Shown: one piece after another, positions 1-64,000 of the stretch
How the letters are laid out: each line of letters starts with the position of its first letter
Numbering within the stretch: the first letter of the stretch is position 1
NCBI GenBank assembly: GCA_949293325.1
Contig: CASFCZ010000058.1
Location: 12,817 to 76,816 of the forward strand
Length of the DNA stretch: 64,000 nucleotides
Direction of reading: 5' to 3'
Source of the DNA: an uncultured Eubacteriales bacterium
GTDB lineage: Bacteria; Bacillota; Clostridia; Lachnospirales; CAG-274
The notes under the pieces: generated by a model
Told to the model about the DNA's origin: nothing
The model's input: the letters and a program-made list of their open reading frames with translations, nothing else
Database searches by the model: none
Made by a program: the position numbers and the translations under genes

Positions 1-1
1 A

Positions 2-730
2 AGGGGTCTGGACAGAGCCGACGTGGCCGCCAGGACATACGTGCCAAAGTTTTCGGACTTTGCTGACCCTTACAAAACTGCTCTGCTTCTTGATATGGTA
101 CATAAGCAGTATGGCTATGAGCTTAATGTAATAAGCTGGGGTGGTACTGAAGATGCCGAAAGAAGAATGACGGGCTTTTTTCCTGAATATACGGAAGCTG
201 ATACAAAGGAATTTCCAATTACCTGTGTTGAAATAAGGCATAATCCAAAATTTTCCAGAGAATTGACACACAGAGACTATCTGGGGTCAGTCCTTGGACT
301 GGGAATAACAAGAGAAAAAACAGGAGATATTCTTATTCAGGACGGATGTGCCTATATATTTGCTGAAAAAGAGGTTGCCGAATACATAGCAGCAAACCTT
401 GAATATGTTGGACATACTAAGGTAAAGACGGCACTTTCTGACAGCTACAGAGGGGAAAGCCCAAGGGGTATTGAAAAAAGAATAACTGTATCCTCCCTCA
501 GACTTGATGCGGTGCTTTCCTCAGCCTTTAACCTTTCAAGGGGAAAGGTAAGTGACCTGATAAAGGGAGGCAAGGCTTTTATTAACTGGATACCTTCAGA
601 TAATGTTTCAAAGTCCGTTGCCCCCGGTGATATGCTTACACTCAGAGGAATAGGCAGGGTACGGCTTATTGAAACAGGTGGAATGACTAAAAGGGACAGA
701 CATTCCCTGACAGTTGAAATTTTTAAATAA
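2..730 (+). CDS. ylmH: YlmH-like S4-domain RNA-binding protein; 5' end probably cut by the window edge
   Basis: The frame is open to the window start. C-terminal S4-like segment VSSLRLDAVLSSAFNLSRGKVSDLIKGGKAFINW. From memory it aligns from about residue 30 of B. subtilis YlmH. It sits directly upstream of divIVA, as in Firmicute dcw clusters. Confidence 0.75.
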   Translation, partial: RGLDRADVAARTYVPKFSDFADPYKTALLLDMVHKQYGYELNVISWGGTEDAERRMTGFFPEYTEADTKEFPITCVEIRHNPKFSRELTHRDYLGSVLGLGITREKTGDILIQDGCAYIFAEKEVAEYIAANLEYVGHTKVKTALSDSYRGESPRGIEKRITVSSLRLDAVLSSAFNLSRGKVSDLIKGGKAFINWIPSDNVSKSVAPGDMLTLRGIGRVRLIETGGMTKRDRHSLTVEIFK

Positions 731-753
731 CGGTTTTTCTGCCGTTATTTTTT
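729..753 (+). terminator. weak intrinsic terminator after ylmH
   Basis: 5-bp stem aacgg/ccgtt followed by attttttt. Short stem, so low confidence. Confidence 0.3.
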
Positions 754-816
754 GCGCATAATACAGCGAAAAATGCTGTTAATTGACAGATTTTAAAAAG
801 AAATGGAGAGATCAGA

Positions 817-1299
817 TTGCTTACACCGGTAGATATCGAAAATGCAGAATTTAAAAGAGTTGCAAGGGGTAAGGGCTATGACTGTGACGAGGTAGATGAT
901 TTTCTTGACCTGGTAATAGTTGAGTTTGAAAAGCTCCTTAAGGAAAACACCCGACTCAATGACAAAATAGAAGTTATGTCCGAAGCTATTAAGCATTATA
1001 AGGATATGGAGGATACCCTTAAGGCATCTATAGTGAAGGGCGAAAAAACTGCCGAGGATACAAGGCAAAATGCCAAGACTGAGGCTGACCAGATAATAAA
1101 TGAAGCAAAGCAGAAGGCAACCCAGATACTTGACAGAGCAAACAGTGAACAGTATAAAATTGAAATAGAAATAAACAGGGTAAAGGCTCAATATGAGGCA
1201 CTTAGGGCTAAGCTTCGCACCCTCCTTAATTCAGAACTGGAGCTTTTGGAAAACTCTGCTGATGACTTTAAAATAACAGATACGGCATCTGCCGAATAA
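817..1299 (+). CDS. divIVA: DivIVA domain cell-division protein
   Basis: TTG start with GGAGAG 6 nt upstream. N-terminal motif LTPVDIENAEFKRVARGKGYDCDEVDDFLD, then coiled-coil sequence. Confidence 0.9.
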   Translation: MLTPVDIENAEFKRVARGKGYDCDEVDDFLDLVIVEFEKLLKENTRLNDKIEVMSEAIKHYKDMEDTLKASIVKGEKTAEDTRQNAKTEADQIINEAKQKATQILDRANSEQYKIEIEINRVKAQYEALRAKLRTLLNSELELLENSADDFKITDTASAE

Positions 1300-1320
1300 T
1301 AAAAAGATGTTTATAACCCA

Positions 1321-1357
1321 ATAAATAAAGAGGCTTCGGAATAATTCGAAGCCTCTT
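1321..1357 (-). terminator. hairpin plus T-run distal to repeat-element copy 1 (minus-strand sense)
   Basis: Minus strand reads gaggcttcg-aattattc-cgaagcctc followed by tttatttatt. It is a diverged duplicate of the hairpin at 1845-1876. Confidence 0.4.
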
Positions 1358-1844
1358 AGACTGTCCATAAAGCTTATAAACCGATTAATTTTAAATTAAA
1401 TAAATATCTAGCTTGCATTTTCAGGTAACTTAAATCGTCGCAGACTTTAATTATAAGTCAAAATAGTGTAATTAGATGAGTAGAACCGACTTTTTATTGT
1501 AGATAAAAAGCTTTGAGCCTCAGGACGGGTTTTACCCCTTCAAGGGCCGATACTATTGCTTTGCAATACTGCTCGCCTATACTATACAACCGGAAGTATA
1601 GTTAGTGTTTCTTAAGGGATTTTAATTTCCTTGAAAAACGGTTCACTACTTTCACGATTTCAGCAAAAGCCACCCAAAGATCTGGGAAATACTTTGCGAT
1701 GCAGAAGTGGCTACGTCATACCTCTGTTGCAAGAAATGATTACGCCGCAATGATGAATGCGAACATACCAAAGGTATGGCTTTCAGCTTTTGCTGAAAGT
1801 GCTTACAAGCAGTTCTTGCAAGCATGTCGACTTTTTCGACATCC
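1358..1844. repeat. structured intergenic element, copy 1 (largest, about 487 bp)
   Basis: Shares the left end agactgtc...ttaaataaatatctagc.tgcatttt.aggtaacttaaa.cgtcgcagactttaat and the right end tgcaagaa...ttcttgcaagc.tgtcgactttttcgaca with copies at 6484-6810 and 31092-31349. Carries extra internal blocks. No conserved ORF. Confidence 0.8.
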
Positions 1845-1876
1845 AGAGAGGCTTCGAAAAATCCGAAGCCTCTTTT
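1845..1876. repeat. hairpin proximal to element copy 1, duplicate of 1327-1357
   Basis: agaggcttcg-aaaaatc-cgaagcctctttt. Same 9-bp stem as the left-flank hairpin; the loop differs by 2 substitutions and 1 indel. Confidence 0.6.
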
Positions 1877-1883
1877 AGTATAC

Positions 1884-1917
1884 AAAAACTGCCGTCGGAG
1901 ACTTGCCCCGACGGCAG
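1884..1917 (-). terminator. intrinsic terminator of the scaffoldin-like gene
   Basis: Minus strand reads ctgccgtcgg-ggcaagtc-tccgacggcag followed by ttttt, about 40 nt after the stop at 1955. Confidence 0.8.
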
Positions 1918-1954
1918 TAAATCTACTTTATTGATAACAAATCAAACTGATTTA

Positions 1955-4900
1955 TTACTCTCCTCTTACCGCATAAATTGGTAATTCAAAGGAGTTATCA
2001 AGAGTATACTGCATAATGAATGATGCGTCATCTGCAGAAATACTACCATCAGCATTTACATCAGCAATAAGCATATAATCCTCTGGATATGCAGCCTCAC
2101 ATGGCATTACGTAAGCATTATCAAGAGTCTTCTGCATAATTACCGAACAGTCATCAGCTGTAACTAAACCGTCCATATTAACATCACCTGCAACACCAGG
2201 AGCTGGAGTAGGTTCTTCATCTGTTACAATATTAATTGTACGATCAATAACATCTACACCAAGGAGTTCGCTTCCAACTGCACCGTAGAAACCATTGTCT
2301 ACAAGTGTAACTTTAAGACCTGTATTGCCGGCTGCCTTAACCTGGAACTCAATAGCAGCTATAGCACCGCTATTGCTTACTACTGTAAGACCATCCTGAC
2401 CAACATAGTTGGCAATCTTAATCTTACCAAGCTGAGCAGCTGTCTTTGTACCATCTGCATTTACATCTGTAAAGTCAGGGTTAGATGCACTTGGTACATA
2501 GTTAATGCTCTGGTTAATGTTTTCAAGTGTATAAGCCTTTGTTCCGTCTGCAGTTGTTGCTGGATCAGCAGGATCAACTGCTGCTACAGCCTCAATAACA
2601 TTAGGATCATAACTTACAAAGAATGTATAGTTATTGAATGCTGCATTGTTTTCAAGGCCAAGGGCATCAATATTAAATACTACCTTGTCGCCTACAGCAG
2701 CTTTTACATCACCATTAGGAGTAATATCAACACCTACAGTACCTGCAGGAACAACTACCTGAGTTGTAGTCTCTGTTGTTGTTTCAGTAGTTGTTTCAGT
2801 AGTTGTTTCTGTTGTAGCTACTGTTGTATCAGTTGTTACATCACCCTCAACTACTACTGTGTTAGGTATGGAAACACCTGTGATAACATCACCTGAACCT
2901 GGAGCTGCAAATAAACCGTTCTCTACAAGAACAATCTCAAGATCAGATGAACCTGCACCAACTACCTCAAAGTTAAGAGCTACAAGTGTACCGCTGTTTG
3001 TAGCAACTGTATTTACATCAAGATAGTTAGCAATCTTAATCTTACCAAGTTCAGCAGCTGTCTTTGTACCGTCTGCACTTACATCAGTATAATCACCATT
3101 TGATGCACTTGGAACATAAGCAATACTACTTTCTATAAGATCAGGAGCATAAACTACTGCACCATTTGCAAGTGAATAACCACTAAGGTCACCTGGGTCT
3201 GCTACAGATACAGCCTTAAGAACGCTTGGGTTATACTTAATAAAGAATGTGTAGTTGTTGTAGCCAGCTGTAGCTTCAACACCTGAAAGATCAATATTTA
3301 CCTTTACTGTAGTACCAACAGCATCAGCTGCAAGTGTCTGAGAACCTGCATCTGAAGCAACGCCTTCTACAGAAGCACCGATATTAATAGTGCCTACAAC
3401 AGGAGCAGTTGTTGTTGTTTCTGTAGGAGCCTCTGTTGTTGTTTCTACAGAAGCTACTGTTGTTGTCTCAGTAGGAGCTTCAGTAGTAGCCTCTGTTGGA
3501 GTTGTACTTCCGCCCTTTGCAATTATATCAACACCGTAAACAGGAGCATTTGTACCCTTACCTATGAAGTAGATAGTATCACCTGCTGCTACATCAGCAG
3601 TAAGTGTTGTATAGGTATCTGCAGTTACATTATTACGTCCGTCAATAGCTGAACATGTGCTGCCTGCTGTAACAGGACCTGCTGTAAGGTATACTTCCTT
3701 ACCTGCACCAACCTTAACATCTACCTTAACGGTAATGTCTGTCTTAGCTGTAACGGAGAAAGCTACACGATAGTTTCCGGAAGAACCGTCAACATTAAGC
3801 TGTGTATTTGTACTTGTACTTACAAGGTTAGTTGTGTATGAGTTGTCACCAATGGTAACAGCACCCTCAGTGTTTGCAGTTATATCAAGATTCTGCATAG
3901 CTACGATTGAAGCATTTGCATCGTCATAAGCAGTTGCACCTGAAGCTATAGGAACACTTGGAATATAAGCATAGCTTCCTGAAGGAGCAGGAGCTTCGGT
4001 AGTTGCTTCTGTTGGAGCTTCAGTAGTTGCTTCTGTTGGAGCTTCGGTAGTTGCTTCTGTTGGAGCTTCAGTAGTTGCTTCTGTTGGAGCCTCTGTAGTA
4101 GTATCTGCAGGAGTATCACCACCGCTTACGATAGAAGCAGTATATACTCTTGCACCTCTTGCTGTATAACCTGCAGTAGAAACTATTTTATATGTACCGT
4201 CTGCCTGTATATCTACAGTACCTGTTGTTCTTCCGTTTGAAGAACCAACAACTGTCTGAGTAAAGATAGCAGAACCGCTTGCATCAACTACTGATACAGA
4301 TGATTCATTTGTTGAGCCTGTACTTGAATAGTCAAACACAAGCTTGTCTCCTGCCTTTGCTTCAAAAACAAGAGCACCGCCTGCATCCTTTGCAAGTTCA
4401 ACAGATGCAACGCCACCTGTTGATGAAGTTCTCTTCTGAACAGTACCCTCAACACTGAAGCCTGTTCCAGCGATTTCATCAGATGTAAGAGCTTCCTTAT
4501 CTGCAGCTGCTGTTAATGCTGTAGCATCAAAGCCGTTTCCTGCAACTACAGGAGCCTCAGTTGTTGCTTCTGTAGGAGCCTCTGTTGTTGCTTCGGTTGG
4601 AGCCTCAGTTGTTGCTTCGGTTGGAGCTTCAGTAGTTGTTTCTACTGGTGTCTCTCCACCTTCTGCTGCAAATGTCATTCCGTAGAAATTAACTGCTGCA
4701 TCAGGAGCAGCCACATAATATGTACCGGCTGCTGGAACTGTAAATACAGCAGGCTCATATACATATGTAGTTGCATCAACTATAGGACCGGATGTTGCAC
4801 TTGCAAGTATTGTAGCAGCATCTGAACTATAGAAATTAATTGTTCTTGGATCAGCATTTGAACCTGTTACAAAGTAAACAGTAAGTGTACCTGCTGAAGG

Positions 4901-5239
4901 TGCTGTAACTGTAAAAGAACCTTCTCCACCAGGAGTACCCTTACCTCCTACCTGAAGTCTGTTGGAAAATGTTGCACCATCTGCGAATACCTTATCATTG
5001 GTAGTTACCTTTGACTTAGTACTAGCAGGAGTATAGCTGAACATTTCGCCAAGATCAGGGCTTGCAGTCAATGGATTTTCAAGAGCAAGATCATCTGCTG
5101 ACCATGAGGTTGCAGTTGCATAAGCTTCTACAGTGCCTACCTGCTCATCCGCTGCATAGACAGGGCCTGCATAAGCGCTTGTTAAAAGCATTGCAGCTGT
5201 CAAAATGCTACTGATAATTCTTTTTGTAGATTTTTTCAA
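1955..5239 (-). CDS. secreted scaffoldin-like protein: signal peptide, three related beta-sandwich modules, two cohesin-like modules, C-terminal dockerin
   Basis: TTG start at 5239 preceded by AAAGGAGGAAG. Signal peptide KKSTKRIISSILTAAMLLTSAYA. Cohesin-like blocks (VKVNIDLSGVE..YNNYTFFIKYNPSVLKAVSV; VVFNIDALGLE..FNNYTFFVSYDPNVIEAVAAV). Dockerin GDVNMDGLVTADDCSVIMQKTLD...DVNADGSISADDASFIMQYTLD. T/E/A/P linkers. Confidence 0.8.
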   Translation of the reverse strand: MKKSTKRIISSILTAAMLLTSAYAGPVYAADEQVGTVEAYATATSWSADDLALENPLTASPDLGEMFSYTPASTKSKVTTNDKVFADGATFSNRLQVGGKGTPGGEGSFTVTAPSAGTLTVYFVTGSNADPRTINFYSSDAATILASATSGPIVDATTYVYEPAVFTVPAAGTYYVAAPDAAVNFYGMTFAAEGGETPVETTTEAPTEATTEAPTEATTEAPTEATTEAPVVAGNGFDATALTAAADKEALTSDEIAGTGFSVEGTVQKRTSSTGGVASVELAKDAGGALVFEAKAGDKLVFDYSSTGSTNESSVSVVDASGSAIFTQTVVGSSNGRTTGTVDIQADGTYKIVSTAGYTARGARVYTASIVSGGDTPADTTTEAPTEATTEAPTEATTEAPTEATTEAPTEATTEAPAPSGSYAYIPSVPIASGATAYDDANASIVAMQNLDITANTEGAVTIGDNSYTTNLVSTSTNTQLNVDGSSGNYRVAFSVTAKTDITVKVDVKVGAGKEVYLTAGPVTAGSTCSAIDGRNNVTADTYTTLTADVAAGDTIYFIGKGTNAPVYGVDIIAKGGSTTPTEATTEAPTETTTVASVETTTEAPTETTTTAPVVGTINIGASVEGVASDAGSQTLAADAVGTTVKVNIDLSGVEATAGYNNYTFFIKYNPSVLKAVSVADPGDLSGYSLANGAVVYAPDLIESSIAYVPSASNGDYTDVSADGTKTAAELGKIKIANYLDVNTVATNSGTLVALNFEVVGAGSSDLEIVLVENGLFAAPGSGDVITGVSIPNTVVVEGDVTTDTTVATTETTTETTTETTTETTTQVVVPAGTVGVDITPNGDVKAAVGDKVVFNIDALGLENNAAFNNYTFFVSYDPNVIEAVAAVDPADPATTADGTKAYTLENINQSINYVPSASNPDFTDVNADGTKTAAQLGKIKIANYVGQDGLTVVSNSGAIAAIEFQVKAAGNTGLKVTLVDNGFYGAVGSELLGVDVIDRTINIVTDEEPTPAPGVAGDVNMDGLVTADDCSVIMQKTLDNAYVMPCEAAYPEDYMLIADVNADGSISADDASFIMQYTLDNSFELPIYAVRGE
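3990..4100. repeat. in-frame 24-bp tandem array (about 4.5 units) encoding a TEAPTEAT linker
   Basis: Unit ggagcttc(g/a)gtagttgcttctgtt repeats head-to-tail inside the scaffoldin CDS. Confidence 0.85.
4551..4646. repeat. second in-frame 24-bp tandem array (4 units), same linker type
   Basis: Unit ggagcctc(a/t)gttgttgcttc(t/g)gt(a/t). Near-identical to the array at 3990-4100, about 450 bp away in the same gene. Confidence 0.85.
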
Positions 5240-5338
5240 ATTACTTCCTCCTTTTATAATAAATATTTTATCCCTCTGTGTAGCTGTCTTTGCCAATGCC
5301 CATAGCAACAGACATAACTCCCCATAGGATTTGTTATT

Positions 5339-5367
5339 ATTATATAATAATTGAAATATTTTTGCAA
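5339..5367 (-). promoter_or_regulatory. candidate sigma-A promoter of the scaffoldin-like gene
   Basis: Minus strand reads TTGCAA, 17 nt, TATAAT, about 100 nt upstream of the TTG start. Confidence 0.4.
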
Positions 5368-5450
5368 CATCCTACCAACGCATTAATCAAGTTTTTTTCA
5401 TTTTTGGATAAATTGCACAAATTTAATTAATAAAAAATAGTCAATTATTC

Positions 5451-5477
5451 AAAAAGCCTGCCGATAAACCGACAGGC
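5451..5477 (-). terminator. intrinsic terminator of the SDR gene
   Basis: Minus strand reads gcctgtcgg-tttat-cggcaggc followed by ttttt, 20 nt after the stop at 5498. Confidence 0.7.
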
Positions 5478-5497
5478 GTAAATTTGTCAAATTATAA

Positions 5498-6298
5498 TCA
5501 AGGCTGCTTGCCGATATAAGCAAGGATACCGCCGTCTACGTAAAGTACGTGACCGTTTACAAAGTTAGAAGCCTCTGAAGCAAGGAACACTGCTGGACCT
5601 GCAAGGTCTGAAGCATCTCCCCATCTCTCAGCAGGAGTCTTTGCAATAATAAACTGGTCAAATGGATGTCTTGAACCGTCAGGCTGGATTTCTCTTAATG
5701 GAGCAGTCTGTGGAGTTGCAATGTAACCAGGTCCGATACCGTTACACTGGATGTTATACTTACCATACTCGGAACAGATGTTACGTGTAAGCATCTTAAG
5801 ACCACCCTTAGCAGCTGCATAAGCAGAAACGGTTTCACGACCAAGCTCACTCATCATAGAGCAGATGTTTATAATCTTGCCGTGACCCTTCTTGATCATG
5901 CTTGGAATAACAGCCTTTGAAACAATGAAAGGAGCGTTAAGGTCAACGTCAATAACAGCACGGAAATCAGCTGCTGACATTTCAAGCATAGGGATACGCT
6001 TGATAATACCTGCATTGTTTACAAGGATGTCAATAACGCCTACTTCCTTCTCGATCTTAGCAACAAGCTCGTTTACAGCCTCCTCATTTGTTACGTCGCA
6101 AACATAGCCATGAGCATTGATGCCTGCTTCCTTATAAGCAGCAAGGCCCTTGTCAACAAGCTCCTGCTTGATGTCGTTAAAAACGATGGTTGCACCACAG
6201 GCAGCCATACCCTTGGCAATAGCAAAGCCTATACCATAGGATGCGCCTGTTACAAGAGCAATTTTGCCCTCTAATGAAAAGTTTACAGAATTATCCAT
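5498..6298 (-). CDS. SDR-family oxidoreductase, gluconate 5-dehydrogenase-like
   Basis: Rossmann motif TGASYGIGFA, NNAG, and catalytic S..YAAAKGG. Overall pattern resembles Gno/IdnO/KduD-type SDRs. Confidence 0.8.
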   Translation of the reverse strand: MDNSVNFSLEGKIALVTGASYGIGFAIAKGMAACGATIVFNDIKQELVDKGLAAYKEAGINAHGYVCDVTNEEAVNELVAKIEKEVGVIDILVNNAGIIKRIPMLEMSAADFRAVIDVDLNAPFIVSKAVIPSMIKKGHGKIINICSMMSELGRETVSAYAAAKGGLKMLTRNICSEYGKYNIQCNGIGPGYIATPQTAPLREIQPDGSRHPFDQFIIAKTPAERWGDASDLAGPAVFLASEASNFVNGHVLYVDGGILAYIGKQP

Positions 6299-6453
6299 TA
6301 TTTAGACCTCCGTTATCATTATGTATTAAGCTTTTCTCAAAACTTACCTTTATCATAGCACAATTTTTTTTAAATGTCCATAGCACAATTTTTTTCTTTA
6401 GTAAAAAAGCAGATAATAAGTTTTATATTACCCTTAAATAATGTCTTTTGTCA

Positions 6454-6481
6454 CAAAAAAAGGAAAAGGCCTGCCTTCTCC
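6454..6481 (-). terminator. hairpin plus T7 terminator distal to repeat-element copy 2
   Basis: Minus strand reads ggagaagg-cagg-ccttttcc followed by ttttttt. Sequence is unrelated to the hairpin on the other side of the element. Confidence 0.6.
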
Positions 6482-6483
6482 CC

Positions 6484-6810
6484 AGACTGTCAATCAACCT
6501 ATAAAACGATGGACTTTTTGAATTAAATAAATATCTAGCCTGCATTTTTAGGTAACTTAAAGCGTCGCAGACTTTAATCCGCAGGACGGGCTTTGCCCGT
6601 TCGAGGGTATAGTGAGAGTTTCTCAAGGGGTTTTAATCCCCTTGAGGAACGGTTCACTACTTTCTATGGTGGGTATGTCAGTACCCCTACTGCAAGAAAT
6701 GCTTGCGCCGCAAAGATTGATGCGGACATACCGAAGGTATGGCTTTCAGCTTTTGCTGAAAGTGCTGACAAGCATTTCTTGCAAGCGTGTCGACTTTTTC
6801 GACACGCTGA
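6484..6810. repeat. structured intergenic element, copy 2 (about 327 bp)
   Basis: Same ends as copies 1 and 3. Nested hairpins: acgggc/gcccgt, tagtga..tcacta enclosing ctcaagggg/ccccttgag, gggtat/gtaccc, a long tgcaagaaatgcttg stem capped by three small hairpins, and gcgtgtcga/tcgacacgc. Confidence 0.85.
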
Positions 6811-6846
6811 GCCTTGCATAGGAAAAATTTCTATGCAAGGCTTTTT
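6811..6846. terminator. hairpin immediately after the cwlD stop; has a T-run only on the plus strand
   Basis: gccttgcatag-gaaaaattt-ctatgcaaggc then ttttt on the plus strand. On the minus strand (cwlD sense) it runs straight into the element with no U-tract. Confidence 0.5.
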
Positions 6847-6847
6847 A

Positions 6848-7516
6848 TTATACAGCACCCTCTCCGCAATAATCCATTACACCCATATATATTGCCCATG
6901 CAATATGCTTACGGTACTCCTCATCAAGGAGTTTTGCCCTTTCCTCATCATTGGAAAGAAAGCCGCACTCCACTATTACCGAGGGAACAGAGCTGTTTTT
7001 CAGTATGTAATAACTGCCGTCTGCCTTTGCCATACGTGTATTACCTACATCAGCCACCTCTGCAAGACGCTTCTGTATGGCAACGGCAAGGGACTTGCCT
7101 GCCTCAGAATCCTTTTTATAAAACACCTGGGCACCGTGTACATCCTCACTGGGGAAGGAATTTTGATGAATACTGATAAATATATCCATATCCTCGGACT
7201 TTGCAAACTCTACCCTTTCCTTAAGGTCATTTCTTTTATCCTTTGACAATGCCTCATCCTCCAGCCTTGTAAGGGTAACATTTGCACCACCCTGACGCAT
7301 ATAGCCTGCAAGCAGCTCAGCTATGGCAATGTTAATATCCTTTTCCTCCGTACCGTCTGATGCAACCTTTCCAGGGTCATAACCTCCGTGACCTGCATCT
7401 ATAATGATGTTTTTACTGTCAACAGGCATAGAGGCAGTTGAAGTATTTGAAAGATGCCATGAGTATATGACACCTATGACTATTAAAATTATGTATATAA
7501 CAGCTATTCTTTTCAT
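6848..7516 (-). CDS. cwlD: N-acetylmuramoyl-L-alanine amidase, CwlD-like (spore cortex muramic lactam)
   Basis: ATG at 7516 with GGAG 7 nt upstream. N-terminal TM segment. Amidase_3 motifs IIIDAGHGGYDPG, ISIHQNS and ECGFLSN. Confidence 0.8.
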   Translation of the reverse strand: MKRIAVIYIILIVIGVIYSWHLSNTSTASMPVDSKNIIIDAGHGGYDPGKVASDGTEEKDINIAIAELLAGYMRQGGANVTLTRLEDEALSKDKRNDLKERVEFAKSEDMDIFISIHQNSFPSEDVHGAQVFYKKDSEAGKSLAVAIQKRLAEVADVGNTRMAKADGSYYILKNSSVPSVIVECGFLSNDEERAKLLDEEYRKHIAWAIYMGVMDYCGEGAV

Positions 7517-7572
7517 AACAAGCTCCGTGAAATCATCTATAATATATATATTCACAAAGGGCTGTCTTATTC

Positions 7573-7611
7573 AAAAAAAACAGGACTGTCTTCCCTAAGG
7601 GTCAACAGTCC
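7573..7611 (-). terminator. intrinsic terminator of M13 peptidase gene 1
   Basis: Minus strand reads ggactgt...acagtcc followed by tgtttttttt, 10 nt after the stop at 7622. Confidence 0.75.
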
Positions 7612-7621
7612 CATTTTATAT

Positions 7622-9955
7622 TTACCATATTCCCACTCTGTCTTCCTCCGACAGGTACATTCCGTCACCTTCATTAATATCAAAGGTATCATAAAACTCA
7701 TCCATACACCTGAGTGTATAGTTAACACGCACATTTGACGGTGAATGGTTATCCCCTACCAGATAGGCAGCAAGAACCAGCCTGTTTGCACTTGACCTGA
7801 ATATAGTGGCATAGCTTATAAAAAACTCCTCATAGTCAGGATCAGCATCCACCTTTTTAAGGGCATCAAGGGCGCAGCGCATTCCACCGATATCCGCTAT
7901 ATTTTCATCAAGTGTATACTCACCGTTAATTTCCATACCCGTTGCCACCTCGGCACCGTCGTAATAGTCAACTACCCTCTGGCTGAGTTTTTCAAAGGCT
8001 GAATAATCCTCTGGCTTCCACCAGTCATCATAATCGCCATTTTCATCAAACTTGGCACCGTTGGTATCAAAGGCATGGCTTATTTCATGACCTATAATAC
8101 AGCCAAGGGCACCATAGTTCCAGGAGTCACTTGCCTCCAGACTGAATACAGGCTCATTAAGTATACCCGCCGGCAGTACAAAGGTATTTGACATGGGGTA
8201 ATAGGAGGCATTTACCAGATAAGGAGAAAAGTCTATCTCGTCAAAATCCATATCTCCCTGGGAAAGGGCAGCCGTAAGCTTATCATTTTCCCTGAAGATA
8301 GCATATACATTATCAATATAGGTACCTCCCTCCGCTATGCCCTTTATATCAATTTCATCCAGAGGGTCTGCGGCCCCCTCCTTCATACCGATTATAATAT
8401 CCATATTGTCAAGCTTTTTGACTGCCTCTGCCTTTGTTTCCTCACTAAGCCAGTCCTGCTGTGATATTCTTGACTTATAAACATCTATAATGGATTGAGC
8501 TATATTCCTGACTGCCTCCTCCTTTTCAGGGGTCATATTATTTTCATAATATATCCTGCCAAGGAATGATGACATAACCGTAGCTGTAGTATTAAAGGCA
8601 TCGGAGGTGATATCCGTCTGGGGATCATAACCGTTTACCAGTTCCGTAAGGTCATCATAGGCTTCCATAAAGTCACTGCCCAGCATAGTTGAATAAATTG
8701 CAAGGAGAGAAATCTCCGAAAGGTTCTTTAAAAGCTGTGTATGCTTACCGTCAAAAAGTGCGGCATAATACTTAAGGGCATCAGGGTCTGCTACCACTAT
8801 ATCACCGCTGACATCAATACCATGAAGATCCGCTATAGCCTGGAGATCCAGAGTTCCGAAAAGGCTCTGAAGCTCATCTAATGTGTAGTAGTTATAGGCA
8901 TCCTCTATATCGGTATATTCATCCTCAGCCCTTGTATGTTTAGCAAGCTCCACCTCAAAGTCCAGTACGGAATTTGCCTTTTCAAGGGCGGTTTTTTCGT
9001 CATTGCCTCCAAGAGTAAAGAAGGTCACCAGAACGTCCCTGTAGGCATCAAGTCTGTCCTTATCTGTATATTCATCCTTTTGCAGGGTAATGCTGTAGGA
9101 GTCCAGTACAGGAAGATAACGGCTGCTGTCTGCATAGTCCACAGCCATAGAGTAGCCTGCAAGAATATCAATGGTAGTTTCCTTCGCCATATTAAGGGCA
9201 AAGGTCATAAGCTCCTTATCGGTATCAACTGCCCTCAGCTTTTCAAGGTAAGGCATAATAGGTTCTGCTCCAAGCTCATTCCTTGTTTCCTCATCGGCAG
9301 CAGTAAGATAAAAGTCCCTTATTTTCTGTTGAGGACTGCCCTCAGGCTGTTCCTGTGCCACTATGTCTGAAAGCATATCCACCAGCTCATAGCCTATTAC
9401 ATCATTCATATCCTGAAAAACGGAGGCTTCGGAAAGACCGGGAGCTATCTCTCCATCCCGCAGAAAGTCATAGTTAATATATGAATAAAAATCATCCTTA
9501 TAATTTGTACCAAAAAGCCTGTACATTCTGGCAAACATGGTATCAGCATAGTCATCATCAATATACTCATTGCTGCCCAGTTCACCTGATGGCTCACTGA
9601 GAACCCCTGCCTGAGAAAGCCGTGAAATATCACCTGTTGACCACTGGGGCAGGTCAGTATAATCCGCCTCCTGAGGAGCCGTCCTGAGAAGATCACCACT
9701 CAGAGCCGGAAGAGTGCCAAAGGCACGGCTTATCATTGCAAGTGCCTCGACCTTTGTAATAGGGGCATTTGAGGTATCGTAGCTACCGTTACCCTTAAAG
9801 AAATCCCCTATCTCAACCCCTTCATTATAATCCTGTGCCGCTGTAAGGAGTTTTTGGGCAAACTCCCCCTTTGTAAGTTCTTCCCCTGCATAGGCAGGTA
9901 TAAAAGAAGCGGTTGAAACAACCGCTGTTAAAAGCAAAGCTATAAATTTTTTCAT
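7622..9955 (-). CDS. secreted M13-family zinc metallopeptidase (PepO/neprilysin-like) with an N-terminal SLH-like module
   Basis: Signal peptide MKKFIALLLTAVVSTASFIPAYA. HEISHAFD zinc motif, ENIADIGG, and C-terminal NVRVN...W. Paralog of 35558-37891, also 777 aa. Confidence 0.85.
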   Translation of the reverse strand: MKKFIALLLTAVVSTASFIPAYAGEELTKGEFAQKLLTAAQDYNEGVEIGDFFKGNGSYDTSNAPITKVEALAMISRAFGTLPALSGDLLRTAPQEADYTDLPQWSTGDISRLSQAGVLSEPSGELGSNEYIDDDYADTMFARMYRLFGTNYKDDFYSYINYDFLRDGEIAPGLSEASVFQDMNDVIGYELVDMLSDIVAQEQPEGSPQQKIRDFYLTAADEETRNELGAEPIMPYLEKLRAVDTDKELMTFALNMAKETTIDILAGYSMAVDYADSSRYLPVLDSYSITLQKDEYTDKDRLDAYRDVLVTFFTLGGNDEKTALEKANSVLDFEVELAKHTRAEDEYTDIEDAYNYYTLDELQSLFGTLDLQAIADLHGIDVSGDIVVADPDALKYYAALFDGKHTQLLKNLSEISLLAIYSTMLGSDFMEAYDDLTELVNGYDPQTDITSDAFNTTATVMSSFLGRIYYENNMTPEKEEAVRNIAQSIIDVYKSRISQQDWLSEETKAEAVKKLDNMDIIIGMKEGAADPLDEIDIKGIAEGGTYIDNVYAIFRENDKLTAALSQGDMDFDEIDFSPYLVNASYYPMSNTFVLPAGILNEPVFSLEASDSWNYGALGCIIGHEISHAFDTNGAKFDENGDYDDWWKPEDYSAFEKLSQRVVDYYDGAEVATGMEINGEYTLDENIADIGGMRCALDALKKVDADPDYEEFFISYATIFRSSANRLVLAAYLVGDNHSPSNVRVNYTLRCMDEFYDTFDINEGDGMYLSEEDRVGIW

Positions 9956-9971
9956 ATCAAACTCCTTTAAA

Positions 9972-10961
9972 CTAAGGCGACATTGCCCTGATCTGTTCTA
10001 CCGCCTCACTGCATTGGGGGTAGTTGTCATATATATCGTATGCAGCCTCTCTGAAAAGATTCATCTCATCCTCATCTGGCTGAATAAGGGTTACCCCCTT
10101 ATCCTCTAAAGTAGGCATAATCTCCGCCAGGGACTCATCCCAGAAAGAGCGGGAAACCCTTTCAGTTTCAAGAGCACACTTTTTAAGTATGTTATAGTCC
10201 TCCTCACCAAGCTTATCCTTTAAATCAGAACAGGCTATAATAAGGGAAGGAGCATAACTATGATAATTAAGGGTATAATAGGGTGCAACCACATCATTTG
10301 CAAAGAAGTCATAGGAAATAATATCATTTTCCGCACCGTCTATACTGCCATCTGCAACGGATGTATACACCGACGACAGATCCACGGTGGTTATCTTTGC
10401 ACCATAGGAACGGAGAAGATCCGTCATAACATCAGAAATAGGGATTCTGTAGGTCTTACCCTCCATATCCTCCGGGGAATGAACAGGCTCATCGGAATAA
10501 AAACAGCGGGCACCGTTTTCCACCCAGGCAAGCCCCTCATATCCCTCTGTATCGGCAAGGAGTTGTCTGCCATAATCGGAGGTGACATAAGCCCACATAT
10601 GTTCCCTGCTGTCAAAGACATATGGCAGGGTAATTGAAATGAATTGAGGGCTGTACTCTGACAGTGTAACGGAACTGACACGTGCCAGATCCAGCTCACC
10701 GTTACGTACCTGGGCAATAGCCGAGTTTTCCGAGCCCTCTTCCCCTGCTGCAATTACCTTTATATTAACCCTTCCTTCAGTGGCTGAATATACCCTGTCA
10801 CTAAAGTCCATCATTGCCTGTGTAACGGGATGACCTGCCACATGGGTTTCAGCAAGGGTAAGCTGTACCTGTTGTACCTGTGGTTCAGGCTGTGTCTGGG
10901 TACAGGCAGTAAGGAATAAAACGGGGAAAAGAATCTTAAGTCTTTTAAGCAAATCCTTCAA
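9972..10961 (-). CDS. TRAP-transporter substrate-binding lipoprotein (DctP family); no DctQ/DctM partner nearby
   Basis: Lipobox LFLTAC. DctP-like pattern (RVNIKVIAAG..GSE, GELDLARVS, LPYVFDS, MEGKTYRIP, SIDGAEN). Confidence 0.7.
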   Translation of the reverse strand: MKDLLKRLKILFPVLFLTACTQTQPEPQVQQVQLTLAETHVAGHPVTQAMMDFSDRVYSATEGRVNIKVIAAGEEGSENSAIAQVRNGELDLARVSSVTLSEYSPQFISITLPYVFDSREHMWAYVTSDYGRQLLADTEGYEGLAWVENGARCFYSDEPVHSPEDMEGKTYRIPISDVMTDLLRSYGAKITTVDLSSVYTSVADGSIDGAENDIISYDFFANDVVAPYYTLNYHSYAPSLIIACSDLKDKLGEEDYNILKKCALETERVSRSFWDESLAEIMPTLEDKGVTLIQPDEDEMNLFREAAYDIYDNYPQCSEAVEQIRAMSP

Positions 10962-10975
10962 AAGAGCTACCCCCT

Positions 10976-11998
10976 TTAGGTTCTCTTTCTATAAACAAAA
11001 AGCATAAGAAGCAAAACAATAAAAAAGAAAAATACTATAAGTGTCGCCCTTATATCCTGTATGGCAATAAGCACCGCTATAACGGCACTGACTGCACTTA
11101 GACCGTAAAGGATAATAACTGCCTGCTTGTTGCTGTAGCCTGCATCCACCAGTCTGTGGTGAAGATGACCCCTGTCTGCCATCATAATGGGCTTGTGATT
11201 AACAGCCCTCCTTATCATTGCAAAAAGGGTATCACATATAGGCAGGGCCATAGCAAGGACCGCCAGGACTATGGAGAGTATGGCATAGCTCTTGAATACG
11301 CCCATACAGGAGCATACTGCCAGTACGTAGCCCAGGAAGGTTGAGCCTGTATCACCCATATACACTTCAGCAGGGCTGAAGTTACGTGGAAGAAAGCCAA
11401 GGCATGAGCCTGCCAGGGTAGCTGTAAGCACAACTGCAAGCTCACTGCCTGATACTATGCAAAGTACCATAAGGCAGATAGAGGCTATACTTGTAACTCC
11501 CGCTGCCAGACCGTCCAGGCCGTCAATAAGGTTAACTGCATTTATAAGCCCCACTATCCAAATAACGGTAATAACCGAGGAAAAGGGCTTGATGTACTGC
11601 CACATAGGCCACATGATAAAGTCTATCTTTGTACCTGTGACAACTACTATAATACCCACAAGTATCTGTACTGCAAACTTGAACTTAGGTCCCAGCTCAT
11701 ACACATCATCAAGCATACCCACTGCCACAATAATAACCGCACCTACAAGAAAACCTATAAAGGGCAGGGTGCGAAGTCCCTCCACAAAGGGTGTCAGCAG
11801 CAGTACGGAGCACATAAAGCCAAGGACTATGGCAAGTCCGCCCATACGGGGTACAGGCTCCTTGTTCATACCCCTTGCACGGGGAAAGTCCACTGCATGA
11901 AACCTGATTGCAAGGCTCCTTGCAAAGGGTGTGGTAAGCAGTGCAACAGCAAAGGCAATAGCAAAGGCCGCCATATATAATAACCAGTTGTGTGCCAT
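10976..11998 (-). CDS. tagO: undecaprenyl-phosphate GlcNAc-1-phosphate transferase (MraY/WecA/TagO family)
   Basis: ATG at 11998 with GGAGG 8 nt upstream. Polytopic membrane protein with motifs MLDDVYEL, NLIDGLDGLA and MGDTGS. Confidence 0.8.
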   Translation of the reverse strand: MAHNWLLYMAAFAIAFAVALLTTPFARSLAIRFHAVDFPRARGMNKEPVPRMGGLAIVLGFMCSVLLLTPFVEGLRTLPFIGFLVGAVIIVAVGMLDDVYELGPKFKFAVQILVGIIVVVTGTKIDFIMWPMWQYIKPFSSVITVIWIVGLINAVNLIDGLDGLAAGVTSIASICLMVLCIVSGSELAVVLTATLAGSCLGFLPRNFSPAEVYMGDTGSTFLGYVLAVCSCMGVFKSYAILSIVLAVLAMALPICDTLFAMIRRAVNHKPIMMADRGHLHHRLVDAGYSNKQAVIILYGLSAVSAVIAVLIAIQDIRATLIVFFFFIVLLLMLFVYRKRT

Positions 11999-12037
11999 AA
12001 GTGTAACCTCCGCTTCAGGCACAGGGCAAAGCCTGCT

Positions 12038-12664
12038 TTATTTTGTACCGAATATCCTGTCGCCGGCGTCGCCTAAACCGGGAACAATATAGCCCTCATC
12101 ATTGAGAACCCTGTCAAGTGCAGCTGTATAAACATCCACATCGGGATGATCTGCCTGGATACGCTTTACACCCTCAGGTGTAGCAATAAGGCAGATATAC
12201 TTGATATTTTTAAAGCCCCTCTCCTTAATGAACTGAATTGCAGCAGAGGCAGAACCACCTGTTGCAAGCATTGGATCAAGGACTATTATTTCCATATTTT
12301 CATCGCTCTTAGGGAGCTTACAGAAGTATTCAATAGGCTGGAAGGTAGCGGGGTCTCTGTAAAGACCGATATGACCCACCTTTGCATTTGGTATAAGCTT
12401 GATAATGGCATCCACCATACCTATACCTGCACGAAGGATAGGCACCAGACCTATCTCACTTTCAAGGACATTACAGTCCGCTGTACCAAGGGGAGTTTCC
12501 ACCTTAGCCTGCTTAAGGGGCAGTGACTTTGTAGCCTCATAGCATATAAGGGATGCAACCTCACCTACAACCTCACGAAACTCTTTACTGTTGGTATTTT
12601 TGTTCCTGAGCAGAGCCATTTTGTTCTGCACAAGGGGATGGTCAATAATATACAAGTTGCTCAT
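12038..12664 (-). CDS. upp: uracil phosphoribosyltransferase
   Basis: Motifs [23 protein letters not shown] and [14 protein letters not shown] at 12664 lies 5 nt after the rpiB stop, with AGGAGG upstream. Confidence 0.95.
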
Positions 12665-12669
12665 AAAAA

Positions 12670-13101
12670 TCACTCCTCCTCTATCATTCTGATACGTCTT
12701 AAATGTCTTTCATCACCTGAAAAATCCGTTCCAAGCCATGCCTTGACAACCTCAATGGCAGGACCTGGACCGATAACCCTGCCGCCCATAGCAAGGATAT
12801 TGGAGTCGTTATGCTCTCTTGTTGCCTTGGCGGAAAATACATCATGGCAGAGGGCACAGCGTATGCCCTTTACCTTATTTGCCGCTATGGATATGCCTAT
12901 GCCTGTACCACAGATAAGTATGCCCTTTTCGCACTCACCTGATGCCACTGCATTGGCCACCAGCTTGGCATACACGGGATAGTCAACGGAATCACTTGTG
13001 TATGTACCGAAATCCTTATATTCTATCCCCTCTTTTTTAAGATAATCAATAATTACATTTTTCAAATCAAGACCGCCATGGTCGCATCCAAGACCTATCA
13101 T
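12670..13101 (-). CDS. rpiB: ribose-5-phosphate isomerase B
   Basis: Motifs GCDHGG and [17 protein letters not shown] at 13101 with AGGAG 8 nt upstream; the alternative GTG at 13110 overlaps the upstream stop. Confidence 0.9.
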
Positions 13102-13106
13102 AACTA

Positions 13107-13535
13107 TCACTCCTGTATATCTATGGCATTGATACAGCCATATATTTTTTCAAAACAAGCCTCATACTCCTCTTTACCCAGCATATAGGGGTCGGGAATA
13201 TCTCCATCCTTACCTGCATACTCACAGAGGGTATGAACCTTATAACCGAATTGGGGAAGGGCATCTGTTATAATGCTCCTGTGCTGACCTGTCATGGTAA
13301 GCACCAGGTCCGCCTCTGCCACCTCATTGGCAGTAAGACCTGCTGATATATGGTCATCTCCCTCAAAGCCATGTTCCTTAAGAACCTGAGCCGCATTGGC
13401 ACTTATATGTGCGCCACCCGGACCAAGGCCTCTGGAAATAACCTGTGCCTTACCCTCCCACAGCTTCTTTGCTATTGCCTCAGCCATGGGACTTCTACAG
13501 GTATTGCCTGTACATACAAAAATTACCTTCTTCAT
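13107..13535 (-). CDS. ywlE: low-molecular-weight protein phosphatase (YwlE-type arginine/tyrosine phosphatase)
   Basis: P-loop VCTGNTCRSPMAE and a DP motif. Synteny tsaC-ywlE-rpiB-upp as in B. subtilis. Confidence 0.85.
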   Translation of the reverse strand: MKKVIFVCTGNTCRSPMAEAIAKKLWEGKAQVISRGLGPGGAHISANAAQVLKEHGFEGDDHISAGLTANEVAEADLVLTMTGQHRSIITDALPQFGYKVHTLCEYAGKDGDIPDPYMLGKEEYEACFEKIYGCINAIDIQE

Positions 13536-13557
13536 TTTATATCATGCTCCAATCATA

Positions 13558-14622
13558 TTACAGCACAACAATGTCATATCCTGCCGCCTTTTTCAACCTG
13601 TTCATAATAGCCATCCCCAGCTCGTCCTCGTCAAAGTATTCCACATATACCCGTTCAAAGCCAAGGTAGTCACACTTACGCAGCATTTTAAAAAGGTTGG
13701 CGGCTATTGTTTCGGGATGATCCCTGTCGCCGATAATAAGGACATTATGTCCACTGTAGCTGTCCTTAGTCTGGACAGTAGCTATAATGCCCACATTACA
13801 GCCCTCTGCCTTGCCCTTGTCAGCCTGTTCAATTATATATTTTTCCACCATATCAAGACTGCCCTTGACTATGGTAATATGTGCCTTAGGGGAATAGTGG
13901 GTATATTTCATACCAGGAGCCTTTGGCTTTTCCCCCTCCTTAAGGGCGGAAACAACAGCCTTGTCAACTGTCATATCACCGATAAGCTCCTTCATCATAC
14001 CAAGGGTAACTGCCCCAGGTCTTAAAAGACATGGAGGCTCACAGGTAGTATCCACTATAGTGGACTCAAGCCCGAACTCACAGCTGCCTCCATCAATTAT
14101 CATATCTATCCTGCCTGTCATATCATAGGCAACATGGGATGCCCTTGTAGGGCTGGGTTTTCCTGAAGTGTTGGCACTGGGTGCTGCTATAGGCACACCG
14201 CAGGCGGAAATAAACTCCTTTGCCACCTTATTTTCGGGAAATCTTATGGCAACTGTATCCAGTCCCCCCGATGTTTCCGAGGGAATGATAGGCTTCTTTT
14301 TAAATATAAGGGTAAGGGGTCCCGGCCAAAAAGCGTCCATAAGAGCCTTTGCCTTTGGGGATACCTCCTCCACCAGTGGATAAAGCTCATCTATATGGGA
14401 TATATGGACAATAAGGGGATTATCCGATGGTCGTCCCTTAGCCGCATATATCTTCTTTGCCGCCTCTCCGTCAAGGGCATTGCCCCCAAGACCGTAAACG
14501 GTTTCTGTCGGAAAAGCCACAAGGCCGCCGTTTTTTATTATATCAGCAGCCTTAGCTATTATATCTTTATTTAATGTAGGATTTTCCGGATCAACCTTAG
14601 CTATAAAAGTATCCAAAATCAC
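13558..14622 (-). CDS. tsaC: L-threonylcarbamoyladenylate synthase (Sua5/YwlC type)
   Basis: YrdC motifs [12 protein letters not shown] and [12 protein letters not shown], plus a C-terminal Sua5 domain. Start is uncertain: GTG at 14622 overlaps the upstream stop (GTGA); the ORF track starts at 14637. Confidence 0.85.
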
Positions 14623-15119
14623 TTCGCCCCACAGCAATGCTTATACTTCTTACCGCTGCCGCAAGGACATGGATCATTTCTGCCCACCTTATGCTCCTTA
14701 ACGATAGTGGTTGACTTTTTCTGCTCCTTATAAAGGTTCTTAAGCTCCTCCTCGCTGAAGATATTGCTCCACTGAGGAAGGCTGTAAAGATGATCTGCCT
14801 TATACTCAACCATCTTCTTGTAAAGATCAGCAAAGTCGATCTTGATAGTTACTTCTGTATCCTCATCCATCTTTTCAAGATCAATCTGAGGATCCTGGGT
14901 ATCATTGATACCGTCCACAAAGCCAAGGATATATACAGGGTTCATATTGAACTTTTCTGCAAGCTCCTTAACGGTACCCTTAAGCTCTGTAACCTTTTCT
15001 GTAAGGATATACTCGTATATCTTCTGCTCCTTTGGAAGGTAGTCATTCCAGAGTCTGTCATTAATCCTGCCGTCACGATTGTACGCAGTGCCGAACCACT
15101 GCTCATATAAAGTAGCCAT
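14619..15119 (-). CDS. SEC-C motif domain protein
   Basis: C-terminal zinc motif [16 protein letters not shown]. The rest is unassigned. Confidence 0.7.
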
Positions 15120-15200
15120 TACGCTAACCTCCTATATATACTATATCTTATTTATTTTACACTAAAACAGGCAGCTTGTCCAGCATAAATTAAGCGTTCC

Positions 15201-16568
15201 CTATATAACCTGTGCAAGGTGCAGAAGCTCCTCAACTGAGCCTGCTCCCAATATTCTGATACCCTTGACACGGGATGCCTCCTTAAGGTTTGCCTTAGGA
15301 AGGATACAGCTTGTAAAGCCCAGCTTTGCAGCCTCACTTACACGCTTTTGTGCCATAGCCACTGCCCTCAGCTCACCGGTAAGACCAACTTCACCAAAGG
15401 CTATAAGCCCCTTATCCACAGGTCTGCCTGTATGTGCAGAGGTAATTGCAAGCATCACTGCCGCATCCAGGGAAGGCTCAGCTATCCTTATGCCTCCCGT
15501 CAGGTTTACATACACATCATAACTGGCAAGCTGAATATTTGCTCTCTTTTCCAATACGGCTATAAGGAGTACCACCCTGTTATAGTCCATACCCGTTGCC
15601 ATACGGCGGGGTATACCAAAGCTTGTATAGCTTACAAGGGACTGAACCTCTATAAGCAAAGGCCGTGTACCCTCCATACTACAGGTAACAACAGAGCCTG
15701 CCACACCCTCTGCCCTGCCTGTAAGCATAAACTCCGAGGGATTGTCTATCTCTGTAAGGCCACAGTCACCCATTTCAAATACGCCAATTTCATTGGTACT
15801 GCCGAAACGGTTTTTAACTGCACGGAGTATCCTGTAGCTGGCACGCTTGTCACCTTCAAAGTACAGCACCGTATCCACCATGTGCTCAAGCATACGGGGA
15901 CCTGCAAGGGCGCCCTCCTTGGTAACATGACCTACTATAATAACGGAAATATTGTTTCTTTTGCCTATGTGCATAATACGGGAGGTAGTTTCCCTTACCT
16001 GGGATACGGAGCCCGGTGCAGAGGGAATATCCTCAATAAACATTGTCTGTATTGAATCAATAATAACAAGGTCGGGCTTTTCCGCAGCAATAACAGCCTC
16101 TATAATGTTAAAGCTTGTTTCAGCAAGGATTGAAAGGCTGTGACCTGTTACCGAAAGCCTGTCCGCCCTGAGCTTTATCTGCTGAGGGCTTTCCTCTCCC
16201 GATACGTACAGCACCCTTTTACCGTTATCCCCAAGACTGCTGCATATCTGCAAAAGCAGTGTGGACTTACCTATACCCGGGTCACCCCCCACAAGAATAA
16301 GGGAGCCCTGGACTATGCCGCCACCCAAAACCCTGTCAAGTTCCGGCATACCTGTAGAGGTACGTTCCTCCTCCAGCGCCCTGATGGAGTCAAGGTTCTG
16401 GGGCTTAACAGCCCTTTCAAGGGAGGGTGCATTTTTCCCACGGGAGGAGGGAACCTCTATCTCCTCCTCAAAGGTGGAAAAACCACCGCAGTCGGGACAC
16501 TTTCCAAGCCATTTTGCAGTTTCGTAGCCGCATTGGTTACAAATATATTTTGTCTTGATTTTAGCCAT
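15201..16568 (-). CDS. radA: DNA repair protein RadA/Sms
   Basis: N-terminal zinc finger CNQCGYETAKWLGKCPDCG, Walker A GGDPGIGKST, KNRFG motif, and Lon-like C-terminal domain. Confidence 0.95.
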   Translation of the reverse strand: MAKIKTKYICNQCGYETAKWLGKCPDCGGFSTFEEEIEVPSSRGKNAPSLERAVKPQNLDSIRALEEERTSTGMPELDRVLGGGIVQGSLILVGGDPGIGKSTLLLQICSSLGDNGKRVLYVSGEESPQQIKLRADRLSVTGHSLSILAETSFNIIEAVIAAEKPDLVIIDSIQTMFIEDIPSAPGSVSQVRETTSRIMHIGKRNNISVIIVGHVTKEGALAGPRMLEHMVDTVLYFEGDKRASYRILRAVKNRFGSTNEIGVFEMGDCGLTEIDNPSEFMLTGRAEGVAGSVVTCSMEGTRPLLIEVQSLVSYTSFGIPRRMATGMDYNRVVLLIAVLEKRANIQLASYDVYVNLTGGIRIAEPSLDAAVMLAITSAHTGRPVDKGLIAFGEVGLTGELRAVAMAQKRVSEAAKLGFTSCILPKANLKEASRVKGIRILGAGSVEELLHLAQVI

Positions 16569-16579
16569 AATATTTATGC

Positions 16580-16990
16580 TTAATGTTTTTCTATCCTTAC
16601 ACTCTTAGGTGTGGAGTCAAGCTCCGCACTGAAATTGATTTTTCCTGCTATATTTGTCTTGATCTTACCCAGATTAACTTCCTCTACATAAATGGTATAC
16701 TCTGTTTCGCTTTCCATTTCAAGGGTGATCTGAGTATCGCCCTTTCCTTCTATATCAAAAGTGGTACAGCCTTCCTCCAGTTTTAAATTATGTACGGCTG
16801 CCCCCGGTACTGTTTCAATAAGCAGTTTTGAGTTTTTCTCAAGTCTTGTTGCCTCTTTATATGTCCTGAGTGTGTAGAGATCTCCGCCTACCTTATAGTC
16901 GTTAACCTTCTGCTTTACATCAGTCTCATAATTACCAAAACTGATTGTACCGTTGCTTTCCACTCTTATATTTTCATTAATAACTGCCAT
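16580..16990 (-). CDS. hypothetical 136-aa protein
   Basis: AGGAGGAAG RBS upstream of ATG at 16990. 11 nt from radA. No family recognised. Confidence 0.55.
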   Translation of the reverse strand: MAVINENIRVESNGTISFGNYETDVKQKVNDYKVGGDLYTLRTYKEATRLEKNSKLLIETVPGAAVHNLKLEEGCTTFDIEGKGDTQITLEMESETEYTIYVEEVNLGKIKTNIAGKINFSAELDSTPKSVRIEKH

Positions 16991-17251
16991 TTTTTCTTCC
17001 TCCTATAATAATTGCAGGTGGCTTCCTGCCTAAGCAATCTTTTAATGATGCCGTCTGCCTTTATTATAACAAAATCCATTAAATTTGTATAGCTAAAAAT
17101 TATTAAAATATCGTTACTTTCTACATAATTACCCATATATATACAAACATTTTTTTATAACAAGAATAAGCCGCCATAAAGGTCAGATTTATTTCACCAC
17201 TCCGGCAGCTTACAAACACCTGTTATTTACTTGTATTTATTACTCAGGCAA

Positions 17252-17764
17252 TTACAAATTACCGATCCATTCTTCCACCTTGTTGCGTGAAGCGGCAGCA
17301 TCTGCACCATGGACGGAAAGGCCTCTTTCCACCTCTGCACCTGTGCAGATATTTTTCAAATCCCTTTCGCTGTTGCCCATACCGCTTCCCTCATTGGTAC
17401 AAAAGGGAATAATACGTTTGCCCCTTAAGTCACAGTGTTCCAGAAATGTAAACATAACCATAGGCATTGTGCCGCACCAGTTGGGATAGCCCACAAATAT
17501 TGTATCATAACCACTTATATCATCGGGGTAAGCCCTTACCTGTGGCCGTGCATTGCTTTGGAACTCAGCCTTTGCCTCCTCAACACAATCGTAATAGCTG
17601 TCGGCATAGGGGGTAACTCTCTCAACTTCAAAGAGATCTCCTCCTGTTATATCTCCTATCATTTCCGCAACAATTTCCGTATTGCCCTTTGGCAGATACC
17701 TGATACTGCCGTTACAGTAATTTTCTCCCTTACGAGAAAAATAAACTACCAGGGTTTTATCCAT
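17252..17764 (-). CDS. flavodoxin-like protein
   Basis: ATG at 17764 with GGGAG 9 nt upstream. Segment LVVYFSRKGENY and flavodoxin-fold pattern (FVGYPNWCGTMP). Confidence 0.75.
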   Translation of the reverse strand: MDKTLVVYFSRKGENYCNGSIRYLPKGNTEIVAEMIGDITGGDLFEVERVTPYADSYYDCVEEAKAEFQSNARPQVRAYPDDISGYDTIFVGYPNWCGTMPMVMFTFLEHCDLRGKRIIPFCTNEGSGMGNSERDLKNICTGAEVERGLSVHGADAAASRNKVEEWIGNL

Positions 17765-17850
17765 TATAATCAACTCCCTTCATATTTATATTTTTAAGCT
17801 CCCGCCATGGGAAAGAAATATATTCCACTTAACTATATACGGCCGGTTAT

Positions 17851-17885
17851 AAAAAAAGTCCGACATACTTACGTACATCGGACTT
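17851..17885 (-). terminator. intrinsic terminator downstream of rplL
   Basis: Minus strand reads agtccgatgtacgtaagtatgtcggact followed by ttttttt, about 125 nt after the rplL stop. Confidence 0.75.
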
Positions 17886-18008
17886 AAATAGTCAATAATC
17901 TGACATTGATTACCCTTACCCAGGGTTATACGCCCCGGTCAGCAAAGGAGTAATCCCAAGGCAGAGGCTTTTATGCCCTGTCTTAGCTGAACTGCATAGT
18001 ATAATAAA

Positions 18009-18377
18009 TTACTTAAGTGTAACCTTAGCGCCAACTTCCTCAAGCTTAGCCTTGCAGTTATCAGCGTCATCCTTAGCAGCAGCTTCCTTGATGATCTTAG
18101 GAGCACCATCAACAAGCTCCTTAGCTTCCTTAAGACCAAGACCTGTAAGCTCTCTTACAACCTTGATAACCTTAATCTTCTCAGCGCCTACCTCAGTAAG
18201 CTCAACATCGAACTCAGTCTTCTCCTCGCCTGCATCAGCAGCACCAGCAGCAACCATAACGCCTGCAGCAGCAGATACGCCGAATTCTTCCTCAGCAGCC
18301 TTTACAAGGTCGTTAAGCTCTAAAACAGTAAGCTCTTTAACAGCTGCGATAATTTCTTCAATAGATAACTTAGCCAT
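18009..18377 (-). CDS. rplL: 50S ribosomal protein L7/L12
   Basis: Typical sequence ([34 protein letters not shown]). Confidence 0.97.
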
Positions 18378-18437
18378 TTTTAATTTCCTCCGTATTATAA
18401 TTATTTTAAATGATTAAATATTTCGGTTTAGCACCAA

Positions 18438-18935
18438 TTAAGCCTGAGCCTCTGGTTCCTTTTCTGCAACAGCCTTGATAACACGTGCGAAAGAAGCCAT
18501 AGGTGACTTGAAGCTGCCAAGCAGCTTTGAGAGAAGAACCTCTCTTGAAGGGATGTCTGCAACAGCTGCCATACCCTTTGCATCGTAGCAAACGCCGTCA
18601 ATAACGCCTGCCTTGAACTCAAGCTGCTTTGCATCCTTCATAAACTTATTCATAATGCCTGCAGCAACTGTTGGATCCTCGTAGCAGATAGCAATAGCGC
18701 TTGGTCCCTCGAAGTAGTCCTTAAGACCCTCGAACTGAGTACCCTCAACAGCAAAGTTCATCATAGTGTTCTTGTAAACCTTATAGTCAACGCCTGCTTC
18801 TCTGAGCTTCTTACGGAGAGCTGTATCCTGCTCAACGGTAAGACCTCTGGCATCAACAAGTACAGCGGAAGTAGCCTTCTCAAGCTTTTCCTTGATCTCG
18901 TTTACAATGACCTGCTTTTGTTCAACCTTAGCCAA
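18438..18935 (-). CDS. rplJ: 50S ribosomal protein L10
   Basis: TTG start at 18935 with AGGAGG upstream (MAKVEQKQVIVNEI...). The longer ORF-track start at 19010 lies inside the leader. Confidence 0.9.
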   Translation of the reverse strand: MAKVEQKQVIVNEIKEKLEKATSAVLVDARGLTVEQDTALRKKLREAGVDYKVYKNTMMNFAVEGTQFEGLKDYFEGPSAIAICYEDPTVAAGIMNKFMKDAKQLEFKAGVIDGVCYDAKGMAAVADIPSREVLLSKLLGSFKSPMASFARVIKAVAEKEPEAQA

Positions 18936-19075
18936 AACTAACACCTCCTGTATTAAAGATGAATAGCCGTATAAAAAAACTCCCTGCCGATGACAGGGAG
19001 ATAAATACAAAGTAATTGTATCCTCGGTAGGTTGTATACGTTACGCTCAAAGGCACCTACTGTCTACGGCACAAT
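18936..19075 (-). promoter_or_regulatory. rplJ (L10) leader with attenuator hairpin
   Basis: About 140-nt 5'UTR between the promoter and rplJ. It contains ctccctgtcatcggcagggag followed by ttttttt (18973-19000). Position and terminator-type architecture match the Firmicute L10 autoregulatory leader. Confidence 0.55.
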
Positions 19076-19079
19076 GGGT

Positions 19080-19108
19080 ATTATAACAAAGGTAAATAGG
19101 CTTGTCAA
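19080..19108 (-). promoter_or_regulatory. sigma-A promoter of rplJL
   Basis: Minus strand reads TTGACA, 17 nt, TATAAT (perfect consensus). Confidence 0.75.
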
Positions 19109-19122
19109 GACTTTTTTTATCA

Positions 19123-21027
19123 TTATTCAAATTTTCTGTCATAGAGCAGTGCCGCTATAAGCACCACAAAGCAGGAGCCTGCATTATGTACCAATGCACC
19201 TGTAGTGGGATTAAGGAGTTGTGCAAGGGAGAGGATAATAGCAATAAAATTAATGCACATTGACAGGGAAATACTAAATTTAATTGTCCTGACTGTTGCA
19301 TCTGACAGCCTCTTAAGGTATGGAATCTTTGAAATATCGTCACTCATTAATGCAATATCCGCCGCCTCTATGGCAATGTCACTGCCCATGCTGCCCATAG
19401 CAACACTTACATCCGCCGTTTTAAGGGCAGGGGCATCATTTATTCCGTCACCTATCATGCACACAACATGATTTTCCTCCTGCAATCTCTTTATATTCCG
19501 CACCTTTTCCTCCGGCAGCAGCTCCGCCTCCAGGTGTGTTATTCCCACCTGATGTGCAAAATATTCGGCGGTCTTTTCGTTGTCCCCAGTCAGCAGCAGG
19601 GTGCTTGTGTCCATGGACTTAAGACGGCTGACCATATCCGCCGCCTCCCGTCGAAGCACATCCGACAGGGCAATTACACCTATCACCCCTCCCTCTTCCT
19701 CTGAACCCATACGGGCAATCAGCACAGATGCCTTTCCCTGACTGCGTAAAGTCTCCAGGGTGCTCTGAAGGTTATCATTTATGGTAATACCATTTTCTTC
19801 AATAAATTTTTCACTGCCGCATAGAAGCTTATACCCCCTAACCTCCCCATAAATACCCCTGCCCGGGGTCATTTTAAATACATCAGTATCCGAAAGGGTA
19901 AGTCCCTCACTTTTTCCCTTGTCAGTTATTGCCTTACCCAGGGGATGCTCACTTTTTGCCTCAGCAGAGGCGGCAAGGGAAAGGAGTTCCTCTCTGCTGA
20001 TGTCCCTGTCAAAGGAAATAATGTCACTGACCTCCAGCCTGCCGTAAGTAAGAGTACCCGTTTTATCAAAGGCAACGGTATCAACCTTGCCCATTTTCTC
20101 AAGGGCCTCACCTGATTTGATAATTACCCCGTGCTTAGTTGCCTGACCTATTGCCGCCATTACAGCTGTAGGGGTGGCAAGGACAAGGGCACAGGGACAG
20201 AACACCACAAGTACCGTAACGGCAGTTACTATATTGCCTGTAAATATGTACGCCGCCACTGCAATCATCAGTGCAACAGGTACAAGATAACTTGCACATT
20301 TATCGGCAATTCGCTGCATGGGCGCCTGTCTGTCCTCTGCCTCCTGCACCATACGTATGAGCTTTCCCAGGGAACTGTTTTCCCCAACCTTTGTGGCGGA
20401 TATGTCTATTGAGCCAAAGCAGTTAAGGGTACCGCTGTAAACCTCATCACCAATCTCCTTATCAACAGGCAGGGACTCCCCTGTCATTACAGACTGGTCA
20501 ACGGAGGTTGCTCCCGACAGGATTTTTCCGTCTACGGGAATGGTTTCTCCCGGAAGAATACGAAGTATATCCCCCTCACATATTTTATCAACGGGTATCA
20601 TTTCCTCCCTGCCCTCTGTAATTTTCCTGCCCATTTCAGGCACAAGACTGATAAGCTTTTTAAGTCCCTTTTTAGCCCTGTTGGCAGTTGCATCCTCTAA
20701 AATAGCACCTATCGCCATAATAAATGCCACTTCCCCCGCTGCAAACAAGTCACCTATGGCAATAGCCGCAATCATGGCTATTGAAATAAGCAGTGCAGAG
20801 GAAATTTTGCTTATGCCCCTGTTATGTATTATCCGCCACAGAGCCAGGTATAAAAGGGGCAATCCGCTTATTATAACGCTGACCCAAGCCGGATCAAAGG
20901 GCAGTAAATCAAAGTATACCATATCCGTCTTTCCCGAAAGATGGGGTATGAGATCAAGTAAAAGGAAAATTCCCGATACAATAGTCATGGGCAGCCCCGC
21001 CAGAATATCAATTATCTTTTTAACCAT
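19123..21027 (-). CDS. heavy-metal-translocating P1B-type ATPase (no N-terminal metal-binding domain seen)
   Basis: Motifs TGES (MTGESLPV), CPC (FCPCALVLATP), DKTGTLT and GDGINDAPAL. ATG at 21027 with a GGGAGGAAGG RBS. Confidence 0.85.
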   Translation of the reverse strand: MVKKIIDILAGLPMTIVSGIFLLLDLIPHLSGKTDMVYFDLLPFDPAWVSVIISGLPLLYLALWRIIHNRGISKISSALLISIAMIAAIAIGDLFAAGEVAFIMAIGAILEDATANRAKKGLKKLISLVPEMGRKITEGREEMIPVDKICEGDILRILPGETIPVDGKILSGATSVDQSVMTGESLPVDKEIGDEVYSGTLNCFGSIDISATKVGENSSLGKLIRMVQEAEDRQAPMQRIADKCASYLVPVALMIAVAAYIFTGNIVTAVTVLVVFCPCALVLATPTAVMAAIGQATKHGVIIKSGEALEKMGKVDTVAFDKTGTLTYGRLEVSDIISFDRDISREELLSLAASAEAKSEHPLGKAITDKGKSEGLTLSDTDVFKMTPGRGIYGEVRGYKLLCGSEKFIEENGITINDNLQSTLETLRSQGKASVLIARMGSEEEGGVIGVIALSDVLRREAADMVSRLKSMDTSTLLLTGDNEKTAEYFAHQVGITHLEAELLPEEKVRNIKRLQEENHVVCMIGDGINDAPALKTADVSVAMGSMGSDIAIEAADIALMSDDISKIPYLKRLSDATVRTIKFSISLSMCINFIAIILSLAQLLNPTTGALVHNAGSCFVVLIAALLYDRKFE

Positions 21028-21202
21028 ATGCCTTCCTCCCATTGTCCGTATTGACAAAATTATATTTTTTCCATACAATAAATTTATTAACAAACACATT
21101 GTTTGCTTTTATTCTATGTGCCTGAAATAATAATTACAAGGTATAATTTACAGACTTTGTTTAAAAGGGAACATTTTACCTGATTTGTATGGAGGGAGTA
21201 TT

Positions 21203-21754
21203 ATGGACAGAAGACAGAGGAGAACCAGAACCGCTATTTTTAAAGCATTTTCGGAACTGCTGTCAGAAAAAAGCTACAGCAAAATAACCGTACAGGAGAT
21301 AATAGACAGGGCAGATGTGGGACGCACCACCTTCTACAGTCATTTTGAAACCAAGGACGAACTGCTTAAGGAGCTGTGCAGGGAGTTATTCGGTCATATC
21401 ATTTCAACTGCAATGGACTACACCCATACCCACGGCGTACAACATCACGGTTCTGTATATTGGCATCTGCTGAGCCATTTAAAGGAGAATGACCTGAATA
21501 TCCTGGGACTGCTGTCAGGAGAAAGCAGTGAAATATTTCTCCGGTATTTTAAGGACAGTTTAAACCATCTGACGGAAAACCACTTCAGGGCGGAAATATC
21601 AGATTCCCCTCTGCCGGGGGACTTTTTGATTAATCACATATCCGGCAGCTTTGTTGAAATGGTGCTGTGGTGGATCAAAGGCAGAATGAAACAGACACCC
21701 GAGGAGCTGGACAAATATTTTGAAGGAGTAATTTTACCCATATTTGACAGATAA
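21203..21754 (+). CDS. TetR/AcrR-family transcriptional regulator
   Basis: ATG at 21203 with a GGAGGGA RBS. HTH segment YSKITVQEIIDRADVGRTTFYSHF. Divergent from the ATPase gene. Confidence 0.85.
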   Translation: MDRRQRRTRTAIFKAFSELLSEKSYSKITVQEIIDRADVGRTTFYSHFETKDELLKELCRELFGHIISTAMDYTHTHGVQHHGSVYWHLLSHLKENDLNILGLLSGESSEIFLRYFKDSLNHLTENHFRAEISDSPLPGDFLINHISGSFVEMVLWWIKGRMKQTPEELDKYFEGVILPIFDR

Positions 21755-21804
21755 AAAAATACCCTTTGCCAGGAAAACATCTTCCGAAGCAAAGGGTAAA
21801 AAAA
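21753..21804. terminator. bidirectional terminator between the TetR gene and argD
   Basis: 10-bp stem taccctttgc/gcaaagggta, flanked by A-runs and T-runs on both sides. Confidence 0.65.
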
Positions 21805-22974
21805 TCAATTCTGTGAAAGTGCAATATCCAGTATATCCATAGCCTTGTCAATATCCTCCTTACCTGCAATAAGGGAAGGTACAAAACGGATAATACTGCT
21901 GCCTGCATTAACAAGAAGCAGTCCGTTGTCTATGGCTGTGGCAATAACAGGGGCAACAGGTTTATTAAGCTCTATACCCTGCATAAAGCCTATACCTCTT
22001 ACATCAAGTATACAATCATGCTTTGCCTTAAGCTCATTAAGCTTTTCTGTAAGGTACTTACCGTTAGTCTTGACATTATCCAGAAGACCTCCCAGCAGCT
22101 CATCCACAACCACATTGCCTGCTGCTGTTGCAAGGGGATTGCCGCCGAATGTAGAGGCATGGTCACCTGCCTTAAATACATCGGCAACCCTTTGCTTAGC
22201 CATAACAACTCCGCAGGGGATACCACCTGCTATACCCTTTGCCATTGACATAACATCAGGCACAACACCAAAGGTCTGATATGCAAAGAGAGTACCCAGA
22301 CGGCCAACACCGCACTGTACCTCATCAAACATAAGGAGAATATCCTTTTCATCACAAAGCTTCCTTACCGCCTTAAGATATTCTGTATCCGCAGGGTGGA
22401 TACCACCCTCTCCCTGTACAGGCTCCATAAGGATTGCACAGGTATTGTCCGTAACGGCAGCCTTAAGGGAATCTATGTCGTTAAAATCCGCATACTTGAT
22501 ATGTGGGAACATATCTCCGAAATGCTCCTGATAATGGGACTGTCCGGTTGCGGTAACAGCAGCAAAGGTACGGCCGTGGAAGGAGTGATTCATGGTTATG
22601 ATTTCCTGTCTGCCTGTTTTGCTGCCGTAACGGCGGGCAAGCTTTAAAGCACCCTCTATGGACTCGGCACCGCTGTTACAGAAGAACACCTTATCCAGCT
22701 CACCGTTTTCCACCAGTTTCTGAGCAAGGGAAACCTGTGGGTCTGTCCAGTAAAGGTTAGACACATGGATAAGCCTTGCAGCCTGCTCGGTAATTGCCTT
22801 CACAAGCTTTGGGTGATTATGTCCCAGGGAATTTACCGCTATACCTGCCACAAAGTCAAGGTATTCCTTACCGTGTTCATCATACACGTACATACCCCTG
22901 CCGGCGGCCAGGGTAATTGGAAAGCGGTTATAGGTGTGCATTATATATTTTTCGCCAAGTTCAGCAGTAGTCAT
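21805..22974 (-). CDS. argD: acetylornithine aminotransferase
   Basis: Class-III aminotransferase with PLP-lysine context DVMSMAKGIAGG. Last gene of the argCJBD operon. Confidence 0.9.
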   Translation of the reverse strand: MTTAELGEKYIMHTYNRFPITLAAGRGMYVYDEHGKEYLDFVAGIAVNSLGHNHPKLVKAITEQAARLIHVSNLYWTDPQVSLAQKLVENGELDKVFFCNSGAESIEGALKLARRYGSKTGRQEIITMNHSFHGRTFAAVTATGQSHYQEHFGDMFPHIKYADFNDIDSLKAAVTDNTCAILMEPVQGEGGIHPADTEYLKAVRKLCDEKDILLMFDEVQCGVGRLGTLFAYQTFGVVPDVMSMAKGIAGGIPCGVVMAKQRVADVFKAGDHASTFGGNPLATAAGNVVVDELLGGLLDNVKTNGKYLTEKLNELKAKHDCILDVRGIGFMQGIELNKPVAPVIATAIDNGLLLVNAGSSIIRFVPSLIAGKEDIDKAMDILDIALSQN

Positions 22975-22988
22975 TTTAAATCCTCCAA

Positions 22989-23852
22989 TCAGCTTTTAAT
23001 AAGGGTACCGATACCCTCATTGGTAAATATCTCCATAATAAGGCAATGGGGTATACGTCCGTCAAGTATATGTACATTTGGCACTCCCGCGTCAAGTCCT
23101 GCAATACAGCAGGCAACCTTAGGCAGCATGCCGCCGGAAATAGCACCTGAATCAATCATCTTATGTACCTCATCAATATGTATAACGGATACAACAGAGG
23201 AAGGGTCATTGACATCGGCAAGTATACCGGGCACGTCGGTAACAAACACCAGCTTTTCCGCATGGAGTGCCCCTGCTATTGCAACTGCGGCATAGTCCGC
23301 ATTGACATTGTAGCTGTTACCCTTATCATCAACACCTATTGAAGAAATAACAGGTACAAAGTCATTGTCAATAAGGGACTGTATAAGGGTAGGGTCAACA
23401 TCCTTTACATCTCCTACAAAGCCTATATCCTCACCACCGGGACAGAGCTTTTCCACCTGAAGTGTATTGGAATCCTTACCGCAGATACCCACCGCATTAA
23501 TGCCGTGAAGGCAAAGCTCCGCAGTCAGGTTTTTATTGATTTTACCTGCAAGAACCTCCTGGACTATCTCCATTGTTTCCCCGTCGGTTACCCTCAGTCC
23601 GTTTCTGAACTTTGGCTCCTTACCAACCTTTTCAAGTGCCTTGTTAATGTCCTTGCCCCCGCCGTGAACTACAACAGGCTTAAAGCCTACGTACTTCATA
23701 AGAGCTATATCCTTAATCAGGGTTTCCTTTATATCCTCATTTACAAGGGCAGCACCGCCGTACTTTATAACAACGGTAATACCCGAAAACTCCCTTATAT
23801 ATGGAAGTGCCTCTGTGAGGACCTCCGCCTTTTTGATTATTTCCTCATACAT
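22989..23852 (-). CDS. argB: acetylglutamate kinase
   Basis: AAK-fold motifs VIKYGGA, VVVHGGG and NVNAD. Confidence 0.93.
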   Translation of the reverse strand: MYEEIIKKAEVLTEALPYIREFSGITVVIKYGGAALVNEDIKETLIKDIALMKYVGFKPVVVHGGGKDINKALEKVGKEPKFRNGLRVTDGETMEIVQEVLAGKINKNLTAELCLHGINAVGICGKDSNTLQVEKLCPGGEDIGFVGDVKDVDPTLIQSLIDNDFVPVISSIGVDDKGNSYNVNADYAAVAIAGALHAEKLVFVTDVPGILADVNDPSSVVSVIHIDEVHKMIDSGAISGGMLPKVACCIAGLDAGVPNVHILDGRIPHCLIMEIFTNEGIGTLIKS

Positions 23853-23870
23853 ATTCTTTTCTCTCCCGAA

Positions 23871-25085
23871 TTATGAACGGTAATCGCCGTTTATCTTTAC
23901 ATAGTCATAGGTAAGGTCACAGCCCCATGCAACGGCCTCGGAACTGCCCTCACTAAGTAAAATATCTATATACACCTTATGTTCCTTAAGTATCTTTGAA
24001 GCAAGCTCCTCATCAAATACAATAGGAGTGCCCTTATCCATAAGCTTGATTTCTCCACCTTCACTGCGGAAAAGTATGGTAACCTCCATAGGGTCAAACT
24101 CTGCCCCTGAGTAGCCCATGGCACAAAGTACACGTCCCCAGTTGGCATCCTCACCGAAAAGAGCCGCCTTAAAGAGGTTTGATGAGGTTACTGAAGATGC
24201 TATCTTCCTTGCGTCCTCGTTATTTGCCGCACCTGTTACATGAACCTCCATAAGCTTTGTTGCGCCCTCGCCGTCGTCAACCACTTTAATTGCAAGGTCC
24301 TTACATACAGCCATAAGGGCTTCCTTAAAGGCAGCATAGTCCTCATTCTCTGTGGTTATCTCATTATTCTGAGCCATACCGTTTGCAAGGAGAAGTACTG
24401 TATCGTTAGTTGAGGTATCACCGTCAACTGTAATCATGTTAAAGGTGTCTGCAACACATTCCTTAAGTGCCTTATCCAGCAATGGTTTTGAAATGGCACA
24501 ATCAGTTGTAATAAAGCAAAGCATGGTTGCCATATTGGGGTTAATCATACCTGAGCCCTTGGCAATACCGCCTATGGTTACCTTTTTGCCTCCAAGGTCT
24601 ATTTCAACTGCTATGGTCTTTGGATATGTATCCGTTGTAAGTATCGCCTCTGCGGCAGCTGCACCGCTTTCAAAATCATCTCCCAGTAAAGGGTATGTAA
24701 TCTTTACACCATTAAGGAGCTTATCCATCTCCAGATTAACACCTATAACTCCTGTGGAACATACAAGAACATTTTCCGCTCCACAGCCTATAAGCTCTCC
24801 CATACAGGCAGCTGTTGCCTTTGCATCAGCCAGTCCCTGCTCACCTGTACAGGCATTGGCATTACCGCTGTTTACTGCAATACCACTTATTTTATTATTT
24901 ATATTCTCCATATCCCAGAGGACAGGAGCGGCCTTTACTATATTAGAAGTAAAGCAGCCTGCGGCAGTGGCAGGTACCTCACTTGTAATAAGAGCCATAT
25001 CCTTTTTTACCTTTTTAAGTCCTACGGCATTGCCTGCTGCTTTAAAACCTGCCGCACTTGTTACGTTTCCGTTAAAAACTTTCAT
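23871..25085 (-). CDS. argJ: bifunctional ornithine acetyltransferase / N-acetylglutamate synthase
   Basis: Autoprocessing-site context NMATMLCFITTD. ATG at 25085 with GGAGG 7 nt upstream. Confidence 0.93.
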   Translation of the reverse strand: MKVFNGNVTSAAGFKAAGNAVGLKKVKKDMALITSEVPATAAGCFTSNIVKAAPVLWDMENINNKISGIAVNSGNANACTGEQGLADAKATAACMGELIGCGAENVLVCSTGVIGVNLEMDKLLNGVKITYPLLGDDFESGAAAAEAILTTDTYPKTIAVEIDLGGKKVTIGGIAKGSGMINPNMATMLCFITTDCAISKPLLDKALKECVADTFNMITVDGDTSTNDTVLLLANGMAQNNEITTENEDYAAFKEALMAVCKDLAIKVVDDGEGATKLMEVHVTGAANNEDARKIASSVTSSNLFKAALFGEDANWGRVLCAMGYSGAEFDPMEVTILFRSEGGEIKLMDKGTPIVFDEELASKILKEHKVYIDILLSEGSSEAVAWGCDLTYDYVKINGDYRS

Positions 25086-25100
25086 TACCACACCTCCAAT

Positions 25101-26138
25101 TTAAGCCGGGAAGATCGGTACATAATCCAGTCCCGTTTTTTCGTCTATATCAAACAAAATATTCATATTCTGCACAGCCTGACCTGCGGCACCCTTAAAG
25201 AGATTATCCAGAGCACCAATAACAATAACTCTGCCTGTACGCTTATCTACCGTAAAGCCAATGTCAACGAAGTTTGAACCCTTAACCCACTTGGTTTCAG
25301 GGAAAGTGCCCTCCTTTGTAAGGCGGATAAAGTATTCCTTACCATAGTACTTTTCATAGGCAGCCCTTATATCCTCATAGCTGTAGCTATCCTTAAGGGT
25401 TGCATAGCAGGTAGCAAGTATGCCCCTGTCCATAGGAATAAGGTGAGGGGTAAAGCTGATAACAACTTCCTGACCTGCCGCCTTTGAAAGCTGCTCCTCT
25501 ATTTCAGGAGTATGTCTGTGGGAGGCTATCTTATATGCCTTTACAGACTCATTAAGCTCGCAATAGTGGTTTGGCAGGGAAAGGGAACGTCCTGCTCCTG
25601 TAGCTCCTGACTTTGCATCTATTATAATAGAAGAAAGGTCTACCATACCCTCCTTAACAAGTGGGTACATGGAAAGGATTGAACAGGTTGTATAACAGCC
25701 GGGATTAGCAATTATACGTCTGCCCTTTATCTTATCTCTGTTGATTTCGCAAAGGCCATAAACAGCCTCCGGAAGAATATCCTTTGAATAGTGGGTTGTA
25801 TACCACTTTTCGTATGTATCAAGATCACTTAATCTGAAGTCGGCACCAAGGTCAATAACCTTACACTTGGAAAGAACAGACTCTCTGACCTTTTTGCTTG
25901 CCACGCCATGGGGGAGGGCAAGGAAGATAACATCGCACTCCTCAGCCATTTTCTCTATATCCTCCTCCTCACATATATAAGGAAGGTGTCTGTAACTTTC
26001 ATAAACCTCATCATATTTTTTACCGGCATAGCTCTGTGAGGTAAGGCAGGTAATCTCTGCCTGAGGGTGAGAGGTCAAAAGCCTTACAAGCTCACTTCCG
26101 GCATAGCCTGTAGCTCCTATAATACCGGTCTTAATCAT
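25101..26138 (-). CDS. argC: N-acetyl-gamma-glutamyl-phosphate reductase
   Basis: Motif GATGYAG and catalytic Cys context IANPGCYTT. ATG at 26138 is better spaced from GGAG than 26147. Confidence 0.93.
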   Translation of the reverse strand: MIKTGIIGATGYAGSELVRLLTSHPQAEITCLTSQSYAGKKYDEVYESYRHLPYICEEEDIEKMAEECDVIFLALPHGVASKKVRESVLSKCKVIDLGADFRLSDLDTYEKWYTTHYSKDILPEAVYGLCEINRDKIKGRRIIANPGCYTTCSILSMYPLVKEGMVDLSSIIIDAKSGATGAGRSLSLPNHYCELNESVKAYKIASHRHTPEIEEQLSKAAGQEVVISFTPHLIPMDRGILATCYATLKDSYSYEDIRAAYEKYYGKEYFIRLTKEGTFPETKWVKGSNFVDIGFTVDKRTGRVIVIGALDNLFKGAAGQAVQNMNILFDIDEKTGLDYVPIFPA

Positions 26139-26318
26139 AAAAATCATCTCCGTAAATGTATAATTAAAAATGCTGATTGCCTTAAAATACTATCAGAAAT
26201 ATAGTATATACCAATTTTCCCAAAAAGTACAGGGAAAAAACTATTTTATGATTATACATCATTCGGTTATATTATGCAACACTTTTTTGAAAAAACTTGT
26301 TTTTTGTTGAATTTGTAC

Positions 26319-26347
26319 TTGCATATCCCTTGTATATAGTGTATAAT
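26319..26347 (+). promoter_or_regulatory. candidate sigma-A promoter of argG
   Basis: TTGCAT, 17 nt, TATAAT, 33 nt upstream of the argG ATG. Confidence 0.5.
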
Positions 26348-26379
26348 TAGGACAAATTTAATTTTGGGAGGAAAGAAAC

Positions 26380-27600
26380 ATGAAGATTGTACTTGCATAT
26401 TCCGGCGGTCTTGACACCTCCGTTATTATCCCCTGGCTTAAGGAAAACTATGATGCCGAGGTTATAGCCGCTTGTATTAATGTAGGACTTACAGAAAAGG
26501 AAACAGACGGTCTTGAGGAAAAGGCTCTTAAGCAGGGCGCATCCAAGATATATGTTGAGGATGTACGTGAGGAGCTTATTACAGACTACATTTATCCTAT
26601 GGTAAAGGCAGGCTGTGTATATGAGGACAAGTACCTTTTAGGTACATCCATTGCACGTCCCCTTATTGCAAAGAAGCTTGTTGATATAGCCCTTAAGGAG
26701 GGTGCAGACGCTATCTGCCACGGTGCAACAGGTAAGGGCAACGACCAGATACGTTTTGAGCTTACTATTAAGGCACTTGCTCCACAGCTTAAGATCATTG
26801 CTGCATGGAGGGACGACAAGTGGACATTACAGTCAAGGGAGGACGAAATTCAGTACCTTCTTGACAGAGGCATTGAGGTGCCTATGAAGAAGGAGGACTC
26901 CTACTCAAGGGATTCCAACCTCTGGCACATCAGCCACGAGGGACTTGACCTTGAGGATCCCGCAAACGAGCCTAAGTATGATACACTCTTAAAGCTTGGT
27001 GTATCCCCTGAGCAGGCTCCTGACAAGGCTACATATGTTGAAATCGGTTTTGAAAAGGGTATCCCCGTTACACTTGACGGTAAGAAGGTATCTCCTCTGG
27101 AGCTTATGACATACCTTAACAAGGTAGGCGGCGAAAACGGCATCGGTATTACTGACCTTGTTGAAAACCGTGTTGTAGGTATGAAGTCAAGGGGTGTATA
27201 TGAAACTCCCGGCGGATCTATCCTTTATGCAGCTCACAGGGATCTTGAATATCTCTGCCTTGACAGAGCTACTACAGAATATAAGGAAGAAATCAGAATT
27301 AAGTATGCTGACCTTATCTACAGGGGCGAATGGTTCACTCCTTTAAGGGAAGCACTTGCTGCCTTTGTTGATGTTACTCAGGAGTATGTAACAGGTACTG
27401 CAAAGCTTAAGCTTTACAAGGGTAACATAATCAGTGCAGGTGTTACTTCACCTTACAGCCTCTACAGCGGTGACCTTGCAAGCTTCACCACAGGTGACCA
27501 CTACTCACACAAGGATGCAGAGGGCTTTATTACTTTAATGGGACTTCCACTTAAGGTAAGGGCTTTAATGCTTCAGAACGCTGAAAAGAATAACAAGTAA
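26380..27600 (+). CDS. argG: argininosuccinate synthase
   Basis: Motifs AYSGGLDTS and [14 protein letters not shown]. Confidence 0.97.
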
Positions 27601-27607
27601 TATAAAT

Positions 27608-27639
27608 TAAGCCGAAGGCATATGCCTTCGGCTTTTTTA
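27608..27639. terminator. bidirectional terminator shared by argG and the pentapeptide gene
   Basis: Stem agccgaaggca/tgccttcggct followed by tttttt. Confidence 0.8.
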
Positions 27640-28248
27640 TTAATCCACTATTTCAAGACCCATAAGCCTTGCAAGCTCCACTGCCTGAAGGGCATTGACC
27701 TTAACTCCCCTGAGCTCCGAAAGCCCATCGGAAAGAATTATACCCTTTATACTGCTGTTGGAAAAATCAACTCCCTTAAGGGGAGTTTTAAAAAAGTCAA
27801 CTCCGTCAAGTATATTGTTTTCAAAAACACTCTTTGAAATTTTACACTCCGAAAGAATTGCCTCCCCCATGTTACAGGAGTCAACACGGCTGTTTTTCCA
27901 GCCGCTGCCATTAAAATTTGCATATTTCAAACAACAATCGGAAAAACCCGTATTTTTAAAAAGTGCTGAATTAAATCCACATCCATCTGCCTTTGAATCA
28001 ATGAATTTACAGTCCTTAAAAAATCCATTTTCAAAATCACACATGGCAAACAGACAGCTTCTGAAGGTCACATCCACAAAGGAACTGCTTTCAAATGTGC
28101 AGCCCTCAAAGCAACAACCCTCAAATACAGTGTAACATATATCAAAGCGGCTGAAATCAGCTGATGATATTTTATCCCCACTGAAAGACAGCCCCTTTAT
28201 TTCTTTTTCATCTGTCAGAAAATTCTCAATTTTTTCCATATCATTCAA
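27640..28248 (-). CDS. pentapeptide-repeat protein, Qnr/EfsQnr-like
   Basis: Continuous A(D/N)LXX-type repeats. The C-terminal tail LRGVKVNALQAVELARLMGLEIV resembles the EfsQnr tail as I recall it. Confidence 0.75.
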   Translation of the reverse strand: MNDMEKIENFLTDEKEIKGLSFSGDKISSADFSRFDICYTVFEGCCFEGCTFESSSFVDVTFRSCLFAMCDFENGFFKDCKFIDSKADGCGFNSALFKNTGFSDCCLKYANFNGSGWKNSRVDSCNMGEAILSECKISKSVFENNILDGVDFFKTPLKGVDFSNSSIKGIILSDGLSELRGVKVNALQAVELARLMGLEIVD

Positions 28249-28346
28249 ATATCCCTTTATAAAAAAATAACCGCCAAGATCCCATAAAGACCGGCAGTTA
28301 TTTTTTTATTTACGAAAAACCAACCACTACGGCTGATTTGTTTCCA

Positions 28347-29705
28347 TCAGTTCTTAAAGCTATGGATAGGAGCAGGGATTCTGCCTCCACGCTTAATGAA
28401 AGCCTCACAGCTGAATTTATTTACAGGCATAACCGGTGCATAGCCCAGAAGACCGCCAAACTCAACGGTATCTCCCACCTGTGCCCCTATAACAGGAATA
28501 AGCCTTACAGCGGTGGTTTTATTATTAACCATACCTATTGCCGCCTCATCTGCAATGATACCTGAAATGGTTTCCGCTGAAATATCTCCCGGAACGGCTA
28601 TCATATCAAGACCTACAGAACATACGCAGGTCATAGCCTCCAGCTTTTCAAGGGTAAGGGCACCTGCATTAACGGCATCAATCATACCATGATCCTCACT
28701 TACAGGGATAAAGGCACCGCTTAAGCCTCCTACGTATGAGGAAGCCATAACACCGCCCTTTTTAACATTATCGTTAAGGATGGCAAGGGCAGCAGTTGTA
28801 CCGGGGGCACCTGCATGCTCCAGACCCATTTCGTTAAATATCTCCGCAATACTGTCACCGATGGCAGGGGTAGGAGCAAGGGAAAGGTCTATAATGCCAA
28901 AGGGCACACCCAGTCTTTTTGAAGCCTCAAGGGCAACCAGCTGACCTACTCTTGTTATCTTAAAGGCAGTCTTTTTAACGGTTTCGCAAAGGGTTTCAAA
29001 GTCTGCACCACGGCAGCCCTCAAGGGCACGCTTTACAACACCTGGACCGCTTACGCCTACGTTAATTACGGTATCCCTTTCACCTACGCCGTGGAAGGCA
29101 CCTGCCATAAAGGGGTTATCCTCAACGGCATTACAGAATACCACAAACTTGGCACATGCCATGGAGGAATTATCCTTAGTAAGGTAAGCCATCTCCTTGA
29201 TTATTTCGCCCATAAGCTTAACGGCGTCCATATTGATACCGCTGCGGCTTGAACCTACATTAACTGAGCTGCAAACCATATCGGTAGTTGCAAGGGCCTC
29301 CGGGATTATCCTGATAAGCTCCCTGTCACCCTTTGTCATACCCTTTTGTACAAGGGCAGAAAAACCGCCTATAAAGTTTACGCCCGTAGCCTTTGCAGCC
29401 TTGTCAAGGGTCTTTGCAATTTCAAGGTATCCGTCAGAACCGCAGCCACTGCCTACCAGACTGATAGGAGTAACGGAAATACGCTTGTTTACAATAGGCA
29501 CACCGAATTCCTTACCTATATCATCTCCGGTCTGTACCAGTTTTTCGGCACTTTTGGTAATTTTATCATATATCTTCTGGTTCAGCTTTCCCCTGTCACT
29601 GTCCACACAGTCAAGGAGGTTAATACCCATGGTAATGGTACGCACATCAAGGTTAGCCTCCTGTATCATTTTGTTGGTTTCCTGAACCTCAACTCGTGAA
29701 ATCAT
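28347..29705 (-). CDS. UPF0210/DUF711 (PFL-like) family protein
   Basis: 452 aa with the characteristic start [26 protein letters not shown]. Conserved pairing with the upstream small ACT protein. Confidence 0.75.
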
Positions 29706-29719
29706 AGCCTACCTCCAAA

Positions 29720-29989
29720 TTAAATCCTGTGCATACTGTTGAAGATGTCCTCTCTCTGGAGTCTGACATCAACACCTATTTCCTCGCCGCACTTTTTAAG
29801 CTCGTCCACAACATCCTCGAACTTATGTGTACAGGTGGTAAGGTCAACCACCATCATCATATTAAAGTAACCTGAAACTATAGTCTGGGAAATATCAAGG
29901 ATATTTATCCCTTCCTTTGCAAGATAGTTGCATACGGCAGCCATAATGCCCACTCTGTCTTTACCGAGTACAGTAATTATTCCTTTCAT
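29720..29989 (-). CDS. ACT-domain protein (UPF0237 family)
   Basis: 89 aa. Segment ITVLGKDRVGIMAAVCNYLAKEGINILDISQT. Confidence 0.8.
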   Translation of the reverse strand: MKGIITVLGKDRVGIMAAVCNYLAKEGINILDISQTIVSGYFNMMMVVDLTTCTHKFEDVVDELKKCGEEIGVDVRLQREDIFNSMHRI

Positions 29990-30095
29990 AGTTAGCCTCC
30001 TAAAGCAATTAATTTACTATGCTGATTTTAAATTATACCATAGACATCCCAAAATAGCAATAATTAAGCTTTGCATTTTACAAAATAAGACAAAT

Positions 30096-30136
30096 AAAAA
30101 AAGCCTGTGCAAAGTCAGATACAACTCTGCACAGGC
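30096..30136 (-). terminator. intrinsic terminator of dockerin gene 30146-30943
   Basis: Minus strand reads gcctgtgca...tgcacaggc followed by ttttttt. Confidence 0.75.
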
Positions 30137-30145
30137 GGTATACCA

Positions 30146-30943
30146 TTAATGGGCTTTAGTCTCCCAGACCTCACTGGAAGATGGGATTTCCAGACCTGAT
30201 GGATACAAAGTATTGTAATAGTCTACATAAAATTTAATTGAGTCATAGGACAGATCCCTGTCTACATTTATTATAATCAGTCTGCTGTCCAGAAGAGGAC
30301 TTGACATTTCAGGAGTCACACTGTCCATATGTATCTCCAGAGCACCCTCTGAAAGTGCTATATCCTTTACTGTGTATTCATCCTGAAGATTTCCTGCCAT
30401 AGCACAGGCAATAACCAGCTTCTGATTTGCAAACCAGTTTTTACCGTACTGTCCGTTAATACGCTCCTTAAGGCTTTCTCCGTTAATTGCAGGATGAGCC
30501 TCAATAAATCCATCCAGCTCCTCCTTTGAGGTAATTTCATAAATTTTGCGGCTTTGGTTAAGTTCAAAATCCATACCGTTAAATATTTCACTGTCTCCGT
30601 TCATTCTTGAAATAATAAGGCTGCCGGGCTGGATTTCCCTGTTCATTTCCGCCTCAACAGGAAGCTCATAACCGGGATTAAGGGTCTTGTACAGTACCAG
30701 GGTAGCATCATTAGCTGTCAATGTACCGCTGAAATCCAGGTCAAAGGCTGCAATCTCCTCAGCATCGGTCATATCTCCACCGGGCATTTCTCCCGTCCTT
30801 GCTGCCTCGAGAATAACACTGGCATCATCAGCTGTAATCAATCCGTCTCCGTTGGCATCACCGTAAACAACATCAGCGGCATATACAGAAGATGAAAATT
30901 GCAGCAGTGTTAAGGACAACAACAGTGCTAAAGTCTTTTTCAT
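30146..30943 (-). CDS. secreted protein with an N-terminal dockerin and a C-terminal domain of unknown function
   Basis: Signal peptide ending VYA. Dockerin repeats GDANGDGLITADDASVILEAA and DLDFSGTLTANDATLVLYKTLN. Confidence 0.75.
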   Translation of the reverse strand: MKKTLALLLSLTLLQFSSSVYAADVVYGDANGDGLITADDASVILEAARTGEMPGGDMTDAEEIAAFDLDFSGTLTANDATLVLYKTLNPGYELPVEAEMNREIQPGSLIISRMNGDSEIFNGMDFELNQSRKIYEITSKEELDGFIEAHPAINGESLKERINGQYGKNWFANQKLVIACAMAGNLQDEYTVKDIALSEGALEIHMDSVTPEMSSPLLDSRLIIINVDRDLSYDSIKFYVDYYNTLYPSGLEIPSSSEVWETKAH

Positions 30944-31068
30944 ATCTATCCCTCCTTATATAAAATATAATTTTCCGTTACACTATATATTAATTATAAA
31001 TAAATATAACCTCCTGTTCAATGGGCAATTTAAACAAATCCTTTTTCTTTTCATATGCAAAACATACA

Positions 31069-31091
31069 AAAGGCTCGGTTTCCCGAGCCTT
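31069..31091. repeat. left copy of a 23-bp direct repeat (terminator hairpin) flanking element copy 3
   Basis: aaaggctcggtttcccgagcctt, identical to 31350-31372. On the minus strand it is followed by ttttgtatgtttt, so it can function as a terminator. Confidence 0.85.
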
Positions 31092-31349
31092 TAGACTGTC
31101 AATAAACCTGCAAAACGTTGGATTTTTTGAATTAAATCAATATCTAGCCTGCATTCAGGTAACTTAAAGCGTCGCAGACTTTAATCCGCAGGACGGGCTT
31201 TGCCCGTTCGAGGGCATAACAAGAGTGTCGAAAAGAGGTTTATAACCTCTTTGAGGCACGGGTTGTTACTTCAATGGTGGGTACGCTAGTACCCTACTGC
31301 AAGAAATGCTTGCATTTCTTGCAAGCGTGTCGACTTTTTCGACACGCTG
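31092..31349. repeat. structured intergenic element, copy 3 (minimal, about 258 bp)
   Basis: Same termini as copies 1 and 2. The apical three-hairpin junction of copy 2 is replaced by a short loop. Stems covary with copy 2. Confidence 0.85.
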
Positions 31350-31372
31350 AAAGGCTCGGTTTCCCGAGCCTT
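31350..31372. repeat. right copy of the 23-bp direct repeat; overlaps the histidine-kinase stop codon
   Basis: Identical to 31069-31091. The kinase stop (31371-31373) overlaps its last 2 nt. Confidence 0.85.
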
Positions 31373-33104
31373 ATCTTATTATCTCCACAGGCAGGGTAAC
31401 GGTGATATCCGTCCCCACATCAAGCTTACTTTCAAGCTTGATACTGCCCTTATAGTAATTGACAACATGCTTGACTATGGCAAGTCCAAGTCCCGTACCT
31501 GCCGTTTTCTTGCTTCTGCCCTTATCAACCCTGTAGAAACGTTCAAATACCCTTGACTGGCTTTCAAGGGGTATACCTATGCCGGTATCGGATACCTTAA
31601 GGGTAAAGATATCTCCACCCGTTGCACTTACGGTTACAGAGCCGTTGGGCTTATTATACTTGACTGCATTTACAATAAGGTTGTTGAAAAGCTGATACAT
31701 CTTTTTATAATCAGCCTTTATACAGATATTGCCACAGTCGGTAAAAAGGGAAATGTTTTTCTCATTTGCCATAGGCGTAACACTCTGGAATATATCCCTG
31801 ATAAGCAGTGAAACACTTACAGGGCTTTCGCTGTCGGTATTTTTGCCGTTTTCCAGTCTGGATATGGTAAGTATATCATTAATCAGACCGGTCATATTCC
31901 CTGCTTCCGTTTTAATCCTCTGCAAAAATTCCTCACGTTGATCCTCACTGTATTTTATGCCTGAGGTAAGCAGTTCCGCATAGCCCTGTATTGATGTAAT
32001 AGGGGTCTTAAGCTCATGGGAGGCATTTGAGAAAAATTCCTGCCTCATATTTTCCGCTTCCCTGTCACCTGTTACATCGTGCATAAAGATTATTGCACCC
32101 TCGGCGGCATTTTCAAAGGCACTGCTGTTTACCTTGTTTATATTAATGCCAAATATATGACCCTTTGAATCAGTCAGGTCAAAACTCTGCTCAATACCCG
32201 TTTCAAAGGCCGCCTCTATTGCATCTGTTATTTGCAGATTCTGAGTATAATAAAGAATATTTTTCCCGTAATCCCTTTTATCACAGCCTATAACATCCAT
32301 TGCGGTTTTGTTGATTGTCATTACATTGCTTTTGTTATCCAGCAATATGAGGCCTTCCTGCATATTATCCAGAATATAGGCAGTCTTTTTCTTTTCGTAA
32401 TGTATATCACCTATGGTTTTTTCAATACGCTTTGACAGGGTATTGATTGCATCTGTAATGGAATTTATCTCATCATACTTACAGTGGGGCAAATTAAGGG
32501 AGGTGCTATAGCTTTTTATCCTTGAAAGTCTTGCACATATAGCTGTAAGGGGCTGGGTAATACTGTTTGCCAGGCGTTTGGAAAGGAGCAGGGAAAGGGC
32601 AAAGATAAGCACGCAGCTTAAAGAAATAGCCGGTATCAGAGACCGTGCAAAGTACAGCATGCCCTTGTAGGGTTCTGACAGACGCAGAACATATTCACCG
32701 TTTTCCGAAAGGGCAGCGGCATATATAAGCTCCGCACCCATTGTGGTAGAATAACGTATATTTGTGCCACGCCCCATTTCCAGCGCATTTTCAACCTCCG
32801 GGCGTGTGAGATGGTTATCTTCTTCTATATCATCTGAGGCATCCGTGTCTGCAACTACAGTACCGTCAGTCTTTATTACCGTCAGCCTTGCACTGCTGTC
32901 AAGGACATGGTCAAGCTGTGCCGTCTGGGCATCAATGTCCCCGTTATAATCCATGCTGTAATCTATAACGTGCAGAGTATCCATCAAATGCAGTTCCGTC
33001 TGATTAAGATTAAAATTTGCAAATATTATACAAAAAAGTATGCTGACAATGGCAAGACAGACAACGGTAATAAGCATGAAGCCCCTTAAAACCGCATTTT
33101 TCAT
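31371..33104 (-). CDS. sensor histidine kinase (PhoR-like: 2 TM, PAS-like, HisKA, HATPase)
   Basis: H-box SHELKTPITSIQGYAELL, N-box NAVKYN, G-boxes DTGIGI and GTGLGLAIV. Confidence 0.9.
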   Translation of the reverse strand: MKNAVLRGFMLITVVCLAIVSILFCIIFANFNLNQTELHLMDTLHVIDYSMDYNGDIDAQTAQLDHVLDSSARLTVIKTDGTVVADTDASDDIEEDNHLTRPEVENALEMGRGTNIRYSTTMGAELIYAAALSENGEYVLRLSEPYKGMLYFARSLIPAISLSCVLIFALSLLLSKRLANSITQPLTAICARLSRIKSYSTSLNLPHCKYDEINSITDAINTLSKRIEKTIGDIHYEKKKTAYILDNMQEGLILLDNKSNVMTINKTAMDVIGCDKRDYGKNILYYTQNLQITDAIEAAFETGIEQSFDLTDSKGHIFGININKVNSSAFENAAEGAIIFMHDVTGDREAENMRQEFFSNASHELKTPITSIQGYAELLTSGIKYSEDQREEFLQRIKTEAGNMTGLINDILTISRLENGKNTDSESPVSVSLLIRDIFQSVTPMANEKNISLFTDCGNICIKADYKKMYQLFNNLIVNAVKYNKPNGSVTVSATGGDIFTLKVSDTGIGIPLESQSRVFERFYRVDKGRSKKTAGTGLGLAIVKHVVNYYKGSIKLESKLDVGTDITVTLPVEIIR

Positions 33105-33115
33105 TTCTTACCTCC

Positions 33116-33802
33116 TTAGTCCGTAGTGGCTCTGTAGCCCATGCCCCTTACGGTCTTGATATATTCGCAGTACTTGCCCAGCTTCTGGCGGAGGGTACGT
33201 ATGTGTATGTCAACGGTTCTGGTTTCCCCTGTATATTCATAACCCCATATTTTGTTAAGGAGCTCATTTCTTGATACAACACGATGAGAGTTTTCAATAA
33301 GATATTTAAGTAACTCAAACTCCTTAAGGGTAAGGGTAATGTGTTCACCGTCGGCAAAAACCTCACCTGTATTGGAGTTGATGGTAATACCCCCCATGGT
33401 AACTATACCGCTGTCAACCTTCCTGGAGGAATCGGCACGGCGGAGAAGGGAACGTATCCTTGCCATTAACTCAAGTACGCTGAAGGGCTTTGTAACATAG
33501 TCATCTGCACCCATGTCAAGGCCTATTATCTTATCCAACTCACTGTCCTTTGCCGTAAGCATTATAATAGGAAGGTCAGGATTTTTGTATTCGCTGCGAA
33601 TCTTCTTAACGGCCTCGGTACCCTCCATACCCGGCAGCATTATGTCAAAGATGGCAAGGTCAGGCTCAGTCTGCTCCATTGCTTCAAGGGCCTCCTCGGC
33701 ACTTTCAAAGGCAGATACTCTGTAACCGTAGCCCTCAAGAGCTATCTTTATCAGTTCACGGATGTTGTCGTCGTCTTCCGTTACAAATATCCTTGTATTC
33801 AT
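33116..33802 (-). CDS. OmpR/PhoB-family response regulator
   Basis: Receiver motifs (DDDNIR, FDIMLPGMEG, LTAK) and a winged-helix C-terminal domain (TVDIHIRTLRQKL, VRGMGY). Confidence 0.92.
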   Translation of the reverse strand: MNTRIFVTEDDDNIRELIKIALEGYGYRVSAFESAEEALEAMEQTEPDLAIFDIMLPGMEGTEAVKKIRSEYKNPDLPIIMLTAKDSELDKIIGLDMGADDYVTKPFSVLELMARIRSLLRRADSSRKVDSGIVTMGGITINSNTGEVFADGEHITLTLKEFELLKYLIENSHRVVSRNELLNKIWGYEYTGETRTVDIHIRTLRQKLGKYCEYIKTVRGMGYRATTD

Positions 33803-33889
33803 ATAGCAAAATCTCCTTTTGTTTTGTCCCTTTTAAATACAGTTTGATTATAGTCTGTTTTTTTCTGTACTGATACGGCAAAAGGGTAT

Positions 33890-33946
33890 ATTTTTTGTAA
33901 AATTTATGTAAAAATGCTTCTTTTAACAGTACTTTTTACAAAAAAT
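33890..33946. promoter_or_regulatory. 13-bp perfect inverted repeat plus a third half-site, upstream of the two-component operon
   Basis: attttttgtaaaa (33890-33902) and its reverse complement ttttacaaaaaat (33934-33946). A further tgtaaaaa half-site lies at about 33907. Confidence 0.35.
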
Positions 33947-34216
33947 TTATATAAGGGCTGATAAAAACATTTCGTAGGCATCTGCCCAATCCTCAATGGG
34001 GTAGGTTGCACCGCCGTTTGTACTCTTAAGGAGGTTGTCGCAAAGGGTCTGGTTAATTGTAAATATTTCGCCTACTGTTATGGGACAGCCATTTTCACAG
34101 GATATACGGCAAAATTCATCCAGGGGATCTTCAGCCTGCCTTGTGGCAAGGAGCTTTGCCTTAAGGTCACTGTTTTCAAGGGCAAGCTTAAGGAGTTTAT
34201 CAAGTGATGGGTTCAT
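33947..34216 (-). CDS. Nif11-domain-like small protein (possible RiPP-type precursor)
   Basis: AGGAGG RBS. The N-terminal helical region LDKLLKLALENSDLKAKLLA...GCPITVGEIF resembles Nif11/N11P leaders. A GG pair lies 20 aa from the C-terminus. Confidence 0.5.
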   Translation of the reverse strand: MNPSLDKLLKLALENSDLKAKLLATRQAEDPLDEFCRISCENGCPITVGEIFTINQTLCDNLLKSTNGGATYPIEDWADAYEMFLSALI

Positions 34217-34282
34217 ATTGTATTACCTCCTGTTTAATGTATTTTTACCTATTATACGCCGGTAAATTCGGCAAAATAAGTC

Positions 34283-34311
34283 TTGACTTGACTGTAACGC
34301 TGTGTTATAAT
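34283..34311 (+). promoter_or_regulatory. sigma-A promoter of rpsF-ssb-rpsR
   Basis: TTGACT, 17 nt, TATAAT, with an extended -10 (TGT). Confidence 0.7.
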
Positions 34312-34413
34312 CCTTATCTGTGTGACGGTGTACTAATGTACCTGTCCATAAGGAAAATATCCTTGCTCTTACCGTAGGGTAAGGGCCAAAGTCCAAAAGG
34401 AGGTGTAAATTCA
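34312..34413 (+). promoter_or_regulatory. rpsF 5' leader (possible S6:S18 autoregulatory structure)
   Basis: About 100-nt UTR with hairpin cttacc-gtag-ggtaag just upstream of the RBS. Assignment rests on position only. Confidence 0.3.
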
Positions 34414-34701
34414 ATGAAGAAGTATGAATTAACAGTGGTTATCAACCCTAATCTTGATGAGGAGGCTGTTAAGGCTGAGATTGCAGCAGTACAGGCACTT
34501 ATTGAGAGGTTTGGCGGTACTATTGAAAAGGTTGACGAGTGGGGCAAGAGAAGACTTGCTTACGAGATCAACAAGGTAAACGAGGGCTTCTACACATTCA
34601 TCACATTCAGCTCCGAGGCTTCTACTCCTGTAGAGCTTGAGAAGCGTATGCGTATCAGGGAGAATGTACTTCGTTACTTAACTATTGCTCAAGAGGACTA
34701 A
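34414..34701 (+). CDS. rpsF: 30S ribosomal protein S6
   Basis: MKKYELTVVINPNLDEE..., a typical S6 sequence. Confidence 0.95.
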   Translation: MKKYELTVVINPNLDEEAVKAEIAAVQALIERFGGTIEKVDEWGKRRLAYEINKVNEGFYTFITFSSEASTPVELEKRMRIRENVLRYLTIAQED

Positions 34702-34719
34702 TCGGGAGGTGATCGCCCT

Positions 34720-35184
34720 ATGAACAAAGTTATATTACTTGGAAGATTGGCGAGAGACCCGGAGGTAAGGTATACTCAATCAGCTGAGCCATTGGCTGTG
34801 TGCAGCTTTACGGTTGCTGTTGACAAGCCCTATTCAAGAAACAGGCAGGAAGGCGACGCCACTGCCGATTTCATTAACTGCGTATGCTTTGGCAAGCGCG
34901 GTGAGAGCATAGGTCAGTATTTCCGTAAGGGCAACAGAATTGCCATTACAGGTCGTATAAACACCAGGAACTATACTGATCAGCAGGGCAACAAGCGCTA
35001 TGTAACCGAAGTTGTTGCAGACGACTTTGAGTTTGTTGAGTCCAAATCCGAAAGAGCAGCATCAGAAGGTCAGAGTTTCCCTCAGTCCAACCCATCAAAT
35101 AAAGACAGCGGTTCTACTCCTGATGGATTCTTTTTCCCTGACTCAGATGATGCAGATGACAGTTTTTTACCGTTTAACTATTAA
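34720..35184 (+). CDS. ssb: single-stranded DNA-binding protein
   Basis: [21 protein letters not shown]-fold and the acidic tail DDSFLPF. Confidence 0.95.
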
Positions 35185-35204
35185 TTAAAAGGAGGTTAAT
35201 AATC

Positions 35205-35435
35205 ATGGTTAATAAGAAGCGTGGCAGAAGAAAAAAGCGTGTTTGTGCATTCTGTGCAGAGCAGGCAACTTCTATAGATTACAAGGACGTAGCTAAGCTG
35301 CGTAAGTACGTTTCCGAGAGAGGTAAGATCCTCCCAAGGAGAATTACAGGTAACTGCGCTAAGCACCAGAGAATGCTTACTACAGCAGTTAAGAGAGCAA
35401 GACATATTGCTTTACTTGCTTACGTACAGGAATAA
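35205..35435 (+). CDS. rpsR: 30S ribosomal protein S18
   Basis: Segments [26 protein letters not shown] and KHQR. Confidence 0.95.
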
Positions 35436-35444
35436 TAAATACCA

Positions 35445-35479
35445 AAGACCCTTTGTCATATGGCAGAGGGTCTTTTTTT
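35445..35479 (+). terminator. intrinsic terminator after rpsR
   Basis: Stem aagaccct...agggtctt followed by ttttt. Confidence 0.8.
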
Positions 35480-35519
35480 ACTGCCAATAAAGAAATACCC
35501 CTCTGTATCCGTATAAATC

Positions 35520-35550
35520 AAAAAGGACTGTTACCTTTGCAACAGTCCTT
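35520..35550 (-). terminator. intrinsic terminator of M13 peptidase gene 2
   Basis: Minus strand reads aaggactgtt-gcaaaggt-aacagtcctt followed by tttt. Confidence 0.75.
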
Positions 35551-35557
35551 TAATTAT

Positions 35558-37891
35558 TTACCATATTGCGGCTCTTTCCTCAGGGGGAACATACATGCCG
35601 TCGTCCTCATTTATATCATACAGCTGATAAAAACAGTCAACTGACTGAAGCACCCTGTCAACACGTACATTTGAGGGGCTATGTGTATCACTGAACACAA
35701 GCGCCTGCAAATATTCCCTTGGAACGGATTCAAGCCACAGAAGGGCATAAGCCCTGAACATTTTATCGTAGTCAAAGCCCTCTGTATTGTCAGCTATCTG
35801 GGTAATACACTGCATTGCGCCAAGGTCGGCAATATTTTCCGTAAGGGTAAGGGTACCGTTTACCTCAATACCCGGAGCTGCCTCAATGCCGTCATAATAC
35901 TCAACTACCTCATTACAAAGTCTTTCAAATGCCTCTTTATCCTCCTGTGTCCACCAATCCCTTGCATTGCCCTTTTCATCATACTGAGAACCGCTTGAGT
36001 CAAAGGCATGGGTTATTTCATGGGCTATTACAAAGCCGATACCTCCAAGGTTTTCCTCAAAGGAGGCGTCTTTACTGTATACAGGCTCCTGCAAAAAGGC
36101 CACAGGGAAGTTAATGGAGTTAAAGTTTGGCATATAAAAGGCATTTACAGTCTGGGGTGTAGTAATCCATTGGTCTTTATCCACAGGTTTACCTGCCAGA
36201 GCTGCATTATACTCACGCTCTGCCATTTCCAGCTCAATGGCATTGTCAAAGTAACTGCCCCCATCTGCTATGCTAAGGATAAGAGCACCATCCTGGGCTG
36301 ACTCCATCTTTGAATAATCGGGAGCACCTACATTGATACGCATTTCCGACAGCTTAAGGAGAGCCTTTTCCTTAGTTGCTTCACTCATCCAGTCCAGACC
36401 CATTATCCTGTCTTCATATACGGATATTACCTGGTGGATCATATCCGTAACATCTGCTACTATTTCATCTGTACAATACTTATCGGCATAGGCCTTTCCC
36501 ACATAGTCATACAGCATATCCGAAACCTTTAGGACTGCACGGTCCTGACTTGACTGTTCACCCTCAATACCGTAAACCTCCTGATTATAGGTCTGGGAAG
36601 CTGCTATAAAATCCTCGCCGAAATATCCTGCTGTATCTAAAATAAGGGATACCTTAAGATAGTTTTTAACAGCCTCAAGATTATCATCCCTGAGCATGGA
36701 GGCAAGCTCCTCCATTGCAGCCACATCCCCTACACCGATTCTGCTGCCGTCAGAGAGGCCGGCTCTTTCAAACTCTCCCTGTATATCCAGCATAGGGAAT
36801 ACAGACTTCAGCTCATCAAGGGTATATATATTATAGGTGTTTGCAAGGTCGTAACTTTCTGCAATGGTAAGGGACACCTGAGATATCTGCTTTTCAAAAT
36901 CGAAAAATGCCTGTGCATTCTCTTCAGGATTTTCATCATCACAAAGCTCAAGAAGTGTAGTAATAAACCTTATATATGCAGCCCTCTGTTCCTCTGCCTC
37001 ACCTGCATACACCTCCCGTGGAAGTCTGGGGGATGCAGTACCGAAATATGTCACATACTCCGAGCTGTTCATTGGATCAAGGGTAACGGAAAAGGCTGTA
37101 AGTAAATACAGTGCGGAAACCCTGTCATTAAGGATCATTACATTGCCAAGGTCAGCAATACTTTCAGCTGACTCTATTTCCTTAAGATCCTCTGCAATGG
37201 GGCTATATCCTGCCTCATTACGGGCATCCATATCCATAATATTATCATAAAGTGTCTTTATCTTTGCTTCGGGAGTACCCGGCTCAGGATCTGAATTTGC
37301 TATCTCAAGGATAAGCTCCTTTATCTGCCTGGTAGTAAGGTTGCTTATATCCGCAAGGGTACCTACATCTGCGGCACCTGTAGGAATTTCCAGTACATCC
37401 AGCTCTGACTTGTTTACGGCAGCATAATAGCTGTCCCTTAAATTAGTACCAAAAACCGAATAGGTACGGTCTATAAGTGTATCCAGCTCCTCAGCCGTAA
37501 CATAGGCATCGGAGTCAATGGTGTCAATTATGCCTGAATCAAAGACGGGTGTAAGCTCATCTTGCGCCCATACAGGCACATCACCAAAGTCACCTGAAGG
37601 ATAGCCCAAGCGTCTGTTATTTGCTCCCGGTTGTGGAATACCCCCAAAGGCACGGTTAAGCATTACAAGTGCCTGCACCTTTGTAAGGGGATCATCCTCA
37701 TGCAGGTCACCGTCACCATATCCCCTTATAACATCCTCCTGTTTCAGCCCGGGAGAATAGTCATCAGCAGCACCCATAAGTGTTTCAACAGCCTCTCCCC
37801 TGGTAATATACTCCTCACCATAGGCAGGATTAAAGGAAACCGCCGTAAGTCCCATTATTACCGAAATAAGCAGTGCAGCTTTTCTTTTCAT
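35558..37891 (-). CDS. secreted M13-family zinc metallopeptidase, paralog 2, with an N-terminal SLH-like module
   Basis: Signal peptide MKRKAALLISVIMGLTAVSFNPAYG. Motifs HEITHAFD, ENIADLGA and NVRVD...W. Same length (777 aa) and architecture as 7622-9955. Confidence 0.85.
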   Translation of the reverse strand: MKRKAALLISVIMGLTAVSFNPAYGEEYITRGEAVETLMGAADDYSPGLKQEDVIRGYGDGDLHEDDPLTKVQALVMLNRAFGGIPQPGANNRRLGYPSGDFGDVPVWAQDELTPVFDSGIIDTIDSDAYVTAEELDTLIDRTYSVFGTNLRDSYYAAVNKSELDVLEIPTGAADVGTLADISNLTTRQIKELILEIANSDPEPGTPEAKIKTLYDNIMDMDARNEAGYSPIAEDLKEIESAESIADLGNVMILNDRVSALYLLTAFSVTLDPMNSSEYVTYFGTASPRLPREVYAGEAEEQRAAYIRFITTLLELCDDENPEENAQAFFDFEKQISQVSLTIAESYDLANTYNIYTLDELKSVFPMLDIQGEFERAGLSDGSRIGVGDVAAMEELASMLRDDNLEAVKNYLKVSLILDTAGYFGEDFIAASQTYNQEVYGIEGEQSSQDRAVLKVSDMLYDYVGKAYADKYCTDEIVADVTDMIHQVISVYEDRIMGLDWMSEATKEKALLKLSEMRINVGAPDYSKMESAQDGALILSIADGGSYFDNAIELEMAEREYNAALAGKPVDKDQWITTPQTVNAFYMPNFNSINFPVAFLQEPVYSKDASFEENLGGIGFVIAHEITHAFDSSGSQYDEKGNARDWWTQEDKEAFERLCNEVVEYYDGIEAAPGIEVNGTLTLTENIADLGAMQCITQIADNTEGFDYDKMFRAYALLWLESVPREYLQALVFSDTHSPSNVRVDRVLQSVDCFYQLYDINEDDGMYVPPEERAAIW

Positions 37892-37912
37892 ATAAAACCG
37901 CTCCTTTCTTAC

Positions 37913-38965
37913 TTATTTCCCTGTAAGTTCCTTAAAAATCTCCTTTACTGTAGTAATCTTATCCACACGATATGCGTTCTCACCGCAGAAAATAAGTGCA
38001 TTGTCCGTATCGCCGTTAGCCGCCTTAAATAAGGCCTGGGAAATACAGTATGGTATCTCAGCAGGGTTACACCTTGCAAGACAGCCGTAGCACCTTTCGA
38101 TAGGATCCTTACCTGCCTCGGTGCGACGGATAAAGTCGTTCCTTATGGCACGTCCCGGCATACCTACAGGGCTTTTTACTATCTGGATATCCTCCTTTTT
38201 GGCATTGACATAAGCCATTTTAAAGTTAATATCCGCATCACATTCCTCAGTGGCAACAAAGCGTGTTGCCATCTGGACACCGTCAAGACCAAGGTCAAAG
38301 CAATGGTCAATGTCCTCTCTGGTATATACACCGCCGCCGAATACAACGGGTATCTTCTTATTATATCTTTCCTCAAAACCCTTTACTACTTCAATTATTC
38401 TTTTAATTTCCTCATCCATCATTTCGTCGGTATAGCCTGCCACTTCCTCAGCCTTAAAGCCAAGGTGACCTCCTGCCTTTGGGCCTTCTATTACCACAAG
38501 GTCAGCAGTAGTGTCTGTCTGCTTAGCCCAGCGGGAAAGGATAACCTTTGCCGCCTTTGCAGAGGAAACTATAGGGGCCAGCTTAACGTCGCTGCCTGCT
38601 GCCAGCTTAGGCAGATCCATAGGCAGACCCGCACCTGAAATAATAAGGTCAGCCCCTGCCTCAATGGAGCAGCGGACAAAGTCCTCATAGCCCTTCATGG
38701 CTACCATAATATTGACACCGATAATGCCTCCCTCTGCCTGCTCCTTGGCAAGCTTTATCTCCCTTGCAAGGGCACGCATATTAGCCTCCCTTACATTTGA
38801 GGCAAAGTCACTTTCACGAAAGCCGGGCTGTGCTGCTGATATAACACCAATGCCCCCTTCACGGGCAACAGCCGAGGCAAGTCGGTGAAGGCTGATGCCT
38901 ACACCCATACCACCCTGTATAATAGGTACCTTTGCAACCAGATTTCCGATGACTAATTCCTTCAT
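37913..38965 (-). CDS. NAD(P)H-dependent flavin oxidoreductase (nitronate monooxygenase / FabK-like family)
   Basis: TIM-barrel NMO pattern (IIQGGMGVGIS, VFGGGV, VQMATRF). C-terminal Cys cluster CYGCLARCNP. Confidence 0.75.
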   Translation of the reverse strand: MKELVIGNLVAKVPIIQGGMGVGISLHRLASAVAREGGIGVISAAQPGFRESDFASNVREANMRALAREIKLAKEQAEGGIIGVNIMVAMKGYEDFVRCSIEAGADLIISGAGLPMDLPKLAAGSDVKLAPIVSSAKAAKVILSRWAKQTDTTADLVVIEGPKAGGHLGFKAEEVAGYTDEMMDEEIKRIIEVVKGFEERYNKKIPVVFGGGVYTREDIDHCFDLGLDGVQMATRFVATEECDADINFKMAYVNAKKEDIQIVKSPVGMPGRAIRNDFIRRTEAGKDPIERCYGCLARCNPAEIPYCISQALFKAANGDTDNALIFCGENAYRVDKITTVKEIFKELTGK

Positions 38966-39369
38966 AGCTTTGTTCTCCTGTTATAAAATAGGTTTATAAT
39001 TTATTGAAGCTGCGTCACAGGCATATATATTATGCCCCTCACAAGCATATTTTTTTCACTTGATCCAATGGCATAATATCCTTATTTTTATTATTACACA
39101 AGGTATCCACAAAATCAAGCATATAATACACAGACTGCCGCAAGAACAGACTGTTTTCGGCAAAAACCGCTTAATGTAGTTTTCAATACTATATCTGACC
39201 CTATTATGTTACCACAAGAAAATATAAATTACAAGATGTTGAGGTAAAATTTATAAAAAAATTTATTTTTGTGTTTTCTTTTATGGTTTTCTATGCTATA
39301 CTTGTTTGTAAAGGACAACATATCATCCCGATAACCTTCGGGTTTGCCATAAAAATGGAGGCTTAACAA

Positions 39370-39912
39370 ATGGAAAACGCGGAAATCAAGGCTGTATTTG
39401 ATGAGCTTGTCAATTACAAAATAATAAGCATATCCCAGATACCCGATCTGGATCTGTACATGGATCAGGTTACCACCTTTGTGGAGGATAAGCTGAGCTC
39501 CTACAGACGCCATGAGGAAGATAAGCTCCTTACCAAAACAATGATAAACAATTATACCAAGGAGGGACTTATTGCTCCCCCCGTTAAAAAGAAATATTCC
39601 AGAGAACATATAATAAGGTTAATAATGATATACCACCTTAAAAGCACCCTGTCCATAGCGGATATAGGGGCTCTCCTTAAGGGCATACCCCAGGAGCGCA
39701 GTCTTGAGGCCTATGACGGCTTTACAAAGCTCCAGGAAAGGGAAAGGGAAATTTCTGCCGATGTTCTCAGTGAAAATGTGGATAAAATAACGGAGCATAC
39801 AGAGGACGAAAAGGAAGCCGCCCTTATGACGGTGCTTATGCTGGTGCTGGAGGCTAACTGCCGTCGTATGCTGGCAGAAAAGCTTATAGACAAGTATTTT
39901 AAGGAGCAGTAA
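39370..39912 (+). CDS. DUF1836-family protein
   Basis: GGAGG RBS. Segment DLYMDQVTTFVEDKL...LTKTMINNYTKEGLI, typical of DUF1836. Confidence 0.65.
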   Translation: MENAEIKAVFDELVNYKIISISQIPDLDLYMDQVTTFVEDKLSSYRRHEEDKLLTKTMINNYTKEGLIAPPVKKKYSREHIIRLIMIYHLKSTLSIADIGALLKGIPQERSLEAYDGFTKLQEREREISADVLSENVDKITEHTEDEKEAALMTVLMLVLEANCRRMLAEKLIDKYFKEQ

Positions 39913-40281
39913 ATGGAGAAAAGAAAATTTATCCTGAAAAGCGACCTTATTATTCTGCTTATACTGGGGCTTATTGCCATTGCCGCCTTTGTTTTTTTTA
40001 ACAGAGGGGAAGAAACAGGTTATGCAGAGATAGTATATGAAAATGAAGTAATAGAACGGCTGGACCTTAGCAAAGACGGTATCTACAGCCCAACCGGCTT
40101 TGATGTTACCTTTGAGGTAAAGGATGGGGCCGTTGCCTTTATCAGCTCTGACTGTCCCGACAAAATATGTGTCAATACAGGCTTTATAAGCAAAAGGGGA
40201 CAAAGTGCCGTTTGCCTGCCTAACAGACTTACTTTGCGTATAGCAGGCGGAGAAGGAACAGCTGACATATATATAGGATAA
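39913..40281 (+). CDS. NusG domain II-containing (DUF1312-like) membrane-anchored protein
   Basis: N-terminal TM segment. Motif CPDKICVNTGFISKRGQSAVCLPNRL. The ATG abuts the upstream stop (TAAATG). Confidence 0.7.
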   Translation: MEKRKFILKSDLIILLILGLIAIAAFVFFNRGEETGYAEIVYENEVIERLDLSKDGIYSPTGFDVTFEVKDGAVAFISSDCPDKICVNTGFISKRGQSAVCLPNRLTLRIAGGEGTADIYIG

Positions 40282-40306
40282 AACACCCTCATTCAGGAGT
40301 GATATA

Positions 40307-40828
40307 ATGAGTAAAACACGTAAAATTACCACCATGGCAATGCTTTTTGCCCTTGCCATGGTGCTGTCATATATGGAGGGTATGCTCCCTCCCATGCCCT
40401 ATCTGCCCCCCGGGTTCAAGCTGGGGCTGTCAAATATAATAACCATGTACACCCTGTTTTATATGGGTAAAAAACAGGCTTTTCTGATAGCCATACTTAA
40501 ATCGGGCTTTGTACTTATTACAAGGGGAGGGGTTTCCGGAGTCCTCAGTCTGGCAGGAGGCATCAGCTCCCTTATTGTAATGATTATACTGGCTTTTGTA
40601 TTCAAAGATAAAATAAGTTACCTTTTGCTAAGTGTAATGGGAGCAATATTCCACAATATGGGTCAGCTTGCAGTTGTTACCCTTATTATGGTCAATACCT
40701 ATGCACTGTGGTACACTCCTGTACTGATAGTGGCAGGTATAGTTATGGGCAGTGTTACAGGTACTCTCCTTAAGGTGGTAATGCCCCATCTTAATTCCCT
40801 TTCAGGGGGAAAGGAGAGGGGAAGATGA
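40307..40828 (+). CDS. Gx transporter family protein (heptaprenyl-diphosphate synthase component I-like, PF07456)
   Basis: Five-TM protein. Segment FALAMVLSYMEGMLP..PGFKLGLSNI. Confidence 0.65.
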   Translation: MSKTRKITTMAMLFALAMVLSYMEGMLPPMPYLPPGFKLGLSNIITMYTLFYMGKKQAFLIAILKSGFVLITRGGVSGVLSLAGGISSLIVMIILAFVFKDKISYLLLSVMGAIFHNMGQLAVVTLIMVNTYALWYTPVLIVAGIVMGSVTGTLLKVVMPHLNSLSGGKERGR

Positions 40829-41847
40829 ACCGGAGGATTATTATTGCCCTCATTATTGCGGTGGCAGGGATAGTTATATATGCCCTCTACCCCAGGGTAT
40901 ATAAGTATGAAACATCATTTTATGATGTATTTGACACCTACTCCACCATTACCCTGTACTGGGATAACGACAAAGAGGCACAGTCCATTATGGATGAGGT
41001 ACATGAGGAGCTTATAAGGCTTAATGAGCTTTACGATATTTATAATAACTATGACGGGGTAAACAACCTTAAGACAATAAATGACAATGCAGGCATAGCC
41101 CCCGTTAAGGTGGATGAGGATACAATGGCACTCCTTAACTTTGCCACCCAGGCATATTATGACACCAAGGGGGCAGTGAATCCTATGATGGGATCAGTCC
41201 TCTCCATATGGCACGACCATAGGACTGACGCCCTGGAAAACCCTGAAAATGCCTCCCTGCCTAATATGGAGGAACTGAAAAAAGCAAAGGAACATACCTC
41301 CATAGACCTGCTTATACTGAATAAGGAGGACTCTACCGCCTATATAACAGACAGCAGTGCAAGCCTTGATGTGGGGGCAATGGCAAAGGGCTTTGCCGCC
41401 GACAGGGCAGTTGAGCTTCTTAAGGAGAAGGGTGTGGAGTCAGCCATGCTGAACCTTGGTGGAAATATATGCACCATAGGTACAAGGGATTGGGGAAAGT
41501 CCTGGACCATAGGCATTACCGACCCCCAAAACACCTACCAAAGCAAGGCTGATATATCCGCCGTAAATATGTCGGTGGTAACCAGCGGCTCCTACCAGCG
41601 TTATTATGAGGTAAAGGGAGTAAAATACAACCATATAATAGACCCTGACACCCTTATGCCTGCCACAAGATATGCCTCCGTTACCGTTGCGGCAGAAAGC
41701 TCCGCCACGGCAGATATGCTGTCAACGGCATTGTTTATCCTTCCCGAGGATGAGGGGAATAACCTTGCAGAAAGCTACGGGGCAAGTGTGTGCAGGATAT
41801 ATGATGACGGCAGGGTAGAGGCTGACGGGGACTTTAATGTCAATTAA
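40825..41847 (+). CDS. apbE: FAD:protein FMN transferase (ApbE family), membrane-anchored
   Basis: N-terminal TM segment. ApbE pattern (FDTYSTITLY, LDVGAMAKGFAADRA, NLGGNI, HIIDP). ATGA overlap with the upstream gene. Confidence 0.85.
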   Translation: MNRRIIIALIIAVAGIVIYALYPRVYKYETSFYDVFDTYSTITLYWDNDKEAQSIMDEVHEELIRLNELYDIYNNYDGVNNLKTINDNAGIAPVKVDEDTMALLNFATQAYYDTKGAVNPMMGSVLSIWHDHRTDALENPENASLPNMEELKKAKEHTSIDLLILNKEDSTAYITDSSASLDVGAMAKGFAADRAVELLKEKGVESAMLNLGGNICTIGTRDWGKSWTIGITDPQNTYQSKADISAVNMSVVTSGSYQRYYEVKGVKYNHIIDPDTLMPATRYASVTVAAESSATADMLSTALFILPEDEGNNLAESYGASVCRIYDDGRVEADGDFNVN

Positions 41848-42072
41848 AGTTTTCTTCCAAAAAAACACACATTTATGTTATATTTTGTATAAACTTAACG
41901 AAAAAAATACATTTGTCAAGGCAAAAAAGCAAATATATGCTGACATTTAACAAAATTTACAGTTTGTTCATAATTTATTCATATATCCGCCTTATAATCT
42001 CTTGTTAAGAGGGAATACTATAGCCCTCTTAAGAAAAAGACTATTCTTAAAAAGAAAAGGGGAAATTTAATT

Positions 42073-42342
42073 ATGAAGAAGTTATTATTAGGTGCTGCTG
42101 TTCTTGCACTTGCTTTCGCATTTGCTGGTTGCGGTTCTACTACTGAGGAAGGTACTGAGGCTACTACTGAGGTAGTTGCAGAGGAAGCTACTGAGGCTGT
42201 TGACGCTGAGGTTGAGGAAACTACTGAGGCTCTTGAGGAAGAGACTGAGGCTGCTGAGGAGACTACTGAGGCTGCTGACGCTGAGGCTACTACTGAGGCT
42301 GCTGACGCTGAGACTGCTGAGACTACAGTAGCTGCTGAGTAA
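42073..42342 (+). CDS. small, highly acidic E/T/A-repeat lipoprotein
   Basis: Lipobox AFAGC. The mature part is almost entirely TEEA/TEAADAE repeats. Confidence 0.6.
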   Translation: MKKLLLGAAVLALAFAFAGCGSTTEEGTEATTEVVAEEATEAVDAEVEETTEALEEETEAAEETTEAADAEATTEAADAETAETTVAAE

Positions 42343-42363
42343 TATTTCGGGAGTATTTGACCT

Positions 42364-42894
42364 ATGAGTAAAATTTCGGCTGTATCGGTTTTATTGACAG
42401 TGCTGTTTATTACAGCCTGTGGCAGTACACAAGAACCTGCCCCTGATACTGCCGAGCTTACGGAGGCTACAACCCAGGAGGTATCAGATATACCAATGGT
42501 TGCCAATGCCGAGACTATAACTGCCTATGGGCAGCTCCTTAACGAAGCCTGTGTATATCTTAACGAAAATCATTCCGATAAGATAACCGGCAAAGTAAAG
42601 GAAGAATATGACTCTGCCTGTGAAAGACTCCATAATATCAATTTGCAGGGCATAAGTGCCGTAGCTCAGCTCAGCGAGAGCGAGAGGGAAGACATATTTG
42701 CCCAGCTTGAGGATATAGAGGGGATAATCTTTGACAGGGTAGCAGAGGAAATCGGCGTTAAAGCAGAGCTTACGGAAGCAGTTACAACCACCGCCAACAG
42801 AGCGGAAGACAAGGTTTCGGGAGAGTTAATTACAAGCTCCCCACAGGAGACCACCACTGCCGCAGAACCCGAAAGAATAACTGCCGCAGAGTAA
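42364..42894 (+). CDS. lipoprotein of unknown function
   Basis: Lipobox FITAC. 21 nt downstream of the acidic lipoprotein gene. Confidence 0.6.
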   Translation: MSKISAVSVLLTVLFITACGSTQEPAPDTAELTEATTQEVSDIPMVANAETITAYGQLLNEACVYLNENHSDKITGKVKEEYDSACERLHNINLQGISAVAQLSESEREDIFAQLEDIEGIIFDRVAEEIGVKAELTEAVTTTANRAEDKVSGELITSSPQETTTAAEPERITAAE

Positions 42895-43031
42895 TAATTT
42901 TTCATAGGCTTTAAGACCGTCACAGGGCGGTCTTTTTTTATGCAAAAATTCCAAATACAAGAAAATCCAAGAAAACAGGTGATTTCGTGAGATAACAGAA
43001 GAAATTGCCCAATAATCGCCTTAAATGAATA

Positions 43032-43060
43032 AATATGGATATTGCAATATTGGGAGTAAT
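43032..43060 (+). promoter_or_regulatory. candidate sigma-A promoter of groESL
   Basis: TTGCAA, 17 nt, TATTAT, immediately upstream of CIRCE. Confidence 0.5.
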
Positions 43061-43081
43061 AAACTATTATTAATACCAAAG

Positions 43082-43108
43082 TTAGCACTCAATCAAAGTG
43101 AGTGCTAA
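43082..43108 (+). promoter_or_regulatory. CIRCE operator (HrcA binding site)
   Basis: TTAGCACTC-N9-GAGTGCTAA, a perfect match to the CIRCE consensus, 55 nt upstream of groES. Confidence 0.95.
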
Positions 43109-43162
43109 CAAACCAAAAAAAGTAAATTAACATTTTGCTATATATTTCAAGGAGGAATTAAG

Positions 43163-45090
<1,928 letters not shown>

Positions 45091-45110
45091 TTAAATAATT
45101 AATATATTTG

Positions 45111-45143
45111 TCCCCCGAGGGTTTAACCTTCGGGGGATTTTTT
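45111..45143 (+). terminator. intrinsic terminator after groEL
   Basis: Stem tcccccgaagg...ccttcggggga followed by tttttt. Confidence 0.85.
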
Positions 45144-45167
45144 GGGTGGAAAAATAGTGCTTATCTT

Positions 45168-45611
45168 TCAATACGTTTCTGCAAGATTGATAACATTTAA
45201 TCCCTTTTTTACTGCCCATCTAAGAGTTTGAGCTGCCCCACCCCAACTATGTTTTACATAGCAAATTGCATAGGCAGCATTATCCACAAGATATCTGTTC
45301 CTTGCCGGAATGGCTGCCTTGAAACTATACTTTTCAAGACTCTCTGGATAAATAATTGAATTGAAATACTTTTTTTCGGCTATATTGTATGCAAGGTATG
45401 GAATTACCAAGTAGTTTCTGATATAAGGATAGCTACTCCTAAGATCAGATACGATCCTTGCACACAGCCAATCAAATGAACCCATGCCGCCATTAAGAAA
45501 ATCCGTTACGCCACACTCTATTAATCTTATTGTTTCATTCATTATATCATCATAACTTACTTCATAACATTCTCTGTGGCCTATAAAGATGGCTGTTGTT
45601 TCTTTTTTCAT
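45168..45611 (-). CDS. SLOG-fold DUF1273 (YpsA-like) protein
   Basis: ATG at 45611 (MKKETTAIFIGHRE) with an AAGGGGTGA RBS. The pattern IFIGHR..., LNGGMGSFDWLCA, NYLVIPY parallels B. subtilis YpsA as I recall it. Confidence 0.65.
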   Translation of the reverse strand: MKKETTAIFIGHRECYEVSYDDIMNETIRLIECGVTDFLNGGMGSFDWLCARIVSDLRSSYPYIRNYLVIPYLAYNIAEKKYFNSIIYPESLEKYSFKAAIPARNRYLVDNAAYAICYVKHSWGGAAQTLRWAVKKGLNVINLAETY

Positions 45612-45763
45612 TTCAAAATTCACCCCTTCTCTCATAAGTTTAACAGATACAAAAACATAAATCAACTCTAATAGAGTTGATAACCTCCTTATAGAATGTG
45701 TATAACGCATCTGACTTCACCTATACTATCAGTATATATAACACTCTGACAGGAGGTGCCCCA

Positions 45764-46096
45764 ATGGAACTTGAAAATATCGGCAAGAACATTCGCAAAT
45801 ATCGTCTTATTAAAAAACTCCGTCAGGAGGATCTTGCGGAAAAAGCCAATTTAAGTATTAACTATGTTGGTGCAATAGAAAGAGGGGAAAAAATCCCCTC
45901 CCTTGAAACCTTTATATCAATCATAAATGCCCTTGGTGTTTCAGCGGATATGGTCCTTGCTGATGTCATTGAAAAGGGGTATATTGTAAAAACTTCCATG
46001 CTGGCTCAGAAATTAGACAAAATTTCAAATGAGGACCGTGCCATGATCTATGATGTCATAGATGCAATATTGAAACATTCCAAACAGAGCATCTGA
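45764..46096 (+). CDS. XRE-family helix-turn-helix regulator
   Basis: ATG at 45764 with an AGGAGG RBS. HTH segment IRKYRLIKKLRQEDLAEKANLSINYVGAIERGEKIPSLETF. Divergent from the SLOG gene. Confidence 0.85.
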   Translation: MELENIGKNIRKYRLIKKLRQEDLAEKANLSINYVGAIERGEKIPSLETFISIINALGVSADMVLADVIEKGYIVKTSMLAQKLDKISNEDRAMIYDVIDAILKHSKQSI

Positions 46097-46125
46097 CTGC
46101 AATTAAATAAGCATGCTATGAACTA

Positions 46126-46157
46126 TCCCCCGGAGATACAACCGGGGGATTTTTTTT
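46126..46157 (+). terminator. intrinsic terminator after the XRE gene
   Basis: Stem tcccccgg-agatacaa-ccggggga followed by tttttttt. Confidence 0.8.
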
Positions 46158-46330
46158 GTGAAAGGACAATGATACAGGCAATATAACTATTGACATTGAA
46201 ATAATAATATTATACAATAATATCAGATAAGCAGTGCTGTAACAGATATATAAATAAATTTCAGATAGTATAAAACAAGGCATTGGCCTCTATCCTATGA
46301 CGGAATATTTCTATGTCAGGAGGTTTTAAT

Positions 46331-47134
46331 ATGAAAAAACGTTTTTTATTAAAAGTCATACCATTTATTTTGTCAGCCACGGTATTTTCCCAGAACGTGT
46401 ACGCCTTTTCTTCCTTTATAAAACCCTGTGATATTTACGATATCAATACAGACGGAGAGGTTACCGCATCTGATGCTGCAAATATCCTGAACTATGTTTT
46501 ATTTGGTACATCTGACCTTACATCTGAAACACAGCAGGAGATCATTTCTCTGGCAGGGGTACCCAAGGGAGCACATCTGACTGCCAACAATGCTGCATCA
46601 GCCCTTTATACCTCCCTGGGCAAGGAGGCAGCATATTCAAAGAAGGTCTTTAATTTCAGCACCCTGGAAAAGGGTGAATACAACAGTGAACACGTGGTCA
46701 ACGAATATCTGACCCTGGTGGGAACCGAAAACAGTCCTGTTGAAGTTGCAGAAAGGGATGTAAATGACCAGTTTTATGAAAGCTATCCCCTTAGGGCAAG
46801 GCTCCTGGGCGGAGGAGAGATTGAAAACAACTATATCAGAATCGCCCTTGACAGACCCGCCGCAATAAGAATCCTTGCCTCCCCCGGGAAAATGGTCAGC
46901 ACAATGGAGATCTTCAATACGCCGGATAAATACGGAAGATGGCTTTATCTCTATGATGAAAATTTCCAGGTGATGGACAGCTTTAACCGCTGGTATGAAT
47001 CAAACAATATGGACCTGGGTATCAGGACTGCCCACCTCTATACAGATAATGTACTGGAACCGGGAACCTATTATCTGGGCGTATCAACGGAACACGGCAT
47101 AGATATAGAGGAAATAGGGATCTATGAGTTCTGA
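46331..47134 (+). CDS. secreted protein with an N-terminal dockerin and a C-terminal beta-sandwich module related to the scaffoldin N-terminal modules
   Basis: ATG at 46331 with an AGGAGG RBS. Signal peptide. Dockerin repeat DINTDGEVTASDAANILNYVL. The C-terminal GTYYLGV...IEEIGIYEF echoes GTYYVAAPDAAVNFYGMTF of the 1955-5239 product. Confidence 0.7.
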   Translation: MKKRFLLKVIPFILSATVFSQNVYAFSSFIKPCDIYDINTDGEVTASDAANILNYVLFGTSDLTSETQQEIISLAGVPKGAHLTANNAASALYTSLGKEAAYSKKVFNFSTLEKGEYNSEHVVNEYLTLVGTENSPVEVAERDVNDQFYESYPLRARLLGGGEIENNYIRIALDRPAAIRILASPGKMVSTMEIFNTPDKYGRWLYLYDENFQVMDSFNRWYESNNMDLGIRTAHLYTDNVLEPGTYYLGVSTEHGIDIEEIGIYEF

Positions 47135-47211
47135 TGCTTTCAAGTGTTGACAGAAAAGCCACCATTCTAAACAAATGATCCCTGCAAAGTCCCTGTTCTT
47201 AATACTCTCTA

Positions 47212-47242
47212 TCCCCCCAAGTATGGCTTTGGGGGATTTTTT
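47212..47242 (+). terminator. intrinsic terminator after the dockerin gene
   Basis: Stem tcccccc-aagtatggcttt-ggggga followed by tttttt. Confidence 0.7.
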
Positions 47243-47271
47243 ATGAAAAAGTACAAGGGAAACTATATCTG

Positions 47272-47300
47272 TTGACCCTGGGAAGACGGTATTGTATAAT
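47272..47300 (+). promoter_or_regulatory. sigma-A promoter of the membrane protein gene
   Basis: TTGACC, 17 nt, TATAAT. It lies inside the ORF-track N-terminal extension, which supports the ATG at 47355. Confidence 0.6.
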
Positions 47301-47354
47301 GCTGTTATACACAAAAAACAGGGGCAGAATATCTGTTCCGGAGCAGGTGAAACA

Positions 47355-48377
47355 ATGAGTGACAGAAACGCATACAACAAGGAAATAAAAAACAGGATCC
47401 AAAAGGGAAAAGACTACAAGCAATTCACTCTGGAGGGGAAAAGCACAGAGCTTATAGCCGAAATAAATGATGAGGAGCGCCTTATGGGGGTCTGCTACGA
47501 CTTACTGGCAGACGATAAGGAATTAAGCAGTGAGGAAAGGACCAACCTTAACCTTGTACTGGAGGCGGAGGCAGAGTCCCTTAAAAAGACCTCGTCAAAT
47601 CTATGGAAGTCCTATAGATTGGTGGAAACCATGGCAGACGAGTTGGAAACACGGACAAAGGAAGTGGAAAAGAGCCTGAAAAAGCATATCTTCCCTGTTC
47701 CCCCCTCAAACACCGTTATTGACTATCAGGAGGAAAGGCGCAACAATTTTGCCCAGGGGCTTAATTTCTATAAACTGTTTCTTATATGTTTTATAGGAAG
47801 CTTTGGGGGTGTTGTTGTTGAAATAATATGGTGTCTTATAAGAAACGGATACATAGAAAGCAGATCCGGGCTTGTTTATGGTCCCTTTAATCTGCTGTAT
47901 GGCTTCGGAGCTGTTGTTATGACACTGGCACTGTATAAATACCGCAACAGAAGCAGCTCCATTTCATTTGCAGGGGGAATGATAACGGGTAGTATTGTTG
48001 AATATTTATGCTCCTGGGGACAGGAGATGGTTTTAGGCTCCCGTTCCTGGGATTACAGTGATATGCCCTTTAACCTTAACGGAAGAATTTGTCTTCTATA
48101 TTCAATATTTTGGGGTATTTTGGGTGTAATGTGGATAAAAAACGTATATCCCAGAATGGCAAAGGCAATACTGCATATTCCTAATAAGATGGGAAAGATA
48201 ATCACATGGGTTCTTGTTGTCTTTATGTTGGTTAATGTAACCGTATCGGGTGTTGCAGTTATGCGATGGGCTGAACGGGTAAAGGGCATAGAGGCTTCGG
48301 GAACATTTTGGGGATTTATTGACGAACGGTTTCCCAATGAAAGAATGGAAAGGATTTATCCCAACATGGTATTTTAA
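47355..48377 (+). CDS. membrane protein: N-terminal coiled-coil plus a PF06541-like (putative ABC-transporter type IV / DUF1113) domain
   Basis: ATG at 47355. About 130 cytoplasmic residues rich in E/K, then 5-6 TM segments (FLICFIGSFGGVVVEIIWC, GPFNLLYGFGAV). Confidence 0.6.
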   Translation: MSDRNAYNKEIKNRIQKGKDYKQFTLEGKSTELIAEINDEERLMGVCYDLLADDKELSSEERTNLNLVLEAEAESLKKTSSNLWKSYRLVETMADELETRTKEVEKSLKKHIFPVPPSNTVIDYQEERRNNFAQGLNFYKLFLICFIGSFGGVVVEIIWCLIRNGYIESRSGLVYGPFNLLYGFGAVVMTLALYKYRNRSSSISFAGGMITGSIVEYLCSWGQEMVLGSRSWDYSDMPFNLNGRICLLYSIFWGILGVMWIKNVYPRMAKAILHIPNKMGKIITWVLVVFMLVNVTVSGVAVMRWAERVKGIEASGTFWGFIDERFPNERMERIYPNMVF

Positions 48378-48428
48378 AATCCATAAAACAGGTCAAATTA
48401 TAATCCACCGTCTACCGGCAATATTTAA

Positions 48429-48463
48429 GGTCACACATGGTTTTCCTCTGTGTGACCTTTTTT
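48429..48463. terminator. bidirectional terminator between 47355-48377 and yaaH
   Basis: Stem ggtcacaca...tgtgtgacc followed by tttttt. Confidence 0.75.
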
Positions 48464-48464
48464 G

Positions 48465-49733
48465 TTATATCCTTCTTATACCGAAAAGTGCGTTAAGTAA
48501 AGCCCAATTCTGGGGAAAGTCCCTTGACAGGTTCCAATAGCCTATACCTGCAAGATTATATTCATCAAGGAGCATCAGCTTGGCATATATACTTCTTGCA
48601 TCCTCAAACCACACCTCATGACCGTCATTGTCATATCTGAAATAGGGTGTCTGGGCAGCTTCATCATACTCTATAACAGCTCCATTTGCCGCCGCTATCT
48701 CTATTGCCTGCTGGGGTGAGATGGATCGCGCCATGGTACCCTTCTGATAGGGCAAAGTCCAGTCATAGCCGTAAAGGGGTATACCCATAAGAAGCTTTTG
48801 GGGCTGTATCTGGGTAACGGCATACTTCACTACATCCTCCACCTTATTAATGGGTGCAACCGCCATGGGCGGGCCGTATGTGTATCCCCATTCATAGGTC
48901 ATAATAAGGGCGAGATTGGCGGCTCTGCCCATAGCATAGTAGTCATGGGCTTCATAAAGGAGTCCACTCTGTGCCGAAGAAGTTTTAGGTGCAAGGGCAA
49001 TCAGGGTTAAAAATCCCTCACTGTTAAGGCGCTTTGTAAGCCGCTCCACAAAGTCTGCATAAGCCTCCTTATCCCCCTGGGGCACATACTCAAAGTCAAT
49101 ATCCAGCCCATAATAGCCCTTGTTATACATATTGACAATAATCTTTTCAATAAGTATATCCTGAAGCTGGGGAGAGTTAAGGAGGGTGTGGGCAAGTTCA
49201 TTGGAAAAACTGCCGTCGGCTGTAAGGGTAGAAAGGAGCATAACAGGCTTAACCCCATAGGAGGAGGCAAGGGCTATAAGCTCCTCATCAGCCGGGGCAA
49301 TAAGGTCACCCTCAGGAGAAAATCCATAGGTAAAAATCGTCAGCATGGTAAGGTAAGGGAGAGCCTTTTCAATAAGTCTGCGGTCCGTATAGGGATAGGC
49401 ATAACCGTTTACAATAAGCTCCCTTCCCCTTTCACTCTCATCATCGTAATGGAGAACCATGGTTTCACCTGCATATATATCCCGACCCAGTACCTGGGGA
49501 TTGTTCCGCAACAGCTGGTTAATATCCTCCCCCTGCATCCTTGCAATGGATGCCACACTGTCCCCCTCCTTTACGGTGTACACCTGTGAAGGACGCCTTA
49601 TAACAAGGGTCTGCCCCGGCACAAGATCACGGGTGGGTGGAGAATTAAGGTTAATAATAACATAAGGGGGCACATTATGACTAAGGGCAATGCTTTCAAT
49701 GGTGTCCCCTGCCTTAACGGTGTGTATAAGCAT
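48465..49733 (-). CDS. yaaH: spore cortex glycosylase YaaH/SleL-like (2 LysM plus GH18)
   Basis: Two LysM repeats (HTVKAGDTIESIAL; YTVKEGDSVASIAR). GH18 core DIDFEY. From memory, collinear with B. subtilis YaaH (MTYEWGY..GPP, YGYDWTLPY, EVWFEDARSI, FPQNW). Confidence 0.85.
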   Translation of the reverse strand: MLIHTVKAGDTIESIALSHNVPPYVIINLNSPPTRDLVPGQTLVIRRPSQVYTVKEGDSVASIARMQGEDINQLLRNNPQVLGRDIYAGETMVLHYDDESERGRELIVNGYAYPYTDRRLIEKALPYLTMLTIFTYGFSPEGDLIAPADEELIALASSYGVKPVMLLSTLTADGSFSNELAHTLLNSPQLQDILIEKIIVNMYNKGYYGLDIDFEYVPQGDKEAYADFVERLTKRLNSEGFLTLIALAPKTSSAQSGLLYEAHDYYAMGRAANLALIMTYEWGYTYGPPMAVAPINKVEDVVKYAVTQIQPQKLLMGIPLYGYDWTLPYQKGTMARSISPQQAIEIAAANGAVIEYDEAAQTPYFRYDNDGHEVWFEDARSIYAKLMLLDEYNLAGIGYWNLSRDFPQNWALLNALFGIRRI

Positions 49734-49878
49734 ATATTACCTCCGATAGTCTGCCTCAGACTATTATATGCCCCAAAGGGCAGGTTATGACGGATATAAT
49801 ACAGCCCCACAGGTTGAAAAAACATAATTACTGTGTTATGCTTAGTTTAACTAATTGCAAAAGTACAGGAGGGGGAAC

Positions 49879-52143
49879 ATGATAGAGAAAAAACTGGGCA
49901 AACAGCTGCGAGGGGCTGTATACTGGGCACTTGCATTAATTGTTATATTCCTTGTTTGCGGCGGCGCACTTTCGGCATACCTCTATAAAACACGGGAAGA
50001 GGTAACCAGAAATCAGGTTATTGCCGAGGCAGAGGAGTACAAAAAGAGGATACTTAAACAGTTCGAGTCGGACTCACGGCTTTTAAGAACCTTTGCAGAT
50101 CTCATTTCCCTTAAGGATAATAACGACCTTCTTATTGAAGAAATAGACAAATTTAAAGCTGATAATCAATTCCTTACCATACTGTACTACAATACCAATG
50201 GTCAGGGAATCATCTCCAATATGGATGAGGATACCATATCAGGGGCAGACCTTAACGCCGTTGCTCCCGAGGCAAGGCAGTCCATCCTCCTTGCACTGGA
50301 AAAGGGAGAGGAATCCGTATCCAGGCTCTTTGAAAGCAATATTTCCCAGACAAGGGTCTTTGTATACACAGTCCCCGTTTACAGAAACGGAGAAATAATA
50401 GGGGCTCTTTCTGCCAGTGACCATATTGAGATATTTTCCGAAATATTGTCAGGGGATACGGTGTTAGGTGGCGGCGGATACATCCACCTGATAGGCTCCC
50501 AAGGCAGGTTTTTGATAAAATCCCCTAAAATGATAGTTAAGGAGAATATACCCACCATATTTGACGGGGCATATCTTTCGGACAGTGAAAAGGAAACCGT
50601 AATGACTGCCCTTACCAATCAGGAAAGGCTGTTTTCCCACTTCAAAAATAACGGAAGCTCCTATTTGTTTCTCCTTGAACCAATAGGCATAAACGGCTGG
50701 TATCTTCTGTGTGTAAACACCGGGGAGGGTCTGGCGGCAAATACCCATGCCTCTGCCCTTGTTACCCAGATAACATTTTTGGGAATATTTATCCTGATTA
50801 TTGTCCTGATGTTAAGGGGATACAGACTGCTACGCAACTACAGCAGGGATCTGTTGGGATACGCCTACCATGACCAGCTTACAGGGGCTGAAAATCTCCT
50901 GAGGTTTCGCCAGAGGCTTTATGAAGCCCTTAACAACGGAGGTGGCAGTGTAGCGGCTCTGAGTATAAGGCAATTTCCCTTTATTAACGAGATATTCGGC
51001 AGGGAAAGGGCTGACAAGCTCCTTTGTCTGATAAAGGAAAAGGCGGAATGTCATCTTACCCAAGGGGAATTTTTCTGCCGTGACACAATGGACAGCTTTT
51101 ACCTCTTTTTCAGGGATACCGAGGAGGATTTATTAAAAAAACGCATTGAGGAATTTATGGAGGACGTGTGCAGAAACACCGATATAAGTCATAAAGACTA
51201 CCGCCTTGCCCTGTACTGCGGCGTTGCTTCAACTACGGAAGTTAAAGACAGTGAAGAAGCGGCGGAGGCACTTATGACCCATGTCCAGTTTGCCCTTTCC
51301 AGTGCAAAGGGTCATCATGACAGCTCAATATGGTTTTTTGACAGTGAACTGCACAAGACGGAGGAGCTGGAAAACTACATTGAAAGTCATATGCACTCTG
51401 CCCTTGAGGATGGGGAGTTTAAAATGTTTTTACAGCCTAAGAAAAACCTTGACACCAACAGGATAGAGGGAGCAGAAGCACTTGTTCGCTGGCATACTCC
51501 CCAGGGCAGGCAGATATTTCCCGACAGTTTTATCCCCCTCTTTGAGAAAAACGGCTTTTGCCTTAAGCTGGATATGTATATGGTGGAACAGGCATGCAAA
51601 CAGATACGTTCATGGACAGAGCGGGGTATTGAGCCTATTGCCATATCGGTAAATCAGTCAAAACTCCTGTTCTTTGAGGAAAACTACATCAGTATGCTGA
51701 AGGACACACTGAAAAAATATAATGTACCTGCCGGTCTTATTACACTGGAAATACTGGAGGGACTTGCCCTTGAAAACGAGGACATTCTTAACGAAAGGAT
51801 AACCGCCCTACAGGCAGAGGGCTTTAAAATATCCCTTGATGACTTCGGAAGCGGATATTCCTCCCTTAACACCCTGGGCAAGCTTAAGATAAACGAGCTT
51901 AAGCTGGACAGGGATTTTCTCCTTAAGGCATCGGGTGAGAACTCCCAACGTGTAAGGCTTATTATGGAATATATAGTAAAGCTGGCAGAAACCCTTGGCA
52001 TATCCACAGTGGCAGAGGGTGTGGAAACCACAGAGGACGAGGAATTTATAAAATCCATCGGCTGTAAAACAGGTCAGGGCTATCTGTACAGTAAACCAAT
52101 CAGCGCGGCGGAATTTGATGAAAAATATATGAGTCGGGATTAA
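49879..52143 (+). CDS. membrane c-di-GMP protein: extracytoplasmic sensor domain, degenerate GGDEF, intact EAL phosphodiesterase
   Basis: ATG at 49879 with an AGGAGGGGG RBS. Two TM segments flank about 270 aa. The GGDEF position reads TMDSF. EAL motifs are intact (EALVRW, NQS, EILE, DDFGSGYSSL, KLD, EGVET, GQGY). Confidence 0.85.
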   Translation: MIEKKLGKQLRGAVYWALALIVIFLVCGGALSAYLYKTREEVTRNQVIAEAEEYKKRILKQFESDSRLLRTFADLISLKDNNDLLIEEIDKFKADNQFLTILYYNTNGQGIISNMDEDTISGADLNAVAPEARQSILLALEKGEESVSRLFESNISQTRVFVYTVPVYRNGEIIGALSASDHIEIFSEILSGDTVLGGGGYIHLIGSQGRFLIKSPKMIVKENIPTIFDGAYLSDSEKETVMTALTNQERLFSHFKNNGSSYLFLLEPIGINGWYLLCVNTGEGLAANTHASALVTQITFLGIFILIIVLMLRGYRLLRNYSRDLLGYAYHDQLTGAENLLRFRQRLYEALNNGGGSVAALSIRQFPFINEIFGRERADKLLCLIKEKAECHLTQGEFFCRDTMDSFYLFFRDTEEDLLKKRIEEFMEDVCRNTDISHKDYRLALYCGVASTTEVKDSEEAAEALMTHVQFALSSAKGHHDSSIWFFDSELHKTEELENYIESHMHSALEDGEFKMFLQPKKNLDTNRIEGAEALVRWHTPQGRQIFPDSFIPLFEKNGFCLKLDMYMVEQACKQIRSWTERGIEPIAISVNQSKLLFFEENYISMLKDTLKKYNVPAGLITLEILEGLALENEDILNERITALQAEGFKISLDDFGSGYSSLNTLGKLKINELKLDRDFLLKASGENSQRVRLIMEYIVKLAETLGISTVAEGVETTEDEEFIKSIGCKTGQGYLYSKPISAAEFDEKYMSRD

Positions 52144-52160
52144 TAGAAAGTCCCGGGAAC

Positions 52161-52197
52161 AGGCAGGGAATTTCAGGCACATTTCCCTGCCTCTTTT
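52161..52197 (+). terminator. intrinsic terminator after the GGDEF/EAL gene
   Basis: 10-bp stem aggcagggaa/ttccctgcct followed by ctttt. Confidence 0.7.
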
Positions 52198-52270
52198 GAT
52201 TTGATTATAATTGACAGAACCTTATAACTATTATAAAATTAAAATATAAACTATAAGGGAGGTATTTATT

Positions 52271-53521
52271 ATGAGGAAAAGCAATTTTTTCATTATGTTC
52301 CTGATACTTGCCCTGTTTATGGGTGTTACAGGGGTATATGGGGCAGGAAGGATTACCGTACTGGTTGACGGCGAACCTATTTCCACCGATCAGGAGGCGG
52401 TAATTGTAAATGGCAGAACTCTGCTGCCCATGAGGGCAATATTTGAGGCATTGGGGGCAGATGTTGAATGGGAAAGTGAAAGCAAAACCGTTATGGCTTT
52501 TACAGATGATGTAGCGGTACGTTTTATTGTAGGTGAACCCTCCATGACCTATGGGGAAATAGGAGGTGTTGCCCAGACCACAGGCCTTGACACAGCCCCT
52601 GCCATTATCAACAGCAGGACAATGATACCTGCAAGGGCAGCGGCAGAGGCACTGGGCTGTACAGTGGACTGGGATGCTGACAACTACAGGGTTACCATAA
52701 CCTCCCCAGGAGGAAACAGGGCGGAAATCACCACCCGGCCAACCACCGAAAGGGTTACCGAAGCTACCACCCGCAGGATAACCACCACCGAAACCACCAC
52801 TGAGGCCACCACTTCAACCTTTGATATTGATATATCCTACGTTTCAGGCTATGGCGGAATGAACAGGAGGGAAACTCCAAACGGACTTGTGGACGGCAAT
52901 ACAGGGACAAAGTGGTGCTCATATCTTTACGATGAGGGTATCTATGCAATATGGGAAAGCTCAAGACCTGTAAAGGTTACAGGCTACACAATGGTAACAG
53001 GCAATGATACAGGCTCATACCCCGGCAGAAATCCCACCGACTGGGTGCTGTACGGATGTAATTCCTCAGGTGAGCCTGACAAGGACAGCAACTGGCAGGT
53101 TATTGATGAAAGACGGGGAGATTCCACTCTGCCATCTTCCAACTACAGCGAAAGATACTTTACAGTATCAGGAGATGTACCTGAGTACAAGTACTTTATG
53201 CTGACAATAGAGGGTGTAAGGTCAGGGAACATATTCCAGCTTTCAGAACTTGCCCTTAACTATGAGGGCAGCGGAGTTGACACACCTTCCGTGGGAGGCG
53301 GAAGCACCCCTGCTCCTACTCCCGGAGGTAACCGTGACCGTATAAGACAATGTGATATGTGCAGCAACGGCAGAGTAAGCTGCCCATACTGCCATGGCAC
53401 AGGCATAGGTCAGACCATATATATTATGGGAATGCCTACACCTCAAAGCTGTACCTACTGCGGCGGTGCAGGCTGGAGAGTGTGTGATAAATGCGGCGGC
53501 AGCGGTCAGATAGAAGAATAA
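52271..53521 (+). CDS. secreted multidomain protein: copper-amine-oxidase N-terminal-like domain, T-rich linker, F5/8-type-C (discoidin)-like domain, C-terminal 4x CxxC zinc-finger-like module
   Basis: Signal peptide. VNGRTLLPMRAIFEALGADVEW stalk-domain pattern. DGNTGTKW...NPTDWVLYGCN discoidin-like pattern. Tail CDMC..CPYCHGTG..CTYCGGAG..CDKCGGSG. Confidence 0.7.
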   Translation: MRKSNFFIMFLILALFMGVTGVYGAGRITVLVDGEPISTDQEAVIVNGRTLLPMRAIFEALGADVEWESESKTVMAFTDDVAVRFIVGEPSMTYGEIGGVAQTTGLDTAPAIINSRTMIPARAAAEALGCTVDWDADNYRVTITSPGGNRAEITTRPTTERVTEATTRRITTTETTTEATTSTFDIDISYVSGYGGMNRRETPNGLVDGNTGTKWCSYLYDEGIYAIWESSRPVKVTGYTMVTGNDTGSYPGRNPTDWVLYGCNSSGEPDKDSNWQVIDERRGDSTLPSSNYSERYFTVSGDVPEYKYFMLTIEGVRSGNIFQLSELALNYEGSGVDTPSVGGGSTPAPTPGGNRDRIRQCDMCSNGRVSCPYCHGTGIGQTIYIMGMPTPQSCTYCGGAGWRVCDKCGGSGQIEE

Positions 53522-53534
53522 TATAAGCAACGGA

Positions 53535-53575
53535 AAGGGGCAGTCATTCAGATTGATGGCTGCCCCTTGTTTTCT
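53535..53575 (+). terminator. intrinsic terminator; left boundary of the AT-rich R-M island
   Basis: Stem aaggggcag...ctgcccctt followed by gtttt. Confidence 0.7.
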
Positions 53576-53591
53576 GTGATCTTTTCTAATT

Positions 53592-54560
53592 CTAAAATGA
53601 TATGCTTTTTGCGACATTATATGCCAACATAACAGGTACTGCATTTCCCACCATTTTATATCCATCAGAAACATCTGTATAGTAAAATATAAATTCATCT
53701 GGAAACGTCTGTATTCTAGCACATTCTCTAACTGAAAGACGCCTGTACAAGCTTTCTTTACCAGGTACAAATATTCGTTTATTTTTTTCTACTAAAATCA
53801 TTTTTGGCGCTTGAGGATGAATAGGCGCATGTCTACCTCCTGCTTGAATCGTAAATGATTGCTCATCCCAACCTCGCACACGATTCCTTGACATATAAAT
53901 TGTCGAAAATCCACCATTCATATATTCATGATTAGGCACAATACAATCACTCCCATTTGTTTTATTTTTATCTTTTGCCTTTATTGCGGTATCTTTTAAG
54001 TCCCATATAGCATCCTTTAAAGTAAGCTTATAGTTCAATGGTTCAGGAAAATTATAATCTATATTTAAATCTTTTCTAAAGCCAATATAAAAAACTCTTT
54101 TTCTATCTTGTGGAACTCCATAGTTAGCTGCATTAGCCAAATTTACAGTTACATTATATCCTACTGCATCAAAATGAGATAATATATTCTGCACAGCTTC
54201 CTTATGCAATTTTGAAAGCATTCCTGAAACGTTTTCCGCTACAAAAAACTTTGGTCTTTTATCTTTTAAAATTCTAATAAATTCATAAAACAATTTTCCA
54301 CGATTATCCTCTATGCCCCGTTGTGCCCCAGCTTCACTCCAGCTTTGACATGGAGGACCTCCAATAATCCCGTCGCATTCTGGAATATCATCTGACGAAA
54401 TGTTTCTAATATCCCTTTTATCAAGCGGTATATTATGATTTTTTTCATAAGTTTCCCATATGGTTTTATCATACTCATTTGCCCACAAAATATTAAATCC
54501 AGCTTTTTTGAAACCTAAATCTAATCCCCCTGCCCCCGAAAATAAACTTATAACATTCAT
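53592..54560 (-). CDS. DNA (cytosine-5)-methyltransferase, M.HaeIII-like
   Basis: C5-MTase motifs [46 protein letters not shown]. From memory, collinear and highly similar to M.HaeIII (GGCC). Confidence 0.92.
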
Positions 54561-54571
54561 TAAAAATTCTC

Positions 54572-55417
54572 CTATACTGTATATGTAATTAGCTTTGCCT
54601 CTTTTAATTGAGCCGGATTATTTGGATTTTTTATTTTAACATTTGTTATTTTGAAATCGGAAATAATTCGACTAATCTTTTCCAAATCGTCATAATTATC
54701 AAATGAATAATATTTATCATTGTTAATAATCGACATAAAATTAAACTTTTTTGAATAATCCCGTTTATATATATAATTAAATACGTTGAACGGATTTTCT
54801 ATCCCCCACATACCACGAACACGCAAATACGTAATTCCTAGTGGATCTACTCTATTAACTCTACCTAGTTCTTTTGTTTCTGAAAATTCTACACCGTTTA
54901 TGCTTTCTACTCCCGTTTTGATAACATTTTTTATTTCTTCATAAACAAGTCTGTCAGCACAATAATCATCACCATATACCAATGCTAAAGACTTGAGATT
55001 ATTTTTATCGACAACACCTACAGCATAAATCATATCTTTTACAGTCCAGTTTTCACAAGTGCGGCATGCATTTTTAATCATGGGGCTATCAGCAAATAGT
55101 TTTGCTTTTGGATAACTGCTGTTCAATGCCAATGATGCATCGTTTGATTCTACTTTTTTAACCTCTATTGCATCACCACCACGTAACATAGAGTCAGGTG
55201 GATTATTCTGATTTCCCAAATAACTGAATACTTCTGATAATTTTTCATTTCTTATATTCTCATCTTTTTCATTTACCGTTCCTGCAAAAATATCTTTAAT
55301 ATATTCCTCTAAAGCTTCCCCCATATTATTCGCTCTATTATGACTTTCGGAATAAACCCTCAATTCAAATTTAGTATTTGTAACAAGTTGTATTATTGCG
55401 TCTATAATATTTGCCAT
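54572..55417 (-). CDS. type II restriction endonuclease (probably NgoPII/HaeIII-type partner)
   Basis: ATG at 55417 with an AAGGAG RBS. PD-(D/E)xK-like motif [16 protein letters not shown]. Its stop overlaps the MTase RBS (11-nt gap). Confidence 0.65.
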
Positions 55418-55764
55418 TATAAATTTCTCCTTGATTTTATATGTTAACAAAGCCAAAAGTGACTGATTGAATATATTGTAAAACTTAATCAAGCCAGTAA
55501 ATCATCCCTCAATCTTTCTGTCAGCTAAAATTATAATATAAAAATACAAAAATGGCAATACCAATAGAAATTAGTCATTTTTTACGCTCCTAATGGCAAC
55601 TTAAGGTAATTAAGAATTCATCAAAAAATCTTCAAACATATTACCACAACAATAACAAAAACGCAGCATTCCTTATCTTATCTCTTATTTCACGTTTTAG
55701 GTGTCTATAAATTCTATTTACCACCTCCTAAAGCGTAATATCTGATATTCATAATAAACTCAAT

Positions 55765-55896
55765 CTACCGCCTGACCTTATTTCCCCCAAGCCATCTGCT
55801 TAGCTTTTCCAAGGCCCTGACATTTTCCCTTGTAAAAATAATGGACTTTCTTCCGTAAAAACTACACTTAAGCCTGTTTTTCAATTTACTGCTCAT
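55765..55896 (-). CDS. possible 43-aa ORF (or gene remnant) downstream of trmB
   Basis: GGAGGG 4 nt upstream of the ATG. Product MSSKLKNRLKCSFYGRKSIIFTRENVRALEKLSRWLGGNKVRR. Host-like GC content. No family recognised. Confidence 0.2.
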   Translation of the reverse strand: MSSKLKNRLKCSFYGRKSIIFTRENVRALEKLSRWLGGNKVRR

Positions 55897-55946
55897 AAAG
55901 CCCTCCATATATAAAAAAGAGCCGCACTAAGTACAGCTCTTTGGTA

Positions 55947-56615
55947 TTATTCTGCCATATCCTCCGGCAATTTATTGTAATATGCCTCAAGGCGATAGAT
56001 AGGCATTCCCTTACCTGAAAACTTTTCCTCATACTCGGTCATTACATTGCCCTCATAGTCGGAATTATGCAGGTCAAGGGATATATTATGAAGTCGCCAG
56101 CCCTTATCGGCAATTTCGTTAAGGCTGAACTCAAAGAGGATCATATTATCCGTCTTCATAAATATCTCTCCGCCCTTACTGCCGAAAAGCCTCTCGTATA
56201 TGTTAAGGAAGTTTTTATGGGTAAGCCTGCGCTTAGCCCACTTTTTTCTCCTATGCCAAGGGTCACAGAAGTTGATATAAAGTCTGTCTATTTCCTCCGG
56301 AGCAAAGATCTCCTCCATCCCCGCAACATCTGCACAGATAAAGGCTAAATTATCCCCCACCTCTGCAAGACGGCTCTTTTTAAGGGCGGTAACTATAATC
56401 TGCTCCTCCCTTTCCACACCGATAAAATTAATCTGGGGGTAAAGCTTACTCATTTTAGTAATAAACTGACCCTTGCCACAGCCTATCTCCACATAGATAG
56501 GATTGTCATTGCCGAAAAATTCCTTCCACTTACCCCTGTTTTCAGCAGGACCGGAAACAATGCTCTTATTTGAGCTAAGCTCCTCCTCTGCCCAGGGCTT
56601 TTTCCTGTAACGCAT
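55947..56615 (-). CDS. trmB: tRNA (guanine46-N7)-methyltransferase
   Basis: SAM motif VEIGCGKG and the FCDPWHRRK motif. Confidence 0.92.
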   Translation of the reverse strand: MRYRKKPWAEEELSSNKSIVSGPAENRGKWKEFFGNDNPIYVEIGCGKGQFITKMSKLYPQINFIGVEREEQIIVTALKKSRLAEVGDNLAFICADVAGMEEIFAPEEIDRLYINFCDPWHRRKKWAKRRLTHKNFLNIYERLFGSKGGEIFMKTDNMILFEFSLNEIADKGWRLHNISLDLHNSDYEGNVMTEYEEKFSGKGMPIYRLEAYYNKLPEDMAE

Positions 56616-56633
56616 ATATAAATAATTCCTTTC

Positions 56634-57473
56634 TTATTCCACCGTCCTGATAAGATAACACATATCCCCCTCCGAGGGCGTCTTATCCTCCAGGGGCTTT
56701 ATTTCGTTAAATCCCTGTATGCCTGCCTCCAGCCTGTAGTCAGCCTTGTACTGCCAGGGCACGCCAAACATAAGTGCAGCCCCCTGTCTGCCCAGTATAA
56801 GGTGATGAAAATGCCTGCAACCGTATACCACAAGGGGATCCCTCATATATTTCCACAGGGCGCCCACCATTGCAAGCTCCCTTATGTTTATCCTTATCCA
56901 TTCTCCCTGACAGCCGAAAAATGGCTCTACCCGCTCATGGCGGTTAAAAAGCAGATCCCTTTCATCAAGCTGTGCATACTCGTTAAGCTCCTTTATATCA
57001 TCACTTAAGCGGCATACAATAGACTTAAAGACCTCCTTTTCCTGGTCATCGGATCCTTTATCCTCCGGCTCCTGCTTATCTGCCTCAGGCTTATCTGCTT
57101 CAGGCTCCTCTGGCCCCTTTTCCTCCTCCTGAGGTGGTTCCTCCTTAAGCATAAAACATTTTTGCCAATCATACTCACCCTTTACAAAACCTATTGACAC
57201 AGGCTGTAAATCCTCTGAAATAACCGCCAACGCCCTTATGCCACGGGGGTCTGCCGTCCTTACCTCACATCTGAGGGCACATCTGCCTCTGCTGTCTGTA
57301 TTAAGGGGCTGTGGCAGCAGCTGGTATGTATCCTCCCACAGAAGATAGGGTCTGCACAATTTGTCTGTGGGTATCCCGTTAAGCTGTAGGGTAACCCTGC
57401 ACTTATCCCCCTCATATTCCAATACCGCCCTGCCCTTATCCATTGACAGGGGTATCCTGCTGTAGTTATTCAT
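56634..57473 (-). CDS. hypothetical protein with a central acidic P/E/K linker
   Basis: AGGAGG RBS 6 nt before the ATG at 57473. Two globular halves separated by EEPPQEEEKGPEEPEADKPEADKQEPEDKGSDDQE. 18 nt upstream of trmB. No family recognised. Confidence 0.55.
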   Translation of the reverse strand: MNNYSRIPLSMDKGRAVLEYEGDKCRVTLQLNGIPTDKLCRPYLLWEDTYQLLPQPLNTDSRGRCALRCEVRTADPRGIRALAVISEDLQPVSIGFVKGEYDWQKCFMLKEEPPQEEEKGPEEPEADKPEADKQEPEDKGSDDQEKEVFKSIVCRLSDDIKELNEYAQLDERDLLFNRHERVEPFFGCQGEWIRINIRELAMVGALWKYMRDPLVVYGCRHFHHLILGRQGAALMFGVPWQYKADYRLEAGIQGFNEIKPLEDKTPSEGDMCYLIRTVE

Positions 57474-57679
57474 CCCCATGCCTCCTAAAAGCCTTTGGAG
57501 ATACTATATGCGGCAGGTATGGGCTTTATGCAGACAGGAATAAAACTCACTGCCATTAATTATAGATTATATTTGCCAAAATGTAAAGTATAAAACAAGC
57601 CATACCAAAAAATAAGCTATGCCTTTAACGAAAGTGCTTACAGGCATTACCTGCATGGGTATACACTTTTCAACATGCT

Positions 57680-57712
57680 AAAAGGAGCCGTCCTGCAAAA
57701 GGCGGCTCCTTT
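57680..57712 (-). terminator. intrinsic terminator of the LRR-dockerin gene
   Basis: Minus strand reads aggagccgcc-ttttgca-ggacggctcct followed by ttt. Confidence 0.65.
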
Positions 57713-57715
57713 GGA

Positions 57716-60058
57716 TTATTTTTCACATGGCATTATATAACTGTTATCAAGGGTCTTTTGTATTATATAGGAAGCATCTGCGGCAGTCAGACCTTTGCTT
57801 GCATCTGCATCAAGATAATAATCAGGTTCTCCGCCTTTTTTCTCAAGATCGGTAATAAAACTGCCGTCAAGTACCTTTTGCATTAACATAGCCCCATCAC
57901 CTGCTGTTAAAAGTCCGTCTCCGTTGGCATCACCATAAATAAATGTAATATATTCCACATTGTAGCCTTGAGCCAATGCCCATTGTTCCCCATAGCTGCC
58001 CTCTATTACCCTAACGGTAGTCAAAGGGGTTCCCTCAAAGGTAGTATCCTCTATGGCTGTTACAGAATCTGTAATACTGATTGAAACAAGGGAGGAACAA
58101 TCCTTAAAGGCAAGGGCACCCATAGATGTAACTCCGTCAGGAACAGTCAGCTCAGTGAGATTAGTACAACCCTCAAAGGCACCTGCCCCTATTGCTGTAA
58201 CCTTAATCCCATCCACGGTGTATGGTATCTCGTCAATAACAACAGATGTATCACTGTCTGTTATAACACCCTCCATATCATAATAAATATTACCACCCTC
58301 TACAGGATATACACCGTCGGGAGTTTCAGTTATGCCCGGATCCTGTGGAATATCCGGCTCATCAGGTTGTTGGGCATCTGAATAATTATAGTGAACGGTA
58401 ACAGAGTCCAGCTCATCAGTTAGTCTGGTTATACTGTTCCACTCCTCCTCACTTCCCTCATAATAAATATCACTCAGGTTATCACAATGAAGAAAAGCAC
58501 CTATTCCTATCCATTCTAAACTTTTGGGAATATTTACACAGGTTAAGCTGCTACAGCCATAGAATACATAGATGGAAATGCTATTAATACCCCGGGGAAT
58601 GCTTATGTTTGTTAAACTGCTGCAATCCCTGAATGCTTCAGTCCCTATTAACGTAATACTGTCAGGGAGGTTTATTTCTTTTAAGCTGCTGCAACCATAG
58701 AATGCATGCATTTTAATACCCGTAATGCCCTCAGGGAGGTTTATTTCTTTTAAGCTGCTGCATTTACTGAATGCACTTTCACCTATTCCCGTAATGCTGT
58801 CAGGGAGGCTTATACTGGTTAAGCTGCTACAGCCACTGAATGTGGCAATTCCAATCCCCCTAATGCCATCAGGGAGGCTTATGCCTGTTATGCCGCTGCA
58901 GCCACTGAATGCACCACTTCCAATTAGCGTAATGCCATCAGGGAGGCTTATGCCCGTTAAGCTGCTGCAGCCACTGAATGCACTGTCCCCGATTTCCGTA
59001 ATACCATCAGGGAGGCTTATGCCAGTCAAGCCGCTGCAGCTACTGAATGCCTGATTTCCAACCTCCCTGACAGTGTCAGGGATTACAAAATCTCCTTCTT
59101 TACCTGCAGGATAATTAATAATCTTTGTAAAATCCTTATTATATAATACTCCGTCAACAGAGCTAAATAAGGCATTGTTTCCGGTGGTGCTAATTTCGGT
59201 TAAACTGCTACAGCCATTGAATACACCATCCCCAATTTCCGTAACACTGTCAGGAATGCTTATGTCTGTTATGCTGATACAGTAACGGAATGCAGCTCTT
59301 TCAATGGTTGTAACACTGTTGGGGATATCTATGTCCGTTAAGCTGCTGCAAAAGGAGAAGGCAGAGCTTCCAATAGTCGTAACGCTGTCAGGAATGCTTA
59401 TACTCCTTAAGCTGCCGCAGTCACTGAAAGCGTAATCCCCAATGGTCATAACCCCATCAGAGATTCTCAGGCTTGTTAAGCTGCTGCAGTTGGCAAAGGT
59501 GCGCTGCTCAATTGTTGTAATACTGCCCGGGATACTTATATCTGTTAAACTGTCACAGCCAAAAAACGCAAGTCTCCCGATAGCCGTAACGCTGTCAGGA
59601 ATATTTATACTTGTTAAGCTGCTGCAGCCATAGAATGCATATTCTCCAATAGTCGTAACACTGTCAGGAATGCTTATACTCCTTAAGCCGCTGCAGCCAT
59701 CAAATGCTTCACTCCCAATAGTCGTAACGCTGTCAGGAATGGTTATGTCTGTTAAGTTATTGCAGTTATGGAATGCAGAGCTTCTAATGGTTGTAATCTT
59801 TATCCCGTCAATTTCACCCGGAATATCGGCAGCCACAACGGATTCATCACAATCAATTATTTCTCCCAATATATTATAGTAGATATTACCCCCTTCAACG
59901 GCATAGGAAAAATCTCCCGTTACCATAACAGTAAGGGCTGCATCGGAGGTGGTATCATCCCCACCTATTGTCCCTGCCATAACAGTACTTACACCCACAT
60001 CAGGCAAAGTTACAGCCACCGCAAGAATCAGGCTGACAAGTTTTCTTTTGAATTTCAT
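57716..60058 (-). CDS. secreted BspA-like leucine-rich-repeat protein with a C-terminal dockerin
   Basis: ATG at 60058 with an AAGGAG RBS. About 20 tandem 23-aa repeats of form IPDSVTxIGxxAFxxCSSLTxI. C-terminal dockerin GDANGDGLLTAGDGAMLMQKVLD...DADASKGLTAADASYIIQKTLD. Confidence 0.85.
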   Translation of the reverse strand: MKFKRKLVSLILAVAVTLPDVGVSTVMAGTIGGDDTTSDAALTVMVTGDFSYAVEGGNIYYNILGEIIDCDESVVAADIPGEIDGIKITTIRSSAFHNCNNLTDITIPDSVTTIGSEAFDGCSGLRSISIPDSVTTIGEYAFYGCSSLTSINIPDSVTAIGRLAFFGCDSLTDISIPGSITTIEQRTFANCSSLTSLRISDGVMTIGDYAFSDCGSLRSISIPDSVTTIGSSAFSFCSSLTDIDIPNSVTTIERAAFRYCISITDISIPDSVTEIGDGVFNGCSSLTEISTTGNNALFSSVDGVLYNKDFTKIINYPAGKEGDFVIPDTVREVGNQAFSSCSGLTGISLPDGITEIGDSAFSGCSSLTGISLPDGITLIGSGAFSGCSGITGISLPDGIRGIGIATFSGCSSLTSISLPDSITGIGESAFSKCSSLKEINLPEGITGIKMHAFYGCSSLKEINLPDSITLIGTEAFRDCSSLTNISIPRGINSISIYVFYGCSSLTCVNIPKSLEWIGIGAFLHCDNLSDIYYEGSEEEWNSITRLTDELDSVTVHYNYSDAQQPDEPDIPQDPGITETPDGVYPVEGGNIYYDMEGVITDSDTSVVIDEIPYTVDGIKVTAIGAGAFEGCTNLTELTVPDGVTSMGALAFKDCSSLVSISITDSVTAIEDTTFEGTPLTTVRVIEGSYGEQWALAQGYNVEYITFIYGDANGDGLLTAGDGAMLMQKVLDGSFITDLEKKGGEPDYYLDADASKGLTAADASYIIQKTLDNSYIMPCEK
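58510..59800. repeat. 69-bp-periodic coding repeats (LRR units)
   Basis: Recurrent gtcagg(g/a)a(g/t)gcttat...gttaa(g/a)ctgctgcagcc blocks at the DNA level. Confidence 0.8.
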
Positions 60059-60273
60059 GCCTAACAACTCCTTTTTTCGTAATTATATTCGATTTATACA
60101 GGAGAAGATAATTTTTACTTCTGCTTAGGTCTACCCTATGATATAACACAAATAAATTTATCTTTAACCTATTTAATTACTGTCTTATATATATATTATA
60201 TGTTTTTACTATAAAAGTCAATTTAATATAATAATAAGGAGCATATTTATATAAAATATTTTTATGTATAATA

Positions 60274-60308
60274 TAAAAGGCTGTTCTCCCAACAGGAAAA
60301 CAGCCTTT
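60274..60308 (-). terminator. intrinsic terminator after rsmA
   Basis: Minus strand reads aaggctgtt-ttcctgttgggag-aacagcctt followed by tt. Confidence 0.65.
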
Positions 60309-60321
60309 AACATTATTTATT

Positions 60322-61173
60322 CTATTCCGCAAAGGCATCTGCCAGCTTTGCAAAGTCCTCAAGGGAGAGGCTCTCTCCCCTGACCCGTTCATCAAAGCCA
60401 TTAGCCTTAAGTATTTCCCCCAGCTGTGCCTTATCGAAGTTAAAATCGTTGCTATTAAAGAGGCAGTTTACAAGGGTCTTTCGCCTTTGGGAAAACGCCG
60501 CCTTAATAAGCCTGAACATAAGTGCCTCGTCCTTTACCTCAACAGGTGGCTTTTCATAGGGGGTAAGCCTTATAACCGCCGAGTCCACATTAGGCCGTGG
60601 CATAAAACAGTTCTGGGGCACATTAGCCACCAGGTAGGGTTCACAATAGTACTGAACAGCCAGAGAAAGGGCACCGTAGTCCTTAGAGGAGGGCTGTGCC
60701 TGCATACGCAGGGCAACCTCCTTCTGAATCATAACGGTAATACTTTCAACAGGCAGCCTTTGCTCCAGTATACCCATAATAATGGGGGTAGTAATATAAT
60801 AGGGGAGGTTGGCAACCAGCTTAAGTCTGGTATCACCTGCCAACGCCCTTATATCTGTCTTTAATATATCATTATTAATGATCTCTATATTGTCAAAGTC
60901 GGAGAGAACCTCCTTTAAAATAGGCACAAGGGTCTTGTCGATTTCCACGGCAATGACCTTTCCCGCACTCTTTGCAAGTGCCTGGGTAAGGGTACCTATA
61001 CCTGGGCCTATTTCAAGCACCGTATCCTCCTTTGTAATATCCGCAGAGGAAATTATCTTGTTAAGGACGTGCTCATCTATTAAAAAGTTCTGACCGAAGT
61101 TCTTCTTGAAGGCAAAATCGTATTTCTGAATAATAGCTTTGGTTTTTGCCCCAAGTCCCAATTCCCTGTCCAT
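60322..61173 (-). CDS. rsmA: 16S rRNA (adenine1518/1519-N6)-dimethyltransferase
   Basis: FGQNFLID and VLEIGPGIGTLT motifs. 1 nt from the alaS stop. Confidence 0.95.
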   Translation of the reverse strand: MDRELGLGAKTKAIIQKYDFAFKKNFGQNFLIDEHVLNKIISSADITKEDTVLEIGPGIGTLTQALAKSAGKVIAVEIDKTLVPILKEVLSDFDNIEIINNDILKTDIRALAGDTRLKLVANLPYYITTPIIMGILEQRLPVESITVMIQKEVALRMQAQPSSKDYGALSLAVQYYCEPYLVANVPQNCFMPRPNVDSAVIRLTPYEKPPVEVKDEALMFRLIKAAFSQRRKTLVNCLFNSNDFNFDKAQLGEILKANGFDERVRGESLSLEDFAKLADAFAE

Positions 61174-61174
61174 A

Positions 61175-63826
61175 TTACTTTACAAGGACAGATGCAGCTG
61201 CATCACGGCCTGCCTTAAGGGCATCGGCAATCTTTTCGGGATTCTTGCCACCTGCCTGAGCCATATTAGGACGACCGCCGCCGCCACCGCCGCAGATACC
61301 TGCCGCTACCTTAACTATATCTCCTGCCTTGGCGCCTGCCTTAACGGCATCATCACTGCACATAACAACAAGATTTACCTTGCCCTCTGCACCGCTTGCA
61401 AGGAGGATAACGGCACTGCCCAGCTTATCCTTAAGTCTGTCTCCAAGATTTCTGAGGCCGTTCATATCAAGACCCTTTGCCTCACCTGCAACAAACTTAA
61501 TACCGTTCATATCCTCAGCAGAGTTTATAAGGTCATCCACAAGGGAGCCGCTGAGCTTTGCCTTAAGGCTCTCAACTTCCTTTGCAAGGTTCTTGTTTTC
61601 CTCAAGGATAGAGGCAATACGTCTGCGGATATTCTGTGGAGTTGTCTTAAGCATATCCATCATTTCATTAAACATATAGCCCTGTTCCTCGTAATAGTTA
61701 AGTACGCCAAAGCCTGTAAGTGCCTCAATACGTCTTACACCTGCGGAAACACCGCTTTCTGAAATTATCTTGAAGGAACCTGCCTGGGCAGTGTTCTTAA
61801 GGTGAGTACCGCCGCAGAACTCCTTGGAGTAGCCGCCGATGTCAACTACACGTACAGTTTCCCCGTACTTTTCGCCGAAAAGTGCAGTTGCTCCTGTCTT
61901 TTTAGCCTCCTCAAGGGTCATTATCTTAACCTCAACGGGATGTGCCGCAAGGATGTGCTCGTTTACCATTCGCTCTATCCTTACAAGGTCCTCACGGGAG
62001 ATAGCCTCAAAGTGGGTAAAGTCAAAACGGAGATGGTTATTGTCCACAAGGGAACCTGCCTGCTCAATATGGGCACCCAGTACCTCCCTTAATACAGCCT
62101 GAAGAATATGGGTTGCAGTATGGTTTCTTGCAATGGCAAGCCTTCTGAAGCTGTCAACCTCCATATTTACAATATCCCCTACATGAAGGGTACCGCTTTC
62201 CACAACACCGCTGTGAAGGAACTTATTACCGCCGAACTTTGTACAGTCCTCAACTGTTATCTTAAGTCCCTTATCACCTGTAACAACGCCGCTGTCACCG
62301 CACTGACCACCCATTTCCGCATAGAATGGGGTCTTGTCGGTGATAAATACAACCTTGTCACCCTCCTGTACCTGATCCATTATTTCATCACCTGATACAA
62401 CGGCAAGTACCTTTGCACCCTGAAGGGTAGTGTCGGTATAGCCTGTAAACTCTGTGGACATGGCAGGATCAAGGCTGTTGAAGATAGTTTCGTCAGCTCC
62501 CATATAGGTACTTTCCCCACGGGCTGACCTTGCCCTTGTACGCTGCTTTTCCATTTCATTACGGAAGGCATCTTCATCTACGGTAATACCAGCCTCACCA
62601 AGGATCTCCTCCATAAGGTCAAGGGGGAAGCCGTAGGTATCGTACATCTTAAAGGAGTCCTCGCCTCCCATAACATCGGCGCCCTCTGCCTTTTTGATTT
62701 CATCTATCTTCTGCTTTAATATCTGTAAGCCGATATCAAGGGTAGCATAGAAACGCTCCTCCTCGGCTGTAATTGTCTTAATGATATTTTCACGCTTTTC
62801 CACCAGCTCAGGATAAGCCTCACCTGAATTGGAGATAACCACCTTACACATATCAGCAAGGAACTTGCGGTCAATGCCAAGGAGCTTACCATGACGTGCG
62901 GCACGTCTTAAAAGTCTGCGGAGTACATAGCCCCTGCCCTCATTGGATGGACGTACACCATCTGCAAGCATAAAGGTTACTGAACGGATATGGTCGGTAA
63001 TAACACGGATGGACACGTCATCATCGTGATTTACGCCGTATTCCTTGCCGCTGATACGGCATACCTCGTCCCTTATCATCTTAACGGTATCCACATCAAA
63101 AATAGAGTTTACACCCTGAAGTACCGTTGCAAGTCTTTCAAGACCCATACCTGTATCAATGTTAGGATGGGCAAGATTGGAATAGGAGCCGTCCTCCTCC
63201 TTACAGAACTGGCTGAATACAAGGTTCCAGATTTCCATATATCTGTCACAGTCACAGCCTACTGTACAATCAGGCTTACCGCAGCCGTATTCCTCACCCT
63301 TGTCATAGTAAATCTCTGAACATGGGCCGCAGGGACCTAAGCCGTGCTCCCAGAAGTTATCCTCCCTGCCCATACGGAAGATACGCTCAGGGGCAAGACC
63401 TATCTCCTTGTTCCAGATGTCATATGCCTCGTCATCGTCCTGGTAAACGGAAACATAAAGCCTGTCCTCAGGCAGTTCTATTACCTTGGTAAAGAATTCC
63501 CATGCCCAGTTGATAGCCTCCCTCTTGAAGTAATCACCAAAGGAGAAGTTACCCAGCATTTCAAAAAAAGTACCGTGGCGGGCTGTCTTACCTACATTTT
63601 CAATATCACCTGTACGGATACACTTCTGACAGGTAGTAACCCTCTTGCGTGGGGGTATCTGCTGACCTGTAAAAAATGGCTTAAGGGGTGCCATACCCGA
63701 ATTAATAAGAAGAAGTGACTTGTCGTTGTGTGGAATAAGTGAGGAGCTTGCCATCCTCAGATGTCCCTTTGATTCAAAAAAGGAGAGAAAGGTTTCTCTG
63801 ATTTCGTTTACACCCATATAGTGCAT
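61175..63826 (-). CDS. alaS: alanine--tRNA ligase
   Basis: ATG at 63826 with GGAGG 7 nt upstream. Motifs FFESKGH, FEMLGNFSFGDYFK, HTATHIL and C-terminal GGGGGRP. Confidence 0.97.
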   Translation of the reverse strand: MHYMGVNEIRETFLSFFESKGHLRMASSSLIPHNDKSLLLINSGMAPLKPFFTGQQIPPRKRVTTCQKCIRTGDIENVGKTARHGTFFEMLGNFSFGDYFKREAINWAWEFFTKVIELPEDRLYVSVYQDDDEAYDIWNKEIGLAPERIFRMGREDNFWEHGLGPCGPCSEIYYDKGEEYGCGKPDCTVGCDCDRYMEIWNLVFSQFCKEEDGSYSNLAHPNIDTGMGLERLATVLQGVNSIFDVDTVKMIRDEVCRISGKEYGVNHDDDVSIRVITDHIRSVTFMLADGVRPSNEGRGYVLRRLLRRAARHGKLLGIDRKFLADMCKVVISNSGEAYPELVEKRENIIKTITAEEERFYATLDIGLQILKQKIDEIKKAEGADVMGGEDSFKMYDTYGFPLDLMEEILGEAGITVDEDAFRNEMEKQRTRARSARGESTYMGADETIFNSLDPAMSTEFTGYTDTTLQGAKVLAVVSGDEIMDQVQEGDKVVFITDKTPFYAEMGGQCGDSGVVTGDKGLKITVEDCTKFGGNKFLHSGVVESGTLHVGDIVNMEVDSFRRLAIARNHTATHILQAVLREVLGAHIEQAGSLVDNNHLRFDFTHFEAISREDLVRIERMVNEHILAAHPVEVKIMTLEEAKKTGATALFGEKYGETVRVVDIGGYSKEFCGGTHLKNTAQAGSFKIISESGVSAGVRRIEALTGFGVLNYYEEQGYMFNEMMDMLKTTPQNIRRRIASILEENKNLAKEVESLKAKLSGSLVDDLINSAEDMNGIKFVAGEAKGLDMNGLRNLGDRLKDKLGSAVILLASGAEGKVNLVVMCSDDAVKAGAKAGDIVKVAAGICGGGGGGRPNMAQAGGKNPEKIADALKAGRDAAASVLVK

Positions 63827-63844
63827 AAATAGACCTCCAAACAA

Positions 63845-64000
63845 AAAAATTCTTAATAAAAAAGCCCCTGCTTATAAAAAGCAGGGACGTAGTTAACGTG
63901 GTACCACCCTGATTATACACACCAAGGGGGTATGTACATCTCATTAGTCCGTATCGCAGAGCTGCGGAAATACCGTATCTAAGGGAGCTTCACACAGGCA
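63845..64000 (-). promoter_or_regulatory. T-box riboswitch leader of alaS (3' part; stem I runs off the window)
   Basis: On the minus strand the T-box sequence aatcagGGTGGTACCACG (63897-63914) is followed by terminator gtccctgc-tttttataa-gcaggggc and tttttt (63857-63888). Confidence 0.85.

What the first reader, a model, noticed from the sequence alone, without database searches (positions are those of the whole stretch)
6484..6810. Compensatory base-pair changes between copies indicate selection on a fold, not on a protein
Seen: the outer stem tagtga...tcacta (copy 2, about 6609-6660) becomes taacaa...ttgtta in copy 3. That is three double substitutions, and all pairs are preserved. The enclosed hairpin is ctcaagggg/ccccttgag in copy 2, aaagaggtt/aacctcttt in copy 3 and taaggga/ttcctt(g) in copy 1. 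The sequences differ but the shape is the same. gggtat/gtaccc versus gggtac/gtaccc differs by a U-G versus C-G pair on the plus strand. In copy 3 the long stem tgcaagaaatgcttg/caagcatttcttgca is retained in shortened form (tgcaagaaatgc/gcatttcttgca), while its 67-nt three-hairpin cap (ccgca/tgcgg, catacc/ggtatg, ctttcagc/gctgaaag) is absent. The ORFs the track predicts here (for example MRTYRRYGFQLLLKVL...) fall in the part deleted from copy 3. Wobble pairs give conflicting strand signals, so the transcribed strand is unresolved. Inference: this is a functional structured RNA (or ssDNA intermediate) of about 260-490 nt.
Basis: seen in the sequence. Interest (0 to 1): 0.7.

Follow-up and report, generated by a model that had tools for sequence, protein, structure and literature searches.

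The report
Structured mini-transposon that duplicates terminator hairpins
The region is one copy of a small, gene-less mobile DNA element with IS1182-type ends that lands on transcription-terminator hairpins and duplicates them; its conserved fold is real, but whether that fold acts as RNA or as DNA is not settled.

Summary
Window 6484-6809 is one of three intact copies; the others are 1358-1846 and 31092-31349, and a decayed relic lies near 57598-57683. The named stems exist and keep pairing through double substitutions. About 30 further variants from gut and rumen Clostridia confirm this: helix P2 has 7 of 8 pairs changed on both sides, and outer P3 has 6 of 6.

The element is not a stand-alone RNA gene. 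It is a 220-490 bp, ORF-less, multicopy mobile element.
- At least 20 distinct loci carry a 22-38 nt direct duplication that is the whole local terminator-like hairpin.
- A strain with the identical neighbouring protein has the empty site with a single hairpin.
- Another strain has an element in the opposite orientation at that same hairpin.

The tips, (C)AGNNTGTCRAWAAA, and the terminal hairpin GGCTGTCGA-N5-TCGACAGCC match the ends of IS1182-family insertion sequences. That family is reported to target stem-loops.

No transposase, parent element or Rfam family was found. The strand of the fold stays open: folding energies are symmetric and the wobble counts are weak and conflicting.

Verdict: a MITE-like IS1182-type element with hairpin-duplicating insertion and an unusually conserved internal fold. 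It is a new variant of a known kind. An RNA role is possible but unproven.

The parts
6484..6809 (+). Copy 2 (the finding): complete 326-nt element, AGACTGTCAATC...TCGACACGCTG. Its flanking hairpins differ, so it has no TSD.
6460..6483 (-). Hairpin abutting the left end of copy 2. It is terminator-like on the minus strand and differs from the hairpin on the right.
6810..6843 (+). Hairpin abutting the right end of copy 2. It is a terminator-like hairpin followed by a T-run.
6484..6498 (+). Left terminal inverted repeat AGACTGTCAATCAAC (consensus (C)AGNNTGTCRAWAAA).
6557..6577 (+). P1 hairpin TTAAAG...CTTTAA. In family 1 it lies inside an invariant block AAAGCGTCGCAGACTTTAATCCGCAGG. Family 2 has a different hairpin at the same place.
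6584..6602 (+). P2 hairpin GGACGGGC-TTT-GCCCGTTC, strongly covarying.
6610..6659 (+). P3. The outer stem is tagtga/tcacta (covarying). The inner, terminator-like variable hairpin is gtttctcaagggg/ccccttgaggaac. The 3' bulge holds a conserved (C/A)ACGG.
6671..6686 (+). P4 hairpin GGGTAT-GTCA-GTACCC.
6690..6783 (+). P5. The basal 12-bp stem (CTGCAAGAAATGC / GCATTTCTTGCA) is invariant in sequence in alignment A2. In copy 2 it is capped by an optional 63-nt three-hairpin insert (6706-6768).
6785..6807 (+). P6 terminal hairpin GCGTGTCGA-CTTTT-TCGACACGC, which is the right inverted repeat plus its complement. This is the same architecture as the tips of IS1182-family elements.
1358..1846 (+). Copy 1: 489-nt element with three extra internal modules.
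1329..1357 (+). Left copy of the duplicated target hairpin of copy 1 (AGAGGCTTCGG..CGAAGCCTCTT).
1847..1874 (+). Right copy of the duplicated target hairpin of copy 1.
31092..31349 (+). Copy 3: 258-nt minimal element. It is absent from the otherwise identical locus L021.
31069..31091 (+). Left copy of the 23-nt TSD of copy 3 (AAAGGCTCGGTTTCCCGAGCCTT).
31350..31372 (+). Right copy of the 23-nt TSD of copy 3. It overlaps the stop codon region of the converging HisKA gene (31371-33104, minus strand).
57598..57683 (+). Decayed relic of the 3' ~85 nt of an element (~65-70% identity). Its helices are broken. A terminator hairpin follows it.

Best explanation
The region is a copy of a non-autonomous (MITE-like) DNA transposon of 220-490 bp found in gut and rumen Clostridia. 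Its ends are of the IS1182-family type. It is presumably moved in trans by an IS1182-family DDE transposase encoded elsewhere in the genome.

That kind of transposase picks targets by shape, choosing DNA stem-loops, mostly intrinsic terminators, rather than by sequence. Here the two element ends are joined at the two feet of the hairpin on opposite strands. Gap repair then leaves one complete copy of the hairpin on each side. The result is a target-site duplication of 22-38 nt whose length follows the hairpin. Both neighbouring genes therefore keep a terminator-like hairpin, which makes the insertion nearly harmless.

Within the element, the terminal hairpin P6 and the sequence-invariant hairpin P5 are transposon-end architecture (inverted repeat plus its complement, and a subterminal site). 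The internal helices P1-P4 and the optional modules are kept paired by compensatory change, so pairing itself matters. It could matter in a single-stranded or cruciform DNA form, or in a transcript.

Shown:
- mobility
- hairpin duplication
- similarity of the ends to IS1182-family ends
- covariation

Inferred:
- the identity of the transposase
- the joining geometry
- the level (DNA or RNA) at which the internal fold acts
For: Multicopy and widespread:
- 19 loci in about 6 Clostridia MAGs, with at least 12 copies in one MAG and many at contig ends.
- 45 metagenome loci and 1 viral-contig locus.
- 38 distinct sequences, forming 30 clusters at 96% identity.

Target-site duplication:
- 20 distinct duplications. 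Three lengths above 38 nt look to me like over-extended alignments, so I take the real range as 22-38 nt.
- 86% of each duplication lies inside one hairpin.
- The 5' boundary is 0-1 nt from the hairpin foot in 16/20 cases.
- Mean folding energy is -13.7 kcal/mol, against -3.0 for random pieces of the same length.

Mobility:
- L021 encodes the identical 577-aa HisKA protein and has one hairpin and no element. The window and L020 have hairpin, 258-nt element, hairpin.
- L022 has an element in the opposite orientation at the same hairpin.

Ends:
- An imperfect 15-16 nt TIR is present.
- IS1182-family elements fetched here have IRs (A)AGRGGCTGTCnCAAAAGT, often as a terminal hairpin, for example GGGGCTGTCCAAAAAGTCGGATAGCCCC.
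- The reverse-complemented right end of the element is CAGGCTGTCGATAAAGTCGACAGCC.
- A PWM built from 20 IS1182 IRs scores highest exactly at the element's right tip in 5/6 variants. The left tip is in the top four.

Literature:
- IS1272 (IS1182 family) targets stem-loops and terminators by structure, in both orientations, and hits the same terminator repeatedly (PMC4923244).
- A published model predicts stem-loop duplication if the ends attack the 5' feet of a cruciform (PMC5678879).

Fold: covariation is shown. The decayed relic has lost its helices.
Against: - No transposase gene or autonomous parent sharing these ends was found. It was absent from the window (Pfam on 10 ORFs), from the 70 element-bearing loci (tblastn with the IS1272 transposase; IR-flanked ORF search) and from about 130 IS1182 loci (motif scan).
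- All IS1182-family elements examined here show the hairpin-replacing mode. Their flanks are an A-run and a T-run with no duplication. The duplicating mode is therefore not documented for the family in my data. The '0-60 bp direct repeat' figure for IS1182 is from my memory of ISfinder and I could not verify it.
- PWM scores at the tips (7-12 bits) are only in the top 0.1-0.01% of the window.
- The left TIR is the least conserved part of the element.
- The internal core has no detectable counterpart in IS1182 non-coding regions (CM R1).
- Orientation is biased relative to terminator polarity. A purely symmetric cruciform attack does not predict this.
Confidence: 0.68

Rival explanations
1. The conserved core (P1-P4 plus modules) is a genuine structured non-coding RNA of a new family, carried as cargo by the mobile element or required for its transposition or regulation. 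It would be transcribed either from the plus strand up to the duplicated terminator, or as a 3'-UTR extension of the neighbouring gene.
For: - Covariation is strong in helices whose arms lie 40-60 nt apart and enclose other hairpins.
- Single-stranded blocks are conserved: CCGCAGG, CGAGGA, CACGG.
- Insertions are modular, as in large RNAs.
- The internal blocks are more conserved than the left TIR.
- Sporadic mismatches inside helices are G.U rather than A.C on the plus strand, 9 against 2 independent cases.
- Orientation is biased. The neighbouring gene's U-tract ends up beyond the element, so read-through across the element is expected.
- The decayed relic has lost its pairing.
Against: - No Rfam family matches.
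- There is no conserved promoter.
- MFE is equal on both strands (15/30, mean difference -1.7 +/- 6.7 kcal/mol).
- The one conserved mismatch, in P2, is A.C on the plus strand and G.U on the minus strand.
- Expected read-through would produce the minus strand, whereas the wobble counts favour the plus strand.
- Loops are T/A-rich rather than GNRA-type.
- G.U pairs make up only 6-8% of pairs.
Confidence: 0.25
2. The compensatory changes are produced by mutation, not selection. Quasi-palindrome templated correction (intrastrand template switching) keeps DNA inverted repeats perfect, and some internal hairpins are captured host terminators. On this reading the internal fold has no function.
For: - Inner P3 hairpins look like ordinary A-run/stem/T-run terminators and differ completely between subfamilies.
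- Window-type copies carry an internal TIR-like AGAGTGTCGAAAA, which suggests a composite origin.
- Both strands fold equally well.
- G.U pairs are rare.
Against: - The outer P3 arms are 40-60 nt apart, with an asymmetric conserved bulge between them. In my judgement that is a poor substrate for templated correction.
- The invariant unpaired blocks and the sequence-invariant P5 show purifying selection.
- The relic has decayed rather than being kept perfect.
Confidence: 0.12
3. It is a MITE of the IS1202 family, whose IS1202 subgroup makes long 27-28 bp direct repeats.
For: Long direct repeats are reported for this family, and its IRs start with TGT (bioRxiv 10.1101/2022.12.17.520857). The median TSD here is 28.5 nt.
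Against: - TSD length here ranges from 22 to 38 nt and follows the hairpin, which does not fit a fixed ruler.
- The TGTC lies 4-5 nt inside the tip.
- The ends match IS1182 IRs instead.
Confidence: 0.04
4. It is an RNA-guided or RNA-mediated mobile system: a TnpB/IscB omega-RNA remnant of IS200/IS605, an IS110 bridge RNA, or a class C group II intron-like retroelement that homes to terminators.
For: It is a highly structured non-coding element with a subterminal hairpin at the right end and a preference for terminators, as class C group II introns have (the intron comparison is from my own knowledge).
Against: - From my own knowledge, none of these systems leaves a long target-site duplication.
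- Target hairpins are unrelated in sequence while the element's interior is constant within a genome, so no part of it can act as a guide.
- No TnpB, IscB, DEDD recombinase or reverse transcriptase lies nearby.
- No Rfam hit to group II intron, HEARO or IS605-orfB models was found.
Confidence: 0.02

Closest known systems
IS1272 and other IS1182-family insertion sequences (DDE; Pfam PF05598 + PF01609 + PF13751)
   Same: - Both target stem-loops and intrinsic terminators by structure, in both orientations, with repeated hits in the same terminator.
- The IR consensus GGCTGTC..AAAAGT is shared.
- A terminal hairpin formed by the IR and its complement is shared.
   Different: - This element has no transposase and is only 220-490 bp.
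- The target hairpin is duplicated in full (22-38 nt) rather than replaced or partly deleted.
- The left tip is degenerate.
- A large internal fold is conserved by covariation and has no counterpart in the IS1182 non-coding regions examined.
Classical bacterial MITEs (Correia/CREE, RUP, BOX, ERIC, bcr1, Nezha)
   Same: All are short, ORF-less, multicopy, intergenic, bounded by TIRs, able to fold, and mobilised in trans.
   Different: - From my own knowledge, those elements have short fixed TSDs (for example TA), and their fold is essentially left end pairing with right end.
- Here the TSD is a whole hairpin of variable length.
- Here the fold is a series of local and nested helices with conserved junctions and optional modules.
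IS1202 subgroup of the IS1202 family
   Same: Long direct repeats of about 27-28 bp.
   Different: That subgroup has a fixed repeat length, and a preference for palindromic targets was not found in the preprint text searched. Its IRs start with TGT at the tip, unlike the IS1182-type ends here. The element's TSD is variable and set by the hairpin.
Bacterial class C group II introns
   Same: Insertion next to intrinsic terminator hairpins, which is a safe site downstream of genes.
   Different: From my own knowledge, those are ribozyme and RT retroelements over 600 nt long with no target duplication. No intron domains were detected here.

Membership tests
IS1182-family-derived non-autonomous element (MITE) | Terminal inverted repeats matching the family's IR consensus | tested here: met
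   IRs read from more than 40 IS1182-family loci give (A)AGRGGCTGTCnCAAAAGT. The element's right end is CAGGCTGTCGATAAAGT (13/15 identical to the L098 and L122 IRs) and its left end is CAGAGTGTCAAAAAAG. A PWM from those IRs places its top hit exactly at the right tip in 5/6 variants. The scores are modest (7-12 bits).
IS1182-family-derived non-autonomous element (MITE) | Tip organised as a hairpin (IR plus adjacent complement), as in many family members | tested here: met
   P6 is GGCTGTCGA-N5-TCGACAGCC. It compares with GGGGCTGTCC-AAAAAGT-CGGATAGCCCC (L100), GAGGGTGTGTC-AAAATGA-TGCACCC (L213) and the tips of L196, L151 and L205. The left tip forms only a weak hairpin.
IS1182-family-derived non-autonomous element (MITE) | Insertion into stem-loop or palindromic targets without sequence specificity | tested here: met
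   20 distinct target hairpins are unrelated in sequence. The empty site is a single hairpin. Literature on the family: PMC4923244 and PMC5678879.
IS1182-family-derived non-autonomous element (MITE) | Outcome at the target: variable or absent direct repeats (family members replace the hairpin; ISfinder lists DR 0-60 bp, from memory) | tested here: inconclusive
   The element duplicates the whole hairpin. Every IS1182 element I examined has no duplication. Duplication is predicted only as a variant in a published model.
IS1182-family-derived non-autonomous element (MITE) | A cognate DDE transposase present in the same genomes | not tested
   None was found in the window or in the 70 element loci.
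IS1202 family (IS1202 subgroup) | Fixed 27-28 bp direct repeats; IR starting TGT at the tip | tested here: not met
   The TSD is 22-38 nt and tracks the hairpin. TGTC lies 4-5 nt inside the tip.
IS200/IS605 PATE or TnpB/IscB omega-RNA | No target duplication; insertion 3' of a short motif; omega-RNA next to or derived from tnpB/iscB | tested here: not met
   Long TSDs are present. No such ORF is nearby. No Rfam HEARO or IS605-orfB hit was found.
IS110/IS1111 bridge (seek) RNA element | Guide loops complementary to target and donor; no long TSD; DEDD recombinase | tested here: not met
   Targets differ while the element's interior is constant within a genome. Long TSDs are present. No recombinase gene was found.
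Any described RNA family (Rfam 15) | Covariance-model match at or near the gathering score | tested here: not met
   The gathering-threshold scan of the window finds only the L10 leader. E-value scans of copy 2, copy 1 and the 440-nt variant in L049 return only noise.

The most novel reading that the evidence does not exclude
The covarying internal core (P1-P4 with its conserved junctions CCGCAGG, CGAGGA and CACGG) is a new structured RNA that belongs to the transposon's own biology. It could be a transposon-encoded RNA that helps a structure-specific IS1182-type transposase engage terminator hairpins or that controls its activity. Alternatively it could be an RNA delivered into the 3' UTRs of host genes by the orientation-biased insertion. 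Either way this would be the first RNA component tied to hairpin-targeted DDE transposition.
Probability: 0.2. Interest if true: 0.8.

Novelty: new variant of a known kind. Interest (0 to 1): 0.55.

Why it matters
- Natural evidence for a predicted mechanism. If the explanation is right, these elements show in nature the stem-loop-duplicating outcome of structure-dependent transposition. That outcome has so far only been drawn as a model for IS1272.
- A low-cost insertion strategy. By duplicating the terminator, the element leaves a terminator-like hairpin on both sides of itself.
- Practical use for annotation. The elements are recently active in uncultured gut and rumen Clostridia and break MAG assemblies. 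Annotating them improves assemblies and avoids false ncRNA or ORF calls.
- An unusual fold for a MITE. The conserved, modular, covarying internal fold and the orientation bias relative to terminator polarity are not explained by simple MITE biology. They give a concrete, testable case for an RNA-level or ssDNA-level function in a DDE transposon.

Tried and rejected
- Rfam at gathering threshold and at E-value thresholds on three variants gave nothing relevant.
- blastn of copy 2 against PLSDB plasmids and INPHARED phages gave no match.
- IS1202 was my first lead because of its long direct repeats. I dropped it because its repeats are a fixed 27-28 bp and its ends differ.
- Search for an autonomous parent:
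  - IR-flanked ORFs in all element loci: none.
  - tblastn of the IS1272 transposase against all element loci and the window: none.
  - Pfam on 10 window ORFs: all housekeeping.
  - Motif scan for P5, P6, J1 and core motifs in about 130 IS1182 loci: none.
  - Viral scan with the P6 hairpin: only an ordinary terminator, L139.
  - Two large protein searches returned thousands of IS1182 transposases, mostly from Bacilli and Bacteroidales-type elements. None had these ends in the six clusters or loci sets inspected.
- A covariance model of the P2 core found only the window's own copies.
- pXO1 was fetched in the hope of finding IS1627 as an IS1182 seed. The annotation was unhelpful. pSAP110A was not in the collection.
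- An empty site for copy 2 could not be obtained because every other contig breaks inside the element.
- Promoter scans gave no conserved sigma-70 site.
- A long-range 5'-tip to GACAG pairing proposed by RNAalifold was not convincing.
- A high PWM hit at window 34031 lies, by eye on the sequence, in what looks like a small coding region and was dismissed.
- Literature searches for hairpin-duplicating MITEs found nothing specific.
Full report

Yes. The window holds three intact copies of one non-coding sequence, all on the plus strand:
- copy 1 at 1358-1846
- copy 2 at 6484-6809, which is the finding
- copy 3 at 31092-31349

- tagtga/tcacta (6610-6615 with 6654-6659) is taacaa/ttgtta in copy 3 (31217-31222 with 31263-31268).
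- The enclosed hairpin has three different sequences in the three copies.
- The 12-bp stem tgcaagaaatgc/gcatttcttgca is kept in copy 3, while the 63-nt three-hairpin cap (6706-6768) is missing there.

The copies fold much better than dinucleotide shuffles, with z = -9.2, -7.6 and -4.6.

**2. More copies**

- An exact-pattern scan of one genome per species with the core TAAANCGTCGCAGACTTTAAT returned 19 loci in about six uncultured Clostridia or Clostridiales MAGs. One MAG (MGYG-HGUT-01183) holds at least 12 copies, and several sit at contig ends, as repeats do.
- A metagenome scan with the 3'-end pattern ATTTCTTGCANNNNTGTCGACTTT returned 45 loci, mostly human gut. A viral-contig scan returned one.
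- After de-replication there are 38 distinct sequences, forming 30 clusters at 96% identity and measuring about 220-490 nt.
- There are two types of 5' core. Family 1 has CTTAAAGCGTCGCAGACTTTAAT-CCGCAGG. Family 2 has GTTAAGAAAACCTTGGTTTTCTTAAAYTAAT-TCCGCAAC. Both are a hairpin at the same position but with different sequence.

**3. Covariation**

- Helix P2 (14 distinct variants): 7 of 8 pairs change on both sides, 87.5% of cells are paired, and the covariation score is 0.60. Column shuffles give 0.25 (0 of 500 reach the observed value) and slid partners give at most 0.16.
- Outer stem of P3 (8 distinct types): 6 of 6 pairs change on both sides, 97.9% of cells are paired, and the score is 1.07 against 0.31 (0 of 500). 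For this count the two strands were joined by an artificial linker, and I chose the register.
- P6 swaps GC<->CG at two pairs and GC->AU at one.
- P5 never varies in sequence in the 13-sequence alignment A2.
- A decayed relic at about 57598-57683 has lost these pairings.

**4. It is a mobile element**

Most complete copies are flanked by a direct duplication that differs from locus to locus and is itself a hairpin.
- There are 20 distinct duplications. Three lengths above 38 nt look to me like over-extended alignments, so I take the real range as 22-38 nt.
- On average 86% of each duplication lies inside one hairpin.
- The 5' boundary is 0-1 nt from the hairpin foot in 16 of 20 cases.
- Mean folding energy is -13.7 kcal/mol, against -3.0 for random window pieces of the same length.

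The decisive case is copy 3.
- Contigs that encode exactly the same 577-aa HisKA protein include L021. There the intergenic region is 281 nt shorter and carries a single hairpin: ...ACAAAAGGCTCGGTTTCCCGAGCCTT|ATCTTATT.
- The window and L020 carry hairpin, TAGACTGTC...CACGCTG, then the hairpin again.
- In L022 an element sits at the same hairpin in the opposite orientation, so that was an independent insertion.

The element boundaries therefore include the conserved (T/C)AGA at the 5' end and ...GACASSC(W)G at the 3' end. The duplicated segment is the target.

**5. Which kind of element?**

The two ends share an imperfect 15-16 nt inverted repeat, (C)AGNNTGTCRAWAAA. The right end is a hairpin, GGCTGTCGA-N5-TCGACAGCC.

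*IS1202.* A fixed-ruler transposase does not fit a duplication that follows hairpin length. This argues against the IS1202 subgroup, which makes 27-28 bp repeats.

*What the literature says about IS1272 (IS1182 family).*
- It inserts into stem-loops and terminators by structure, in both orientations, and repeatedly into the same terminator. Normally it replaces part of the hairpin (PMC4923244).

*How I tested the link.*
- I recovered IS1272 from a staphylococcal fabI plasmid. Its IR is GAGTCTGGGACATAAA.
- I collected IS1182-family elements from IMG/VR and ENA.
- Their IRs read (A)AGRGGCTGTCnCAAAAGT.
- In many, each tip is a hairpin made of the IR and its complement. Examples are GGGGCTGTCCAAAAAGTCGGATAGCCCC in L100 and GAGGGTGTGTCAAAATGATGCACCC in L213.

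*Result.*
- The element's reverse-complemented right end, CAGGCTGTCGATAAAGTCGACAGCC, has the same sequence core and the same architecture.
- A weight matrix built from 20 IS1182 IRs gives its best score exactly at the right tip in 5 of 6 element variants. It places the left tip among the top four positions.

*The difference.* Every IS1182 element I examined sits between an A-run and a T-run with no duplication, which is the hairpin-replacing mode. This element duplicates the hairpin.

*Still missing.* I found no transposase and no autonomous parent.

**6. Anatomy of the fold (copy 2 coordinates)**

| Part | Coordinates | Notes |
|---|---|---|
| Left TIR | 6484-6498 | |
| AT-rich segment | after the TIR | Holds a variable helix P0 and a TTGMAWTWAAT motif resembling half of P5 |
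| P1 | 6557-6577 | |
| Junction | after P1 | CCGCAGG |
| P2 | 6584-6602 | Strongly covarying |
| Junction | after P2 | CGAGG |
| P3 | 6610-6659 | Outer covarying stem, inner terminator-like variable hairpin, conserved (C/A)ACGG bulge |
| P4 | 6671-6686 | |
| P5 | 6690-6783 | Invariant 12-bp base, optional cap |
| P6 | 6785-6807 | Terminal hairpin |

- Longer variants carry extra modules at fixed points. One example is GGCTGGTC-hairpin-TGCTCGCCTATGCAACCTA.
- I read P5 and P6 as transposon-end architecture.
- P1-P4 have no counterpart in the IS1182 non-coding regions I could search with a covariance model.

**7. RNA or DNA, and which strand?** This is unresolved.

- Minimum free energies of the plus and minus strands do not differ (the plus strand is better in 15 of 30 variants; mean difference -1.7 +/- 6.7 kcal/mol).
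- Isolated mismatches inside helices are G.U rather than A.C on the plus strand. The raw count is 11 against 5. After removing flank hairpins and shared ancestry it is about 9 against 2.
- The one conserved mismatch, in P2 (GAGC/GCCC), is A.C on the plus strand and G.U on the minus strand.
- No conserved promoter is seen.
- No Rfam family matches.

**8. An unexpected orientation bias**

- In 26 of 30 loci the gene on the right-end side converges on the element, with its stop codon 20-50 nt from the right end. The left-side neighbour is on either strand (15 against 14).
- In tandem gene contexts the element is antisense to the gene it follows in 12 cases against 2.
- Terminator polarity agrees. 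Only an A-run to the left of the hairpin occurs in 9 loci, only a T-run to the right in 2, and both in 6.
- The hairpin copy next to the right end therefore loses its U-tract, and the copy beyond the left end keeps it. The neighbour's transcript should then read through the element's minus strand.
- This bias is not predicted by a symmetric attack on a cruciform. It also does not fit the plus-strand wobble signal. I leave it unexplained.

**9. Conclusion**

The best-supported reading is a MITE-like, IS1182-type element that targets terminator hairpins by shape and duplicates them. It carries an internal fold that is under selection for pairing at a level not yet known. I put confidence in the identity and mechanism at about 0.68.

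The reading that the internal core is a functional RNA is not excluded, at about 0.2-0.25. It overlaps with the main explanation rather than competing with it. Mutational self-correction of palindromes, an IS1202 origin, and RNA-guided or retro-mobility are less likely, for the reasons given under the rival explanations.

**10. Limits**

- The copies are related by descent, so shuffle statistics overstate independence.
- The P3 count used hand-extracted strands.
- The PWM was built after seeing the similarity.
- The ISfinder figure of 0-60 bp direct repeats for IS1182 is from memory.

Noticed in passing
window 57598-57683 (+): A fourth copy, decayed and partial: the last ~85 nt of an element at ~65-70% identity, followed by a terminator hairpin. 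Its P5 and P6 pairings are broken.
   Followed up: partly
element loci L003-L070 and window copies: Insertion orientation is biased relative to terminator polarity. The gene on the right-end side converges on the element in 26/30 loci. In tandem contexts the ratio is 12 antisense to 2 sense. An A-run on the left only occurs in 9 loci against a T-run on the right only in 2. This implies read-through of the element's minus strand from the neighbouring gene.
   Followed up: partly
window 6460-6483 and 6810-6843: Copy 2 has different hairpins on its two sides, so it has no TSD, unlike copies 1 and 3. This may reflect recombination between copies. Contigs from other strains all break inside the element, so no empty site could be seen.
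   Followed up: partly
L019:1541-1919: A variant with the AAAGCGTCGCAGACTTTAATCCGCAGG-P2 module duplicated in tandem and a degenerate left tip (CAGATAATAAAA). It still has a 21-nt hairpin TSD.
   Followed up: no
L047, L051, L070, L049, L054 (same right flank GAGGACACAAGGCATTTGCCCTGTGTCC): Different subfamily variants of the element (266-nt and ~440-nt forms with different P2 and P3 sequences) occupy what looks like the same target hairpin in different metagenomes. This could be repeated independent insertion or exchange between copies.
   Followed up: no
window copies 2 and 3, about 6616-6630 and 31221-31235: The inner P3 hairpin begins with a sequence like the element's own terminal repeat (AGAGTGTCGAAAA, PWM 7.5 bits). 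This hints that the element is a composite built from end-like modules.
   Followed up: partly
L213-L228, L098-L101, L196 (IS1182-family elements): Many IS1182-family elements carry a complete terminator-like hairpin at each tip, with an internal T-run at the left tip, and sit between a host A-run and T-run. They therefore replace a host terminator with their own. L079 has a tandem duplication of the right tip, like the duplication reported for IS1272L.
   Followed up: partly
L139:4436-4456 (-): An ordinary gene terminator, AGGCTGTCGACTTTGTCGACAGCCTTTTT, is nearly identical to the element's P6 hairpin. It could be chance or a solo remnant.
   Followed up: no
window 18965-19087 (-): Ribosomal protein L10 leader (Rfam RF00557, 73.4 bits). 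It was the only Rfam family above gathering score in the window.
   Followed up: no
window 1955-5308 (-) and 57716-60067 (-): Two large ORFs carry internal repeats: 12/24-nt periodic repeats at 2762-4660, and 69-nt repeats (about 16 units) at 58527-59836. Dockerin-like GDxNGDG repeats occur at 30823 and 57895, and cohesin and dockerin Pfam hits appear in neighbouring genes. The host looks like a cellulosome-bearing Clostridia member.
   Followed up: no

Follow-up and report, generated by a model that had tools for sequence, protein, structure and literature searches.

A small non-coding element with a structured RNA core inserted between duplicated terminator hairpins in gut Clostridia

Described elements that enter hairpins

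Duplication of a whole terminator hairpin is rare and was earlier reported for one insertion-sequence type. IS1630 of Mycoplasma fermentans, a member of the IS30 family, made target duplications of 19-26 bp originally and of 16-26 bp in strain M64. The original IS1630 paper (1999) reportedly attributed the targets to rho-independent terminators. ISMhom-1 of M. hominis, also of the IS30 family, likewise duplicates variable terminators or inverted repeats (PMC7648426). Both are autonomous elements of Mollicutes, 1.3-1.4 kb long, with a transposase gene and 27-bp terminal inverted repeats (TIRs). In staphylococci, IS1272/TnSha1 (IS1182 family) enters terminator hairpins regardless of their sequence, in either orientation, and uses the same hairpin repeatedly. 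[quoted passage not shown] The IS1202 subgroup of the IS1202 family, found in Firmicutes such as streptococci, makes duplications of a fixed 27-28 bp and has 5'-TGT...ACA-3' ends, TIRs of 18-26 bp, a TnsB-like transposase and no reported hairpin target.

Several other classes share features with these insertions. Bacterial MITEs (such as Correia, RUP, BOX-type) are small, non-coding, multi-copy and intergenic, and are mobilised in trans; they have clear TIRs and short duplications, and their structure is mostly that of the TIR hairpin. The IS110 elements with their bridge/seek RNA and the IS200/605 elements with their omega-RNA are mobile units with a conserved folded RNA as their non-coding part. 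These RNAs adjoin a recombinase or nuclease gene and base-pair with a fixed target, and no long duplication is made. IS110 members often land in palindromic REP sequences. Bacterial group II introns of class C, ribozymes with a GUGYG 5' end and a length of 600 nt or more, home just downstream of intrinsic terminator hairpins; they insert by reverse splicing and leave no duplication.

The element reported here was found in the window, that is, the whole 64-kb stretch of DNA that was analysed. Like IS1630 and ISMhom-1, it is inserted in inverted repeats or terminators of variable sequence with the whole repeat duplicated, the duplication here being 22-29 bp and tracking the hairpin. It differs from them in its length of 258-489 bp, its lack of an ORF, the weak match of its two ends, its structured-RNA gene and its occurrence in gut Clostridia. 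Of the IS30-family traits, the variable hairpin duplication was present in pairs of filled and empty sites, and the transposase and the 20-30-bp TIRs were absent. Within the IS30 family the element could be at most a non-autonomous derivative or a hitch-hiker. With IS1272/TnSha1 it shares targets recognised by structure rather than sequence, insertion in either orientation and reuse of the same hairpin. The initial annotation of this locus had invoked an unfamiliar mechanism for the long duplication; this does not hold in view of the precedents of IS1630 and ISMhom-1 (PMC7648426) and the 27-28 bp of the IS1202 subgroup. Long duplications are common to the IS1202 subgroup and the present element, whose duplication varies in length with the hairpin and whose ends differ. 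IS1202-type transposition was rejected on account of its TGT...ACA ends, its fixed duplication length and the lack of a known hairpin target; duplication length alone fits. The element resembles MITEs in size, copy number and intergenic position, and differs from them in having a multi-helix covarying RNA and modular domain insertions. No group II intron model matched it.

Insertions at the kinase terminator and elsewhere

The best-defined copy, copy 3, lies behind a histidine-kinase gene, with the following features.

31069-31091, no strand assigned: left host terminator hairpin, 23 bp; the empty sites L014 and L018 have it as a single copy
31092-31349, plus strand: element copy 3, minimal form, 258 bp; left end TAGACTGTCAA..., right end ...TCGACACGCTG
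31092-31155, plus strand: left non-core part, ~64 bp, AT-rich; conserved among the window copies, divergent between species
31156-31349, plus strand: structured RNA core; covariance model (CM) match 220.7 bits, fold z = -9.3, covariation, G.U:A.C = 15:3
31350-31372, no strand assigned: right hairpin copy, 23 bp, overlapping the kinase stop codon
31371-33104, minus strand: histidine kinase, 577 aa, HisKA and HATPase_c domains; the host gene, whose terminator is the target

The initial annotation had described an ORF-less block of 258 bp between perfect copies of the kinase terminator hairpin, and both the coordinates and the identity were confirmed: the 23-mer aaaggctcggtttcccgagcctt occurs at 31069-31091 and 31350-31372 with 23/23 identical positions. 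Such a perfect repeat 281 bp apart cannot have arisen by chance. The kinase stop codon lies inside the right-hand repeat, and a T-tract (TGTATGTTTT) follows only the distal hairpin copy (31092->31069, kinase sense), both as originally described; the proximal copy, in the kinase sense, runs into tcagcgtg. Read on the minus strand, the left hairpin with its T-tract is a working terminator for kinase read-through, and on the plus strand the right hairpin can end the element RNA (tail ATCTTATTAT). The junctions read ...GCCTT|TAGAC and ...CGCTG|AAAGG. No ORF conserved across the element copies was found.

We compared the contigs that encode exactly the kinase of the window, and three states of the site were seen. 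In L014 and L018 a single hairpin (...gataAGGCTCGGGAAACCGAGCCTTTTGTATG...) is present and the intergenic region is 146 bp compared with 427 bp in the window, that is, shorter by exactly 281 bp (258 + 23). L015, L019 and L022 have copy 3 as in the window. In four contigs from four samples (L016, L017, L055, L056), a different family member occupies the same kinase hairpin in the opposite orientation. The second junction of this insertion was found in L021, from the same sample as L016, so that both junctions were recovered, and its hairpin duplication is ~22 bp. The element is also missing from a more distant lineage, whose kinase shows 52 differences and whose site holds a single hairpin. Orthologous loci without the element therefore carry one hairpin, not two, and the repeat is insertion-derived. 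We conclude that the copy 3 block is a real insertion that is polymorphic among strains.

Repeat finding and alignment in the 64-kb window gave three full copies, all on the plus strand (1358-1846, 6483-6809 and 31092-31349). All three had been proposed before and are real, and a decayed remnant was added to them. The copies have a common core, and their size differences are whole helical domains inserted at helix tips.

1329-1357, no strand assigned: left DivIVA-gene terminator hairpin, 29 bp; single copy in the empty alleles L030, L031 and L032
1358-1846, plus strand: element copy 1, 489 bp; core plus extra inserted helical domains; CM 87.3 bits
1847-1874, no strand assigned: right DivIVA terminator hairpin, 28 bp; loop unlike the left copy; then TTTT
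6460-6483, minus strand: terminator abutting the left end of copy 2
6483-6809, plus strand: element copy 2, 327 bp; core with its long hairpin extended; CM 195.6 bits
6809-6843, plus strand: strong terminator hairpin abutting the right end of copy 2
57598-57680, plus strand: decayed remnant, 3' part of the element, ~70% identity; adjoins a terminator hairpin (57681-57713); repeat family D10

Another hairpin, AGAGGCTTCGG..CCGAAGCCTCTT, brackets copy 1 as a 29/28-bp repeat with unlike loops on the two sides. This site is empty in L030 and L031 (one hairpin, 139 bp intergenic compared with 655 bp), and L032 likewise has a single DivIVA hairpin without copy 1; it is filled in L029, L033-L035 and L037. 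The left hairpin of copy 1 in L037 is exactly that of the empty allele, and L032 agrees, so the odd base in the left hairpin of the window is a later C->T point mutation. Copy 1 and L016/L021 had suggested a model of site-specific recombination in the loop, in which target and element-borne hairpins give hybrids; L037 and L032 ruled it out. Filled and empty states are mixed within single samples, as in SRR33789799, where the kinase site is empty and the DivIVA site is filled. In another relative, a copy behind DivIVA/malic enzyme is present in two contigs and absent in eight. Altogether, presence/absence polymorphism with exact boundaries was seen at three sites. Copy 2 lies between two unrelated terminator hairpins without duplication and was found in 5/5 strain contigs examined.

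A search for further copies with a 21-22-mer from the invariant RNA segment recovered copies in three gut Clostridia MAGs (L001-L004), in one IMG/VR prophage contig (L005) and in metagenome contigs (L007, which is the same as L011, and L012). L001 is flanked on both sides by AAAAAGAGCTCCGTTTT(T)GCGGAGCT, and the flanks of L007 are a repeat with two mismatches; L003 is flanked by two different hairpins. The RNA is present without a flanking repeat in L004, which by eye ends in its own terminator-like hairpin, and in L005, whose last hairpin (P-f) with its T-tract scores as terminator-like. Plasmid and phage collections contained no BLASTN match to the element, further scans of viral contigs gave L005 as the one real locus and otherwise chance matches, and 5/8 of the metagenome matches were chance matches inside a GC-rich gene.

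Locus-specific hairpin duplications of ~22-29 bp flank four of the relatives with both ends visible. The duplications measured ~22, 23 (copy 3), 25/26 (L001), 28 (L007) and 28/29 bp (copy 1), and each matches the stem-loop to within a few bases. This coincidence indicates a length dictated by the hairpin rather than by a stagger of constant size. The targets are terminators. Their hairpins at different sites are unrelated in sequence (for example AAACCCCGGCAG... in L007 compared with AAAGGCTCGG... at copy 3), and several target stems are alike (GGCTCGG, GGCTTCGG, GAGCTCCG). The element thus inserts into intrinsic-terminator palindromes of unrelated sequence, in either orientation, with the whole host hairpin (~22-29 bp) on both sides. 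The earlier proposal, in which a non-autonomous element seeks out terminator hairpins and duplicates them, was borne out by the empty sites, by the opposite-orientation insertion and by the recurrence at other loci and in other species. Its alternative, a structured-RNA gene that spreads together with its insertion site, stands in part: covariation supports the RNA gene, and the site is not carried along, the hairpins being host-derived and locus-specific.

Loop differences between duplication copies were seen at copy 1, L016/L021 and L007. The loops differ with the stem kept, being GAAA or ATTT (window 31069-31091 compared with L016/L021) and AATAAT or AAAAT (1329-1357 compared with 1847-1874). 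Both loop variants of the DivIVA hairpin also occur as empty alleles in other strains.

One copy from a relative lineage has another architecture. The L058 copy (L058:6640-6900; also in L066) has no clean direct repeat; its ends, GGGGTGTCGC and GCGACAGCCC, are inverted repeats, the usual last hairpin is missing, and of the hairpin that eight 'empty' contigs contain the inner 28 nt are absent. This looks like stem-loop replacement rather than duplication. The stem-loop deletion typical of IS1272 was otherwise not found, the hairpin being duplicated at copy 3, copy 1, L001 and L007; only L058 might fit.

The metagenome contig L012 holds a larger divergent RNA copy (L012:200-1092, 37 bits) directly upstream of a RepA_N-like replication initiator gene, which was identified by its N-terminal sequence in a contig of which 1.1 kb is in view. 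This suggests a plasmid or ICE context for that copy. In a sister lineage (L045:3376-3508 and the starts of L047-L051 and L054), the spacer between response regulator and kinase is 131 bp compared with 11 bp in the window, and six contigs break inside it, which suggests that it holds another repeated sequence. Two stretches of the spacer, GAAGTCTGCAACC and CATCGCAGAC, recall the invariant segment of the RNA; the covariance model gives no match.

The window also contains other repeats and gene families. Copies 1 and 2 flank a two-gene unit consisting of an SDR gene and the gene for an 1117-aa protein (1955-5308, minus strand), in which 12-bp-periodic repeats (2760-4660) encode Thr/Glu/Ala-rich linkers. 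Dockerin- and cohesin-type genes occur near the latter (30146-30943; 46313-47134), so that the host is a cellulosome-bearing, Ruminococcus-like organism. Two paralogous genes for 777-aa M13-type peptidases (7622-9955 and 35558-37891, both minus strand) have ~77% identical stretches (repeat family D20), and a ribosomal protein L10 leader (RF00557, 73.4 bits) lies at 18965-19087 (minus strand). A restriction-modification pair at 53592-55492 consists of an NgoPII-family restriction endonuclease (Pfam E = 4e-119) and an ORF that resembles cytosine methyltransferases in its N-terminal sequence. The ORF 57716..60067 (minus strand) encodes a 783-aa secreted protein with ~16 tandem 69-bp (23-aa) repeats of ~60-70% identity (58500-59850), and the terminator of this gene abuts the element remnant.

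The RNA core, the element ends and the search for an enzyme

The minimum-free-energy fold of copy 3 was -104.4 kcal/mol (z = -9.3 vs shuffles), and it contains all the hairpins listed in the initial annotation, most of which are backed by compensatory changes. The RNA core is ~190 nt, and larger where extra domains are inserted. Most copies have its 5' segment of 23 nt, GUAACUUAAAGCGUCGCAGACUU, with little or no change; of this segment the L058 copy retains only the 3' part, AAAGCGUCGCAGACUU. The core helices are GGACGGGC/GCCCGUUC, UAACAA/UUGUUA, GGGUAC/GUACCC, UGCAAGAAAUGC/GCAUUUCUUGCA and GCGUGUCGA/UCGACACGC, with a further helix GUGUC-GA...GA-GGCAC that bears a variable hairpin. RNAalifold on seven copies predicted 49 pairs, 15 of them with compensatory change. 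In a curated core alignment, 16 of 53 pairs were changed on both sides, compared with 5.3±1.8 in column shuffles and 1-4 with slid partners. With 11 copies, 30/53 pairs covaried (12.0±2.2 in shuffles, 4-11 in slides), in an alignment that was fitted to the model and leans towards structure. One helix occurs in three fully compensated versions, TAACAA/TTGTTA, TAGTGA/TCACTA and TAGCGA/TCGCTA. The ratio of G.U to A.C pairs was 15:3 on the plus strand, which favours that strand, and a conserved U.G beside tandem G.A/A.G pairs points the same way. Rfam 15 gave no match to the element at the gathering score, and the sole such match in the window was the L10 leader. At E <= 10 the matches to the element were weak and far under gathering scores, the best being driven by terminator hairpins (FasX 20 bits vs 100); the HEARO, IS605-orfB and group II families did not match. 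These comparisons make the core a well-supported candidate for a structured RNA, read on the plus strand, of an undescribed family without Rfam counterpart.

A scan for sigma-70-like promoters was negative for the window copies, L001, L003 and L007. The prophage copy L005 was the only positive one, with TTGACA-18-TAAATT ending 7 nt before the core. Since no window copy has such a promoter and 6/9 copies are co-oriented with the upstream gene, read-through is a plausible predicted source of the transcript. The left non-core part of copy 3 (31092-31155), in which no sigma-70-like site was found, is possibly a transposase-binding end or a weak promoter.

The initial annotation had reported no terminal inverted repeats. 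This is correct for long TIRs, the 20-30-bp repeats of IS30 or IS1182 elements being absent; both ends have, however, a subterminal TGTC(A/G)A box 5-6 nt from the terminus (5'-(C/T)AGACTGTCAA ... TCGACACGCTG-3'). The end-to-end match is weak (10-11/15 positions) and not significant (shuffle p = 0.06-0.74). A subterminal hairpin is present at the right end only. Of the MITE traits, presence/absence polymorphism was seen, and clear TIRs matching a parent IS were not; no parent IS was found. Derivatives of IS200/IS605 (PATE, omega-RNA) differ from the element, which has long duplications and a hairpin at its right end only and has no tnpA, tnpB or iscB nearby. Nor do the boundaries GCCTT|TAGAC and CGCTG|AAAGG correspond to attC of integron cassettes when tested against GTTRRRY, and no integron integrase was found in the window (ORF list and Pfam scans).

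In agreement with the initial annotation, no transposase or reverse transcriptase was seen in the ORF list of the window or in Pfam scans of ten unassigned ORFs, and no gene for a transposase, reverse transcriptase, TnpB, IscB or recombinase was found beside any copy. One end of an IS30-family element was found in L032 (L032:3551-3636; ERZ17292902), downstream of the DivIVA terminator at about window position 1880. There the sequence diverges after ...CCTCTTTTAGTATA into GATAATTTGTCAAATC..., and the divergent stretch encodes on its minus strand ...RPRKCIDFKTPAEIFGDFL*, the hallmark C-terminal motif of IS30-family transposases. The contig stops 90 nt later, as expected at a repeat. An IS30-type IS is therefore present in the population of this species, between two terminator hairpins and next to the DivIVA terminator. 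The similarity of the IS30-like terminus, of which one end is available, to the element ends was not significant. A chimeric query built from 19 C-terminal residues retrieved only generic IS30 fragments, the triplicated peptide of the C-terminus gave no match, and a viral-contig scan with the IS end gave none either.

Proposed mode of insertion and its significance

We consider the element, with a probability of roughly 0.6, to be a non-autonomous unit of ~260-490 bp that is moved in trans by a hairpin-recognising transposase and carries the structured RNA as cargo. The trans-supplied transposase would recognise the palindrome by its structure, probably extruded as a cruciform. It would most likely be an IS30-family DDE enzyme behaving like that of IS1630, or, less likely, an IS1182-family relative, by analogy alone. 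The transposase would attach one element end to each foot of the stem, on opposite strands; the whole stem-loop would then be copied on both sides during gap repair. In this way the host gene would still have a terminator, hairpin plus T-tract, on the distal side of the element, and the element RNA would gain one of its own, so that insertions would be nearly harmless. The RNA would be a cargo with its own function, expressed from its own promoter (in the prophage copy only) or by read-through from upstream. Counting against this explanation, the search for a transposase gave none, the ends have no 20-30-bp TIRs and are not significantly similar to the IS30-like terminus of L032, the window copies yielded no sigma-70-like promoter, copy 2 and L003 lie between different hairpins, and L058 has no clean direct repeat. 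The differing loops of the duplication copies argue against simple fill-in, which does not predict a change of the loop.

Another possibility, which we regard as unlikely, is that the RNA helps to mobilise itself, either in RNA-guided or RNA-scaffolded transposition (cf. the IS110 bridge RNA and IS200/605 omega-RNA) or as a SINE-like target-primed retroelement. Its elaborate conserved structure with the invariant 5' segment of 23 nt is more than a passenger seems to need, and the lack of convincing TIRs and the variable duplication length, which is natural for target-primed reverse transcription, would fit as well. Most copies are promoterless and yet 6/9 are co-oriented with the upstream gene, and the remnant at 57.6 kb is of the 3' part only. 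Against these stand the absence of a gene for a reverse transcriptase, TnpB, IscB or IS110-type recombinase in the window or beside the copies and the silence of Rfam on HEARO, IS605-orfB and group II. Moreover, the mobile unit spans ~65 bp upstream of the core; in L005 this segment precedes the predicted transcription start and would thus be absent from the RNA. The hairpins at both ends are also derived from the target and not from the donor. In the narrower form of a bridge RNA or omega-RNA the idea was rejected, there being no partner gene, no Rfam match and, by eye, no complementarity of the variable hairpin to the flanks, among which the targets differ in sequence; no support was found for the guide-RNA-like scaffold that had been suggested initially. 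If the RNA were nevertheless part of the transposition machinery, the element would represent a new class of RNA-dependent bacterial mobile element, as a structure-guided 'bridge' or a SINE-like retroelement.

It is quite unlikely that the element spread without a dedicated enzyme, by template switching or recombination between similar terminator palindromes with the hairpins as microhomology. Loops that differ in some duplications, some of them apparently partly inverted, are a known outcome of template switching at quasi-palindromes, and the likeness of several target stems would suit such a process. The target hairpins of different sites, such as those at L007 and copy 3, are nevertheless unrelated in sequence, and every copy, in whichever species, has the same element ends. 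Copy 3 has a perfect duplication that equals the empty allele, the hybrid-hairpin model for copy 1 was disproved, and a single hairpin received two different subfamily members in opposite orientations. It is highly improbable that nothing is mobile and that the block is an ordinary non-coding RNA gene or 3'-UTR structure resident at its site, with the repeat from local tandem duplication: L004 and L005 do carry the RNA without repeated hairpins, both with a terminator-like last hairpin (in L004 by eye) and L005 with its own promoter, but the exact-boundary polymorphism at three sites, the occupation of the same kinase hairpin in both orientations and the three copies plus a remnant in 64 kb count against it.

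With the element comes an RNA family that has strong comparative support and the modular insertions typical of functional RNAs; it occurs in gut Clostridia that bear cellulosomes and in a prophage. Duplication of terminator hairpins, earlier known mainly from IS1630-type elements in mycoplasmas, is now seen outside the Mollicutes, by a tiny non-autonomous element. The strain-polymorphic insertions are ready-made strain markers and offer a natural system for studying the recognition of DNA structure by transposases. The rebuilding of the terminator on both sides suggests a low-cost spread of a mobile RNA gene through 3' UTRs, and sense and antisense copies of one RNA behind many genes could rewire 3'-UTR regulation.
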